Position numbers and translations under genes: made by a program
DNA from: a virus
Taxonomy: Duplodnaviria; Heunggongvirae; Uroviricota; Caudoviricetes
Virus record (IMG/VR): IMGVR_UViG_2802429219_000013
Length of the DNA stretch: 6,888 bases
Direction: 5' to 3' (one strand)
Shown here: positions 1 through 6,888 of the stretch, in pieces
How positions within the stretch are numbered: position 1 is the stretch's first letter
Layout of the letters: each line of letters opens with the position of its first letter
The notes under the pieces: generated by a model
What the model saw: only the letters and a program-made list of their open reading frames with translations
The model's database searches: none
What the model was told of the DNA's origin: nothing

Positions 1-93
1 GACTGGTTGCGCGAAGTGATCGTGAAGCTTAATGACTGGCCGTCAAACCGTGTGCATGAACTGCTGCCCTGGAACTGCTCAACTGTAAAATAA
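1..93 (+). CDS. Possible 3' end of an ORF truncated by the window start (product unknown)
   Basis: Frame 1 is open from position 1 to TAA at 91-93 (...DWLREVIVKLNDWPSNRVHELLPWNCSTVK*). Only 30 codons, so an open frame by chance is quite possible; no start or RBS visible. Convergent with ssb. Confidence 0.25.
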   Translation, partial: DWLREVIVKLNDWPSNRVHELLPWNCSTVK

Positions 94-219
94 TCCTTAC
101 GCTACGTACTTCTCGGGGCGCTTACGCCAGTACCGCCTTTCGTGCATTCATCTTAAATGTCCTTTTACTGCGAAAATGGACATTAGTATCGGAAACAGGA
201 AAGGGAGGCGAAAGACGGT

Positions 220-342
220 TTAAATGATGCGCTTACCTTTATGCGCCGATGTGGTTTTATCCTGCTGCTGTATCGCCTGCGTCGTTTTCTGCAGCGTGCC
301 GTAAATGCCTTTCGGTTTTCGGTTAATGGTCAGCTTTGTCAT
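220..342 (-). CDS. Hypothetical small basic protein (40 aa)
   Basis: ATG at 342 (minus strand) preceded by AGGGGAAAG with ~4 nt spacing; ORF MTKLTINRKPKGIYGTLQKTTQAIQQQDKTTSAHKGKRII ends with TAA at 220-222. Lies 36 nt downstream of the ssb stop, same strand. Below the ORF-track length cutoff; no recognisable family. Confidence 0.3.
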   Translation of the reverse strand: MTKLTINRKPKGIYGTLQKTTQAIQQQDKTTSAHKGKRII

Positions 343-378
343 GCTTTCCCCTGTAATAACTCTGTTCGCTGTTGTGAA

Positions 379-801
379 TTAAAACGGTATGTTGTCCCCG
401 TACGGATCATCATTACCCGCCTGTTGTTTTGCCCTGTTCAGCGCGTCAGTAGCCTGGCCCTGTTGACCTTTTTTGCCGCCCGGTCGCGCCGTTCGCGCAC
501 TGATTACGCTGTCTGCGATGACCTGCCAGCCCTGCCGCGTTTCGCCGTTCTGGCCTGTCCACTGGCTTACCTGCATGTTACCCGCCACGCTCACCAGTTC
601 GCCTTTCTGGTGCTTTGCCAGTGCGTCGGCCTGTCTGCCAAACGCCAGGACGGATAACCACATCGTCGCCGTTCCGTCATCTGCCTGGCTGCACGGCAGG
701 GGAACCGCCATACTCGCCATCGCCATTTGTGTCCCCTTGCTGGTGGTCTTTAACTGCGGGTCAGCCACCAGCCGCCCGTAAGCCGCTATCTGTGCTGTCA
801 T
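379..801 (-). CDS. ssb: Single-stranded DNA-binding protein (SSB, OB-fold) with C-terminal ...GDNIPF tip
   Basis: 140-aa ORF. ATG at 801 preceded by GGAGAG about 9 nt upstream. The N-terminal two thirds follow the SSB OB-fold pattern (YGRLVADPQLKTT..., LSVLAFGRQADALAKHQKGELVSVAGNMQVSQWTGQNGETRQGWQVIADSV), followed by a Gly/Gln-rich linker and an acidic C-terminus ending IPF, as in E. coli SSB (DDDIPF). Confidence 0.85.
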   Translation of the reverse strand: MTAQIAAYGRLVADPQLKTTSKGTQMAMASMAVPLPCSQADDGTATMWLSVLAFGRQADALAKHQKGELVSVAGNMQVSQWTGQNGETRQGWQVIADSVISARTARPGGKKGQQGQATDALNRAKQQAGNDDPYGDNIPF

Positions 802-864
802 GCTGTCTGCTCTCCGGTTTTAACGTTGATAGTTACGCTTGTTTACACCCTTACTGTGAAATTC

Positions 865-939
865 TGCGGGTTATAATCGCACTTTTGCGGGTTATAACTG
901 CCGTTTTGCGGGTTATTTTGGGTATTTTGCGGGTTACGA
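865..939 (+). repeat. Four direct iterons (TGCGGGTTAyna) at exact 21-bp spacing
   Basis: TGCGGGTTATAA at 865-876 and 886-897, TGCGGGTTATTT at 907-918, TGCGGGTTACGA at 928-939; each preceded by a short T run. The 21-bp period is two helical turns, so all copies lie on the same face of the DNA. Confidence 0.75.
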
Positions 940-978
940 TTTTCCTGTCATTCCTTTAATAATCATATGGATACTGAT

Positions 979-987
979 TTATCCACA
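979..987 (+). promoter_or_regulatory. Consensus DnaA box (TTATCCACA)
   Basis: Exact 9/9 match to the E. coli DnaA box consensus, located inside the AT-rich spacer between the direct and inverted iterons. Confidence 0.5.
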
Positions 988-990
988 GAA

Positions 991-1009
991 ATAACCCGCA
1001 TAACCCGCA
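991..1009 (-). repeat. Two inverted copies of the iteron core (ATAACCCGCA = reverse complement of TGCGGGTTAT)
   Basis: ATAACCCGCA at 991-1000 and again at 1000-1009 (9-bp offset, sharing one base), opposite in orientation to the four direct iterons. Confidence 0.7.
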
Positions 1010-1037
1010 AAATTTTCACCCTACACGCGAGAAAAAA

Positions 1038-3161
1038 TTAATCTTCTTCGCTTTCAGGCTGGAACATCAGCACGTAAAAAACATGCTGCTTCCCCCCAAT
1101 CCTGCCGAGCGCCTTTTTCTTGTAACGGCGATCGTTACCCGCTTCCAGCATTCCGGCAGCACTCAACGCGCGGGCAAAGTGAGACGGATTAAATCCCTGT
1201 GCTATCTCACCCTCAAATACATGCGGGAACGTGTAAAAACGGAACTCGTCATCTTCGTTTCTGATACTCCCCTTTCTGTATCCGGCAAGCTCTTTAATCG
1301 GTAAATCACGCTCGTCGGTGTTGGGCCACGGAAGGTATCTGCTGAATCCAAACGACGCTAAAAAAGCCTCTGCCTGTTCAACCATCTGTTTAAACTCCCT
1401 GTTACCCGTGCCGAATTCCTTCACCCAGGCATTAAAATTATGCTGAATGGCATCGCGGCACGCCTGAACATCCCAACCAGTAATATGGACGGAAAGCACC
1501 AGCGCCGACTCCAGCATGGCGAATCGTTCCCCCACACGGTGAACCTGTTCGCCGTAGCTCTCCGGTATCAGGTTGCGCCACCGTTCACGGCATGCCCTTA
1601 CCGTGTCCTTTGCCTCCTGCTGGTGGTCTGCCAGCCATTTAACCCACTCACGCCCAGCCGCCCCGTGATTTTCTGTCCAGGCATCTTTTAACGCGTCTGC
1701 GTGCGCCTTTCCGGTGCTGTATTCGTGAAATTGCGTGGCTTTTTCCATCGGAACGTTAAGCAGGCGGACAAGCTGCCCCGCTTTGACTTTTATCCCCTCC
1801 GTTTTGAGGAATGTTTCAACGTCCATTTCTCCGGTACTGATTGCCACCGTTCGCCAGTGTTTGATCTCCCGGTTGCCGCCGTCCTTCGCTCCCTGTAATT
1901 TCCCGGAACCGTTAAACAGCGTATAAGCCGATGTGGACACCTCCCGCGCGTTTCCGGCCTGACCTATTTCATCCAGGGGTAATAGCCCGTCATTGTGCGC
2001 CTCTGCCTCGTTGGCGATACCTAACGCCGTGCCGTACCAGGTCAGCCGTTGTGCGTCCGGCTCTCCCCATAAACTGGATGCGATGTTCTGCGTTGTGGTC
2101 TTACCTGCCGATGACTGTTCGAAAAGATGTACCCCGAAGCCGTCAGCACCCACCAGCCCGATTAATGGTGCGGATAACGATACCGCCACACCCAGCATCA
2201 TGGACGGATTACCACCAGCCAGTCGCGCCACGGTATCGCGCCAGCCATCCGCCGTTCCTGCCACGGAATAGCCATTAACGGCAGCCGTTTTTCCGGTAAA
2301 CAGGATCGGTTTTTCAGACTCACCAATGACTGAACCGTCCGGCATGATGTACGCACCAAAATGCCAGCCCGTTGTTGTGCTTAACTGCCATTCCTCATGG
2401 TTTCCGCTTAACTGCATCCAGTCAGCCAGGATAGCCCTGTATTTGCCGTTGGTTGTCACATTCAGTCCGTGGTCTTTCAGCAGCCGCCAGCCGTCACGGT
2501 CGCCAATGCCACCGCACGGAACCGCCATTGTGATGACTTCGTGGTTTGCAGGTTTCTTCCAGCGCATCACGCGGTAATGCTCTTTGCCGATTGTCCCCGT
2601 TCCCAGTAGTTCAAGCGGGGAGCATAACCACGTCTCAGGCCGGATAATTTCGCCTGACTGCTTGTCAACTTTGGGCGTTACCCAGAAAACACCATCGGCG
2701 CGACTTTCAACGCGGGGCTTTAATTCATCATCGCCCTGGCTTTCTGTGATTTTTTTCTTTAAGGGCAACACCAGACTTTCCCCGCGCTCGTATTCGTCTT
2801 TCAGTCGGGCAAGCTGTGGTGTCCAGTCCTCCAGTAAATCGCCGTTCTCGTCACAAAAACAGGCTTCCTTAACACCAGCCGCTGCCAGCAGGGTTTCAAT
2901 CTGTAGCGCCAGTTTGTCATCCAGTTTTCCGGCACGTCTGACGATGGCGCGTGACCGACCATCATCCACAATACGCAGGTTTTCCAGATTACCCAGGTCA
3001 CGCCGTCCGAGATAAACAGGTGGTATTTTGTCGCCGCGCTTTCTGGCTTCTCCGCCCTGCATGTAATGCTCTGCGTGGCTGTATGCGTCATCCCCCGCAA
3101 AAATCACTGCATCCTCGCCTTTATCTTTCGGTAACAGTTTTACGTTCGGTGCCAGTTTCAT
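1038..3161 (-). CDS. Primase/helicase-like replication initiation protein (P4 alpha-like / DUF927-type, assignment from memory) with P-loop-like SAGKTT motif
   Basis: 707-aa ORF, by far the longest in the window. Start ATG at 3161 overlaps the upstream ORF's stop (ATGA) and is preceded by GGGGAAAGG. Contains a P-loop-like motif FEQSSAGKTTTQ near aa 350. Position between the regulatory module and an iteron origin matches replication proteins of int-alpA-pri type satellites. Family call not verified by search. Confidence 0.9.
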   Translation of the reverse strand: MKLAPNVKLLPKDKGEDAVIFAGDDAYSHAEHYMQGGEARKRGDKIPPVYLGRRDLGNLENLRIVDDGRSRAIVRRAGKLDDKLALQIETLLAAAGVKEACFCDENGDLLEDWTPQLARLKDEYERGESLVLPLKKKITESQGDDELKPRVESRADGVFWVTPKVDKQSGEIIRPETWLCSPLELLGTGTIGKEHYRVMRWKKPANHEVITMAVPCGGIGDRDGWRLLKDHGLNVTTNGKYRAILADWMQLSGNHEEWQLSTTTGWHFGAYIMPDGSVIGESEKPILFTGKTAAVNGYSVAGTADGWRDTVARLAGGNPSMMLGVAVSLSAPLIGLVGADGFGVHLFEQSSAGKTTTQNIASSLWGEPDAQRLTWYGTALGIANEAEAHNDGLLPLDEIGQAGNAREVSTSAYTLFNGSGKLQGAKDGGNREIKHWRTVAISTGEMDVETFLKTEGIKVKAGQLVRLLNVPMEKATQFHEYSTGKAHADALKDAWTENHGAAGREWVKWLADHQQEAKDTVRACRERWRNLIPESYGEQVHRVGERFAMLESALVLSVHITGWDVQACRDAIQHNFNAWVKEFGTGNREFKQMVEQAEAFLASFGFSRYLPWPNTDERDLPIKELAGYRKGSIRNEDDEFRFYTFPHVFEGEIAQGFNPSHFARALSAAGMLEAGNDRRYKKKALGRIGGKQHVFYVLMFQPESEED

Positions 3162-3472
3162 TTTGCCTTTCCCCGTTCACGAATAATTTCACGTACTGCC
3201 TTAATGCGTTCCATACCTGTAACGCGCATGATTCTGTCGATGTCGCTTAAGTCCGCTGGTGGTGCTTTGCTTACCAGGGTGAATTCCCTTTCAAAGCGCA
3301 TAAGTGACGACACGCAGGGATGCGCATAACCTTCGCGGATATAGGTCACGCGAAAATCATCGACGGTTTTAATCGTTATCGTGCTGCCGTATTTATCCCG
3401 GAAAATATCGCCGGGGCGGATTTCAGGCCGAGCGGGGCCGCTGGCAGTAAAGCCAGAAATTTTCTGTTTCAT
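3158..3472 (-). CDS. Hypothetical protein (104 aa), translationally coupled to the primase gene
   Basis: ORF MKQKISGF...RERGKAK; its TGA stop overlaps the primase ATG (ATGA, 3158-3161). Starts 5 nt after the stop of the upstream ORF. No family recognised. Confidence 0.7.
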   Translation of the reverse strand: MKQKISGFTASGPARPEIRPGDIFRDKYGSTITIKTVDDFRVTYIREGYAHPCVSSLMRFEREFTLVSKAPPADLSDIDRIMRVTGMERIKAVREIIRERGKAK

Positions 3473-3477
3473 GGTTT

Positions 3478-3705
3478 TTATTCCGCGTTTATTTTTTTAT
3501 CGTGAATTTCGATCGCTTTATTTAATTCGACGATTACCGTATCGAGTAATGAAATAAACGCACCAGCAAGGTTAGATTCACGTTCATCTTCCGGCGCATC
3601 ACTTAAACCATCAAGCCAGATAAGCAATATTTGCCGCAAACATTCACTGTTAGTCAGTGCATGTTCTGCATGGCTCATTGATTTAAAATAACGGTCATCA
3701 TGCAT
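3478..3705 (-). CDS. Hypothetical small protein (75 aa)
   Basis: The track ORF 3478-3750 was trimmed to the internal ATG at 3705, which is preceded by TCAGGGGG with 6 nt spacing and overlaps the upstream ORF's stop by 8 nt (ATGCATGA). Protein MHDDRYFKSMSHAEHALTNSECLRQILLIWLDGL... Confidence 0.55.
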   Translation of the reverse strand: MHDDRYFKSMSHAEHALTNSECLRQILLIWLDGLSDAPEDERESNLAGAFISLLDTVIVELNKAIEIHDKKINAE

Positions 3706-3934
3706 GGTGCGCCCCCTGAATATCTGCGGTAAGAATTTTGCCTGCCTCATTCAGTGCCATATCAGCGGTAAGCTGTGCGTATGCCAGTGAATGCGGGATT
3801 ATCGCCCCTGTATATTCCGGCTCTCTGGTAATGTGTTTTTCTGCGGTTGCTGCTGTGCATGAAATATCAATCAGCGCGTGCATTAGCGTTTTGATGGCTT
3901 CGGCGGCTGCGTCCGGACGGGTGTTATTGCACAT
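3698..3934 (-). CDS. Hypothetical small protein (78 aa)
   Basis: ATG at 3934 preceded by TATTCAGGGGG with 6 nt spacing; 11-nt overlap with the upstream ORF. C-terminus ...ADIQGAHHA is encoded by the reiterated junction element. Confidence 0.55.
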   Translation of the reverse strand: MCNNTRPDAAAEAIKTLMHALIDISCTAATAEKHITREPEYTGAIIPHSLAYAQLTADMALNEAGKILTADIQGAHHA

Positions 3935-4136
3935 GTCTCACCCCCTGAATATTCGCGTTAATCATTCCGGCACGCTCTGCGAGTTCCTGTAATGATTCCC
4001 TTGTTGCGACAATTGCTTCATCTGGCAGGTGGTAATTACACACCACGCGACCTTTATCCACATTGACCAGTAGCTGCCCGGTGAATTTCTCACGAAACTG
4101 AACGCGGTTAAGGTCGGTAAGTGACAGGTTAATCAT
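3924..4136 (-). CDS. Hypothetical small protein (70 aa)
   Basis: ATG at 4136 preceded by TCAGGGGG with 6 nt spacing; C-terminus ...ANIQGVRHVQ is encoded by the junction element. No family recognised. Confidence 0.55.
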   Translation of the reverse strand: MINLSLTDLNRVQFREKFTGQLLVNVDKGRVVCNYHLPDEAIVATRESLQELAERAGMINANIQGVRHVQ

Positions 4137-4332
4137 GGTGTACCCCCTGACGAATACGGGCGGCGAATACCATCACGCAGCCATCAGGAGATTGCTGGCG
4201 TGCTTCCTGTTCGCTGGTGGCCTCGATGTGAATCACGCGCGGTTGTGCGGTGCCCAGGGCGATAAAACGCCAGATGTATTTATTCAGGTTGTGCGAGTCC
4301 CGCCCTTGCGGGTGTGTGGTATGATTTAACAT
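4129..4332 (-). CDS. Hypothetical small protein (67 aa), first gene of the leftward operon
   Basis: Retained 3' part of the implausible 306-aa track ORF 4129-5049. The internal ATG at 4332 is preceded by GAGGT with ~4 nt spacing. C-terminus ...ARIRQGVHHD again comes from the junction element. The antisense + ORF 4135-4329 lacks an RBS. Confidence 0.45.
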   Translation of the reverse strand: MLNHTTHPQGRDSHNLNKYIWRFIALGTAQPRVIHIEATSEQEARQQSPDGCVMVFAARIRQGVHHD

Positions 4333-4428
4333 AGCTACCTCGATACTCTCGTTATCGTTGGTGGTTAGAAGCCCGTTGGTGTTGGTAGCGCCTGCGGGCT
4401 TTGTCTTTTCATCGATTACCTTAATAAA

Positions 4429-4510
4429 GGTGTCAGCCACTATACTAGTAATAGGTGTCAGCCACGTCAATAGTGTTTTTCCATTTTCTTGTGTGTATAC
4501 TGTCAGCCAC
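4429..4510. promoter_or_regulatory. Divergent promoter/operator region with three direct repeats of (G)GTGTCAGCCAC
   Basis: GGTGTCAGCCAC at 4429-4440 and 4454-4465, ACTGTCAGCCAC at 4499-4510. Two TATACT -10-like hexamers (4441-4446, 4496-4501) abut the repeats. A candidate leftward promoter on the minus strand has -35 TTGACG (rc of 4465-4470) and -10 TAGTAT (rc of 4442-4447) with a 17-nt spacer. The candidate rightward -10 at 4496-4501 overlaps repeat 3 and lies about 30 nt upstream of the RHH gene ATG. Confidence 0.5.
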
Positions 4511-4531
4511 CTAATAACAAGGGAATCAGAT

Positions 4532-4711
4532 ATGGCAACGAAAGCAGTTAATGGAAAATCAAAAAAACTTGAGGCACGAGTACCCCATGCAATAGCTGAC
4601 GCTGTAGAAAATTTAAAGGAAGAAGGCGAAAGCACTGGGCAATTTATCGTTTCGGCACTTGAAGGTGAGATCAAACGCCGCCAGCGGCGCAAGGCCAAAG
4701 AGCAGGAATAG
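4532..4711 (+). CDS. Small DNA-binding regulator, ribbon-helix-helix-like (59 aa); candidate repressor of the element
   Basis: ATG at 4532 preceded by AAGGGA about 8 nt upstream. MATKAVNGKSKKLEARVPHAIADAVENLKEEGESTGQFIVSALEGEIKRRQRRKAKEQE has a basic N-terminus, a short beta-strand-like KKLEARVP segment followed by two predicted helices, and a basic tail, consistent with an RHH (Arc/CopG/MetJ-like) fold. The track ORF 4358-4711 was trimmed because its 5' extension runs through the operators and promoters. Confidence 0.6.
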   Translation: MATKAVNGKSKKLEARVPHAIADAVENLKEEGESTGQFIVSALEGEIKRRQRRKAKEQE

Positions 4712-4808
4712 CCAACCAGCAAGCCAGCACACTGATCACATTGCCCACCAGCCGCAAATGTGGCATTGTTGGCGATGCGTTCAAGTTTGATTTGCCGTAA
4801 TACCCACT

Positions 4809-4840
4809 GGCGACCCTTTGCGGTCGCCTTTGTTTTGCTT
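4809..4840 (+). terminator. Rho-independent terminator (likely end of the RHH regulator transcript)
   Basis: Perfect 7-bp stem GGCGACC (4809-4815) / GGTCGCC (4822-4828) with a 6-nt loop, followed by TTTGTTTTGCTT. Confidence 0.55.
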
Positions 4841-4874
4841 GTTATCCGGCAATTGTGGCGCTTCGTCACACGGT

Positions 4875-4883
4875 TGATATAAT
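4875..4883 (+). promoter_or_regulatory. Candidate extended -10 promoter (TGaTATAAT)
   Basis: TG at 4875-4876, one base, then consensus TATAAT at 4878-4883. No good -35, which extended -10 promoters tolerate. Located between two + strand terminators. Confidence 0.35.
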
Positions 4884-4889
4884 TTCCCT

Positions 4890-4960
4890 GCACTGATCCA
4901 TTTTTTTCGCAGCAGGTTAATTGTTCAGAAAGGCGGCTCATTATCGGGGCCGCTTTTTTT
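4890..4960 (+). ncRNA. Candidate small RNA (~70 nt) between the extended -10 promoter and a strong intrinsic terminator
   Basis: Predicted start ~4890 (7 nt after the -10), end at the terminator 4933-4960. No ATG inside the predicted transcript (4890-4960). Purely a prediction from promoter plus terminator geometry. Confidence 0.3.
4933..4960 (+). terminator. Rho-independent terminator
   Basis: Stem GCGGCTC (4933-4939) / GGGCCGC (4947-4953), 7 bp including one G-U pair, with a 7-nt loop, followed by TTTTTTT (4954-4960). Confidence 0.65.
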
Positions 4961-5101
4961 ATGCCTGAAAAACACCAATTTTGTGGTTTTTCAGTTTCAC
5001 CAGGCCGAACGAAGCCCCGCCCCTGTACGGGCGCATATCCAGTATTCATGGTTAGATCTCTGTATTAGTGGATGGGTGGCGGCTGTGTGCCGCCAGCCTG
5101 A

Positions 5102-5290
5102 TTAGTGAACTGCCTCGCAGCTGTCTTTCCATGCCAGAACTTCGGATAAAGACCAGCCAACGGAACGACCGCCGAGCTTACGCCGTGATGGGAATTGTCC
5201 GGCTTTTTCCAGGCGGTACCGACATGAGCGGCTCAGGCCTGTAAGTTGCTGACATTCTTTTTCACGTATAAAGCGATCTGTGCTTAACAC
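5102..5290 (-). CDS. alpA: AlpA-family transcriptional regulator / excisionase-like DNA-binding protein
   Basis: 62-aa ORF; the segment QQLTGLSRSCRYRLEKAGQFPSRRKLGGRSVGWSLSEVLAWK fits the AlpA/phage winged-helix pattern (LTGLSRSTIYRL..G.FP.P.KLG.R.V.W...E...W). Start is GTG at 5290 preceded by AAGGGGGAA with ~4 nt spacing. Same orientation as and downstream of int, as in CP4-57-type elements. Confidence 0.85.
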   Translation of the reverse strand: MLSTDRFIREKECQQLTGLSRSCRYRLEKAGQFPSRRKLGGRSVGWSLSEVLAWKDSCEAVH

Positions 5291-5658
5291 AATTCCCCCT
5301 TTGTTGTTTCTTAAAGAGTCATTGGGTGGATTATTGGGTTGGGTTGTGTCGGATTGTGTCAGGGTGTTTATGGAATGGCAAACACTGGTGGCGGTTGTTT
5401 TACAGAAATGGGGGTAATGAGAATAAAAACTCTTTTAATTCATTGTGGTGCAAAGGCATAAAATTCTGTTTTTACGCATTTTTTACATGTTTTTAAGAGT
5501 GATTCGCCAATGTACAAAAAACCAGTAAAACGACTGAAAATCAACTTTTTAGGGTGTCAGTCAGATGATAATCAAGTTTGTTCCAGATTGTTCGCTGTTG
5601 TTCGTCGTGGTGTCTCGTTGTTTCACGTTGTTTCCGTTCTAAAAAATCGCGAAAAAAA

Positions 5659-6888
5659 TTATATTTCTCTGGCTATTGGCAGTGTGGTTACGTTTTCGTG
5701 AGCACCTGCCAGTATCTCTAATCGCTCTGTCCATATGTCCAACGCACTACGTTTCGCATCGAGATAACGGGAGTGGTTATAGACTCGTTGCATCCCTGGC
5801 ATCTGGTGAGCGGTGAGTTGTTCGACAATATGCGGATCCACGCCTAAATCGTTCAGCATCGTGGTAAACGTGCGCCGTATATCGTGTAGTGACCAGTGCG
5901 GATGGTTTAATTTTTTGTGTGTGAATCTGCCGTATTGCGACACGCTGGCTTCCTGTTTCAGCTCCCCGAGTAATAGCCCTGTGTGTCGGTTCTGCTCCAC
6001 CAGCTGCGTGACGAACGGTAAAATGCTTTCCGGTATTGGCCTGAATATGGCGACCTTCGTTTTGCTGTGTTCTTTCGGTACCGTCCAGAGCATTTCCTTA
6101 AAATCCCACTCCTTGATCTCCGACAGCCTCAGCTCTCCGGTTCGGCAGCCGAACACAATCAGGAGGCGGATTAGTGCGCTGTAGTAGGGTGGGAATATTT
6201 TTTTATCCAGCGCCTGTAATAATTCGCCCAGTTCTTTGTTACTAAGCACGCGTTCGCTTATGCCGGGCTTTTTGCCAACGTCCACTACGTTGAGATCATC
6301 CAGAACGTTACTGACTGCGTAGCGACGTTTACGGCAGAACTTAAGCGCCTGTTTACACGCCTGCATCATGTGACCAGACGTTACAGGGGATTTTTTGCGT
6401 ATCCGGTCAAAACAGGCCAGCCAGTGACGTAACTCGCATTTATCCAGTGGCATGTTACCGATGTGCTGTATGACGTGATTATTAAGGCGGCTTTTCAGGG
6501 AGATGTAATCGACGCGGTTTTCCTTTACGTGCATTTCCAGCCAGTAGCTGATCGCATCGCCCACCGTTACCGGCTTTAGTGCTTCCTGTATGGAGTAATT
6601 AAGCTCATGGCGTGGATTTTTTCCCTCTGCCAGCCATGCGCGACACTGTGCTGCTTTTTCCCTAGCTGCTTTCAGGCTCAGATCTGGATAATTTCCCAGT
6701 TTCAGGCGTTCCGGTGATACCTGGCGTCCTGTTCCTGCCCTGTAGGTGAAATACCAGGTTAATAGGCCGCTGGTGGAGTGTCTGATACTCAGATTTCCAC
6801 CGTCATTAAGAAAGGTGGTTTTTTGGGCTGGTGTGCCGTTGATTTTTCTTAGCTGCGTGTCGCTCAGTTTGTTAAGTGCCCTGCTCAT
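5659..6888 (-). CDS. int: Tyrosine site-specific integrase (P4-type)
   Basis: 409-aa ORF with the tyrosine recombinase catalytic signature in the C-terminal half: R in VFGCRTGELRLSE, HxxR in LHDIRRTF, and the downstream tyrosine region QRVYNHSRYLDAKRS. ATG is at the last bases of the window (6886-6888), so upstream sequence and the att/tRNA side are not visible. Confidence 0.95.
   Translation of the reverse strand: MSRALNKLSDTQLRKINGTPAQKTTFLNDGGNLSIRHSTSGLLTWYFTYRAGTGRQVSPERLKLGNYPDLSLKAAREKAAQCRAWLAEGKNPRHELNYSIQEALKPVTVGDAISYWLEMHVKENRVDYISLKSRLNNHVIQHIGNMPLDKCELRHWLACFDRIRKKSPVTSGHMMQACKQALKFCRKRRYAVSNVLDDLNVVDVGKKPGISERVLSNKELGELLQALDKKIFPPYYSALIRLLIVFGCRTGELRLSEIKEWDFKEMLWTVPKEHSKTKVAIFRPIPESILPFVTQLVEQNRHTGLLLGELKQEASVSQYGRFTHKKLNHPHWSLHDIRRTFTTMLNDLGVDPHIVEQLTAHQMPGMQRVYNHSRYLDAKRSALDIWTERLEILAGAHENVTTLPIAREI

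Follow-up and report, generated by a model that had tools for sequence, protein, structure and literature searches.

A probable Gram-negative PICI in yifB/comM and the candidate RHH repressor of its replication operon

The window, by which we mean the whole 6,888-nucleotide stretch analyzed here, carries on its minus strand, in order, a tyrosine integrase gene, alpA, an Icd-like gene, three small ORFs, a DUF4222 gene, the gene for a 707-aa Rep, an iteron origin and ssb, with one small RHH gene of the YlcI/YnfO family on the opposite strand (Table 1); every part listed in the first-pass annotation was found, in the order claimed there. All ten window genes are intact, with start codons present and overlapping junctions, and the icd-to-rep operon is tightly packed, successive neighbors meeting at -8, -11, -8, +5 and -4 nt, the last being the 4-nt overlap between the DUF4222 stop and the rep start. 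The Icd-like gene starts with ATG, with GAGG 5 nt upstream; a 306-aa ORF at 4129-5049 was rejected as spurious, only its last 67 codons, the Icd-like gene itself, being real. The window's small ORFs matched no known defense family. In relatives, AntA/AntB cargo occupies the variable slot that separates the RHH gene from alpA.

Table 1. Features of the window, with positions, strand and the basis of each assignment
Feature	Position	Strand	Basis or remark
IS66-family sequence, outside satellite	1..236	+	tnpC 3' end to ~127, then further IS66-like piece
ProQ/FinO-family gene, first 35 codons, IS-cut	237..342	-	identity to L001 protein
ssb, 140 aa, C-terminus ...DDPYGDNIPF	379..801	-	PF00436 E=3.9e-16; TIGR00621 E=1e-16
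Four direct iterons (TTTTGCGGGTTAT), exact 21-bp spacing	862..937	+	repeat search
A+T-rich (70%) spacer between iteron sets, presumed melting site	938..990	.	composition
Two inverted iterons, 9 bp apart	991..1009	-	repeat search
Rep, initiator-helicase, 707 aa, DUF927 (SaPIbov1 Rep/SCCmec Cch family)	1038..3161	-	homology
DUF4222 protein	3158..3472	-	PF13973, E=4.9e-20
Small ORF, 75 aa	3478..3705	-	phrog_2196, E=8e-23
Small ORF, 78 aa	3698..3934	-	phrog_5146, E=5e-31
Small ORF, 70 aa	3924..4136	-	phrog_340, E=6e-23
Icd-like protein, 67 aa, first gene of operon	4129..4332	-	NF033153, E=9e-19
Candidate operator O1 (GGTGTCAGCCAC), over -10/start region of operon promoter	4429..4440	+	motif search
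Promoter-like site of icd-to-rep operon (TTGACG, 17 nt, TAGTAT)	4442..4470	-	sequence match
Candidate operator O2 (GGTGTCAGCCAC), promoter spacer beside -35	4454..4465	+	motif search
Candidate operator O3 (ACTGTCAGCCACC), fused to conserved TATACT 5' of RHH gene	4499..4511	+	motif search
YlcI/YnfO-family RHH protein, 59 aa, candidate repressor	4532..4711	+	NF041551, E=2e-16
Non-coding variable slot, RHH gene to alpA	4712..5101	.	plus-strand terminator hairpins 4809-4828, ~4933-4960
alpA, 62 aa	5102..5290	-	PF05930, E=3e-18
Promoter-like site 5' of alpA (TTGCCA, 17 nt, CACAAT, with TG)	5353..5381	-	consensus match only
Tyrosine integrase int, 409 aa	5659..6888	-	Arm-DNA-bind_3 + Phage_integrase

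The initial reading of positions 1-6888 as one element holds from base 237 on, whereas the preceding bases belong to IS66-family sequence, with the terminal motif CGCTTAC at 121-127 and again at 231-237; the alignment of relatives to the window likewise starts only at base 237. Base 1 coincides with the end of the parent contig, and IS66 and contig end together cut the element off just past ssb, within a ProQ/FinO-family gene whose fragment exactly matches residues 1-35 of a 174-aa protein of locus L001 (PF04352, E=2.6e-25). The late half of this copy and the packaging functions lie outside the window. At the other end, the parent contig runs from ilv genes through a 5' fragment of yifB into int, with the att core, ATCCGCTATT(G/T)ATAAT, ~175 bp past the window end. 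Att repeats had been expected at a tRNA 3' end; a 16-bp repeat does flank the element, but inside yifB/comM instead, and its core is found at both ends of a 14-kb island, 97% identical, in strain A36. We rebuilt the unoccupied yifB site and found it unbroken in 5396 of the 5426 complete E. coli genomes, the presence/absence pattern anticipated for a mobile element.

With such att borders and a site empty in 99% of genomes, it is scarcely credible that the window comes from within a full-size prophage or represents a conserved locus of the chromosome, even though its integrase and phage-family (PHROG) matches count in favor of such a reading: the A36 island shows no capsid, portal, tail or lysis gene among its annotations, tail and lysis genes are likewise unannotated in close relatives, and none of 50,697 phage records gave a real match to the element. 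A decayed, immobile satellite remnant, with readable genes and a cycle that cannot be completed, is a less distant prospect, since the IS66 sequence disrupts ProQ/FinO at base 237 as well as breaking the assembly, and the Nu1-type terS of the closest complete relative is frameshifted. Set against this are the ten intact genes, with their overlapping junctions, and operators and iterons that are perfect copies; ProQ/FinO, moreover, is not among the known core functions. We consider a remnant possible though doubtful, while noting that the window copy is at least partly damaged by the IS66 insertion.

The protein described at first as a primase is a helicase-initiator of the Rep/Cch family, with invariant Walker A (G353-K354-T355) and Walker B (D397-E398) motifs and detectable similarity to SaPIbov1 Rep (8TCH; phmmer E=8e-14, Foldseek E=3e-8) and Cch (5DGK; Foldseek E=2e-8). 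No primase family in Pfam, NCBIfam or PDB matched the 707-aa chain, though its confident N-terminal α/β domain (residues 1-128) could still be a divergent primase. The origin holds six copies of TGCGGGTTAT, four direct (865-937) and two inverted (991-1009), where 0.41 would be expected by chance and none of 200 shuffles reached six. Iteron sets around an A+T-rich stretch are the origin architecture of E. coli PICIs (PMC6092414), and SSB is counted within the PICI replication zone (PMC10111431). Rep homologues in other genera each have their own iteron word, just downstream.

The one regulatory lead that is new here concerns the reverse-facing RHH gene, for which strong sequence evidence suggests a repressor role. 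Three GGTG-N5-CAC(C) candidate operators, with the center TCAGC, overlap the divergent promoters (three exact copies vs. 0.01 expected); the TTGAC adjoining O2 is kept across genera, and the RHH gene's own promoter has a good -10 and nothing else good. Of the 76 Enterobacterales loci compared, 69 show the three-site frame (shuffled sequences: 0.03), and in these 69 the five central operator bases vary in step with β-strand residues 12 and 14 of the RHH protein. Between-genus pairs with the same β-strand share the operator center in 135 cases and differ in 27, whereas pairs with different β-strands share it in 55 and differ in 1860. Residues 14 and 12 are the most informative on the center, and hhalign places them opposite Arc N11 and Q9. 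Because the RHH gene adjoins its operators, this covariation partly reflects shared descent; the weight of the repressor argument is accordingly borne by the joint change of the three sites within each locus and by recombinant cases. In locus L002 and EcCICFT073, AlpA (98-100% identical) and Icd (91-95%) are nearly the window's own, but RHH is only 66% identical and the center is TGGCC; in Xenorhabdus loci, conversely, AlpA is only 44-47% identical and an Icd hit absent, with β-strand and TCAGC center unchanged. These recombinant loci rule out both AlpA and Icd as binders of the operators.

Covariation of this kind points to a repressor with about 20 specificity classes, hitherto unstudied, and supports the comparison with a SaPI-style repressor/operon arrangement that the first-pass annotation had drawn; we found no description of a YlcI/YnfO-family repressor in the literature searchable. 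Alternatively, the GGTG-N5-CAC sites could be bound by another factor, or the RHH protein otherwise employed, for example as a partner of the Icd-like protein, leaving the operon unrepressed. The published model for these islands, in which AlpA is the activator and a repressor is not needed (PMC6092414), would accommodate this, and the RHH fold itself derives from a monomer model and weak profile scores, with no significant RHH hit by Foldseek or profile search of PDB and hhalign P-values of only ~0.002. We nevertheless judge it unlikely, as the operator center tracks the RHH β-strand and not AlpA or Icd in the recombinant loci, the residues that track it best are the predicted base-contacting ones, and the sites cover -35, -10 and start regions, positions typical of repression.

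In light of these results, we propose that the integrase holds the element at the att core, as the att repeats and empty sites show, and that in the resting state RHH dimers would occupy the three GGTG-TCAGC-CAC(C) operators, as their position and covariation suggest. The promoter driving the Icd-like gene, the three small ORFs, DUF4222 and rep would be covered by O1 and O2 at its spacer and start, and the -10 region of the RHH gene itself by O3. A helper phage would then turn on alpA, whose product would activate the island cycle, as shown for helper-induced activation by the identical EcCICFT073 protein (PMC6092414, PMC11773190); the RHH block might be overcome if transcripts starting at the alpA promoter read through the RHH gene in antisense and on into the operon. 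Rep, a self-loading helicase of the SaPI-Rep/Cch type, is proposed to bind the 4+2 iterons and open the A+T-rich spacer, a step suggested by homology and by iteron-Rep covariation. The element's SSB would coat the single strands, and through its ...NIPF tail it may draw in proteins of the host replisome, among them host primase, which we invoke because a primase domain is not detectable in Rep. Packaging functions would be encoded beyond the window. Helper-dependent induction, excision, replication and packaging are all predictions for this copy.

Together, these data make it very probable that the window represents a Gram-negative PICI of the EcCICFT073/EcCIEDL933 kind, inserted in yifB/comM, of which it contains the half devoted to integration, regulation and replication. 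This is in keeping with the phage-satellite reading advanced at the outset; the element is an ordinary member of an already described, common E. coli satellite type (PICI, EcCICFT073-like). Its layout equals that of the experimentally studied model Gram-negative PICI, EcCICFT073 (E. coli CFT073, NC_004431, 1377930-1388654), which has the same gene order and shares the reversed YlcI/YnfO gene, the DUF4222-replicase pairing, the iteron origin and SSB. The SSB after the origin and the divergent RHH gene, both thought less standard at first, are present there and in the O157:H7 cf-PICI-type element alike. Identity to EcCICFT073 is 100% for AlpA, 95% for the Icd-like protein, 87% for Int and 71% for SSB, and in its origin, too, an A+T-rich stretch separates two sets of iterons (PMC6092414). 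The replicase cores differ, however (D5_N/DUF5906/Pox_D5 there, DUF927/Cch-type here), the two proteins being related only over their first ~150 aa (41%), and the iterons are unlike; EcCICFT073 also has the divergent RHH and TGGCC center described above, and adjoins roxA/phoQ rather than lying in yifB. Its late region holds capsid, decoration and rppA genes, our comparison covering the window half only.

The O157:H7 cf-PICI (EcCIEDL933 type; compared via strain SS TX 754-1) shares the Rep allele (82%), iteron word and operator center, together with RHH (95%), AlpA (94%) and Int (85%). As the same alleles head an element carrying capsid, protease, portal, connector, terS and terL genes, and as this region is common to PICIs and cf-PICIs (PMC10085698), the window might be the left half of a cf-PICI whose capsid, portal and terminase genes would lie on the missing contig. 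We regard this as improbable: the cf-PICI has perC after ssb, with the capsid/terminase module next, whereas the window's ssb and ProQ/FinO start match the 94-97% identical elements of A36 and CFIAFB20190172, which have no capsid, protease, portal or connector gene among their annotations. The cf-PICI further differs in its tqsA site, in Icd-like and DUF4222 proteins only about 50% identical to the window's, and in an ssb with an internal stop. More improbable still is a P4-like satellite, although an integrase, a member of the AlpA/Vis family, an Icd-like gene and a replicase of helicase type beside the origin would be common ground, and the A36 relative has at its far end another iteron cluster reminiscent of P4 ori/crr; psu, delta, sid and epsilon are absent from the window and the complete relative, the replicase is DUF927/Cch-type and not P4 α, alpA points the same way as the replication operon, and a C4/CI-type RNA was looked for and not found.

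Beyond the PICIs of E. coli, SaPIbov1 Rep (8TCH) and SCCmec Cch (5DGK) resemble the window Rep in sequence and fold over residues ~210-600, in the P-loop and in an iteron origin directly 3' of the gene, with a weak match to the C-terminal HTH domain of Cch; identity is about 14%, the window's host is Gram-negative, and the extra N-terminal domain, common to the EcCICFT073 replicase, is absent from both. SaPI Stl and Gram-positive Rpr are likewise small divergent regulators with operators over a replication operon promoter, but Stl is a helix-turn-helix protein of unrelated fold, and the RHH gene lies between alpA and the operon rather than beside int; we draw a layout analogy only and claim no membership. 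Similarity to the Arc/Mnt, CopG and ω repressors is marginal in sequence, and in comparison with these the GGTG-N5-CACC frame and the ~20 apparent specificity classes are particular to the YlcI/YnfO RHH family.

Three exact copies of GTGGCTGACA, against 0.01 expected, lie between the Icd-like gene and the divergent gene encoding the 59-aa YlcI/YnfO-family ribbon-helix-helix protein (hereafter RHH), and we treat them as candidate operators O1, O2, and O3 (see the table). They are arranged around the only good operon promoter (TTGACG, 17 nt, TAGTAT). RHH itself is predicted to feature the β-strand, two helices, and G-x-S/T turn characteristic of its fold and, as judged from sequence, most likely binds all three sites; given their positions, it would repress both the replication operon and its own gene.

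Features of the window discussed in the text, with operator sequences read on the + strand
Feature	Position (nt)	Strand	Remarks
int	5659-6888	-	arm-binding and catalytic domains
alpA	5102-5290	-	co-oriented with int, adjacent at one end
Noncoding slot, 390 bp	4712-5101		between the RHH gene and alpA
YlcI/YnfO-family (RHH) gene, 59 aa	4532-4711	+	
Divergent control region, 200 bp			between the RHH and Icd-like genes
O3	4499-4511		ACTG-TCAGC-CACC; joined directly to a conserved TATACT that immediately precedes the RHH gene
O2	4454-4465		GGTG-TCAGC-CAC; fills the promoter spacer beside the -35
O1	4429-4440		GGTG-TCAGC-CAC; over the -10/start region of the operon promoter
Icd-like gene	4129-4332	-	head of the packed operon; ATG preceded by GAGG
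Three small ORFs, 70, 78, and 75 aa		-	operon, between the Icd-like and DUF4222 genes
DUF4222 gene	3158-3472	-	operon, before rep
rep, 707-aa DUF927 protein	1038-3161	-	last operon gene
Repeat-bearing intergenic region, 236 bp			between rep and ssb
ssb	379-801	-	PF00436 and TIGR00621 matches

A survey of one genome per species recovered 77 loci with an RHH homolog from more than 25 Enterobacterales genera, most of them featuring int and alpA on one side and a divergent Icd-like gene or replicase on the other. Of 76 loci, 69 have a TG-N5-CA frame at -31 from the RHH start codon plus one or more further sites, at -76 or about -100, that share its center with at most one mismatch; shuffled sequences give 0.03 such loci. 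While the GGTG/CACC flanks are constant, the 5-bp center falls into 21 classes that track the RHH β-strand: for example, KKLEARV occurs with TCAGC, QALKARV with TGGCC, QMTTVRI with AAATA, LQVSVRL with AACAC, and QQLNARF with AATCG. Pairs of loci from different genera share the same center in 135 of 162 cases when their β-strands are the same and in 55 of 1915, mostly conservative variants, when they differ, a correlation that is inflated by shared descent because the gene and its sites are adjacent. RHH residues 14 and 12 are the most informative about the center, and hhalign pairs them with Arc N11 and Q9, respectively, both of which are base-contacting residues.

Several observations go beyond such linkage. 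The three operator sites change together within each locus. In both EcCICFT073 and a further relative (L002), AlpA and the Icd-like protein are near-identical to those of the window, yet RHH is only 66% identical and the operators carry another center; Xenorhabdus loci present the reverse situation, with a very different AlpA and no detected Icd but with the β-strand and center found here. We propose, as a reading to which we would give somewhat less than an even chance when all its parts are taken jointly, that the 59-aa protein could be the resting-state repressor of the early/replication operon in phage-inducible chromosomal islands (PICIs) of the EcCICFT073 type, in capsid-forming PICIs (cf-PICIs), and in related Enterobacterales int-alpA islands, with residues 12 and 14 and the 5-bp center constituting a readable recognition code of some 20 specificity (“immunity”) classes. 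Whether Gram-negative PICIs possess a repressor has been called “unclear” (PMC6092414), and full-text literature searches, incomplete in their coverage, returned no paper tying an RHH protein to PICI control; the corresponding gene in CFT073 has a late-added locus tag. This code is the single new point of the analysis and a testable lead of moderate interest.

The order int - alpA - RHH - small-ORF operon - replicase - iteron ori - ssb, as read in the first-pass annotation, is confirmed in all its parts, with every real gene but one carried on the minus strand of the 6,888-nt window. Operon junctions are overlaps of 4-11 nt, with a 5-nt gap as the single exception, and SSB combines its domain (PF00436, TIGR00621) with an acidic C-terminal tip (...DDPYGDNIPF), to which the role known from E. 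coli SSB is ascribed. Several alternative reading frames were discarded: a 306-aa ORF at 4129-5049, the real part of which is the final 67 codons corresponding to the Icd-like gene, and the many + strand ORFs within rep are considered spurious because they overlap real genes and have no family match. Extending the Icd-like protein to a GTG codon at 4440 was also rejected, because transcription is predicted to start at this codon or further downstream. Within the RHH gene, a hairpin resembling a minus-strand terminator (4570-4587) is likewise taken as incidental, its T-run deriving from the K11-K12 codons. For the Icd-like protein, the three small ORF products (70, 78, and 75 aa), and DUF4222, the only matches are to phage families of unknown function, PADLOC found no known defense family among nine proteins, and a search of all Rfam families at E up to 1 gave no hits in the window, which thus holds no C4/isrK/P4-CI-type immunity RNA. 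The small-ORF stretch at about 3530-4130 is mosaic across close relatives. The icd leader measures 105 nt from the predicted start to the Icd-like ATG and folds at 4345-4400 into a GC-rich hairpin (GCCCGCAGG...CGGGC); a longer hairpin of other bases is found at the equivalent position in L002, the O157:H7 cf-PICI-type element (L005), and EcCICFT073, and such structures may play a part in attenuation or stability.

The RHH gene and alpA are convergent, and two + strand terminators (4809-4828 and about 4933-4960) follow the former. The slot separating the two genes is empty in this copy; in relatives it houses an AntA/AntB antirepressor and a small + strand gene, which identifies it as a cargo slot, or “Bro zone”. 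Its sequence folds better than shuffles (z=-3.0).

The replicase had been labeled a primase, for which we find no recognizable catalytic domain. DUF927 is its sole Pfam match; no primase family was retrieved in Pfam, NCBIfam, or PDB sequence searches, which yielded only DUF927 and Rep/Cch proteins, and the best Foldseek match to a primase has E=0.8. Instead, Rep resembles the SaPIbov1 initiator-helicase 8TCH (E=8e-14 by sequence, ~1e-8 by predicted fold) and the SCCmec helicase Cch 5DGK (E=1e-3 and ~1e-8, respectively). Its P-loop helicase core is homologous to those of SaPI Rep and SCCmec Cch, and the Walker A (G353-K354-T355) and Walker B (D397-E398) motifs are both intact and invariant across 28 homologs. 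Residues 1-128 are confidently predicted as an α/β domain, in which D44 is the only acidic residue invariant across the 28 aligned homologs; a partner-binding or cryptic priming role for this domain is possible, as is the reading of Rep as a very divergent primase. The C-terminal part is modeled with low confidence and has a weak HTH_56 match (E=0.006).

Downstream of this Rep/Cch-type helicase, the origin begins 29 bp past the rep stop and comprises four direct copies of TGCGGGTTAT at 21-bp spacing and two inverted copies 9 bp apart, the two sets enclosing a 53-bp spacer of 70% A+T. Six copies compare with 0.41 expected by chance, and no shuffle gave six. The same two-iteron-set architecture has been published for E. 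coli PICIs and SaPIs (PMC6092414). At 20 other loci, a distinct multicopy word is present no more than 420 bp past each Rep homolog and shifts as the Rep C terminus diverges; these patterns fit cognate initiator-iteron pairs and indirectly support a C-terminal DNA-binding domain that would read the iterons. The far end of the E. coli A36 island, beside attL (L001 8300-8455), repeats the origin arrangement in mirror image: three TGCGGGTTA copies 9 bp apart, an A+T-rich stretch, and then three inverted copies about 21 bp apart, which recall P4 ori/crr.

The window is the terminal 6.9 kb of contig PTSA01000020.1 (GCA_002965785.1), which past int continues into a yifB/comM 5′ fragment and then the ilv operon. 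At the opposite end, bases 1-236 are IS66-family sequence missing from all relatives, with a tnpC 3′ end reaching to about 127, a second IS66-like piece after it, and the terminal motif CGCTTAC present at both 121-127 and 231-237. This sequence truncates a ProQ/FinO gene behind codon 35; the contig stops here, and the IS66 sequence is the probable cause of the break in the assembly. The complete counterpart is a 14-kb island in E. coli A36, inserted between two yifB halves and 97% identical over 87% of the window. An attachment site in a tRNA gene had been anticipated; a tRNA scan of the window found none, and the att core, ATCCGCTATT(T/G)ATAAT, lies inside yifB instead. The prediction of att repeats and strain-to-strain presence or absence held: the core bounds the A36 island at both ends and, in the parent contig, recurs beside int 175 bp past the window edge. 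Of 5426 complete E. coli genomes, 5396 retain the reconstructed uninterrupted yifB junction, one of them with 100% identity, so that the insertion varies between strains. A closely related integrase in another strain is associated with a look-alike core, TCACGATATT(T/A)ATAAT, between smrA and abgR.

Further repeats were noted around the integration module. A tandem TTAACTACACC pair (AATTAACTACACCATTAACTACACCG) sits just inside both island ends (L001 7988-8013 and 21830-21855), and the 26-mer containing it recurs at L002 9267 and 23379 and, in a locus extending past the window's int end (L003), about 20 bp beyond that end; common to islands at two different chromosomal sites, these pairs probably serve as arm-type sites for integrase binding. 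The int-alpA gap (5600-5640) contains two tandem copies of GAAACAACG set 11 bp apart and followed by more AACAA-type words. Either AlpA or Int may bind this stretch, and the count of GAACAAY repeats around int and alpA is not above chance.

Judged by the published description of Gram-negative PICIs (Fillol-Salom 2018, PMC6092414), the element has int and alpA as co-oriented neighbors at one end, a replication gene followed by an origin with two iteron sets around an A+T-rich stretch, and a specific chromosomal att site variably occupied across strains, while the expected size of about 10-15 kb without tail or lysis genes is seen in the A36 relative. Past ssb, the A36 island encodes ProQ/FinO, two PerC proteins, a K88-type fimbrial subunit, and a frameshifted λ Nu1-type small terminase, and no capsid, portal, tail, or lysis gene is annotated in it. 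The fimbrial and PerC-family regulator genes (L001 11070-11855, late region) are virulence-type cargo. SatelliteFinder calls a PICI from at least four of integrase, alpA regulator, primase-replicase, capsid-morphogenesis gene, and small terminase (PMC10085698); three are inside the window, and the A36 relative adds its frameshifted terS. A cf-PICI would bring capsid, protease, portal, connector, and terminase genes, none of which is in the window, and what follows ssb is a ProQ/FinO gene, a feature of the noncapsid relatives. Membership among P4-like satellites was considered and set aside: neither the window nor the A36 island has a family match to sid, delta, psu, or an α-type primase, and the replicase is of the DUF927/Cch type. 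A search of phage records returned only a weak partial match to a Klebsiella phage. The replication module is matched in 1292 and the switch region in 1370 of 5426 complete E. coli genomes, about a quarter of which carry one or the other. Together with the A36, O157:H7, and EcCICFT073 comparisons, these results support the satellite interpretation, with corrections, and show the element to be a new copy of a common, already known kind, the prototype of which has been studied since 2018.

In the prototype, AlpA is an activator switched on by the helper phage and needed for induction and transfer (PMC6092414, PMC11773190), and a cloned pri-ori segment of EcCICFT073 replicates autonomously (PMC6092414). 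We envision that RHH would hold off the icd-rep operon and that, after induction, Rep would load at the iterons while SSB covers single strands; since no primase is detectable, priming would probably be provided by the host, possibly recruited via the ...NIPF tail of SSB. If RHH is the repressor, its block would have to be lifted during induction by AlpA-driven transcription or by a Bro/Ant-type protein, and read-through from the alpA promoter is one option because no convincing minus-strand terminator lies between alpA and the operon. The element itself is ordinary; what it offers is a concrete and cheaply testable hypothesis on what silences a Gram-negative PICI before the helper phage acts, and an operator-protein code that could help delineate satellite compatibility groups and engineer orthogonal small repressors. 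If true, some 20 “immunity” classes could allow several satellites per cell without cross-repression.

Comparison with EcCICFT073, as read from the CFT073 genome, bears out the phage-satellite assignment, as does the A36 island with its lack of annotated tail and lysis genes: the gene order is exactly the same, including the reversed YlcI/YnfO gene and the SSB after the origin, so that these two features, initially regarded as unusual, are in fact standard, and SSB is listed within the PICI “replication zone” (PMC10111431). Identity to the window is 100% for AlpA, 95% for the Icd-like protein, 87% for Int, and 71% for SSB. Only the N-terminal domain of the replicase is shared, at 41% identity (Rep residues 1 to about 160, window 2680-3161, corresponding to L084 14242-14730 in CFT073); the helicase cores belong to different families, that of EcCICFT073 being of the D5_N/DUF5906 type, unlike the DUF927/Cch-type window Rep. 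A DUF4222 gene precedes the replicase gene in both. The same AlpA is thus joined to a different replicase-origin pair, RHH/operator class, and integration site, which underscores the modularity of these islands. Relative to A36, about 363 bp between ssb and the iterons are missing from the window (window 834-848; L001 15598-15975), a short form also present in other E. coli genomes; the A36 stretch codes for a hypothetical protein of 116 aa, and a small gene is likewise present at this place in EcCICFT073 and in the O157:H7 element. In the latter, ssb is annotated with an internal stop (L005 9916-10326), and SSB may therefore be dispensable in that element. In the O157:H7 relative, the int-to-ssb module recurs and leads into capsid, protease, portal, connector, HNH, terS, and terL genes, a layout that, by published description, is of the EcCIEDL933 cf-PICI type (bioRxiv 10.1101/2022.09.08.507074).

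Follow-up and report, generated by a model that had tools for sequence, protein, structure and literature searches.

The question raised by this locus is why a short stretch of DNA should be so densely occupied by Chi, the octamer whose recognition by RecBCD is established for enterics. In the whole stretch analyzed here (6,888 nt, hereafter the window), an exact search identified 10 copies of the Chi octamer GCTGGTGG, five on each strand (those on the minus strand reading CCACCAGC on the plus strand), which made Chi the commonest octamer of the window. A first-pass annotation had described an excess in both orientations on the basis of nine copies. All nine were genuine, and the excess in both orientations held, but the minus-strand copy at 5997–6004 had been overlooked and two others had been placed one base too far right (at 766 and 4746; the true starts are 765 and 4745). 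When the window was subjected to 200 dinucleotide shuffles, a mean of 0.23 Chi (maximum 3) was obtained, and ∼1.5 copies are expected at the density of the host (taken as 217 Chi per Mb; Poisson P for at least 10 copies, 4 × 10−6), in agreement with the values of about 0.2 and 1.5 given before. The Chi density of the window was, thus, ∼7-fold that of the chromosome. Shuffling synonymous codons 5,000 times, which preserves every protein and the codon usage of each gene, yielded a mean of 1.7 (one fixed intergenic site included) and a maximum of 6; none of the 5,000 shuffles reached 10. Thus, codon usage does not explain the excess, and the notion of a codon by-product, for which such a shuffle had been proposed as the check, was not borne out.

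The element in which these sites reside is a phage-inducible chromosomal island (PICI) of E. coli, of which the window constitutes the left (integrase-to-ssb) half, i.e., the int-alpA-icd-primase-ori-ssb module. Its features are as follows (related islands are designated by L numbers):

1–236: fragment of an IS66-family element interrupting the island; it matches IS66-family elements, and homology to relatives begins at 237
238–342, minus strand: truncated ProQ/FinO-family gene, first 35 codons, identical to the N-terminus of a 174-aa protein of L001
379–801, minus strand: island SSB with the C-terminal tip ...DNIPF (Pfam SSB, 4e-16)
862–1013: iteron cluster and putative replication origin of the island (TTTTGCGGGTTA; four direct copies at a spacing of 21 bp, accompanied by inverted ones)
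1038–3161, minus strand: DUF927 primase/replicase (pri-rep), 707 aa (Pfam DUF927, 1e-46; PHROG DNA primase, 1e-176)
3158–3472, minus strand: DUF4222 gene (Pfam, 5e-20)
4129–4605, minus strand: Icd-like or repressor-like gene (PHROG 6196, 2e-53; annotated as Icd-like in relatives) with an uncertain start, the open frame extending to 5049
4532–4711, plus strand: small gene of the YlcI/YnfO family (PHROG 949; annotation of relatives), partly antisense to the Icd-like frame
5102–5290, minus strand: AlpA-family activator, the regulator of PICI induction (Pfam Phage_AlpA, 3e-18)
5659–6888, minus strand: tyrosine integrase, 409 aa (Pfam Arm-DNA-bind_3 and Phage_integrase), 100% identical to the integrase of L001, at the att-proximal end of the island

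A terminal tyrosine integrase with adjoining AlpA, and a primase/replicase of its own with adjacent iterons, are PICI traits. AlpA of the window was 100% identical to WP_000953274.1 of L001, and EcCICFT073 of strain CFT073 carries the same accession. Helpers of this type of PICI are lambdoid/HK97-type phages, and the island is their satellite. Identity of the window to E. coli chromosomes was 92–97%, and the host is probably E. coli or a close relative. Full-length relatives (10.7–15.4 kb) contain Nu1-like, DUF1441, or capsid modules and lack tail and lysis genes; the window itself is cut by the IS after ssb, and because of this interruption the present copy may no longer be mobile. Gam, Abc2, or recombinase domains were found neither among the proteins of the window (Pfam, PHROG) nor in the annotation of the related islands, where small ORFs of unknown function may hide one.

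All but one of the 10 Chi sites lay inside ORFs:

739–746, plus strand: antisense to ssb, codons 19–21 (TTS); conserved in L001, L002, L026, L029, and L003
765–772, minus strand: coding strand of ssb (R-L-V-A) in the CTG-GTG frame; conserved in 8 of 8 alignable relatives
1619–1626, plus strand: antisense in the DUF927 primase gene (D-H-Q-Q); retained by 8 of 11 orthologues, at nucleotide identities as low as 60%
2150–2157, minus strand: coding strand of the DUF927 gene (G-L-V-G)
2212–2219, minus strand: coding strand of the DUF927 gene (A-G-G; frame GCT-GGT-GG)
3255–3262, plus strand: antisense in the DUF4222 gene (P-P-A); common to L001 and L002 only
4213–4220, plus strand: antisense in the Icd-like gene (A-T-S); conserved in L001, L002, L026, EcCICFT073 (L028), and L029
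4745–4752, minus strand: unannotated DNA between the YlcI/YnfO gene and alpA; conserved in L001, L002, L026, EcCICFT073, L029, and L003 of E. albertii
5997–6004, minus strand: coding strand of the integrase gene (Q-L-V-E); conserved in L001, L002, L023, and EcCICFT073
6769–6776, plus strand: antisense in the integrase gene (S-T-S); shared with L001 and L002, with one mismatch in EcCICFT073

The first two sites form a back-to-back pair 26 bp apart. Five of the nine ORF-borne sites were antisense, and only three used the CTG-GTG frame. At the codon preceding Chi 1619, the amino acid varies among the DUF927 orthologues (D/G/P/S) and the third-position C required by the motif is retained; lineage-specific sites keep this gene at one to three Chi down to 60% identity (two or three in 10 of the 11 orthologues). 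Occurrence on both strands, inside and outside of genes, and rarely in the CTG-GTG frame is a signature resembling that of phage P1, and, as far as can be judged from sequence, it points to selection on the DNA motif, not on coding.

The excess was not confined to the window. Seven PICIs of E. coli, EcCICFT073 and capsid-forming ones among them (the seven share ancestry and are, therefore, not independent samples), contained 111 Chi in 95 kb (1.16 per kb), compared with 0.25 per kb over 103 kb of their core flanks. For L001, 22 Chi were counted in 14.1 kb (flanks, 0.30 per kb); for L002, 26 in 14.7 kb (flanks, 0.23 per kb); and for EcCICFT073, 11 in 11.4 kb. The densities of L023, L024, L026, and L029 were 0.84, 1.15, 0.92, and 0.84 per kb, respectively. 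The excess, fourfold to eightfold relative to the flanking core DNA, spans the whole islands, with Chi dispersed along the entire 10–15 kb, and ends at the island borders. Chi was the top octamer in all seven islands (in L023, tied with the iteron octamer), and its observed-to-expected ratio (O/E) under a trinucleotide model ranged between 12 and 25; the next most frequent words, in the window as in related islands, were the iteron octamers. Codon shuffles of two whole islands again did not reproduce the counts (P < 1/3000). Within the CDS of related islands, 18 of 35 Chi were on the coding strand and 9 of 35 in the CTG-GTG frame; density there was 1.32 per kb, versus 1.77 per kb outside CDS. 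In other Enterobacterales, 14 of 20 putative islands had Chi as one of their three top-ranking octamers; the excess, thus, persists across genera sharing the enteric Chi. Orientation was balanced in the E. coli islands (48:63) and leaned heavily to one side in some relatives belonging to other genera (10:0, 10:2), and no single simple model fits both patterns. In contrast, P4 (11.6 kb) and two P4-like satellites contained no Chi in ∼32 kb, and the Gam/Bet/Exo-encoding prophage of CFT073, which is probably the helper, contained none in 46.6 kb. The latter is as expected for inhibitor-encoding phages, lambdoids of this kind being known to avoid Chi (Bobay et al., PMC3784561). Whether Chi is present or absent follows lifestyle.

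On balance, the Chi density of the islands appears to reflect direct, family-wide selection for the recognition sequence of the host's RecBCD, in a satellite with no recognizable RecBCD inhibitor or recombinase, and would most likely let RecBCD and RecA rescue linear island DNA. We infer both the dependence on RecBCD/RecA and the step of the life cycle at which Chi would matter. RecBCD would enter at any double-strand end, be it a rolling circle's tail, a cut made by terminase or a restriction enzyme, or either terminus of DNA that has been injected, and would meet a correctly oriented Chi within ∼1–2 kb of entry. There it would nick and load RecA, possibly aided by the island SSB, and the 3′ end would recombine with a further island copy belonging to the same multimer or to a sister circle. 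Instead of being degraded, the DNA would end up as a circle or concatemer without ends. As the element comprises only 10–15 kb, RecBCD would, at the Chi density of the host, respond only after running approximately two unit lengths; at the density observed, recognition would fall within one. When 30% recognition per Chi was assumed in a simulation, recognition occurred within one unit length in 76–99% of entries, whereas the mean RecBCD run at host density was 31 kb.

That Chi might protect linear forms of the element had been suggested in the first-pass annotation. Sequence analysis agrees with this to the extent that codon usage does not produce the excess and that the latter can be tied to an action of RecBCD on a mobile element's linear forms; attenuated degradation alone fares less well, as it has been argued that Chi by itself does not turn RecBCD from a destroyer into a repairer (Subramaniam & Smith, bioRxiv 10.1101/2021.07.08.451572). 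Survival of Chi-bearing linear DNA requires RecA, SSB, and a homologous partner, and recombinational rescue or circularization of multimeric DNA is, therefore, the better description of the role. Fillol-Salom et al. (PMC6092414, PMC6739421) describe that EcCICFT073 forms linear concatemers and is packaged as phage-sized multimeric DNA; they also report transfer into the recA strain DH5alpha at about the same frequency as into rec+ recipients. RecA recombination is, thus, not essential for establishing that cos-type PICI, in those conditions. A helper producing Gam would, furthermore, neutralize RecBCD in the donor and render Chi irrelevant at that stage.

Several other explanations have to be weighed against selection for rescue by RecBCD/RecA. 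The one surviving best, although it is still rather unlikely, is that Chi promotes modular exchange between islands, through hitch-hiking or because mosaicism is selected at the level of lineages, with no protecting or circularizing role. The family is indeed strongly mosaic: the same int-alpA-rep-ssb module occurs with back ends of the classical, Nu1, and capsid-forming types and at many att sites, and sequence identity along the window changes from block to block. However, mosaicism is lower in phages that depend on host RecABCD than in those with their own recombinase (Bobay et al., PMC3784561), and the absence of Chi from the equally mosaic P4-like elements would be left unexplained. Modular exchange and rescue of linear DNA are, at any rate, compatible and not mutually exclusive.

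Somewhat less probable still is that Chi serves mainly to escape defenses fed by RecBCD (CRISPR spacer acquisition, Argonaute guide loading), the satellite thereby being seen as “self.” Products of RecBCD degradation feed CRISPR-Cas and Argonaute, according to a review, and Chi balanced between the two strands would suit protection against breaks anywhere. Nevertheless, P4-type satellites face the same defenses in the same hosts without Chi, which favors an explanation by lifestyle or packaging. Moreover, the adaptation machinery is inactive or missing in many E. coli strains.

Little credence can be given to a benefit in the integrated state (fork repair across the island) or to amelioration toward the sequence habits of the host. 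Chromosomal Chi is polarized with replication (for example, 5:1 and 3:1 in the flanks of L029), whereas Chi in the E. coli islands is balanced. Prophage Chi might stabilize an element in the chromosome (Bobay et al., PMC3784561), but the family occupies many loci, one of them inside a prophage terL gene, and a density several-fold that of the flanking core goes well beyond amelioration. Just as doubtful is that the octamer does not act as Chi, but is bound by a protein of the island or makes up the core of a dispersed repeat. In relatives, a stable hairpin has a Chi/anti-Chi pair as its stem, and two pairs of sites in the window do share longer contexts, as had been noted before: TGCTGGTGGTCT at 738–749 and 1618–1629, and CCACCAGCCGC at 765–775 and 4745–4755 (the latter formerly placed at 766–776 and 4746–4756). 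These contexts of 11–12 nt are short and, thus, no pointer to a longer repeat; beyond them, the flanks of the 10 copies were unrelated, and the sites lie in different genes, frames, and strands. Variants of Chi with one mismatch were not enriched in the window (at most three copies each), and the enriched word is exactly the Chi of the host in every island, as well as in relatives from other genera with different iterons. Finally, a by-product of codon usage, amino acid composition, or base composition, which is said to explain Chi frequency in the E. coli chromosome (Subramaniam & Smith, bioRxiv 10.1101/2021.07.08.451572) and might be suggested by the favored E. coli codons within Chi (CTG, GTG, GGT) and by the ORF-borne position of most sites, is ruled out by the shuffles of the window and of whole islands and by a non-coding density in related islands at least as high as that of CDS, and fits neither the frames and antisense positions of the sites nor the low density of adjacent core genes.

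Among known systems, EcCICFT073, the reference PICI of Gram-negative bacteria, shares with the window the gene order (int, alpA, icd-like, DUF4222, primase, ssb, perC), an identical AlpA, a related integrase, and Chi conserved at window positions 765, 4213, 4745, and 5997. It differs in its shorter “DNA primase family” replicase, its lambda-type cosN, and its Rpp/capsid-like back end; in the closest relatives of the window, the replicase is of the DUF927 type and Nu1-like or DUF1441 genes are present; lambda cosN is absent from this lineage. Induction by a helper phage and transfer have been demonstrated experimentally only for EcCICFT073 (Fillol-Salom et al., PMC6092414, PMC6739421). Neither RecBCD nor Gam is mentioned in the 2018 (PMC6092414) or 2019 (PMC6739421) paper; the latter has 11 words beginning with “chi,” probably including forms such as “chimeric.”

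P4 and P4-like islands, likewise small satellites that integrate in E. coli, have AlpA-like and Icd-like regulators as well as a primase-helicase, but they are devoid of Chi, whereas PICIs are dense in it. Packaging of P4 by P2 starts from monomeric circles. Phages encapsidating monomers under-represent Chi relative to those packaging concatemers (Bobay et al., PMC3784561). For Chi-stabilized rolling-circle plasmids and for linearized plasmids, as summarized from Dabert (1992) and Kuzminov (1994), linear or high-molecular-weight DNA survives better in recBCD+ cells when it carries Chi in the proper orientation, two Chi being better than one, and RecA and SSB are required. The latter requirement matches an island with many Chi and its own ssb, although the plasmids were engineered with one or two sites and the islands naturally contain 10–26.

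Rec−/Inh− lambdoids resemble the islands in Chi above composition, in reliance on host RecBCD/RecA (obligatory in the lambdoids, probable in the islands), and in concatemer packaging (for islands, reported in EcCICFT073). The survey of phages by Bobay et al. (PMC3784561), which leaves out satellites, gives a median Chi O/E of 3.1 for Rec− lambdoids and 2.3 for E. coli (Bobay, Touchon & Rocha 2013); of the traits assigned there to Rec−/Inh− phages, an O/E far above 1 and the lack of a recognized Gam, Abc2, or recombinase were found in the islands. However, such lambdoids are at approximately host density (0.2 per kb) with a local ori-cos hotspot at most threefold that of the host, whereas the high O/E of the islands is maintained throughout.

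In phage P1, Chi is selected for recombinational circularization, and in P1 and its relatives P7 and D6 it is selected as a recombination hotspot (Subramaniam & Smith, bioRxiv 10.1101/2021.07.08.451572); 63% of its Chi are on the coding strand and 41% in the CTG-GTG frame, compared with 79% and 68% in E. coli (same source). Like the islands, P1 has linear multi-copy or terminally redundant packaged DNA and lacks a recognizable RecBCD inhibitor. Unlike the islands, it is an autonomous phage and not a satellite, its Chi cluster toward the packaging ends instead of being spread over the whole element, and its growth is known to need RecA/RecBCD, whereas EcCICFT073 transfers into a recA strain. 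With 0.84–1.77 Chi per kb, the islands exceed P1 (0.53 per kb) twofold to threefold, and their density is the highest among the quoted values found in the literature. The known principle of selection for Chi would, thus, extend to a new class of elements, the satellites.

The octamer GCTGGTGG (Chi, the recognition sequence of the host RecBCD enzyme) was found by exact search in 10 copies in the 6888-base window, five per strand:

+ strand: Chi starting at 739, 1619, 3255, 4213 and 6769
− strand: Chi starting at 765, 2150, 2212, 4745 and 5997

A first-pass annotation had counted nine copies; the excess it reported stands, but the site at 5997–6004 had been overlooked and those at 765 and 4745 had been placed one base off. 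The short shared contexts that it described around Chi sites are present, without further extension. Dinucleotide-preserving shuffles of the window yielded 0.23 copies (maximum 3), and the E. coli average of 217 Chi per Mb predicts ∼1.5 (P[≥10] = 4e-6). The same annotation had named similar counts in codon-preserving shuffles, marking Chi as a by-product of codon usage, as a result that would refute its reading. When synonymous codons were shuffled within genes or pooled (n = 5000), with all proteins kept and non-coding DNA unchanged, the excess was not reproduced: the mean was 1.7 copies, which counts the single fixed intergenic Chi, the maximum was 6, and none of the 5000 shuffles reached the observed 10. 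Thus, the Chi excess in the window is real and not a by-product of codon usage. An artefact of codon usage or composition is ruled out by the dinucleotide, within-gene, pooled, and whole-island synonymous shuffles as well as by the non-coding density, and that explanation was rejected. A longer repeat or a protein-binding motif was likewise rejected, the Chi flanks being unrelated and one-mismatch variants not enriched, and an Rfam gathering search of the window placed no known RNA family under the Chi sites.

The gene map of the window is as follows; a single small ORF is on the + strand, and every other real gene is on the − strand:

5659–6888, − strand: tyrosine integrase
5102–5290, − strand: AlpA-family regulator
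4532–4711, + strand: YlcI/YnfO gene
4129–4605, − strand: Icd-like/repressor-like gene
− strand: three small ORFs, function unassigned
3158–3472, − strand: DUF4222
1038–3161, − strand: DUF927 primase/replicase, 707 aa
862–1013: cluster of iterons TTTTGCGGGTTA between ssb and the primase gene
379–801, − strand: SSB gene
238–342: N-terminal 35 residues of a ProQ/FinO-family protein, the same as in a full-length relative
1–236: IS66-family fragment, adjoining the island at 236/237

The AlpA protein is 100% identical to WP_000953274.1 of a related E. coli island (L001), the accession also carried by EcCICFT073, which lies between roxA and phoQ in CFT073 and is the reference Gram-negative phage-inducible chromosomal island (PICI; Fillol-Salom 2018, PMC6092414). 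Because of its gene content, its PICI-like full-length relatives, and the AlpA shared with EcCICFT073, the window is, as judged from sequence, the left half of a PICI disrupted by an IS, with the genes for integration, regulation, and replication. As the IS66-family fragment truncates the ProQ/FinO-family gene at 237, after 35 codons, this copy may lack, or be separated from, its packaging/cargo half and be immobile. The iterons comprise four direct copies of TTTTGCGGGTTA at 21 bp spacing and inverted copies at 989–1013, and the cluster is presumably the island origin. The island SSB ends in the usual acidic ...IPF tip. No recognizable RecBCD inhibitor or recombinase was found among the window proteins or in the annotation of related islands. 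Two Chi sites of opposite orientation, 26 bp apart, lie in the 5′ end of ssb (739–772); the pair is conserved at L001 12503–12536, L026 19728–19761, and L029 18163–18196. L001 and L002 have a hypothetical gene of ∼350 bp that separates ssb from the DUF927 gene and is absent from the window (802–1037 versus L001 12562–13164). At 3478–3934, in place of the single 465-nt gene of L002, the window has a pair of ORFs that overlap (90 and 78 aa; PHROGs 2196 and 5146/2512); a frameshift or a module difference may be the cause. A 306-codon open frame at 4129–5049 extends a long way upstream of the Icd-like gene (∼158 codons). It runs across the YlcI/YnfO gene, which has the opposite orientation, and contains the conserved intergenic Chi at 4745; it is probably not coding along its whole length.

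Of 5426 complete E. coli genomes, 370 have the DUF927 replicase gene on the chromosome, and the whole window is covered to at least 80% in 13 genomes (92–97% identity). Full-length relatives are islands of 10.7–15.4 kb that occupy various att sites (yifB, the abgR/smrA region, roxA/phoQ, tRNA-Gly, tRNA-Pro, and the interior of a prophage terL gene). The back end of such an island has either small-terminase-like genes (Nu1-like or DUF1441) together with cargo, or capsid-like and decoration-like genes, or a complete HK97-type capsid/terminase module; the islands correspond to classical and capsid-forming PICIs. Cargo of L001 includes a K88-type fimbrial subunit gene (8070–8855; Pfam Fimbrial_K88, 3e-52). 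The nearest relative of the replicase (97%) is encoded by a capsid-forming PICI of E. coli 042 (L026 11413–26642), which sits within the terL gene of a lambdoid prophage and is thus a helper-embedded satellite.

Chi content of seven E. coli islands:
L001, PICI: 22 Chi in 14.1 kb, 1.57 per kb
L002, PICI: 26 Chi in 14.7 kb, 1.77 per kb
L024, PICI: 16 Chi in 13.9 kb, 1.15 per kb
L023, O157:H7 capsid-forming PICI: 13 Chi in 15.4 kb, 0.84 per kb
L026, E. coli 042 helper-embedded capsid-forming PICI: 14 Chi in 15.2 kb, 0.92 per kb
L028, EcCICFT073: 11 Chi in 11.4 kb, 0.96 per kb
L029, RepA-type PICI: 9 Chi in 10.7 kb, 0.84 per kb

The Chi excess is a property of the whole PICI satellite family. Pooled, the seven islands, which have common ancestry and are therefore not independent samples, contain 111 Chi in 95.4 kb (1.16 per kb), compared with 26 in 103 kb of flanking core genes (0.25 per kb). 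Chi is the top octamer in all seven (in L023 tied with an iteron octamer), with observed/expected ratios of 12–25 under a trinucleotide model. The remaining frequent octamers are mostly iterons, those of the TTTTGCGGGTTA type coming next after Chi in related islands. When the annotated genes of L001 and EcCICFT073 were shuffled synonymously, none of 3000 trials came up to the observed counts. Among replicase-gene relatives from 20 other Enterobacterales species, Chi ranks first to third among octamers in 14 putative islands, figures that are supportive rather than decisive, as the borders are approximate and host background densities unavailable. L001 is also very rich in octamers of the CCAGCCAG/GCCAGCCA type (17 and 13 copies), a hint that this island contains a simple repeat based on CCAG.

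In E. coli, 79% of Chi lie on the coding strand and 68% use the CTG-GTG frame, compared with 63% and 41% in phage P1, for which strand, frame, and density were used to argue for direct Chi selection (Subramaniam and Smith, bioRxiv 10.1101/2021.07.08.451572). In L001, L002, and EcCICFT073, GCTGGTGG is on the coding strand at only 18 of 35 genic sites, only 9 of the 35 use this frame, and Chi is as dense outside annotated coding sequences (1.77 per kb) as inside (1.32 per kb); the corresponding values for genic sites of the window are 4/9 and 3/9. Eleven codon-aligned DUF927 orthologues, down to 60% nucleotide identity, carry one to three Chi per gene (two or three in 10 of them), at a mixture of conserved and lineage-specific sites. 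The codon upstream of the conserved antisense Chi at window position 1619 varies among D, G, P, and S but retains the third-position C required by the motif. All 10 window sites are common to at least two relatives, and four to EcCICFT073. Taken together, the Chi signature is that of selection acting on the DNA word itself rather than through coding.

Chi orientation is balanced in the E. coli islands (48:63). In relatives from other genera, it is 106:50 overall and strongly one-sided in some (L019, 10:0; L013, 10:2; L016, 7:1; L006, 7:1), with nearly all sites on the replicase coding strand; this is a weak point, as no one simple model accounts for both patterns. Near the far end of related islands, outside the window, a Chi pairs with an anti-Chi at a distance of 55 bp to make the outer stem of a stable hairpin (L002 6379–6441, corresponding to L001 5111–5173 and L029 13533–13595; −35.7 kcal/mol and z = −3.2 in L002, followed by a T-run), and Rfam had no match for the L002 hairpin. 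A cut between its Chi and anti-Chi would start both new ends with a correctly oriented Chi. Simple headful packaging is unsupported in the lineage of the window: because the small-terminase-like genes of its relatives are of the Nu1 or DUF1441 type, cos-type packaging is suggested. Lambda cosN was found, among the islands compared, only in EcCICFT073. A lambdoid-like concentration of Chi between ori and cos is not evident there (four in ∼3.3 kb versus seven in the remaining ∼8.1 kb, with ori presumed just downstream of the primase gene).

The satellite Chi load is not a mere mirror of surroundings or helper, as other elements of the same hosts show. Chi is absent from the 11.6 kb of P4, and from the roughly 32 kb of P4 and two integrated P4-like elements taken together. 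The Gam/Bet/Exo-encoding lambda-like prophage at icd of CFT073 (L027 2371–49001), a neighbour of EcCICFT073, has none in 46.6 kb, and a second CFT073 lambdoid none in the visible 17.9 kb; the lambdoid prophage surrounding the 042 island has 0.41 per kb. The helper of EcCICFT073 was shown to be "prophage 4" (Fillol-Salom 2018, PMC6092414), which, from chromosomal order, is probably the icd prophage.

The first-pass annotation had proposed that dense Chi could protect linear forms of the element from RecBCD. This holds in part: the excess is not made by codons, but Chi alone gives DNA no protection, and survival of Chi-bearing linear DNA needs RecA, SSB, and a homologue (Subramaniam and Smith, bioRxiv 10.1101/2021.07.08.451572). 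Replication of EcCICFT073 produces concatemers, and its packaged DNA is of phage size, with several tandem copies per capsid (PMC6092414). Such multimeric DNA would expose double-strand ends to RecBCD in donor and recipient alike, and would carry a homologous partner within the same molecule. With Chi every ∼1–2 kb on both strands, RecBCD entering from any end would soon meet an active Chi and load RecA, and the loaded end could recombine with another island copy into an end-less circle or concatemer. Chi is recognized in roughly 30% of RecBCD encounters (an approximate textbook figure). In a simulation assuming this value, Chi was recognized within one unit length in 76–99% of entries into the seven islands; at host Chi density, the mean run was ∼31 kb, more than two unit lengths. 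Because of this relation of run length to element size, an element of 10–15 kb would need a far higher Chi density than a phage of 45–95 kb. Rescue of island DNA by Chi, RecBCD, and RecA is the most likely mechanism, though an inferred one. Its weak points are that EcCICFT073 transfers equally well into recA DH5alpha (PMC6092414), and that Chi would not matter in the donor if the helper produced Gam.

Evasion of CRISPR or pAgo sampling fed by RecBCD, and Chi-driven modular exchange, are both compatible with such rescue; a benefit of Chi in the integrated state and a role of the octamer unrelated to Chi were also considered. It seems very improbable that the extreme density is a satellite-specific weapon beyond a shield, whereby RecBCD, acting on an incoming multimeric PICI with Chi on both strands and its own SSB, would load RecA massively, circularizing or monomerizing the satellite, and the raised RecA* activity would SOS-induce the resident helper prophage, with helpers that lack Chi (the Gam+ CFT073 prophage, for example) remaining Gam-dependent. 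If true, a host recombination signal would let the satellite wake its helper and outlast it when Gam is limiting.

PICIs are major carriers of virulence and defence genes in enterobacteria. If their Chi load is functional, it reveals a host pathway on which their spread depends, and would account for the sharp split that divides the two large satellite families of E. coli (PICI, ∼1 Chi per kb; P4, none). Chi content could also be a cheap feature for recognizing PICI-type satellites, and is worth minding when PICI-based delivery vehicles are engineered. A full-text literature search found no paper connecting Chi with PICIs or other satellites, and two EcCICFT073 papers mention neither RecBCD nor Gam (PMC6092414, PMC6739421).

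Lambdoid phages without a recombinase or RecBCD inhibitor over-represent Chi (median observed/expected 3.1, about host density) with a local hotspot between ori and cos of up to three times host density, those encoding Gam or Abc2 avoid it, and concatemer packagers over-represent it relative to monomer packagers, most strongly P1 and T5 (Bobay, Touchon and Rocha 2013, PMC3784561). In P1, Chi is the top octamer (50 in 94.8 kb, both strands), and selection for circularization of terminally redundant injected DNA via RecBCD, Chi, and RecA was proposed (Subramaniam and Smith, bioRxiv 10.1101/2021.07.08.451572). The known principle of selected Chi over-representation in mobile elements relying on RecBCD and RecA is hereby extended to a new class, the PICI satellites. 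They are exceptionally dense in Chi and differ cleanly from P4-type satellites and from a lambdoid prophage that encodes Gam. If the Chi load is functional, no natural case of direct Chi selection known to date is stronger, which bears on the debate of selection versus codon usage. At 0.84–1.77 Chi per kb over whole elements, PICIs exceed every whole-element value quoted in both of these surveys.

Follow-up and report, generated by a model that had tools for sequence, protein, structure and literature searches.

What is the function of the short repeats that lie between a replication gene, rep, and a gene for a single-stranded DNA-binding protein, ssb, in the 6,888-nt stretch of viral DNA that we analysed, referred to here as the window? 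A first reading, made from the sequence alone, took these repeats for an iteron origin bound by the element's own initiator, and our results argue for the same answer: the layout is conserved, the repeats covary with the C-terminus of Rep, and published PICI and SaPI origins are laid out in this way. From such comparisons, and by analogy with those systems, we think it very probable that 865–1009 is the Rep-bound replication origin of a PICI-type satellite of Escherichia coli, or at any rate the rep-proximal half of that origin.

The array is built from a 9-mer, TGCGGGTTA. Four exact direct copies lie on the + strand at 865–873, 886–894, 907–915 and 928–936 (span 865–936), found alike by reading the sequence, by a repeat finder and by pattern search; two exact inverted copies, found by reading and by pattern search, abut one another on the – strand at 992–1000 and 1001–1009. 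From start to start, the direct copies are spaced 21, 21 and 21 bp, and the inverted pair 9 bp (repeat finder, TRF); TRF reports a period of 21 at 865–916 and a period of 9 at 991–1009. The coordinates that the sequence-only reading had given, for four exact repeats every 21 bp and two tandem reverse-complement copies, are confirmed by these independent repeat and pattern searches. Because the period is 21 bp, the four direct iterons all lie on one face of the helix, and all but one are flanked on the 5′ side by a T-rich sequence (TTTTGCGGGTTAT). With up to one mismatch allowed, TGCGGGTTA matches the window nine times, against 1.84 ± 1.33 times in 200 dinucleotide shuffles, where the highest count is 6. 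Since only ~0.05 exact copies are expected per whole window, the presence of six within 145 bp is not a matter of chance.

The direct (+) and inverted (–) sets converge on a 54-bp spacer, and the array as a whole fills the entire rep–ssb intergenic space, ending 64 bp upstream of the ssb start (801). At its other end it does lie, as first claimed, directly 3′ of the replication gene: 28 bp beyond the stop codon (1038–1040) of ORF 1038–3161. The linker between that stop codon and the iterons, 1010–1037, carries a semi-conserved motif, TTCACCCTACACGCG. A post-stop motif—CCTACACGCG/CGCGTGTAGG, TCACACA or ACACGTGAGG, then TAAAAA—can be read in the window at 1010–1037 and in relatives; it is present just after the rep stop in L006, L051, L007, L008 and L053, despite their changed iterons.

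The AT-rich region that had been described between the two repeat sets proves to be real, and distinctive. The spacer (937–990, 54 bp) is 68.5% AT, compared with 49.7% for the window, and by nearest-neighbour energy the least stable 30-mer of all 6859 window positions, 954–983, falls inside it. It is the presumed site of melting. A known RNA was considered as the source of the repeats and rejected, Rfam returning nothing for 700–1150 at E ≤ 1. Searched by blastn against 50,697 phage records, 802–1037 finds no match, and so the origin is not a phage origin.

Two features of PICIs can be seen in the window itself, an integrase gene and unidirectional ORFs; the size of the island, ~10–15 kb, is judged from relatives. 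The large ORFs all lie on the – strand, and so do several small ones. They include a large ORF for a tyrosine integrase (int, 5659–6888), a DUF4222 gene (3158–3472), a gene for a 306-aa protein with a repressor-like C-terminus, rep and, directly after the origin, ssb (379–801; Pfam SSB, E 3.9e-16). The closest overall relative is a ~14-kb island inserted in yifB of E. coli A36 (locus L055), which contains an alpA-like HTH gene, icd, DUF4222, rep, ssb, ProQ/FinO, perC and terS. The rep–ori–ssb module is also held by a capsid-forming island, L001, together with that island's own capsid, portal, protease, HNH, terS and terL genes. From this island gene content, and from the relatives L055 and L001, the element is therefore taken to be a PICI, a phage-inducible chromosomal island. 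Relatives, EcCICFT073 included, share the gene order DUF4222–rep–ori–ssb, and rep–ori–ssb finds megablast matches in 882 of 5426 complete E. coli genomes, with at least 80% of the query covered in 237 of them.

Two further observations concern the surroundings of these islands. In E. coli O177:H21, a resident prophage has its large-terminase gene interrupted by the capsid-forming island L001, two fragments of terL (L001 5190–5933 and 21367–22395) flanking the island. In the window, positions 1–236 match none of the closest relatives—L022, L055, L014 and L017 align from 237, and L001 and L028 from 379—and the module downstream of ssb is for this reason a different one in the window's island.

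The product of rep (1038–3161, – strand) is a predicted self-loading helicase-initiator of 707 aa. DUF927 (E 1.3e-46) is the only Pfam domain found in it, and there is no Rep_3 domain. In a phmmer search of the PDB, Rep aligns with 8tch_A (E 7.9e-14 over residues 212–597) and 5dgk_A (E 1.2e-3), and with the full-length AF2 model of Rep (mean pLDDT 61.7) Foldseek finds 5dgk at 5.7e-8 and 8tch at 2e-6, and no others below 1e-3. The structure 5dgk is the SCCmec Cch helicase; 8tch is given in the Foldseek description line as ‘SaPIBov1 initiation of replication protein with helicase activity’, and a search of the literature turned up no paper on this second entry. By sequence and by modelled fold, Rep is a homologue of two self-loading helicases, SaPIbov1 Rep and SCCmec Cch.

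The label of primase, which the sequence-only reading had given to this gene, is not supported. Residues 1–165 of Rep match no Pfam family even at E ≤ 10; relatives of 909–920 aa have Zn_Ribbon_Prim and Toprim_3 domains where this N-terminus sits; and phrog_1139, ‘DNA primase’, aligns to Rep only from profile position 235 on. No primase can be identified anywhere in the window.

When aligned with 120 database homologues, Rep resolves into three modules that assort independently: N (residues 1–140), core (150–600) and C (610–707). The N-terminal domain (window 2742–3161; MKLAPNVK...) is modelled with confidence as an alpha/beta domain (pLDDT ~85–92) that matches no Pfam family and assorts without regard to the helicase core. 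It sits where the longer relatives and P4 alpha have a primase domain, and it is common, over ~140 residues, to the Pri-Rep of EcCICFT073 (L056 5242–5660), the core of which is P4-alpha-like. It may be a primase substitute, or an adaptor for a host factor.

The C-terminal module (residues 610–707; window 1041–1334, – strand) is the candidate reader of the iterons, and is probably of the Cch-type HTH, or winged-helix-like, kind. Pfam HTH_56, ‘Cch helix turn helix’, matches the window's C module at E 1.4e-3, below the cut-off (19.1 versus 26.2 bits). The same family, and no other, is matched by 14 of 22 homologous C-termini, at best with E 2.8e-5. AF2 models the isolated C-terminal 122 residues at a pLDDT of 43, and in the full-length model the C domain and a segment of the ATPase stay below 50. 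Profile searches of the PDB with the C-terminal alignment gave nothing significant, and by hhalign that alignment shows no similarity to the C-terminus of P4 alpha (probability 0.1).

Relatives of the locus were gathered from E. coli genomes, from a GTDB scan (8 loci), from an exact-pattern scan of viral contigs, and from contigs picked by Rep variant. Across 13 related loci the layout stays constant while the 9-mer itself changes. After the rep stop come ~20–30 bp, then two or three abutting repeats with a 9-bp period, then an AT-rich gap of ~45–60 bp, and then three or four opposite repeats spaced by 11 or 21 bp. The AT-rich gap is found at the same position in every related origin inspected, and the 9-bp tandem pair or triple just past the rep stop is found in every relative. 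The twelve relatives with this layout come from Escherichia, Salmonella, Klebsiella, Citrobacter-like, Pluralibacter, Shimwellia and Winslowiella hosts. In the 27 distinct origins that have TGCGGGTTA, the iteron cores are invariant and the spacers between iterons are variable.

Written in rep-sense orientation, the 9-mers are as follows. The window, L001, L002 and L055 have TGCGGGTTA; L007 (Winslowiella) and L053 (Salmonella) have TGTGGGTTA/CGTGGGTTA; L008 (Pluralibacter) has TACGGGTTA; L006 (E. albertii) and L051 (E. coli) have CTTGTCCCA/GTTGTCCCA; L003 has GTTGCCTCA; L010 (Shimwellia) has GTTGTCTCA; and L011 (K. michiganensis) and L054 have GTTGGTTCA. The iterons of EcCICFT073 (L056) are CTGTCTACC, and those of the sister islands L004 and L005, the rep of which is P4-alpha-like, are TGTTCACC.

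What changes together with the iteron is the C-terminus of Rep. Over 12 loci, the Hamming distance between iterons follows the distance between C modules (610–707) with a Spearman r of 0.73 (Mantel p = 1e-4), whereas against core or N-module distance r is –0.11. Individual cases make the point more directly. The Rep of E. albertii (L006) is 95% identical to the window's Rep in the core and 34% in the C module, and its iteron differs. The Rep of L007 is 72% identical in the core and 68% in the C module, and its iteron is different by one base. The Rep variant P0004 (L051) is 98% identical in the N module, 95% in the core and 34% in the C module, and on these figures an iteron other than TGCGGGTTA was predicted before the DNA was read; the origin carries GTTGTCCCA. 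We infer from this covariation that the last ~100 residues of Rep read the iteron sequence.

Origins of this general kind have been described before. In Gram-negative PICIs, the DNA 3′ of rep contains two iteron sets with an AT-rich stretch between them (Fillol-Salom et al. 2018, PMC6092414). The rep–ori segment of one of these, EcCICFT073, maintains a temperature-sensitive plasmid; with a rep mutant plasmid there were no colonies, and with the ori deleted there were significantly fewer (PMC6092414). TGCGGGTTA is not in the supplements of that paper, where the iteron sequences of E. coli PICIs appear in Fig. 2a. The Reps of SaPIs are self-loading helicases that read iterons through a C-terminal winged helix (Qiao et al., PMC9371898). 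Their iterons lie immediately downstream of rep, at least two on each side of an AT-rich middle and in opposite directions, and the self-loading family of helicases to which Rep belongs needs no loader (PMC9371898). EcCIEDL933 replicates after induction of its helper, and the cf-PICI paper describes no origin for it (10.1101/2022.09.08.507074). The O157:H7 island L002, probably the same element as EcCIEDL933, has the same iterons as the window and a Rep that is 83% identical.

The window's array agrees with PICI and SaPI Rep–ori modules at every point that can be judged at the level of sequence: homology of Rep, position 3′ of rep, and opposed iterons around an AT-rich region. It resembles EcCICFT073 in host species, in gene order (int ... 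DUF4222–rep–ori–ssb–perC), in the homology of the first ~140 residues of Rep, and in having 9-bp abutting iterons after the rep stop, followed by an AT-rich gap and opposite iterons. It differs in that the core and C-terminus of the EcCICFT073 Rep are P4-alpha-like (41% identity to alpha 324–756), not DUF927, and in that EcCICFT073 has its own iteron, CTGTCTACC, a contiguous second module, and no DnaA box. The EcCICFT073 origin has been tested on a plasmid, whereas the window's is known from its sequence alone.

With SaPIbov1 and SaPI1 the likeness extends to the core of Rep, in sequence and fold, to an ori right downstream of rep with opposed iterons around an AT-rich centre, and presumably to specificity that resides in the C-terminal domain of Rep. 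The SaPI iterons, however, are penta- or hexanucleotides, whereas the window has 9-mers spaced strictly at 21 bp and 9 bp; a primase, separate or fused, belongs to the SaPIs but cannot be detected in the window; the window's host is Gram-negative; and in close relatives of the window a second module stands apart from the first.

Binding of the DNA, melting, loading of the helicase and the exact start site can be envisaged for the window from what is known of SaPI Reps and from the pri–rep–ori plasmid test of EcCICFT073. After induction, the island would make its Rep (1038–3161), a DUF927 hexameric helicase that, like the SaPI Reps and Cch, would load itself. The HTH or winged-helix-like module formed by its C-terminal ~100 residues would recognize the 9-bp TGCGGGTTA sites, four of them in two-helical-turn phase on the ssb side and two, abutting, on the rep side, facing one another across the 54-bp AT-rich spacer. 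Rep assembled on both sides would then melt the spacer and load itself as the replicative helicase, and SSB, from the adjoining gene, would coat the unwound strands.

Is this the whole origin? In EDL933-type islands, and in all the other genera examined, a mirror-image second module comes directly after the proximal array, and its last elements, just ahead of the next gene, are three abutting repeats and a TATATATA-like motif. In window-type islands, a homologous second module lies 7.7–8.5 kb off, at the far end of the island and beside the att junction; this distal module is seen in L055, L001, L028, L040, L036, L024, L021, L029 and L027. The second module is made up of TATATATATA, three abutting copies of the TGCGGGTTA type, ~77 bp of AT-rich DNA, and three opposite copies (L055 3301–3453; L001 6209–6362; L028 526–680; L040 366–520; compare L002 3600–3770), and from island to island second modules have a mean column identity of 83%. 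Several contigs of 9.7–15 kb with the same iterons have the proximal array only. Judged by these comparisons, the origin may be bipartite, with the rep-proximal array as just one of its halves, or as the auxiliary one.

A more specific version of this idea is that the window-type origin is one half of a split, P4-like bipartite origin, the second module of which has been carried ~8 kb to the att end, and that host DnaA is recruited as well. We regard this combination as unlikely; if true, recruitment of DnaA through a perfect box would make this the first PICI origin with input from the host initiator. Rep bound at both modules may loop or pair the sites, as a control on firing or on copy number. 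Once the circle is excised, the distal module would face attP and int, and it might then drive transcription across attP towards int.

The precedent for a second site is P4. In the annotated P4 record, the element directly 3′ of alpha is crr, and ori lies 4.5 kb away. Were the window's array a crr-like, cis-acting auxiliary site of the same sort, replication would start at the other cluster, instead, and the proximal one would be an enhancer, or a partner in looping or handcuffing; the homologous second module 7.7–8.5 kb away in close relatives fits such an arrangement. We consider it quite improbable, nevertheless. It is the rep-proximal array that is the functional ori in PICIs and SaPIs; the EcCICFT073 plasmid was maintained by rep plus the presumed ori cloned alongside it; several of the 9.7–15 kb contigs do with the proximal array alone; and that array has an AT-rich, least-stable spacer of its own. 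A crr-like role is kept alive mainly because the window stops short of its island's far end, the distal module being known from relatives.

The comparison with P4 is instructive in other respects. Both elements are satellites of E. coli, and in both a multifunctional initiator-helicase uses, or for the window would use, its C-terminus to bind short iterons. In P4, crr lies directly 3′ of the replicase gene and includes a 9-bp-spaced tandem pair and inverted copies; a second cluster is kilobases away, as it is in the window's relatives. The replicases themselves are unlike, alpha being of the alpha/D5 type and the window's of the DUF927 type, with C-terminal domains that have no detectable similarity. 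The iterons are unlike, too (TGTTCACC, which is P4's own type-1 repeat in the annotated record, versus TGCGGGTTA), and replication of P4 does not start at the cluster next to the gene. The window has neither the alpha-type primase-helicase nor the TGTTCACC by which P4's ori and crr are recognized. As for the sister islands, the rep–ssb gap contains at least 10 copies of TGTTCACC in both L004 (4165–4451) and L005 (4328–4615). Their rep genes are annotated ‘DNA primase family protein’, and cross-reaction with P4 alpha would be expected.

The perfect DnaA box that the sequence-only reading reported is indeed present, the consensus TTATCCACA being matched exactly at 979–987 on the + strand, 4 bp from the inverted iteron pair. 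In plasmids such as pSC101, RK2, P1 and F, DnaA at TTATCCACA and the initiator together recruit DnaB–DnaC, and the window's origin could in principle be a DnaA-dependent one of that style. Given how often perfect boxes occur over 550 kb of related loci, 54 bp would contain one with a probability of only ~0.2–0.3%, and the box is perfect in all 8 window-type origins. That constancy carries little weight, however, because window-type origins are more than 94% identical overall. There is, too, only one box. A sister variant has the same iterons, but its final pair of direct copies is spaced by 11 bp, and at the position of the box it reads TTATACACA (most sequences), TTATGCACA, TTATATACA or TTACACACA. 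Although the relaxed consensus TTWTNCACA fits most of these origins, it is broken in 6 of 19 distinct sequences (TTATATACA, TTACACACA), and the constrained positions of the box mutate as freely as nearby bases of the spacer. Of the origins with other iterons, 11 of 12 lack TTWTNCACA, the tested EcCICFT073 origin among them, and the sole exception is a T-rich stretch 3 nt past a stop codon.

The initiator, too, speaks against dependence on DnaA: Rep looks to be a self-loading helicase of the SaPI/Cch type, not a RepA/Rep_3 initiator that needs DnaB. The iteron plasmids (pSC101, RK2, F, P1, R6K) do resemble the window in having direct initiator sites ~21–22 bp apart, an AT-rich neighbour and a DnaA box. 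Their initiators are Rep_3/RepA winged-helix dimers, whereas the window's is a helicase; the window's iterons are split into two convergent sets, and its DnaA box is not conserved in the family. The features that mark DnaA-dependent iteron plasmids are not those of the window, and we hold such an origin to be very unlikely. The proposal that host DnaA is recruited has therefore fared poorly, perfect boxes being confined to the window-type variant and the relaxed consensus missing from 11 of the 12 other-iteron origins. Most likely, to go by these sequences, the box is dispensable, or the accessory of one lineage, and is not conserved in this class of origin. A second exact TTATCCACA occurs in the window at 4054–4062, within a 70-aa ORF (3924–4136, – strand), and two perfect boxes per 6.9 kb exceed the ~0.06 per kb of related loci.

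That the array is a transcriptional control region instead—an operator or promoter for the ssb, perC and packaging genes, or an autoregulatory or termination site of rep—is scarcely credible. In favour of it, the array fills the whole rep–ssb gap, the outer triple of relatives' second modules abuts a TATATATA/TTTGTTTATATA motif ~20 bp before the RBS of the next gene, and a scan of 700–1150 turns up a single weak sigma-70-like match (951→924, – strand), but promoter matches in that scan are no commoner than in shuffles (1 versus 0.6), no intrinsic terminator-like site is found over the same interval, the window lacks the TATATATA motif between 801 and 865, the iterons covary with the C-terminus of a helicase-initiator and not with any regulator, and convergent iterons around a melting-prone spacer are the signature of an origin. 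The array may have a secondary regulatory role as well.

As a Rep-bound origin, the array has a different helicase core and a different iteron from those tested in E. coli; the type of origin is already known, and for that reason the result is confirmatory, not surprising. What it adds is the split second module, and clean evidence, from natural domain swaps, for the module that sets specificity. The origin, and the likely determinant of its specificity, are now located for a very common satellite replicon of E. coli, one that serves classical and capsid-forming PICIs alike. The same helicase core is found with different C-termini and different iterons, and this bears on incompatibility and cross-talk between satellites that reside together in one cell. 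For tests of how self-loading helicase-initiators recognize their origins, these natural module swaps offer a design that is already at hand.

Follow-up and report, generated by a model that had tools for sequence, protein, structure and literature searches.

Why does one short sequence stand just ahead of three consecutive gene starts in an operon of small genes upstream of a primase? The initial annotation of this locus described the repeat and offered either serial duplication of a gene-junction cassette or a conserved translational-coupling or regulatory RNA element. We analyzed the whole stretch of DNA (the window, 6,888 nt) together with related loci, and conclude that the element is probably an extended, very strong Shine-Dalgarno (SD) sequence (CAGGRGGUG), placed 6 nt before ATG, that serves both in operon coupling and as the cassette seam of an AlpA-type PICI. 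A strong ribosome-binding seam is a neat, yet ordinary, kind of feature.

The gene content of the window is that of the int–alpA–primase–SSB section of an AlpA-type PICI satellite, with the following features around the small genes:

379 to 801, minus strand: single-stranded-DNA-binding protein, 140 aa (PF00436, TIGR00621)
862 to 936: four iterons, TTTTGCGGGTTAT
991 to 1008: two iterons, ATAACCCGC
1038 to 3161, minus strand: DUF927 primase/helicase, 707 aa, the last large gene of the operon (PF06048, E 1e-46; phrog_1139, DNA primase)
5102 to 5290, minus strand: AlpA-family regulator, 62 aa (PF05930, E 3e-18)
5659 to 6888, minus strand: tyrosine integrase, 409 aa (PF13356 and PF00589, on the source contig)

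The int, alpA and primase/replication genes are co-oriented and iterons adjoin the replication gene. Gram-negative and capsid-forming PICIs (EcCICFT073, EcCIEDL933; PMC6092414, 10.1101/2022.09.08.507074) likewise have int, alpA and primase in one orientation and iterons beside the primase; Gram-negative PICIs are also defined by helper-dependent induction and transfer, by att sites and by a size of about 10-16 kb. PICI genes are activated by AlpA (PMC6092414), and in the passages searched we found no discussion of the small ORFs between alpA and pri. Capsid-forming PICIs are the closest relatives of the window. Capsid, protease, portal, connector and terminase genes, the set that defines capsid-forming PICIs, are outside the window but downstream in its nearest relatives (L001 and vB_KppS-Ant). 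No packaging module is seen in the window, which is cut beyond ssb; the source contig ends there in a fragment of IS66. The window is extremely rich in Chi sites, with 10 in its 6.9 kb, and relatives have about 1 per 0.86 kb.

The five small ORFs upstream of the primase, described earlier as 67, 70, 78, 75 and 104 aa long, are real. An independent gene caller run on the source contig returned the identical five:

4129 to 4332, minus strand: ORF1, Icd-like, 67 aa, first gene of the operon (NF033153, 70.5 bits; phrog_6196)
3924 to 4136, minus strand: ORF2, 70 aa, phrog_340 of unknown function, a variable cassette
3698 to 3934, minus strand: ORF3, 78 aa, phrog_5146/2512 of unknown function, a variable cassette
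3478 to 3705, minus strand: ORF4, 75 aa, phrog_2196 of unknown function, a helical protein family
3158 to 3472, minus strand: ORF5, 104 aa, DUF4222 (PF13973), with an ATGA overlap with the primase gene

The statement that none of the five could be assigned to a family did not survive profile searches. The match of ORF1 to the Icd-like family NF033153 was far above the cut-off of 25 bits (E 9e-20), and its 174 homologues are annotated mostly as Icd-like. P1 Icd inhibits cell division through FtsZ (PMC11897509). A tblastn search of 50,697 phage records with ORF1 (E <= 1e-3) found a sole match, in the satellite-like vB_KppS-Ant, and none in P1-type phages; the relationship between ORF1 and P1 Icd is at most one at the profile level. 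ORF5 matched DUF4222 with 71.3 bits (gathering threshold of 27), and this domain was present in 120 of 120 ORF5 homologues among the matches listed (the best 120 of 189).

ORF2–4 were absent from the 50,697 phage genomes searched. They are under purifying selection, with dN/dS of 0.13-0.25 (median of 0.23 for ORF2, median of 0.25 for ORF3, and 0.13 for ORF4), indicating that they are real genes; for the five ORFs as a set, the family matches indicate the same. ORF4 was 32% identical to two alternative alleles of relatives (E 4e-7 and 9e-7), and its family usually fills the slot before DUF4222, as divergent alleles. By eye and unscored, a sequence resembling the ORF4 family is directly upstream of the primase in vB_KppS-Ant. 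In relatives, ORF3 is found with alternative C-terminal tails.

The repeated element is at the starts of ORF2, ORF3 and ORF4. TCAGGGGG-N6-ATG occurs exactly three times in the window, always on the minus strand (4134-4150, 3932-3948 and 3703-3719), compared to 0 expected from 200 shuffles. The 12-mer CCCCCTGAATAT is at 3712-3723 and 3941-3952, as first described, and the longer similarity around it, put at about 40 nt and 70%, came to 35 nt at 74% (3703-3737 versus 3932-3966). The junctions are:

4134 to 4150, minus strand: junction 1, TCAGGGGGTACACCATG, the SD-N6-ATG of ORF2, with the ORF1 stop in the 8-nt overlap ATGATTAA
3932 to 3966, minus strand: junction 2, TCAGGGGGTGAGACATG plus a 35-nt tail homologous to junction 3, with the ORF2 stop in the 11-nt overlap ATGTGCAATAA
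3703 to 3737, minus strand: junction 3, TCAGGGGGCGCACCATG plus the 35-nt tail, with the ORF3 stop in the 8-nt overlap ATGCATGA

Overlapping stop and start codons had been proposed throughout the array. This was correct for ORF1/2, ORF2/3, ORF3/4 and, as ATGA, for ORF5/primase. ORF4 and ORF5 are separated by a gap of 5 nt and the SD of ORF5 is weak.

The element has the properties of a ribosome-binding site. The predicted duplex with the 3' tail of 16S rRNA was -10.8 kcal/mol for ORF2, -15.3 for ORF3 and -9.4 for ORF4; pairing was weaker at ORF5, primase, ssb and ylcI (-3.5 to -7.0 kcal/mol). At ORF1/2, ORF2/3, ORF3/4 and ORF5/primase, the SD is inside the upstream ORF and the stop overlaps or abuts the start, a geometry that ORF4/ORF5 does not have. 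Of the possibilities raised in the initial annotation, the extended SD 6 nt before ATG and the stop/start overlaps favor a conserved translational-coupling element. The junction element would be the translation-initiation region of each downstream gene. It lies in the six codons that end the gene before it, and the stop of that gene (TRA at +5 to +7, or TAA at +8 to +10) is supplied by the first codons of the downstream gene. A ribosome ending the upstream gene would halt atop the next start, thereby unfolding the site and allowing re-initiation, and each small gene would thus be expected to be expressed whatever sequence adjoins it. Coupling itself is suggested by this geometry.

A candidate control region of the operon is upstream of ORF1:

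4442 to 4470, minus strand: candidate promoter of the five-ORF/primase operon, sigma-70-like, TTGACG-17-TAGTAT (consensus scan match)
4428 to 4510, no strand: three direct, operator-like copies of GTGGCTGACA(C) in the divergent ORF1–YlcI/YnfO intergenic region (4428-4449 and 4453-4474 by repeat scan, 4501-4510 read off the sequence)
4532 to 4711, plus strand: divergent YlcI/YnfO-family small gene, 59 aa, a candidate regulator (NF041551, E 4e-17; phrog_949)

GTGGCTGACAC repeats overlap the candidate promoter, which precedes the ORF1 start by 110 nt. A terminator-like hairpin follows the YlcI/YnfO gene (4809-4828), and a terminator scan inside the five-ORF operon found none. The five ORFs, the DUF927 primase and SSB would be the rightward early/replication genes of an AlpA-type PICI, an operon transcribed from the promoter that overlaps the repeats and divergently from the YlcI/YnfO gene. 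AlpA or YlcI may regulate this operon, and the operator-like repeats are presumably bound by a protein.

The junction design is conserved among relatives. In 107 related loci the motif was found on the operon strand only, with every copy at a gene start. Seventy non-redundant junction classes give the consensus C-A-G-G-R-G-G-T-G-n-r-C-C-ATG-n-n-T-R-A, in which the A at +7 is invariant, and the junction overlaps are nearly always 8 or 11 nt. The same design recurs in distant elements: vB_KppS-Ant has GGGAGGGGCACCATGCGTGA, and Edwardsiella hoshinae, with an Icd-like protein that is 53% identical, carries two copies of AGGAGGTGCGTCATGGC. In a DUF4222 lineage still further removed, the junctions are mostly plain ATGA overlaps with GGAGGT, indicating that the specific TCAGGGGG form is a lineage trait and no general rule.

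Across more than 100 related loci, members of at least six gene families meet at this seam, in about 17 different adjacencies, and breakpoints between mosaic loci fall on it. The window and L006 share ORF2 upstream of the seam with two mismatches in the last ~60 nt before the ATG, and are unrelated beyond. The window and L029 share ORF3 downstream, with identity starting at TCAGGGGGTG. Among pairs with the same upstream gene, 383 of 611 break exactly at +3, and pairs with the same downstream gene break mostly from -15 to -1, both being counts of phylogenetically non-independent pairs. The Icd-ORF3 interval of 63 related loci lacks ORF2, and some of these loci form pairs with ORF2-carrying loci with flanks that are 95-98% identical. 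A short motif at the cassette borders coincides with mosaic breakpoints, the pattern that characterizes boundary-sequence or PeSL-type shuffling. A seam of ~17 nt in the same frame relationship appears to be common to all small genes of the lineage, which would make it the site of cassette gain, loss and exchange. ORF2 and ORF3 would be the variable cassettes, and the Icd-like gene, the ORF4 family, DUF4222 and the primase the more constant frame. With this division, a practical map is available for the early operon of a widespread E. coli satellite family; about 1,600 E. coli genomes carry the region.

We infer that recombination occurs at the seam itself, rather than that joints re-forming the seam are selected. 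The sequence common to different junctions is about 9-10 plus 4-5 nt, short for RecA-dependent recombination, and the sharp breakpoints could equally come from illegitimate recombination followed by selection for intact, coupled joints. Such nucleotide-exact breakpoints provide a clean natural case bearing on a long-standing question, whether conserved boundary sequences are where mosaic joints arise. Integron-type cassettes were considered and rejected: the repeat scan gave six long-range inverted pairs with arms separated by 47-765 nt, of which one touches junction 2, and no compact attC-like imperfect palindrome at a cassette end, and the sole integrase is phage-type (Arm-DNA-bind/Phage_integrase), not IntI-type.

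Serial tandem duplication, in which the small genes would be diverged paralogues made by repeated duplication of gene plus junction within one element, is the alternative that survives best, and we consider it unlikely. The 74% identity between the 35-nt stretches leading into the ORF3 and ORF4 starts fits it, as do the '...E..(L/I)LT...IQG' pattern common to the ORF2, ORF2b-type and ORF3 tails and the internal tandem duplications and two-domain ORF2 proteins of relatives. However, ORF2 and ORF3 had no detectable similarity beyond the tail (BLASTP E 0.057) and belong to different PHROGs, and the many orders in which the seam joins unrelated families fit exchange between elements better. The duplicated junction cassette of the initial annotation is retained in part: ORF2 and ORF3, although otherwise unrelated as proteins, have homologous ends of ~11 codons, and cassettes that some relatives have and others lack are flanked by the same seam.

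A regulatory RNA, that is, a structured motif or a target of an antisense RNA or RNA-binding protein controlling the operon, comparable to P4 seqA/seqC and CI RNA, is very improbable. The direct reiteration in a satellite early operon is superficially like seqA/seqC. An ATTC upstream of the SD core is also conserved, and ribosome binding alone does not account for these few bases. However, fold z-scores ranged from -1.9 to +2.4 (-1.4, +0.2 and +2.4 around the junctions) with no shared fold, and there was no Rfam match. Different junctions have unrelated sequence on both sides of the ~17 nt, which leaves no room for a common structure. The operon transcript has no complementary copy of the repeat, the sole opposite-strand near-match being at 6494 in int. 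P4-type RNA immunity (seqA/seqB/seqC) was likewise set aside, all repeat copies being direct with none complementary.

We see very little prospect that selection acts on the peptide tail itself, which might for instance be a degradation tag or an interaction motif. A similar hexapeptide does end three consecutive proteins. The proposed IQG(A/V)(H/R)H-type tails are present in ORF2 (...NIQGVRHVQ) and ORF3 (...DIQGAHHA), and ORF1 (...RIRQGVHHD) has RQG instead. However, conservation across related elements is at the nucleotide level and the peptide varies. Icd-like tails of relatives alternate between CAGGAGGTG, a canonical SD (CAGGAGG, Q-E; ..RIRQEVRHD), and CAGGGGGTG (CAGGGGG, Q-G; ..RIRQGVHHD), a non-conservative G to E change that keeps the SD. 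The E. hoshinae tails are QEVRHGA and KEVRHG, each followed by the stop. At the primase junction of relatives, ATTCAGGGG is read in another frame, as F-R-G. The ORF3 tail differs by which gene comes next, and the terminal residues (D, VQ, A, E) track the identity of the downstream gene. The ORF2 tail also had a pLDDT below 50 (AlphaFold). Translation of the SD (CAG-GGG, Q-G) and of CAT-G (H) yields the (I/R)QGxxH tails as a by-product.

Least probable of all is programmed frameshifting or slippage on the G-run to yield fused proteins. In relatives the ORF3-to-X junction contains tracts of G8/G9, true fusions of ORF3 and X occur at a length of about 150 aa, and the phrog_2512 profile is 154 aa long. 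In the window, however, the only G runs are of G5, the frame downstream is shifted by +1 from the one upstream, no known slippery heptamer is present, and each downstream ORF has its own ATG and optimal SD spacing.

A ribosome-binding seam explains a striking repeat simply, and guards against misreading it as a regulatory RNA or peptide motif. ORF2/ORF3-type genes, found in satellites yet not in the phage genomes searched, are the obvious candidates in which to look for roles in helper interference or anti-defence. A broader proposal, which we regard as doubtful, is that the seam is a standard 'plug' through which PICIs trade small accessory genes without a dedicated recombinase, which would make it a translationally coupled analogue of integron cassettes or T4 PeSLs. 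The extreme Chi density of these elements might drive such trade by directing satellites that replicate together into RecBCD/RecA recombination with one another. On this view, the ORF2/ORF3-type cassettes would form a fast-shuffling pool of helper-interference or anti-defence effectors, co-expressed with an Icd-like division inhibitor, and the 'exclusion' locus of ECOR61 may be just this. The six-gene 'superinfection exclusion' locus of E. coli ECOR61, with Icd-like and primase genes (10.1101/2023.04.06.535777), may, judging by its architecture, be linked to the window.

Several known systems resemble parts of this arrangement. Lambdoid-phage boundary ('linker') sequences are short, conserved gene-border sequences proposed as recombination points, as at the seam. 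In mycobacteriophage Island3, the last 18 codons of an inserted gene repeat those of the upstream gene (gp67/gp68), a duplicated C-terminal tail exactly as in ORF2/ORF3, and most phage joints lack such a boundary sequence (PMC3029335). Here, in contrast, almost all joints of the array have the sequence, which is itself the ribosome-binding site, and the element that carries it is a satellite. The PeSLs of T4-type phages are repeated regulatory motifs flanking small non-essential ORFs in a hyperplastic region, with modular shuffling at the motif (PMC2839356, PMC4122927), again as at the seam. PeSLs are promoter plus terminator stem-loops and act on transcription, whereas the seam is translational, inside one transcript, and without a stem-loop; no promoter-like or terminator-like sites or stable hairpins were found at the junctions, which places them outside the definition of PeSLs.

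A mechanistic parallel is classical translational coupling, as in P1 icd-ant, with an SD in the upstream coding sequence, a start/stop overlap of a few nt, and an Icd-like first ORF, as here. P1 icd is reportedly needed for expression of the downstream ant (PMC8201110). Unlike classical coupled pairs, the window has one standard junction three times in a row, common to unrelated genes across many elements. Should the seam indeed buffer expression against context, engineered bicistronic junctions would have a counterpart in nature. The synthetic 'bicistronic design' is a coupled design comparable to the seam.

The repeat at the gene junctions of this operon is largely explained as a standardised seam, one that would serve translational coupling in the mosaic accessory-gene array of a phage-inducible chromosomal island (PICI) satellite. 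Five short genes (ORF1-ORF5) precede a DUF927 primase gene, and the same five ORFs are among the gene calls of the source contig.

Genes of the element, in the direction of the operon
5659-6888, minus strand, tyrosine integrase
5102-5290, minus strand, AlpA-family regulator
4532-4711, plus strand, YlcI/YnfO-family gene, divergent from ORF1
4129-4332, minus strand, ORF1, 67 aa
3924-4136, minus strand, ORF2, 70 aa
3698-3934, minus strand, ORF3, 78 aa
3478-3705, minus strand, ORF4, 75 aa
3158-3472, minus strand, ORF5, 104 aa
1038-3161, minus strand, DUF927 primase, 707 aa
379-801, minus strand, SSB

The junction motif was found only at gene starts and is an extended Shine-Dalgarno (SD) sequence. 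TCAGGGGG-N6-ATG, reported in the initial annotation, occurs three times, on the coding strand only and always at a gene start (0 expected in shuffles); the 12-mer was as described, and the similarity around its two copies extended over 35 nt at 74% identity. The overlapping stop and start codons were borne out for the 8-, 11- and 8-nt overlaps and for the ATGA before the primase, but not for ORF4 and ORF5, which are separated by a 5-nt gap with a weak SD. This last junction (3473-3482) is, together with its counterparts in relatives, a second and different conserved seam (..GGARTAAAAAYMATGAAA), A-rich, that is retained in most relatives whichever allele stands before DUF4222. The motif is predicted to pair with the 3' tail of 16S rRNA across 7-10 bases, with duplexes of -10.8 (ORF2), -15.3 (ORF3) and -9.4 kcal/mol (ORF4); those predicted for ORF5, primase, ssb and ylcI were -3.5 to -7.0 kcal/mol. 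In 106 related loci from IMG/VR, collected with ORF2 and ORF3 as queries, the exact motif was on the operon strand and at gene starts only, preceding at least five gene families. The consensus of 70 non-redundant junction classes was C-A-G-G-R-G-G-T-G-n-r-C-C-ATG-n-n-T-R-A, so that each cassette (exchangeable small gene) comes with an SD, a spacer and a start of its own, and also with a stop, out of frame, for any ORF that reads into it.

Judged from these alignments, the shared C-terminal tails described in the initial annotation are translations of an RNA signal, the SD. Across relatives the nucleotide element was conserved and the tails varied. Where the Icd-like gene ends, CAGGAGGTG (a canonical SD) alternates with CAGGGGGTG; the swap changes the protein non-conservatively, from ..RIRQEV.. 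to ..RIRQGV.., with SD character retained, and we regard this gene end as the decisive comparison for the junction element being an SD. In many relatives, the ATTCAGGGG ahead of the primase lies in a different frame and translates as F-R-G. Icd-like proteins end in one or two residues (D, VQ, A, E) that track the first codons of the next gene, and the tail of ORF3 depends on the gene that follows (IQGAHHA*, CENGGGDYAK* or CENGGGYA*). Where ORF3 is followed by a gene X in relatives, the seam contains a homopolymeric G tract of variable length, ~G7-G9 (L009, L024, L031, L033, L034 and others). Its length sets whether ORF3 and X are separate, overlapping genes, stand out of frame, or encode a single fusion protein of ~150 aa. 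The tract could reflect natural slippage, phase variation or homopolymer sequencing error.

The breakpoints between related loci fall at the seam and could reflect either recombination that starts in the short shared sequence or selection that retains joints recreating it. In anchored alignments, the window and the related locus L006 have ORF2 in common, are essentially identical as far as the ATG (two mismatches over the final ~60 nt) and diverge completely past it, the window into ORF3 and L006 into an ORF2b-type gene. With L029 the window has ORF3 in common, and identity begins at TCAGGGGGTG. Among unique contexts, whose pairs are not independent events, those with the same upstream and a different downstream gene broke exactly after the ATG in 383 of 611 pairs, and those with the same downstream and a different upstream gene broke mostly at -15 to -1. 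About 17 different adjacencies occur at the seam, with overlaps nearly always of 8 or 11 nt. ORF2 was present in 29 loci and absent from 63, which have a direct Icd-to-ORF3 joint, and the flanks of some loci with and without it were 95-98% identical. Relatives also contain hybrids of an ORF2 N-terminus and an ORF3 C-terminus, internal tandem duplications, two-domain ORF2 proteins and deletion derivatives of these.

The alternative proposed earlier, a regulatory RNA element, was not supported, and the folding predictions leave structured RNA no part in the junction element. Predicted folds of the five junctions were neither significant nor shared, the flanks of the ~17-nt seam were unrelated from junction to junction, and Rfam at a permissive threshold gave no match. 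Whole-gene paralogy of ORF2 and ORF3 was rejected since BLASTP was not significant; the two are unrelated as proteins, yet have their last ~11 codons in common. A P4-like antisense model (no complementary copy of the motif was found), an integron attC model and a PeSL model were rejected on the features tested.

The presumed coupling principle extends beyond the lineage of the window. In a distant element of Edwardsiella hoshinae (Icd-like protein 53% identical), two junctions in succession carry AGGAGGTGCGTCATGGC, with tails QEVRHGA* and KEVRHG*; this element was the one locus returned by a contig profile search with the Icd-like alignment, whose peptide patterns were too specific to return more. 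In vB_KppS-Ant, a 16.5-kb record, GGGAGGGGCACCATGCGTGA stands behind the Icd-like gene. In another lineage, with DUF4222 only ~55% identical, most overlapping junctions are plain ATGA after GGAGGT, indicating that the principle is generic for compact phage-like operons and that the TCAGGRGGTG form is a trait of the window's lineage.

The small proteins could be assigned only in part. The initial annotation placed none of the five in a known family, which did not hold for ORF1, an Icd-like protein (NF033153), or for ORF5, a DUF4222 protein; the PHROGs matched by ORF2 and ORF3 are of unknown function. Icd of P1 binds FtsZ and blocks division (PMC11897509), and icd expression is reportedly needed for the downstream ant gene (PMC8201110). 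The relationship of ORF1 to P1 Icd is remote, because tblastn of ORF1 against 50,697 deposited phage genomes found no P1-type phage and only one satellite-like record, vB_KppS-Ant. The same kind of search found neither ORF2 nor ORF3 in the 50,697 genomes and no match to ORF5 among deposited phages. Both ORF2 and ORF3 are under purifying selection (dN/dS 0.23 and 0.25). ORF4 is a member of a helical family, and in most relatives divergent alleles of this family (32% identity, E ~1e-6) fill the slot before DUF4222; in vB_KppS-Ant, a sequence resembling this family by eye stands before the primase. No usable match came from PDB sequence searches with the five proteins, no defence system was matched in PADLOC, and the AlphaFold model of ORF2 (pLDDT 65, beta-hairpin and helix) was too weak for a fold search. 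In the searchable portion of the PICI literature, these small genes are treated as hypothetical.

The element lies beside ilvGMEDA, in a ChlI/ComM-like gene (assembly GCA_002965785.1), and its contig stops at an IS66 fragment shortly past ssb. In the best E. coli relative (95% identity, 82% of the region covered), the genes that come next encode PerC, major capsid, protease, portal, connector, HNH and terminase, which is the capsid-forming PICI layout (10.1101/2022.09.08.507074). Mosaicism is already evident in that 1,641 of 5,426 complete E. coli genomes (~30%) have part of the region or more and only four have most of it. Unlike the copy beside ilvGMEDA, that of the closest E. coli relative (L001, NZ_CP091700.1, 13807-14835) is inserted within a prophage large-terminase gene, with a truncated TerL adjoining the integrase, the 'helper-embedded PICI' configuration of PMC10111431. 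The 'icd' of that paper is the isocitrate dehydrogenase integration site and not the Icd-like protein.

Candidate control sites lie ahead of the operon and within it. The intergenic region between ORF1 and the YlcI/YnfO gene contains a sigma-70-like promoter candidate for the operon (4470..4442, consensus match) and three direct GTGGCTGACA(C) repeats (4428-4510) that overlap its -35 and follow its -10, adjoining the YlcI/YnfO gene. These look like operators at which a repressor would bind; the element type itself is said to be under the control of the activator AlpA. No terminator-like sites were found within the operon. The stretch at 4712-5101 (~390 nt), which separates alpA from the YlcI/YnfO gene, has no convincing ORF and contains a strong terminator-like hairpin (4809-4828, plus strand) and one Chi site. 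Between ssb and primase are four TTTTGCGGGTTAT iterons (862-936, spacing 21 nt) followed by two inverted ATAACCCGC copies (991-1008), probably the satellite replication origin.

Based on these features, we believe that the following model is most likely. A helper phage would activate AlpA (PMC6092414) and/or repression at the GTGGCTGACAC repeats would be lifted, and the operon would then be transcribed. Ribosomes would translate the Icd-like ORF and re-initiate at every seam, which would couple the production of the accessory-cassette proteins, the ORF4-family protein, DUF4222, primase and SSB, and satellite replication would begin at the iterons adjoining the primase.

The density of Chi sites may be a more interesting lead than the junction element. 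Chi (GCTGGTGG) is the most frequent octamer of the window, with 10 copies in 6,888 nt versus 0.23 expected from dinucleotide shuffles.

Chi sites in the window
739, 1619, 3255, 4213 and 6769, plus strand
765, 2150, 2212, 4745 and 5997, minus strand

Nine are within genes (synonymous-codon shuffles: mean 0.9, maximum 4), and the variable cassettes lie between two of the sites, one in ORF1 and one in ORF5. In the neighbouring 5.9 kb of chromosome, Chi occurs twice. Among loci L002-L190, the satellites related to the window contain 878 copies, ~1 per 0.86 kb, where octamers of the same composition have a median count of 14 and reach 341 at most; in a lineage further removed, the density is 1 per 3.1 kb and the strand bias is strong (116 vs 4). 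Elsewhere, Chi occurs once per 4.6 kb in E. coli K-12 and once per 1.86 kb in the 'Chi-abundant' phage LLS (PMC12315714). We found no mention of Chi density in PICIs or satellites in the searchable literature.

The seam is not a new class of element and falls among coupled overlapping genes and boundary sequences at mosaic joints. Mycobacteriophage Island3 gp67 and gp68 present the same situation as ORF2 and ORF3, unrelated proteins with a common C-terminal end, which was read as the product of recombination between sequences of ~50 bp (PMC3029335). The nearest functional evidence concerns a six-gene block of E. coli ECOR61 with an Icd-like gene and a primase, which causes growth arrest upon expression of a phage accessory protein, the Icd-like protein being the likely effector (10.1101/2023.04.06.535777); we liken it to the operon of the window by architecture, the Icd-like gene and the primase being common to both.

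Follow-up and report, generated by a model that had tools for sequence, protein, structure and literature searches.

Which factor keeps the replication operon of a Gram-negative phage-inducible chromosomal island (PICI) silent? Islands of this kind have been described as unidirectionally transcribed, with the global repressor called unclear (PMC6092414), and later papers treat AlpA as the master regulator. The DNA analysed here, a stretch of 6,888 nucleotides hereafter called the window, carries a small gene for a 59-aa protein that is divergent from the replication operon. The first-pass annotation, made from the letters alone, had proposed that this gene encodes a ribbon-helix-helix (RHH) master repressor acting on three repeated operators, and that a helper phage must defeat it. 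Our analysis indicates that a type-specific repressor, not mentioned in the PICI literature searched, is very probably encoded in these satellites.

The window and its genes

The window is a Gram-negative PICI of E. coli, a phage satellite. ORF listing and family scans gave the order int, alpA, a small + strand gene, a leftward operon, an iteron field and SSB (Table 1), and the window proteins included Pfam/NCBIfam matches to Int, AlpA, DUF927 primase/helicase and SSB. Thus, int, alpA and pri-rep with a downstream iteron origin were all present. The layout is collinear with that of the prototype EcCICFT073. The segment 4300-4760 showed 95.7% identity to a cf-PICI-like element of strain 2014C-3061 (L001), located between clpS and cspD, and equally good matches were obtained in O157:H7 and other EHEC genomes. 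The Icd-like gene is the first gene of the operon predicted to be repressed, and three small ORFs lie between it and the DUF4222 gene.

Table 1. Features of the window, with the counterpart gene of EcCICFT073 in the last row
Feature	Position	Strand	Remarks
SSB gene	379-801		after operon and iterons
Iteron field, TTTGCGGGTTAT direct and inverted copies	about 860-1010		directly downstream of primase gene
DUF927 primase/helicase	1038-3161	-	Pfam/NCBIfam
DUF4222 protein (RgdR family)	3158-3472	-	directly upstream of primase
Icd-like, host cell division inhibitor, 67 aa	4129-4332	-	NCBIfam NF033153, E 9e-20; annotated by RefSeq in related elements
Leader of leftward operon, about 100 nt	4333-4429	-	conserved in all related loci; two hairpins
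Specificity cassette (putative)	4375-4663	.	distal leader, three operators, RHH codons 1-44
Operator box O1 (predicted), GTGTCAGCCAC	4430-4440	+	directly downstream of leftward -10, over predicted leftward start
P_L, promoter-like	4442-4470	-	-35 TTGACG 4470-4465, 17-nt spacer, -10 TAGTAT 4447-4442
Operator box O2 (predicted), GTGTCAGCCAC	4455-4465	+	start of P_L spacer; last base common to -35
P_R -10 TATACT, RHH gene's own promoter	4496-4501	+	conserved at same offset in relatives
Operator box O3 (predicted), CTGTCAGCCAC	4500-4510	+	overlaps last two bases of rightward -10
Shine-Dalgarno-like AAGGGA of RHH ORF	4519-4524	+
59-aa RHH gene	4532-4711	+	NCBIfam YlcI/YnfO; predicted repressor
Intrinsic-terminator-like hairpin ending RHH unit	4809-4838	+	+ hairpin in 42/45 related loci
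alpA	5102-5290	-	Pfam PF05930, E 3e-18; upstream of leftward operon, same strand
Tyrosine integrase	5659-6888	-	family scan
EcCICFT073 RHH gene	NC_004431 1380473-1380652 (L080 3474-3653)	divergent	RefSeq C_RS30120, high-numbered locus tag

The iteron field occupies the usual place of a PICI origin. At the left edge, an ORF end at 1-92 (+) has the C-terminus ELLPWNCSTVK, which we take to resemble an IS66-family transposase; if this is correct, the island is truncated or interrupted on that side. Gram-negative PICIs measure about 10-15 kb, and the window holds one in cut form. Two other 10-mers, picked post hoc, occur in three + strand copies each (GCTCTCCGGT at 809, 1557 and 6132; CACCAGCCGC at 766, 2873 and 4746), nearly all within coding regions and without obvious pattern. 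RgdR, 99 aa long and encoded in EHEC O-island 51, regulates motility and LEE type III secretion. It was considered as the identity of the small protein and dismissed, RgdR being instead the 99-aa DUF4222 gene. The DUF4222 protein of the window has RPGD where RgdR has RGD, and its gene lies in the operon predicted to be RHH-repressed.

Three repeats lie over divergent promoter-like elements

The 10-mer TGTCAGCCAC is present in exactly three copies (4431-4440, 4456-4465 and 4501-4510), with start-to-start spacings of 25 and 45 bp. Copies 1 and 2 extend to the 13-mer AGGTGTCAGCCAC; as an 11-mer, these two copies are exact (GTGTCAGCCAC) and copy 3 reads CTGTCAGCCAC. Any 10-mer in three copies was seen in 0/20,000 dinucleotide-preserving shuffles of 4333-4531, and in two copies in 1.5% of them, thereby confirming the near-identical direct repeats claimed between the RHH gene and the leftward operon. 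The TTGACG -35 noted on the opposite strand was also recovered, with a 17-nt spacer and TAGTAT, as the promoter-like element P_L that heads the Icd-like/DUF4222/primase operon. Two TATACT hexamers had been described as well. Both are present in the window, at 4441-4446 and 4496-4501, and the second is the -10 of P_R; the first did not hold as a + strand element, as it is the complement of the leftward -10 and is not conserved on the + strand in related loci. From the coordinates of repeats and hexamers, box 2 therefore adjoins the leftward -35, and boxes 1 and 3 cover the predicted starts (near 4435 on the - strand and 4508 on the + strand), box 3 that of the RHH transcript. P_R, with a T-rich upstream region and no recognisable -35, may depend on an activator.

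Between the RHH stop and alpA, a + strand terminator-like hairpin was found in 42/45 related loci. Hairpins of this type on the - strand, between alpA and the RHH gene, were found in only 17/45. A - strand terminator-like hairpin inside the RHH gene (4570-4587), also present in EcCICFT073, was considered as an insulator against read-through from alpA and was taken as a chance occurrence because only 5/73 genes have one.

The 59-aa protein resembles RHH repressors

The same ORF is annotated by RefSeq in related E. coli elements. Its product matched the YlcI/YnfO model (NCBIfam NF041551) with 61.9 bits against a cut-off of 30 (E 4.2e-17), and phrog_949 (PHROG 949) with E 6e-23. Both families to which it thus belongs are without assigned function; no paper on the function of the YlcI/YnfO family was found in the literature searched, where the family appears only in gene lists. 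The K-12 members presumably lie in lambdoid prophages near terminase genes, unlike the setting of the window gene. The family is narrow, with 91 clusters at 50% identity among 1.84 billion representatives, and tblastn of the protein against 50,697 phage records gave no match. Neither Pfam, nor a sequence profile search of the PDB, nor Foldseek of the model against the PDB returned a significant match.

The claim that the protein is RHH-like was borne out by fold prediction. The AlphaFold2 model (pLDDT 88, from 28 homologues) shows two helices after an extended N-terminus, and matches RHH repressors in its beta-alpha-alpha fold of about 45 residues. The beta-strand comprises approximately residues 10-17, helix A residues 19-28, the G-E-S turn residues 32-34 and helix B residues 35-58, which ends in an invariant basic EIKRRQR tail. 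RHH proteins are marked by a G-x-S/T/N turn between the helices, with the N-terminus of helix B at the DNA backbone. The turn G32-E33-S34 of the window protein is of this form, and in 28 sequences E33 is invariant and G32 and S34 are each conserved in at least 90%. The strand carries an Arc-like R-[VW]-P, and in a profile alignment to Arc, R16 falls on R13, E14 on N11 and K12 on Q9; R13, N11 and Q9 are the base-contacting strand residues of Arc. The model is of a single chain, in which the strand is extended but unpaired; by analogy with the fold, the protein would form a homodimer with a two-stranded antiparallel beta-sheet. An RHH antitoxin of a type II toxin-antitoxin system was considered and set aside, as the gene stands alone in its transcription unit, ended by its own terminator, and points away from the Icd-like gene. 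In place of a toxin-binding region, the protein ends in no more than a short basic tail.

The architecture is conserved across related elements

The comparison covered about 130 related elements. A scan of one genome per species yielded 75 loci from about 30 genera of Enterobacterales, most of them with alpA and int at the right and Icd-like, DUF4222 or primase genes at the left. Nearly all 75 loci have three 11-bp GTG-N5-CAC boxes within 125 bp upstream of the RHH gene, with box 3 at an offset of -31/-32 from the ATG and box 2 at -76/-77 (nearly all loci), and box 1 at -98 to -112. In these loci box 2 adjoins a conserved leftward -35, and box 3 a conserved rightward TATACT. Among the 71 distinct intergenic sequences, the rightward -10 was kept at a fixed offset in 61 (TATACT in 52, TATAAT in 5, CATACT in 4), and a leftward TTGAC/TTGAA/TTGAG with a TAnnnT -10 was kept at the same offsets. 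The overlap of the repeats with divergent promoter elements, as claimed for the window, is thus conserved for the RHH gene and for the leftward Icd-like/primase operon. Own-type boxes are almost wholly confined to this region, with about 155 within the 125-bp region vs 9 in the remaining 634 kb. Across related loci, no conserved operator copies were found elsewhere, including at alpA and int. Near-matches at 758-768 and 5554-5564 of the window were discarded as extra operators, not being common to related loci.

Some genomes carry two to four RHH-bearing elements, sometimes in tandem (Xenorhabdus innexi, X. mauleonii, Pectobacterium brasiliense and others; the elements include L002, L036 and L051), and co-resident elements were always of different strand/box classes. 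Same-class pairs numbered 0/20 vs 1.8 expected, which is not significant (P about 0.16). The class differences between co-residents are therefore suggestive of orthogonality, at a level that is not statistically significant.

Box cores co-vary with the beta-strand

The N5 core of the boxes differs between loci in step with residues 12 and 14 of the beta-strand, and about 24 distinct cores were found in all. For strand residues 11-15, KKLEA goes with GTGTCAGCCAC, KRFDV with GTGTCGGACAC, QQLNA with GTGAATCGCAC, QMTTV with GTGAAATACAC, LQVSV with GTGAACACCAC, QKMSA with CTGGCACCCA, and both QALKA and QSLKS with GTGTGGCCCAC. Locus pairs with the same strand had 92% core identity, vs 72% for non-site intergenic DNA, and pairs with different strands had 29%, equal to random, vs 51% for non-site DNA; these values were computed on linked DNA and related sequences, with kinship ignored. 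In the different-strand pairs, the GTG/CAC ends were 82% and the promoter hexamers 81% identical. Within a locus, the cores of box 2 and box 3 agreed in 82%, vs 28% between classes. The protein columns most informative on the core were residues 14 and 12, those aligned to N11 and Q9 of Arc. The protein thus shows, at the level of sequence, the pattern predicted for specific binding to short repeats.

In class-A loci, the boxes of E. coli and Xenorhabdus are identical and the RHH proteins 75-79% identical, whereas identity in Int and AlpA is no higher than 44-51%, and most class-A loci of this comparison have no detectable Icd-like or primase gene. Since boxes and RHH are kept while Int, AlpA, Icd-like and primase genes diverge, the boxes travel with the RHH gene. 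As a reverse test, IMG/VR was searched by box pair alone. Pairs of GTGTCAGCCAC (20 matches) led to a KKLEA protein in 19/19 RHH-bearing cases, pairs of GTGAATCGCAC to QQLNA in 21/21, and pairs of GTGAACACCAC to the LQVSV group in all 8 RHH-bearing matches; in the other 10 GTGAACACCAC-pair matches no RHH gene lies alongside, and most of these differ in spacing and come from long contigs. Part of the co-variation stems from co-inheritance. This concern is reduced, though not removed, by the reverse test and by the fact that three separate boxes change in concert.

The proposal that the repeats are operators of the RHH protein thus found support in box/strand co-variation in two independent collections. 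Because of the fixed layout, the core/strand co-variation and the return of the predicted class by a box-based search, we strongly infer that the 59-aa protein binds the boxes and represses both promoters.

A candidate specificity cassette in the window and EcCICFT073

We checked EcCICFT073, the field prototype, directly and found a homologous RHH/operator cassette of class QALKA, with two GTGTGGCCCAC boxes plus CTGTCCCCCAC; its counterpart of P_L is TTGACG-18-TATAGT. The prototype and the window are of different strand/box classes. Between them the Icd-like CDS is 92%, RHH codons 45-59 are 92% and the int-alpA DNA is about 86% identical, whereas identity falls to 57-78% in operators, spacers and RHH codons 1-44, the conserved TATACT excepted at 100%. 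By this comparison the cassette appears to have diverged, or been exchanged, as a unit between conserved flanks. The divergent RHH gene of EcCICFT073 contrasts with the 2018 description of Gram-negative PICIs as unidirectionally transcribed.

Among 72 distinct RHH genes of many genera, synonymous sites at codons 47-51 (4670-4684) hardly vary: CGC encodes R49 in 67/72 and R50 in 60/72, and CAG encodes Q51 in 65/72. R16, just as invariant in the protein, is encoded by six codons in even use. Read antisense, codons 47-51 give a Chi-like GCTGGCGG. The near-fixed codons could reflect a constraint at the level of the nucleotides, or an anchor for recombination at the specificity cassette's edge.

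Leader and candidate small RNA

The leader of the leftward operon is ordered as hairpin 1 (GAAGCCCG...CGGGCUUC), an invariant UCUAACCAC and hairpin 2. The Shine-Dalgarno sits in or beside hairpin 2, and CCA of ACCAC pairs with UGG of the AUGG start. RNAalifold gave compensatory changes in 10/14 pairs (34 loci), and the leader may act as a post-transcriptional control layer. An Rfam search of the whole window in evalue mode gave no RNA family, the leader included; a C4 or isrK immunity RNA was likewise rejected, with no Rfam match in the whole window at E up to 1.

Between the RHH gene and alpA lies a candidate small RNA (window 4840-4960, +; L080, EcCICFT073, about 3131-3015) with a promoter-like TTGATATAAT at 4873-4882 and a strong terminator at 4927-4958. 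The transcript would be about 75 nt long, with two hairpins and an MFE of -26 kcal/mol. Among the compared loci, the candidate is common only to the window and EcCICFT073 (82% identity). It would be antisense to any alpA read-through and has no Rfam match.

Proposed mechanism and alternative explanations

We propose that one RHH dimer would occupy each GTG-N5-CAC box with its beta-sheet inserted into the major groove, where recognition of the invariant GTG/CAC ends would fall to the invariant Arg16 and that of the N5 core to the variable residues 12 and 14. Proteins bound at O2 and O1 would occlude P_L at the spacer by the -35 and at the start site, so that the Icd-like, RgdR-like and primase operon would be kept silent while the island is integrated. 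At O3, the start of the RHH gene's own promoter would be occluded, giving negative autoregulation. Some RHH proteins, AmrZ for example, can also activate. Protein and boxes together would make up a cassette of roughly 330 bp with at least a dozen orthogonal specificities, like phage immunity types.

Induction would most likely proceed without inactivation of the repressor, the helper phage switching on alpA. Since alpA lies upstream on the operon strand, its transcripts would be antisense across the RHH gene. AlpA-dependent transcription would then cross the RHH gene and continue into the replication operon. It would thereby bypass P_L and probably damp RHH synthesis. AlpA is an activator that, over-expressed with no helper present, makes EcCICFT073 excise and replicate (PMC6092414), and helpers act by switching on or raising alpA transcription (PMC6092414). 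We favour an override by AlpA because AlpA suffices for the induction of EcCICFT073 and EcCICFT073 carries the cassette. Read-through is suggested by the position of alpA upstream on the operon strand and by the few - strand hairpins (17/45), and this step follows from geometry and from published reporter data that did not consider the RHH gene. Taken as a whole, the scheme of a dimeric RHH repressor, 11-bp boxes, repression of P_L and P_R, autoregulation and AlpA override is probable.

The Stl of SaPIs is removed by phage dUTPase, Sri and similar proteins, and the RHH protein might correspondingly be a master repressor that holds the whole island off until a helper-phage protein binds and removes it. 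Its gene and the replication operon are transcribed divergently, as with stl/rpr of Gram-positive PICIs (PMC6092414), and the predicted operators cover P_L. Against such a role, AlpA alone, without a helper, induces the cassette-bearing EcCICFT073, and alpA mutants of EcCICFT073 are not induced (PMC6092414). An alpA mutation also abolishes induction of the cf-PICI EcCIEDL933, the EDL933-type cassette being known here from the cf-PICI-like relative L001 (2014C-3061) and not from EDL933 itself. Helpers raise alpA transcription, and the protein has a short basic tail only, with no obvious sensor or partner-binding domain. There are no operator copies at alpA or int, so the RHH protein would not control the activator or excision. 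We therefore consider this master-repressor role unlikely, and the idea of a switch that a helper phage must defeat is not supported, given the published finding that AlpA suffices. A helper anti-repressor may still play some part. The RHH protein looks like a local quiescence and autoregulatory repressor rather than a helper-sensing switch, because AlpA suffices for induction and operators are absent at alpA and int; the likelier role is that of a type-specific quiescence repressor, overridden by AlpA-driven transcription.

Like CopG of pMV158 or omega of pSM19035, the same protein could act mainly after excision as a copy-number or incompatibility controller, with gene dosage feeding back on primase expression and orthogonal specificities permitting coexistence of satellites in one cell. 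The co-residence data are not significant (1.8 same-class pairs expected, P(zero) about 0.16), and such control is compatible with quiescence repression, as the same binding events would serve both roles; as the main explanation it is quite improbable. A reading in which some other factor binds the boxes (a host protein, AlpA, integrase, or the primase with the boxes as iterons), the ORF being unrelated or non-coding, is extremely improbable. AlpA and Int are indeed DNA-binding proteins encoded nearby, but class-A boxes are identical where Int and AlpA have diverged and Icd-like and primase genes are mostly undetectable. Conversely, the window and EcCICFT073 are close in int-alpA and in the Icd-like gene, yet their boxes and RHH strands differ. 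The iterons of the origin, which follow the primase gene, are built from a repeat other than the boxes, and the ORF protein is conserved, with 13 invariant residues across genera.

Comparison with known systems

RHH repressors that act on repeated operators over divergent promoters and have diversified into immunity types are a well-known kind of device. In phage P22 immI, the RHH repressors Mnt and Arc act at the divergent Pant/Pmnt promoters. There, two proteins and a single 21-bp tetramer site are involved, whereas here there is one protein with three 11-bp boxes 25 and 45 bp apart. Unlike Mnt and Arc, the window protein would control a satellite replication operon, and it is without significant sequence match to solved structures. 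The plasmid RHH repressors CopG and omega bind 7-bp heptads or a 13-bp pseudo-palindrome and are co-transcribed with rep. In contrast, the window box is an 11-bp GTG-N5-CAC, and the gene is divergent from, and not co-transcribed with, the replication gene. The likeness to lambdoid cI/cro with OL/OR lies in a swappable repressor/operator module with many apparently orthogonal specificities between conserved flanks; the difference is an RHH instead of an HTH protein, a single regulator without a Cro-like antagonist, and a size of about 330 bp.

Stl/Rpr are helix-turn-helix proteins, whereas the window protein is an RHH protein without a sensor domain. The likeness to Stl/Rpr of SaPIs and Gram-positive PICIs lies in a gene divergent from the xis/pri-rep operon and beside int (PMC6092414), and in the same likely job, island quiescence. 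A further difference is that published induction of Gram-negative PICIs is via the AlpA activator and not by de-repression (PMC6092414). With P4 CI RNA and P1 immI c4-icd-ant, the window shares an early operon starting with an Icd-like gene and a structured, conserved leader; here, control would be by a protein at the promoter, and no C4/isrK match was obtained. Some other Gram-negative PICIs carry CI-like RNAs (PMC10111431).

No paper joining ribbon-helix-helix and PICI was found in the literature searched, nor any mention of such an RHH repressor in its PICI papers. By this literature, what is new is the presence of such a device in these satellites, together with a natural table of strand/box pairs.

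Significance

The field prototype EcCICFT073 itself has the small divergent gene, with predicted operators on the promoter of its replication operon. Uncontrolled expression of PICI replication genes harms the host (PMC6092414). If the protein is a repressor, it would explain the silence of the replication genes and of the Icd-like gene, annotated as a cell-division inhibitor. It would also link island regulation to rgdR, the DUF4222 gene of the repressed operon and a LEE regulator in EHEC, and orthogonal repressor/operator pairs would offer a handle for engineering PICI-based delivery vehicles. The natural strand/box pairs are a ready specificity table for RHH-DNA recognition.

The results are relevant to the open question of the global repressor in the regulation of Gram-negative PICIs. 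We put forward, tentatively and as a somewhat doubtful generalisation, that YlcI/YnfO-type RHH proteins are the missing quiescence repressors of Gram-negative PICIs and cf-PICIs, defining a dozen or more orthogonal immunity/incompatibility types on a 330-bp swappable cassette, and that they are overridden by AlpA-driven antisense read-through and not by an anti-repressor. If true, elements described as unidirectionally transcribed would carry a divergently transcribed gene, and their repressor/activator switch would be built from convergent transcription.

Follow-up and report, generated by a model that had tools for sequence, protein, structure and literature searches.

The PICI EcCICFT073 has in AlpA a helper-induced, self-activating master activator, and no repressor is known for Gram-negative phage-inducible chromosomal islands (PICIs) (PMC6092414). 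A sequence-only reading of the 6,888-nt stretch of DNA that we analysed (the window) had proposed that the spacer between alpA and the neighbouring ribbon-helix-helix (RHH) gene holds a self-contained promoter-terminator unit encoding a non-coding RNA of about 70 nt. We found that the block running from promoter to T-run is conserved in otherwise unrelated contexts, which bears out the proposal: the interval is probably (roughly 80%) a real, conserved, strand-specific small RNA (sRNA) gene cassette. The structure, strand, position and distribution of the cassette are established at the level of sequence comparison.

The window carries an EcCICFT073-type Gram-negative PICI. Judged by the published definitions (PMC6092414, PMC10111431), its 6.9 kb show the PICI layout of int, alpA, regulatory zone and primase/SSB in one direction, and relatives carry capsid or packaging genes, which are also part of the definition. 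The control region (4130-5300) is 97% identical to that of E. coli A36 and is related to EcCICFT073 of strain CFT073. The RHH gene is the sole plus-strand gene named in the window, with the same annotation in the near-identical strain A36 and in CFT073. It comes first in a rightward module, followed in most relatives by a small basic ORF (sORF) and ending with the RNA cassette; this RHH-sORF-RNA module converges with the leftward int-alpA(-bro) genes at one end and, at the other, diverges from the promoter of the icd-primase operon. That operon has its own promoter-like site (9/12 consensus matches) with operator-like repeats on its flanks. The TGTCAGCCAC repeats are candidate sites for the RHH protein. 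In the window the sORF is missing, with a terminator and a new promoter in its place, and the cassette abuts a truncated AntA/Bro gene (Table 1). A 306-aa minus-strand ORF across the region is a composite: it starts with the 16 remaining AntA/Bro codons, continues through sequence antisense to the RNA and to the RHH gene, and has a real Icd-like domain at its end. This explains the frequent RefSeq label 'Icd-like pseudogene' at this spot. A transcriptome paper on CFT073 reports, separately, that the island genes c1498-c1501 rise at 37 C.

Table 1 Genes and control elements of the window, those with coordinates from left to right (nt positions; transcript and terminators are predictions)
Feature	Position	Strand	Basis or remark
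SSB gene		-	
DUF4222 gene		-	
DUF927 primase	1038-3161	-	
Icd-like gene	ends at 4129	-	
YlcI/YnfO-family RHH gene	4532-4711	+	NCBIfam NF041551, E 4e-17
Intrinsic terminator 1	4809-4837	+	GGCGACC-CTTTGC-GGTCGCC plus TTTGTTTTG; -14.8 kcal/mol, z -4.1; listed by the generic scan
Inverted repeat GTGGCG-CTT-CGTCAC	4855-4869		-35 position of the putative RNA promoter
Predicted primary transcript, ~70 nt	4890-4960	+	promoter geometry and terminator; 5' end inferred 7 nt after the -10
Conserved single-stranded core CGCAGCAGGTTAATTGTTCAGAAAG	4908-4932	+	25 nt, conserved between islands
Intrinsic terminator 2	4927-4960	+	13-bp stem including A:U extension, 7-nt loop, T7
AntA/Bro-type gene relic, first 16 codons (MNTGYAPVQGRGFVRP)	5002-5049	-	intact gene follows alpA in some relatives
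alpA, PICI activator	5102-5290	-	Pfam Phage_AlpA, E 3e-18
Integrase	5659-6888	-	

The extended -10 element that had been claimed, TGaTATAAT (TGATATAAT), is present on the plus strand at 4875-4883 and provides the sole TGNTATAAT in the window. Taken alone this motif is not significant, with 0.16 occurrences expected by chance per window and at least one in 29 of 200 shuffles. A usable -35 is absent, which is consistent with an extended -10 promoter. A generic promoter and terminator scan of the window listed neither the RNA promoter, which it missed because there is no -35, nor terminator 2; both were recognised by folding and comparison. The inverted repeat at the -35 position is a perfect palindrome in relatives (GTGGCGCTTCGCCAC), and in two loci (L015 and L081) the repeat is kept with other letters (TGGTC-ATTTC-GACCA). 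The idea that this palindrome is a site for the protein of the operator repeats was rejected, since operators vary between islands whereas the palindrome does not.

Terminator 2 follows the extended -10 after about 50 nt, and the expectation of a strong intrinsic terminator at this distance was confirmed by folding: the plus strand reaches -18.0 kcal/mol (z -5.9, 0/200 shuffles) against -8.3 kcal/mol (z -0.6) for the reverse complement. The full stem, which begins at 4927, pairs 4927-4939 with 4947-4959 around a GC core (4933-4939 with 4947-4953) and is followed by T7 at 4954-4960. The upstream terminator said to insulate the unit from the RHH transcript was recovered as terminator 1. In relatives it reads GGCGACC..GGTCGCC or GGCCACC..GGTGGCC, a compensatory G-C to C-G swap, with a conserved TTTGTTTTGCC tail, and it is predicted to end the RHH transcript. 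As this separate terminator, 100 nt upstream, would already end that transcript, terminator 2 would be superfluous unless a promoter lay between the two.

The predicted RNA would be about 70 nt long in the window and about 85 nt in the commoner promoter variant. The fold of 4890-4962 (-19.3 kcal/mol, z -2.4) consists of a mostly single-stranded 5' part and the terminator. As had been stated, 4890-4960 contains no ATG, and its sole start-like codon, a TTG at 4921, lacks a Shine-Dalgarno sequence. Relatives differ in length (hairpin of 22 versus 21 nt, T-run of 6-7), and such indels in loop, stem and T-run shift any frame, excluding coding on either strand; a protein-coding reading of the interval was rejected on both counts.

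Two hairpins serve the same core, GGCGGCUCC..GGGGCCGC and GGCGCUCC-GGCAAC-GGGGCGC, the CFT073-type hairpin being GGCGCTCC-GGCAAC-GGGGCGC plus TTTTTGTTTTT, and one hairpin variant carries a C-G to U-A exchange. Both hairpin types retain U-G pairs, and the T-run lies on the plus strand throughout. Because these U-G pairs would be A-C mismatches on the minus strand, they identify the hairpin as a plus-strand RNA structure, and the plus strand is the more stable one by 2-6 kcal/mol in 12 of 14 hairpin variants. Covariance across homologues had been suggested as a check. Within the common hairpin it is weak, amounting to one compensatory pair and matched by 134 of 500 shuffles, because this hairpin type hardly varies, and the MAFFT/RNAalifold alignment mis-registers the two types. 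Hfq-dependent sRNAs typically have a U-rich stretch beside the terminator hairpin and end in 6 or more U. The predicted RNA shows this layout, with UUAAUUGUU before the stem and a U7 tail.

That the unit is more than a chance arrangement follows from comparative data and not from the window alone. In a BLAST comparison with 5426 complete E. coli genomes most relatives share only part of the alpA-RHH spacer, and the piece common to all match classes is 4908-4960, that is, the 25-nt core and the hairpin. Nine annotated genomes and about 100 IMG/VR contigs yielded 22 distinct versions of one cassette, which the comparison marks as a mobile unit of E. coli PICIs of the EcCICFT073 type. The core is ~90% or more identical between islands that have unrelated flanks on both sides and AlpA proteins only 23-31% identical, and diverged copies retain ..GTTCACAAAGG beside the hairpin.

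Promoter-like elements accompany the core in three unrelated contexts. Family A, which includes the window and CFT073, keeps GATATAAT at a distance of 24 nt from the core in 15 of its 16 unique variants, L015 having TATAAC; A36 differs only in the T of the preceding TG. The -35 region and the sequence downstream of the -10 are variable. In family B (O157, Nissle 1917, O111; 38 unique sequences) conservation starts abruptly at ATTGCCCACC, and the promoter comprises a -35 TTGCCC, 17 nt and an invariant TATCAT, followed by a 5' stem-loop and then the core. The sequence left of the -35 takes at least three unrelated forms, and so does that to the right of the T-run. The third context has TTCACT-17-TATAAT or TTCACA-17-TAAAAT with a diverged core. 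By a rough estimate, a -10 hexamer with 5/6 matches would fall within the right 20-nt span with a chance of ~0.06 per context, or ~2e-4 for all three. On the right-hand side conservation ends at the T-run, with at least three unrelated flanks beyond. A conserved block bounded in this way by promoter and terminator looks like an independent transcription unit.

Conservation in related elements had also been named as a check, and it was found on a large scale: core, hairpin and T-run occur in 1062 of the 5426 complete E. coli genomes (about one in five), in up to 4 copies, and in four plasmid records, all from E. coli. These distribution figures cover Escherichia. No cassette was found in sequenced phages, and a pattern scan of genome contigs of all species returned only chance matches, in unrelated phyla. 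Two IMG/VR matches (L031 and L077) were likewise discarded as chance, each consisting of an ordinary terminator behind the 3' end of an unrelated gene.

For the link with alpA, 69 IMG/VR loci were retrieved with the AlpA protein as the sole query. The covariance model R1, built on core and terminator, found exactly one copy in each of these 69 loci, always downstream of alpA and on the opposite strand. The predicted RNA is thus convergent with alpA in 69/69 independently retrieved islands and would be antisense to alpA read-through, as the sequence-only reading had held. Three of the 69 have an intact AntA gene after alpA, and there the cassette directly follows the AntA stop codon; it remains convergent, and sORF and RHH gene again precede it on the same strand as the cassette; the intact gene of L253 encodes 266 aa, with the start MNTGYTPVQGRGFVRPE (Pfam AntA, E 2e-23). 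With tblastn, 87 of 97 cassette loci showed the sORF and 76 an RHH gene of this type. AlpA proteins only 23-31% identical to that of the window are likewise followed by the cassette. The gap between the RNA end (4960) and the alpA stop (5102) is 142 nt in the window and ~27 nt in the Nissle/O111 type. The cassette is identical across islands of different operator (immunity) types and its core does not track operator type, which argues against an element-specific immunity RNA of the P4 kind.

Searches of known RNA families and published surveys did not return the cassette. With lax filters, Rfam gave no family match for the whole window or for the sub-windows 4700-5110 and 4120-4720, a STnc50 match (E 0.83) being generic terminator noise, and the C4 (RF01695; P4 CI / P1 c4) and IsrK models had no match at E up to 10 in the window and both sub-windows. 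The core sequence was found in none of the papers searched, and no such RNA is described in the PICI papers, including PMC6092414 and PMC10111431, the latter covering 3484 islands. In CFT073 (NC_004431.1) the copy is at about 1,380,010-1,380,100, on the strand opposite to alpA (locus L002, 5945-6035). The copy in O157 Sakai (NC_002695.2 1596820-1596873, minus strand) belongs to the pchE island Sp7 and falls within the hypothetical ORF ECs_1576. The Sakai copy, at 1596.8 kb, is absent from the 60-odd Hfq-CRAC sRNA (EcOnc) peaks of Tree et al. 2014, which is weak evidence coming from one study of Hfq-bound RNAs only in two media, and we found no mention of the Sakai cassette region or of neighbouring gene names in the supplements of an RNase E CLASH study. 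Several candidates for the same RNA were set aside: EcOnc22/23/24 (~85 nt, three copies) map to tail-gene regions and lack the core, Esr41 lies on SpLE1, a location at 3.15-3.20 Mb of Sakai is wrong, the copy being in Sp7, and a preprint on the Pas sRNA mentions neither alpA nor PICIs.

For the function of the RNA we tentatively favour, at a little short of even odds, a reading drawn by analogy with the OOP RNA of lambda, in which the sRNA ends the rightward RHH-sORF module and serves as an antisense or insulator RNA against leftward alpA read-through. A strong sigma-70 promoter would drive the RNA while the island is resident and uninduced, and both the RNA and its transcription would oppose leftward transcripts running past alpA. 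A read-through alpA transcript would pair perfectly with the ~70-nt RNA, as OOP does with the 3' end of cII mRNA, and pairing may lead to cleavage or decay of the alpA message, while polymerase collision may block read-through into the RHH antisense and the replication operon. The AlpA positive-feedback loop would be damped and the island kept quiet until a helper phage induces alpA. The only perfect partner of the RNA inside the island is the leftward transcript itself. As the RNA does not overlap the alpA coding sequence in the window, an antisense effect requires alpA read-through, and this read-through may be irrelevant to expression of the icd-primase operon, given the promoter-like site of that operon. 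Moreover, antisense pairing alone leaves the sequence unconstrained, yet the core is near-constant, so that a handle or a trans target must be added; the invariant A/U-rich stretch by the hairpin and the long U tail may form such a handle for a chaperone or RNase. An island-encoded FinO/ProQ protein was rejected as a general partner, since a FinO-like gene is found in only 3 of the 97 cassette-bearing loci (it is present in A36 and truncated in the window).

The main rival of the antisense or insulator reading is a trans-acting base-pairing sRNA, in which the core (GCAG-NR-GGUUAAUUGUUC) or the variable 5' part would pair with host or helper-phage RNAs and the position opposite alpA would be incidental or would only provide a terminator. 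A core that stays ~90% or more identical amid unrelated flanks and AlpA proteins of 23-31% identity suggests a constraint outside the element itself, the A/U-rich stretch beside the hairpin and the 7-U tail follow the Hfq-type layout, and the combination of conserved 3' and variable 5' parts recurs in the prophage anti-sRNAs AgvB and AsxR (PMC4104026); a satellite sRNA that regulates phage and satellite genes is reported for the Vibrio satellite PLE (bioRxiv 10.1101/2022.04.08.487710). We nevertheless consider this role doubtful, as no conserved target was found inside the islands, a G-U-tolerant scan of the islands gave nothing recurrent at a translation start, and the Sakai copy has no Hfq-CRAC peak. 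Two specific targets were discarded: a 12-bp match at 4136-4125, covering the AUG of the ORF that follows icd, exists in only 4 of ~95 islands, and the match to lambda cII, which would make the RNA an 'OOP mimic', is one of two 10-mer matches in lambda against 1.6 expected and is broken by the CFT073 variant. Helpers of the CFT073 island include lambda (PMC6092414).

It is improbable, in our estimate, that there is no separate RNA gene and that the hairpin is a shared or back-up terminator where the RHH and alpA operons meet, with unused -10-like hexamers. Family B has no terminator between sORF and hairpin, so that the hairpin there must also end the RHH-sORF transcript, TGNTATAAT is not significant by itself in the window, and no expression evidence was found in the Hfq-CRAC peaks of Tree 2014 or the RNase E CLASH supplements. 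Such a terminator does not account for a well-placed -10 in each of three unrelated upstream contexts, nor for conservation in family B that begins at the -35 and not at the hairpin; a good terminator is already in place 100 nt upstream in the window, a 25-nt sequence would have no reason to stay constant before a mere terminator, and the hairpin is weak on the minus strand and thus a poor terminator for alpA. A core working as DNA, either as a site for a host or island protein or as a recombination 'boundary sequence' for module exchange, would fit its location exactly at the junction of exchangeable modules and the annotation of the oop promoter region of lambdoid phages as a boundary sequence (Sf6). 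We regard it as very improbable: it leaves the conserved promoter, the plus-only G-U pairs, the T-run and the replacement of the hairpin by one of the same shape unexplained, AlpA types differing by about 70% would not share one site, and the core does not track operator type. Almost no credence is left for an immunity RNA of the P4 CI or P1 c4 type: the cassette RNA would have to act on an operon of the opposite strand, has its own putative promoter instead of being processed from a leader, is the same in islands with different operator types, and, up to E 10, matches neither C4 nor IsrK. The gene icd is the partner of c4 in P1, and an icd-like gene does lie downstream here. C4/IsrK-type RNAs also occur after alpA in some Gram-negative PICIs (PMC10111431).

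A wider idea, speculative and on balance unlikely, is that cassette, RHH gene and operator repeats together are the missing 'off switch' of Gram-negative PICIs, with a constitutive OOP-like RNA, the same whatever the immunity and AlpA type of the island, setting the threshold of the AlpA loop or the core acting in trans on a shared host or helper RNA. If this were true, one universal RNA would decide when a satellite family carried by a fifth of E. coli genomes is induced. A very widespread, unannotated and probable RNA gene, together with an RHH gene that has operator-like repeats, is placed between alpA and the replication operon in islands that include EcCICFT073 and those of Nissle 1917 and O157 (Sp7/pchE), and how PICIs stay silent becomes directly testable by one promoter mutation. 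Annotation is corrected as well, RefSeq having a spurious 'Icd-like pseudogene' or hypothetical ORFs such as ECs_1576 at this place. PICIs are also under development as engineered delivery vehicles and diagnostic tools, so that an overlooked regulator in the region controlling them would have practical interest.

The sequence-only reading had pointed to the CI RNA of satellite P4, and this analogy stands as a concept only. Both are small RNAs of satellites located between an alpA/vis-like gene and replication genes, and both invite the idea of an RNA that keeps the element quiet. P4 CI is processed out of a leader transcribed from the same strand and brings about termination through seqA/seqC, and CI-like RNAs recognised by the C4 and IsrK models are present in the post-alpA zone of some Gram-negative PICIs (PMC10111431); the cassette RNA, in contrast, has its own putative promoter, lies on the strand opposite to alpA and the icd-primase operon (69/69 loci), matches neither model and is the same across operator types. 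AgvB/AsxR and the convergent EcOnc sRNAs of O157 are, like the cassette RNA, short RNAs of mobile elements in pathogenic E. coli that are convergent at module junctions and whose 3' part, terminator included, is conserved while the 5' part varies (PMC4104026). They show no sequence relation to it (Rfam negative) and come from the late regions of lambdoid prophages, not from PICIs, and RNAs of the AgvB/AsxR type are abundant Hfq ligands whereas the Sakai cassette lacks an Hfq-CRAC peak. The sRNA of the Vibrio cholerae satellite PLE, which is reported to regulate satellite and helper genes (bioRxiv 10.1101/2022.04.08.487710), is a precedent from an unrelated element and host.

The closest analogue is the OOP RNA of lambda, which is likewise a sigma-70 promoter-terminator unit of ~75 nt, head-on to a regulator and located between regulator and replication genes. 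OOP is 77 nt long, is transcribed from promoter pO and is antisense to the 3' end of cII, and its action depends on RNase III. At the same position as in the cassette, lambda oop has TTGTTCAGAA, a 7-bp GC hairpin with a U-G pair and the T6-7 AT ending (T6AT in oop). Searched against the whole lambda genome, R1 had its top match at 38601-38647, in the 3' portion of oop. This match reached 14.8 bits (E ~0.05), a large share of which the terminator contributed; against oop of phage 24B, R1 scored 10.8 bits (E 0.6). Other lambdoid oop genes differ in the TTGTTCAGAA 10-mer, and diverged cassettes have TTCGCAAGG or TTCACAAAGG there; in view of the marginal score and the variable 10-mer we treat OOP as an analogue and not as a relative. 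OOP also overlaps the cII coding sequence, whereas the cassette RNA, having no overlap with that of alpA, is complementary only to read-through or 3'-UTR RNA. The cassette would thereby join a known class, the small RNAs of mobile elements, and its interest comes from its ubiquity and from its position in the control region of a model satellite.

In the window, the TGTCAGCCAC direct repeats flank the promoter-like site TTGACG-17-TAGTAT on both sides and overlap the region in which the RHH gene, divergent from the icd-primase operon, is likely to start. They look like a candidate operator set for the RHH protein. Relatives have repeats unlike those of the window, with AGGTGTGGCCCAC present in CFT073 and TGTGTGCGCACA or GGTAATTACCATGT in others; the comparison suggests distinct immunity types. 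The window also retains the -35 region of the promoter of family B, the cassette form of O157, Nissle 1917 and O111. The -10 that comes after this ATTGCCCACCAGCC motif at a spacing of 17 nt, CATTGT, is poor. The motif may be left over from an ancestral layout, or a second tiny transcript with its end at 4837 may begin there.

Features around the RNA cassette and in related loci (window coordinates unless a locus is named).
Feature	Location	Strand	Remark
306-aa ORF	4129-5049	minus	artefact
Direct repeats TGTCAGCCAC, three exact copies	4431-4440, 4456-4465, 4501-4510		extended form AGGTGTCAGCCAC in two
Promoter-like site TTGACG-17-TAGTAT	4442-4470	minus	directed at icd-primase operon
ATTGCCCACCAGCC, family-B promoter -35 region	4739-4752		upstream of terminator 1 (3' of RHH gene)
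Imperfect inverted repeat CTGAAAAACACCAA / TTGTGGTTTTTCAG	4965-4994		directly 3' of RNA terminator
GC hairpin GGGTGGCGGC / GCCGCCAGCC	5074-5098		immediately past alpA stop codon
Gene of the ProQ/FinO family, 174 aa	L001 (strain A36) 530-1054		adjoins SSB
Very basic small ORF, 57-59 aa, ..RKRRRRK..FLKEYREKRSLQ..	L002 (CFT073) 5629-5802; L253 (relative with intact AntA gene) 1840-2019		between RHH gene and RNA cassette
Sp7 of O157 Sakai (L312)	NC_002695.2 1594711-1610171		'untypable prophage' carrying pchE

An imperfect inverted repeat and a GC hairpin lie between the RNA terminator and alpA. The imperfect repeat is part of the alpA-side module, and in relatives its outer arms (CTGAAAA/TTTTCAG) are kept while the centre is variable. 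The GC hairpin is conserved together with the same module, and no U-run accompanies it on either strand.

The match to the Icd-like model is confined to residues 258-301 of the 306-aa ORF, so the actual Icd-like gene lies at about 4129-4332 on the minus strand. The initial 16 codons of the ORF are a relic of an AntA/Bro gene, the intact counterpart of which is found in L253. RefSeq labels the equivalent stretch in relatives as 'Icd-like pseudogene' or as hypothetical proteins, for example ECs_1576 in Sakai.

The small basic ORF was found by tblastn in most relatives (87 of the 97 cassette-bearing loci) and is absent from the window; a Pfam search with it returned no match. FinO-like genes are restricted to three of these 97 loci. 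When window positions 234-342 (minus strand) are compared with the ProQ/FinO-family gene of A36, the first 109 nt are identical and divergence is complete thereafter, leaving a 40-aa ORF, which indicates that the gene is truncated or replaced in the window.

Sp7 of Sakai, whose alpA gene is unannotated in the RefSeq record, is a PICI of the same family as the window, and its insertion site, roxA-pepT, is that of EcCICFT073.
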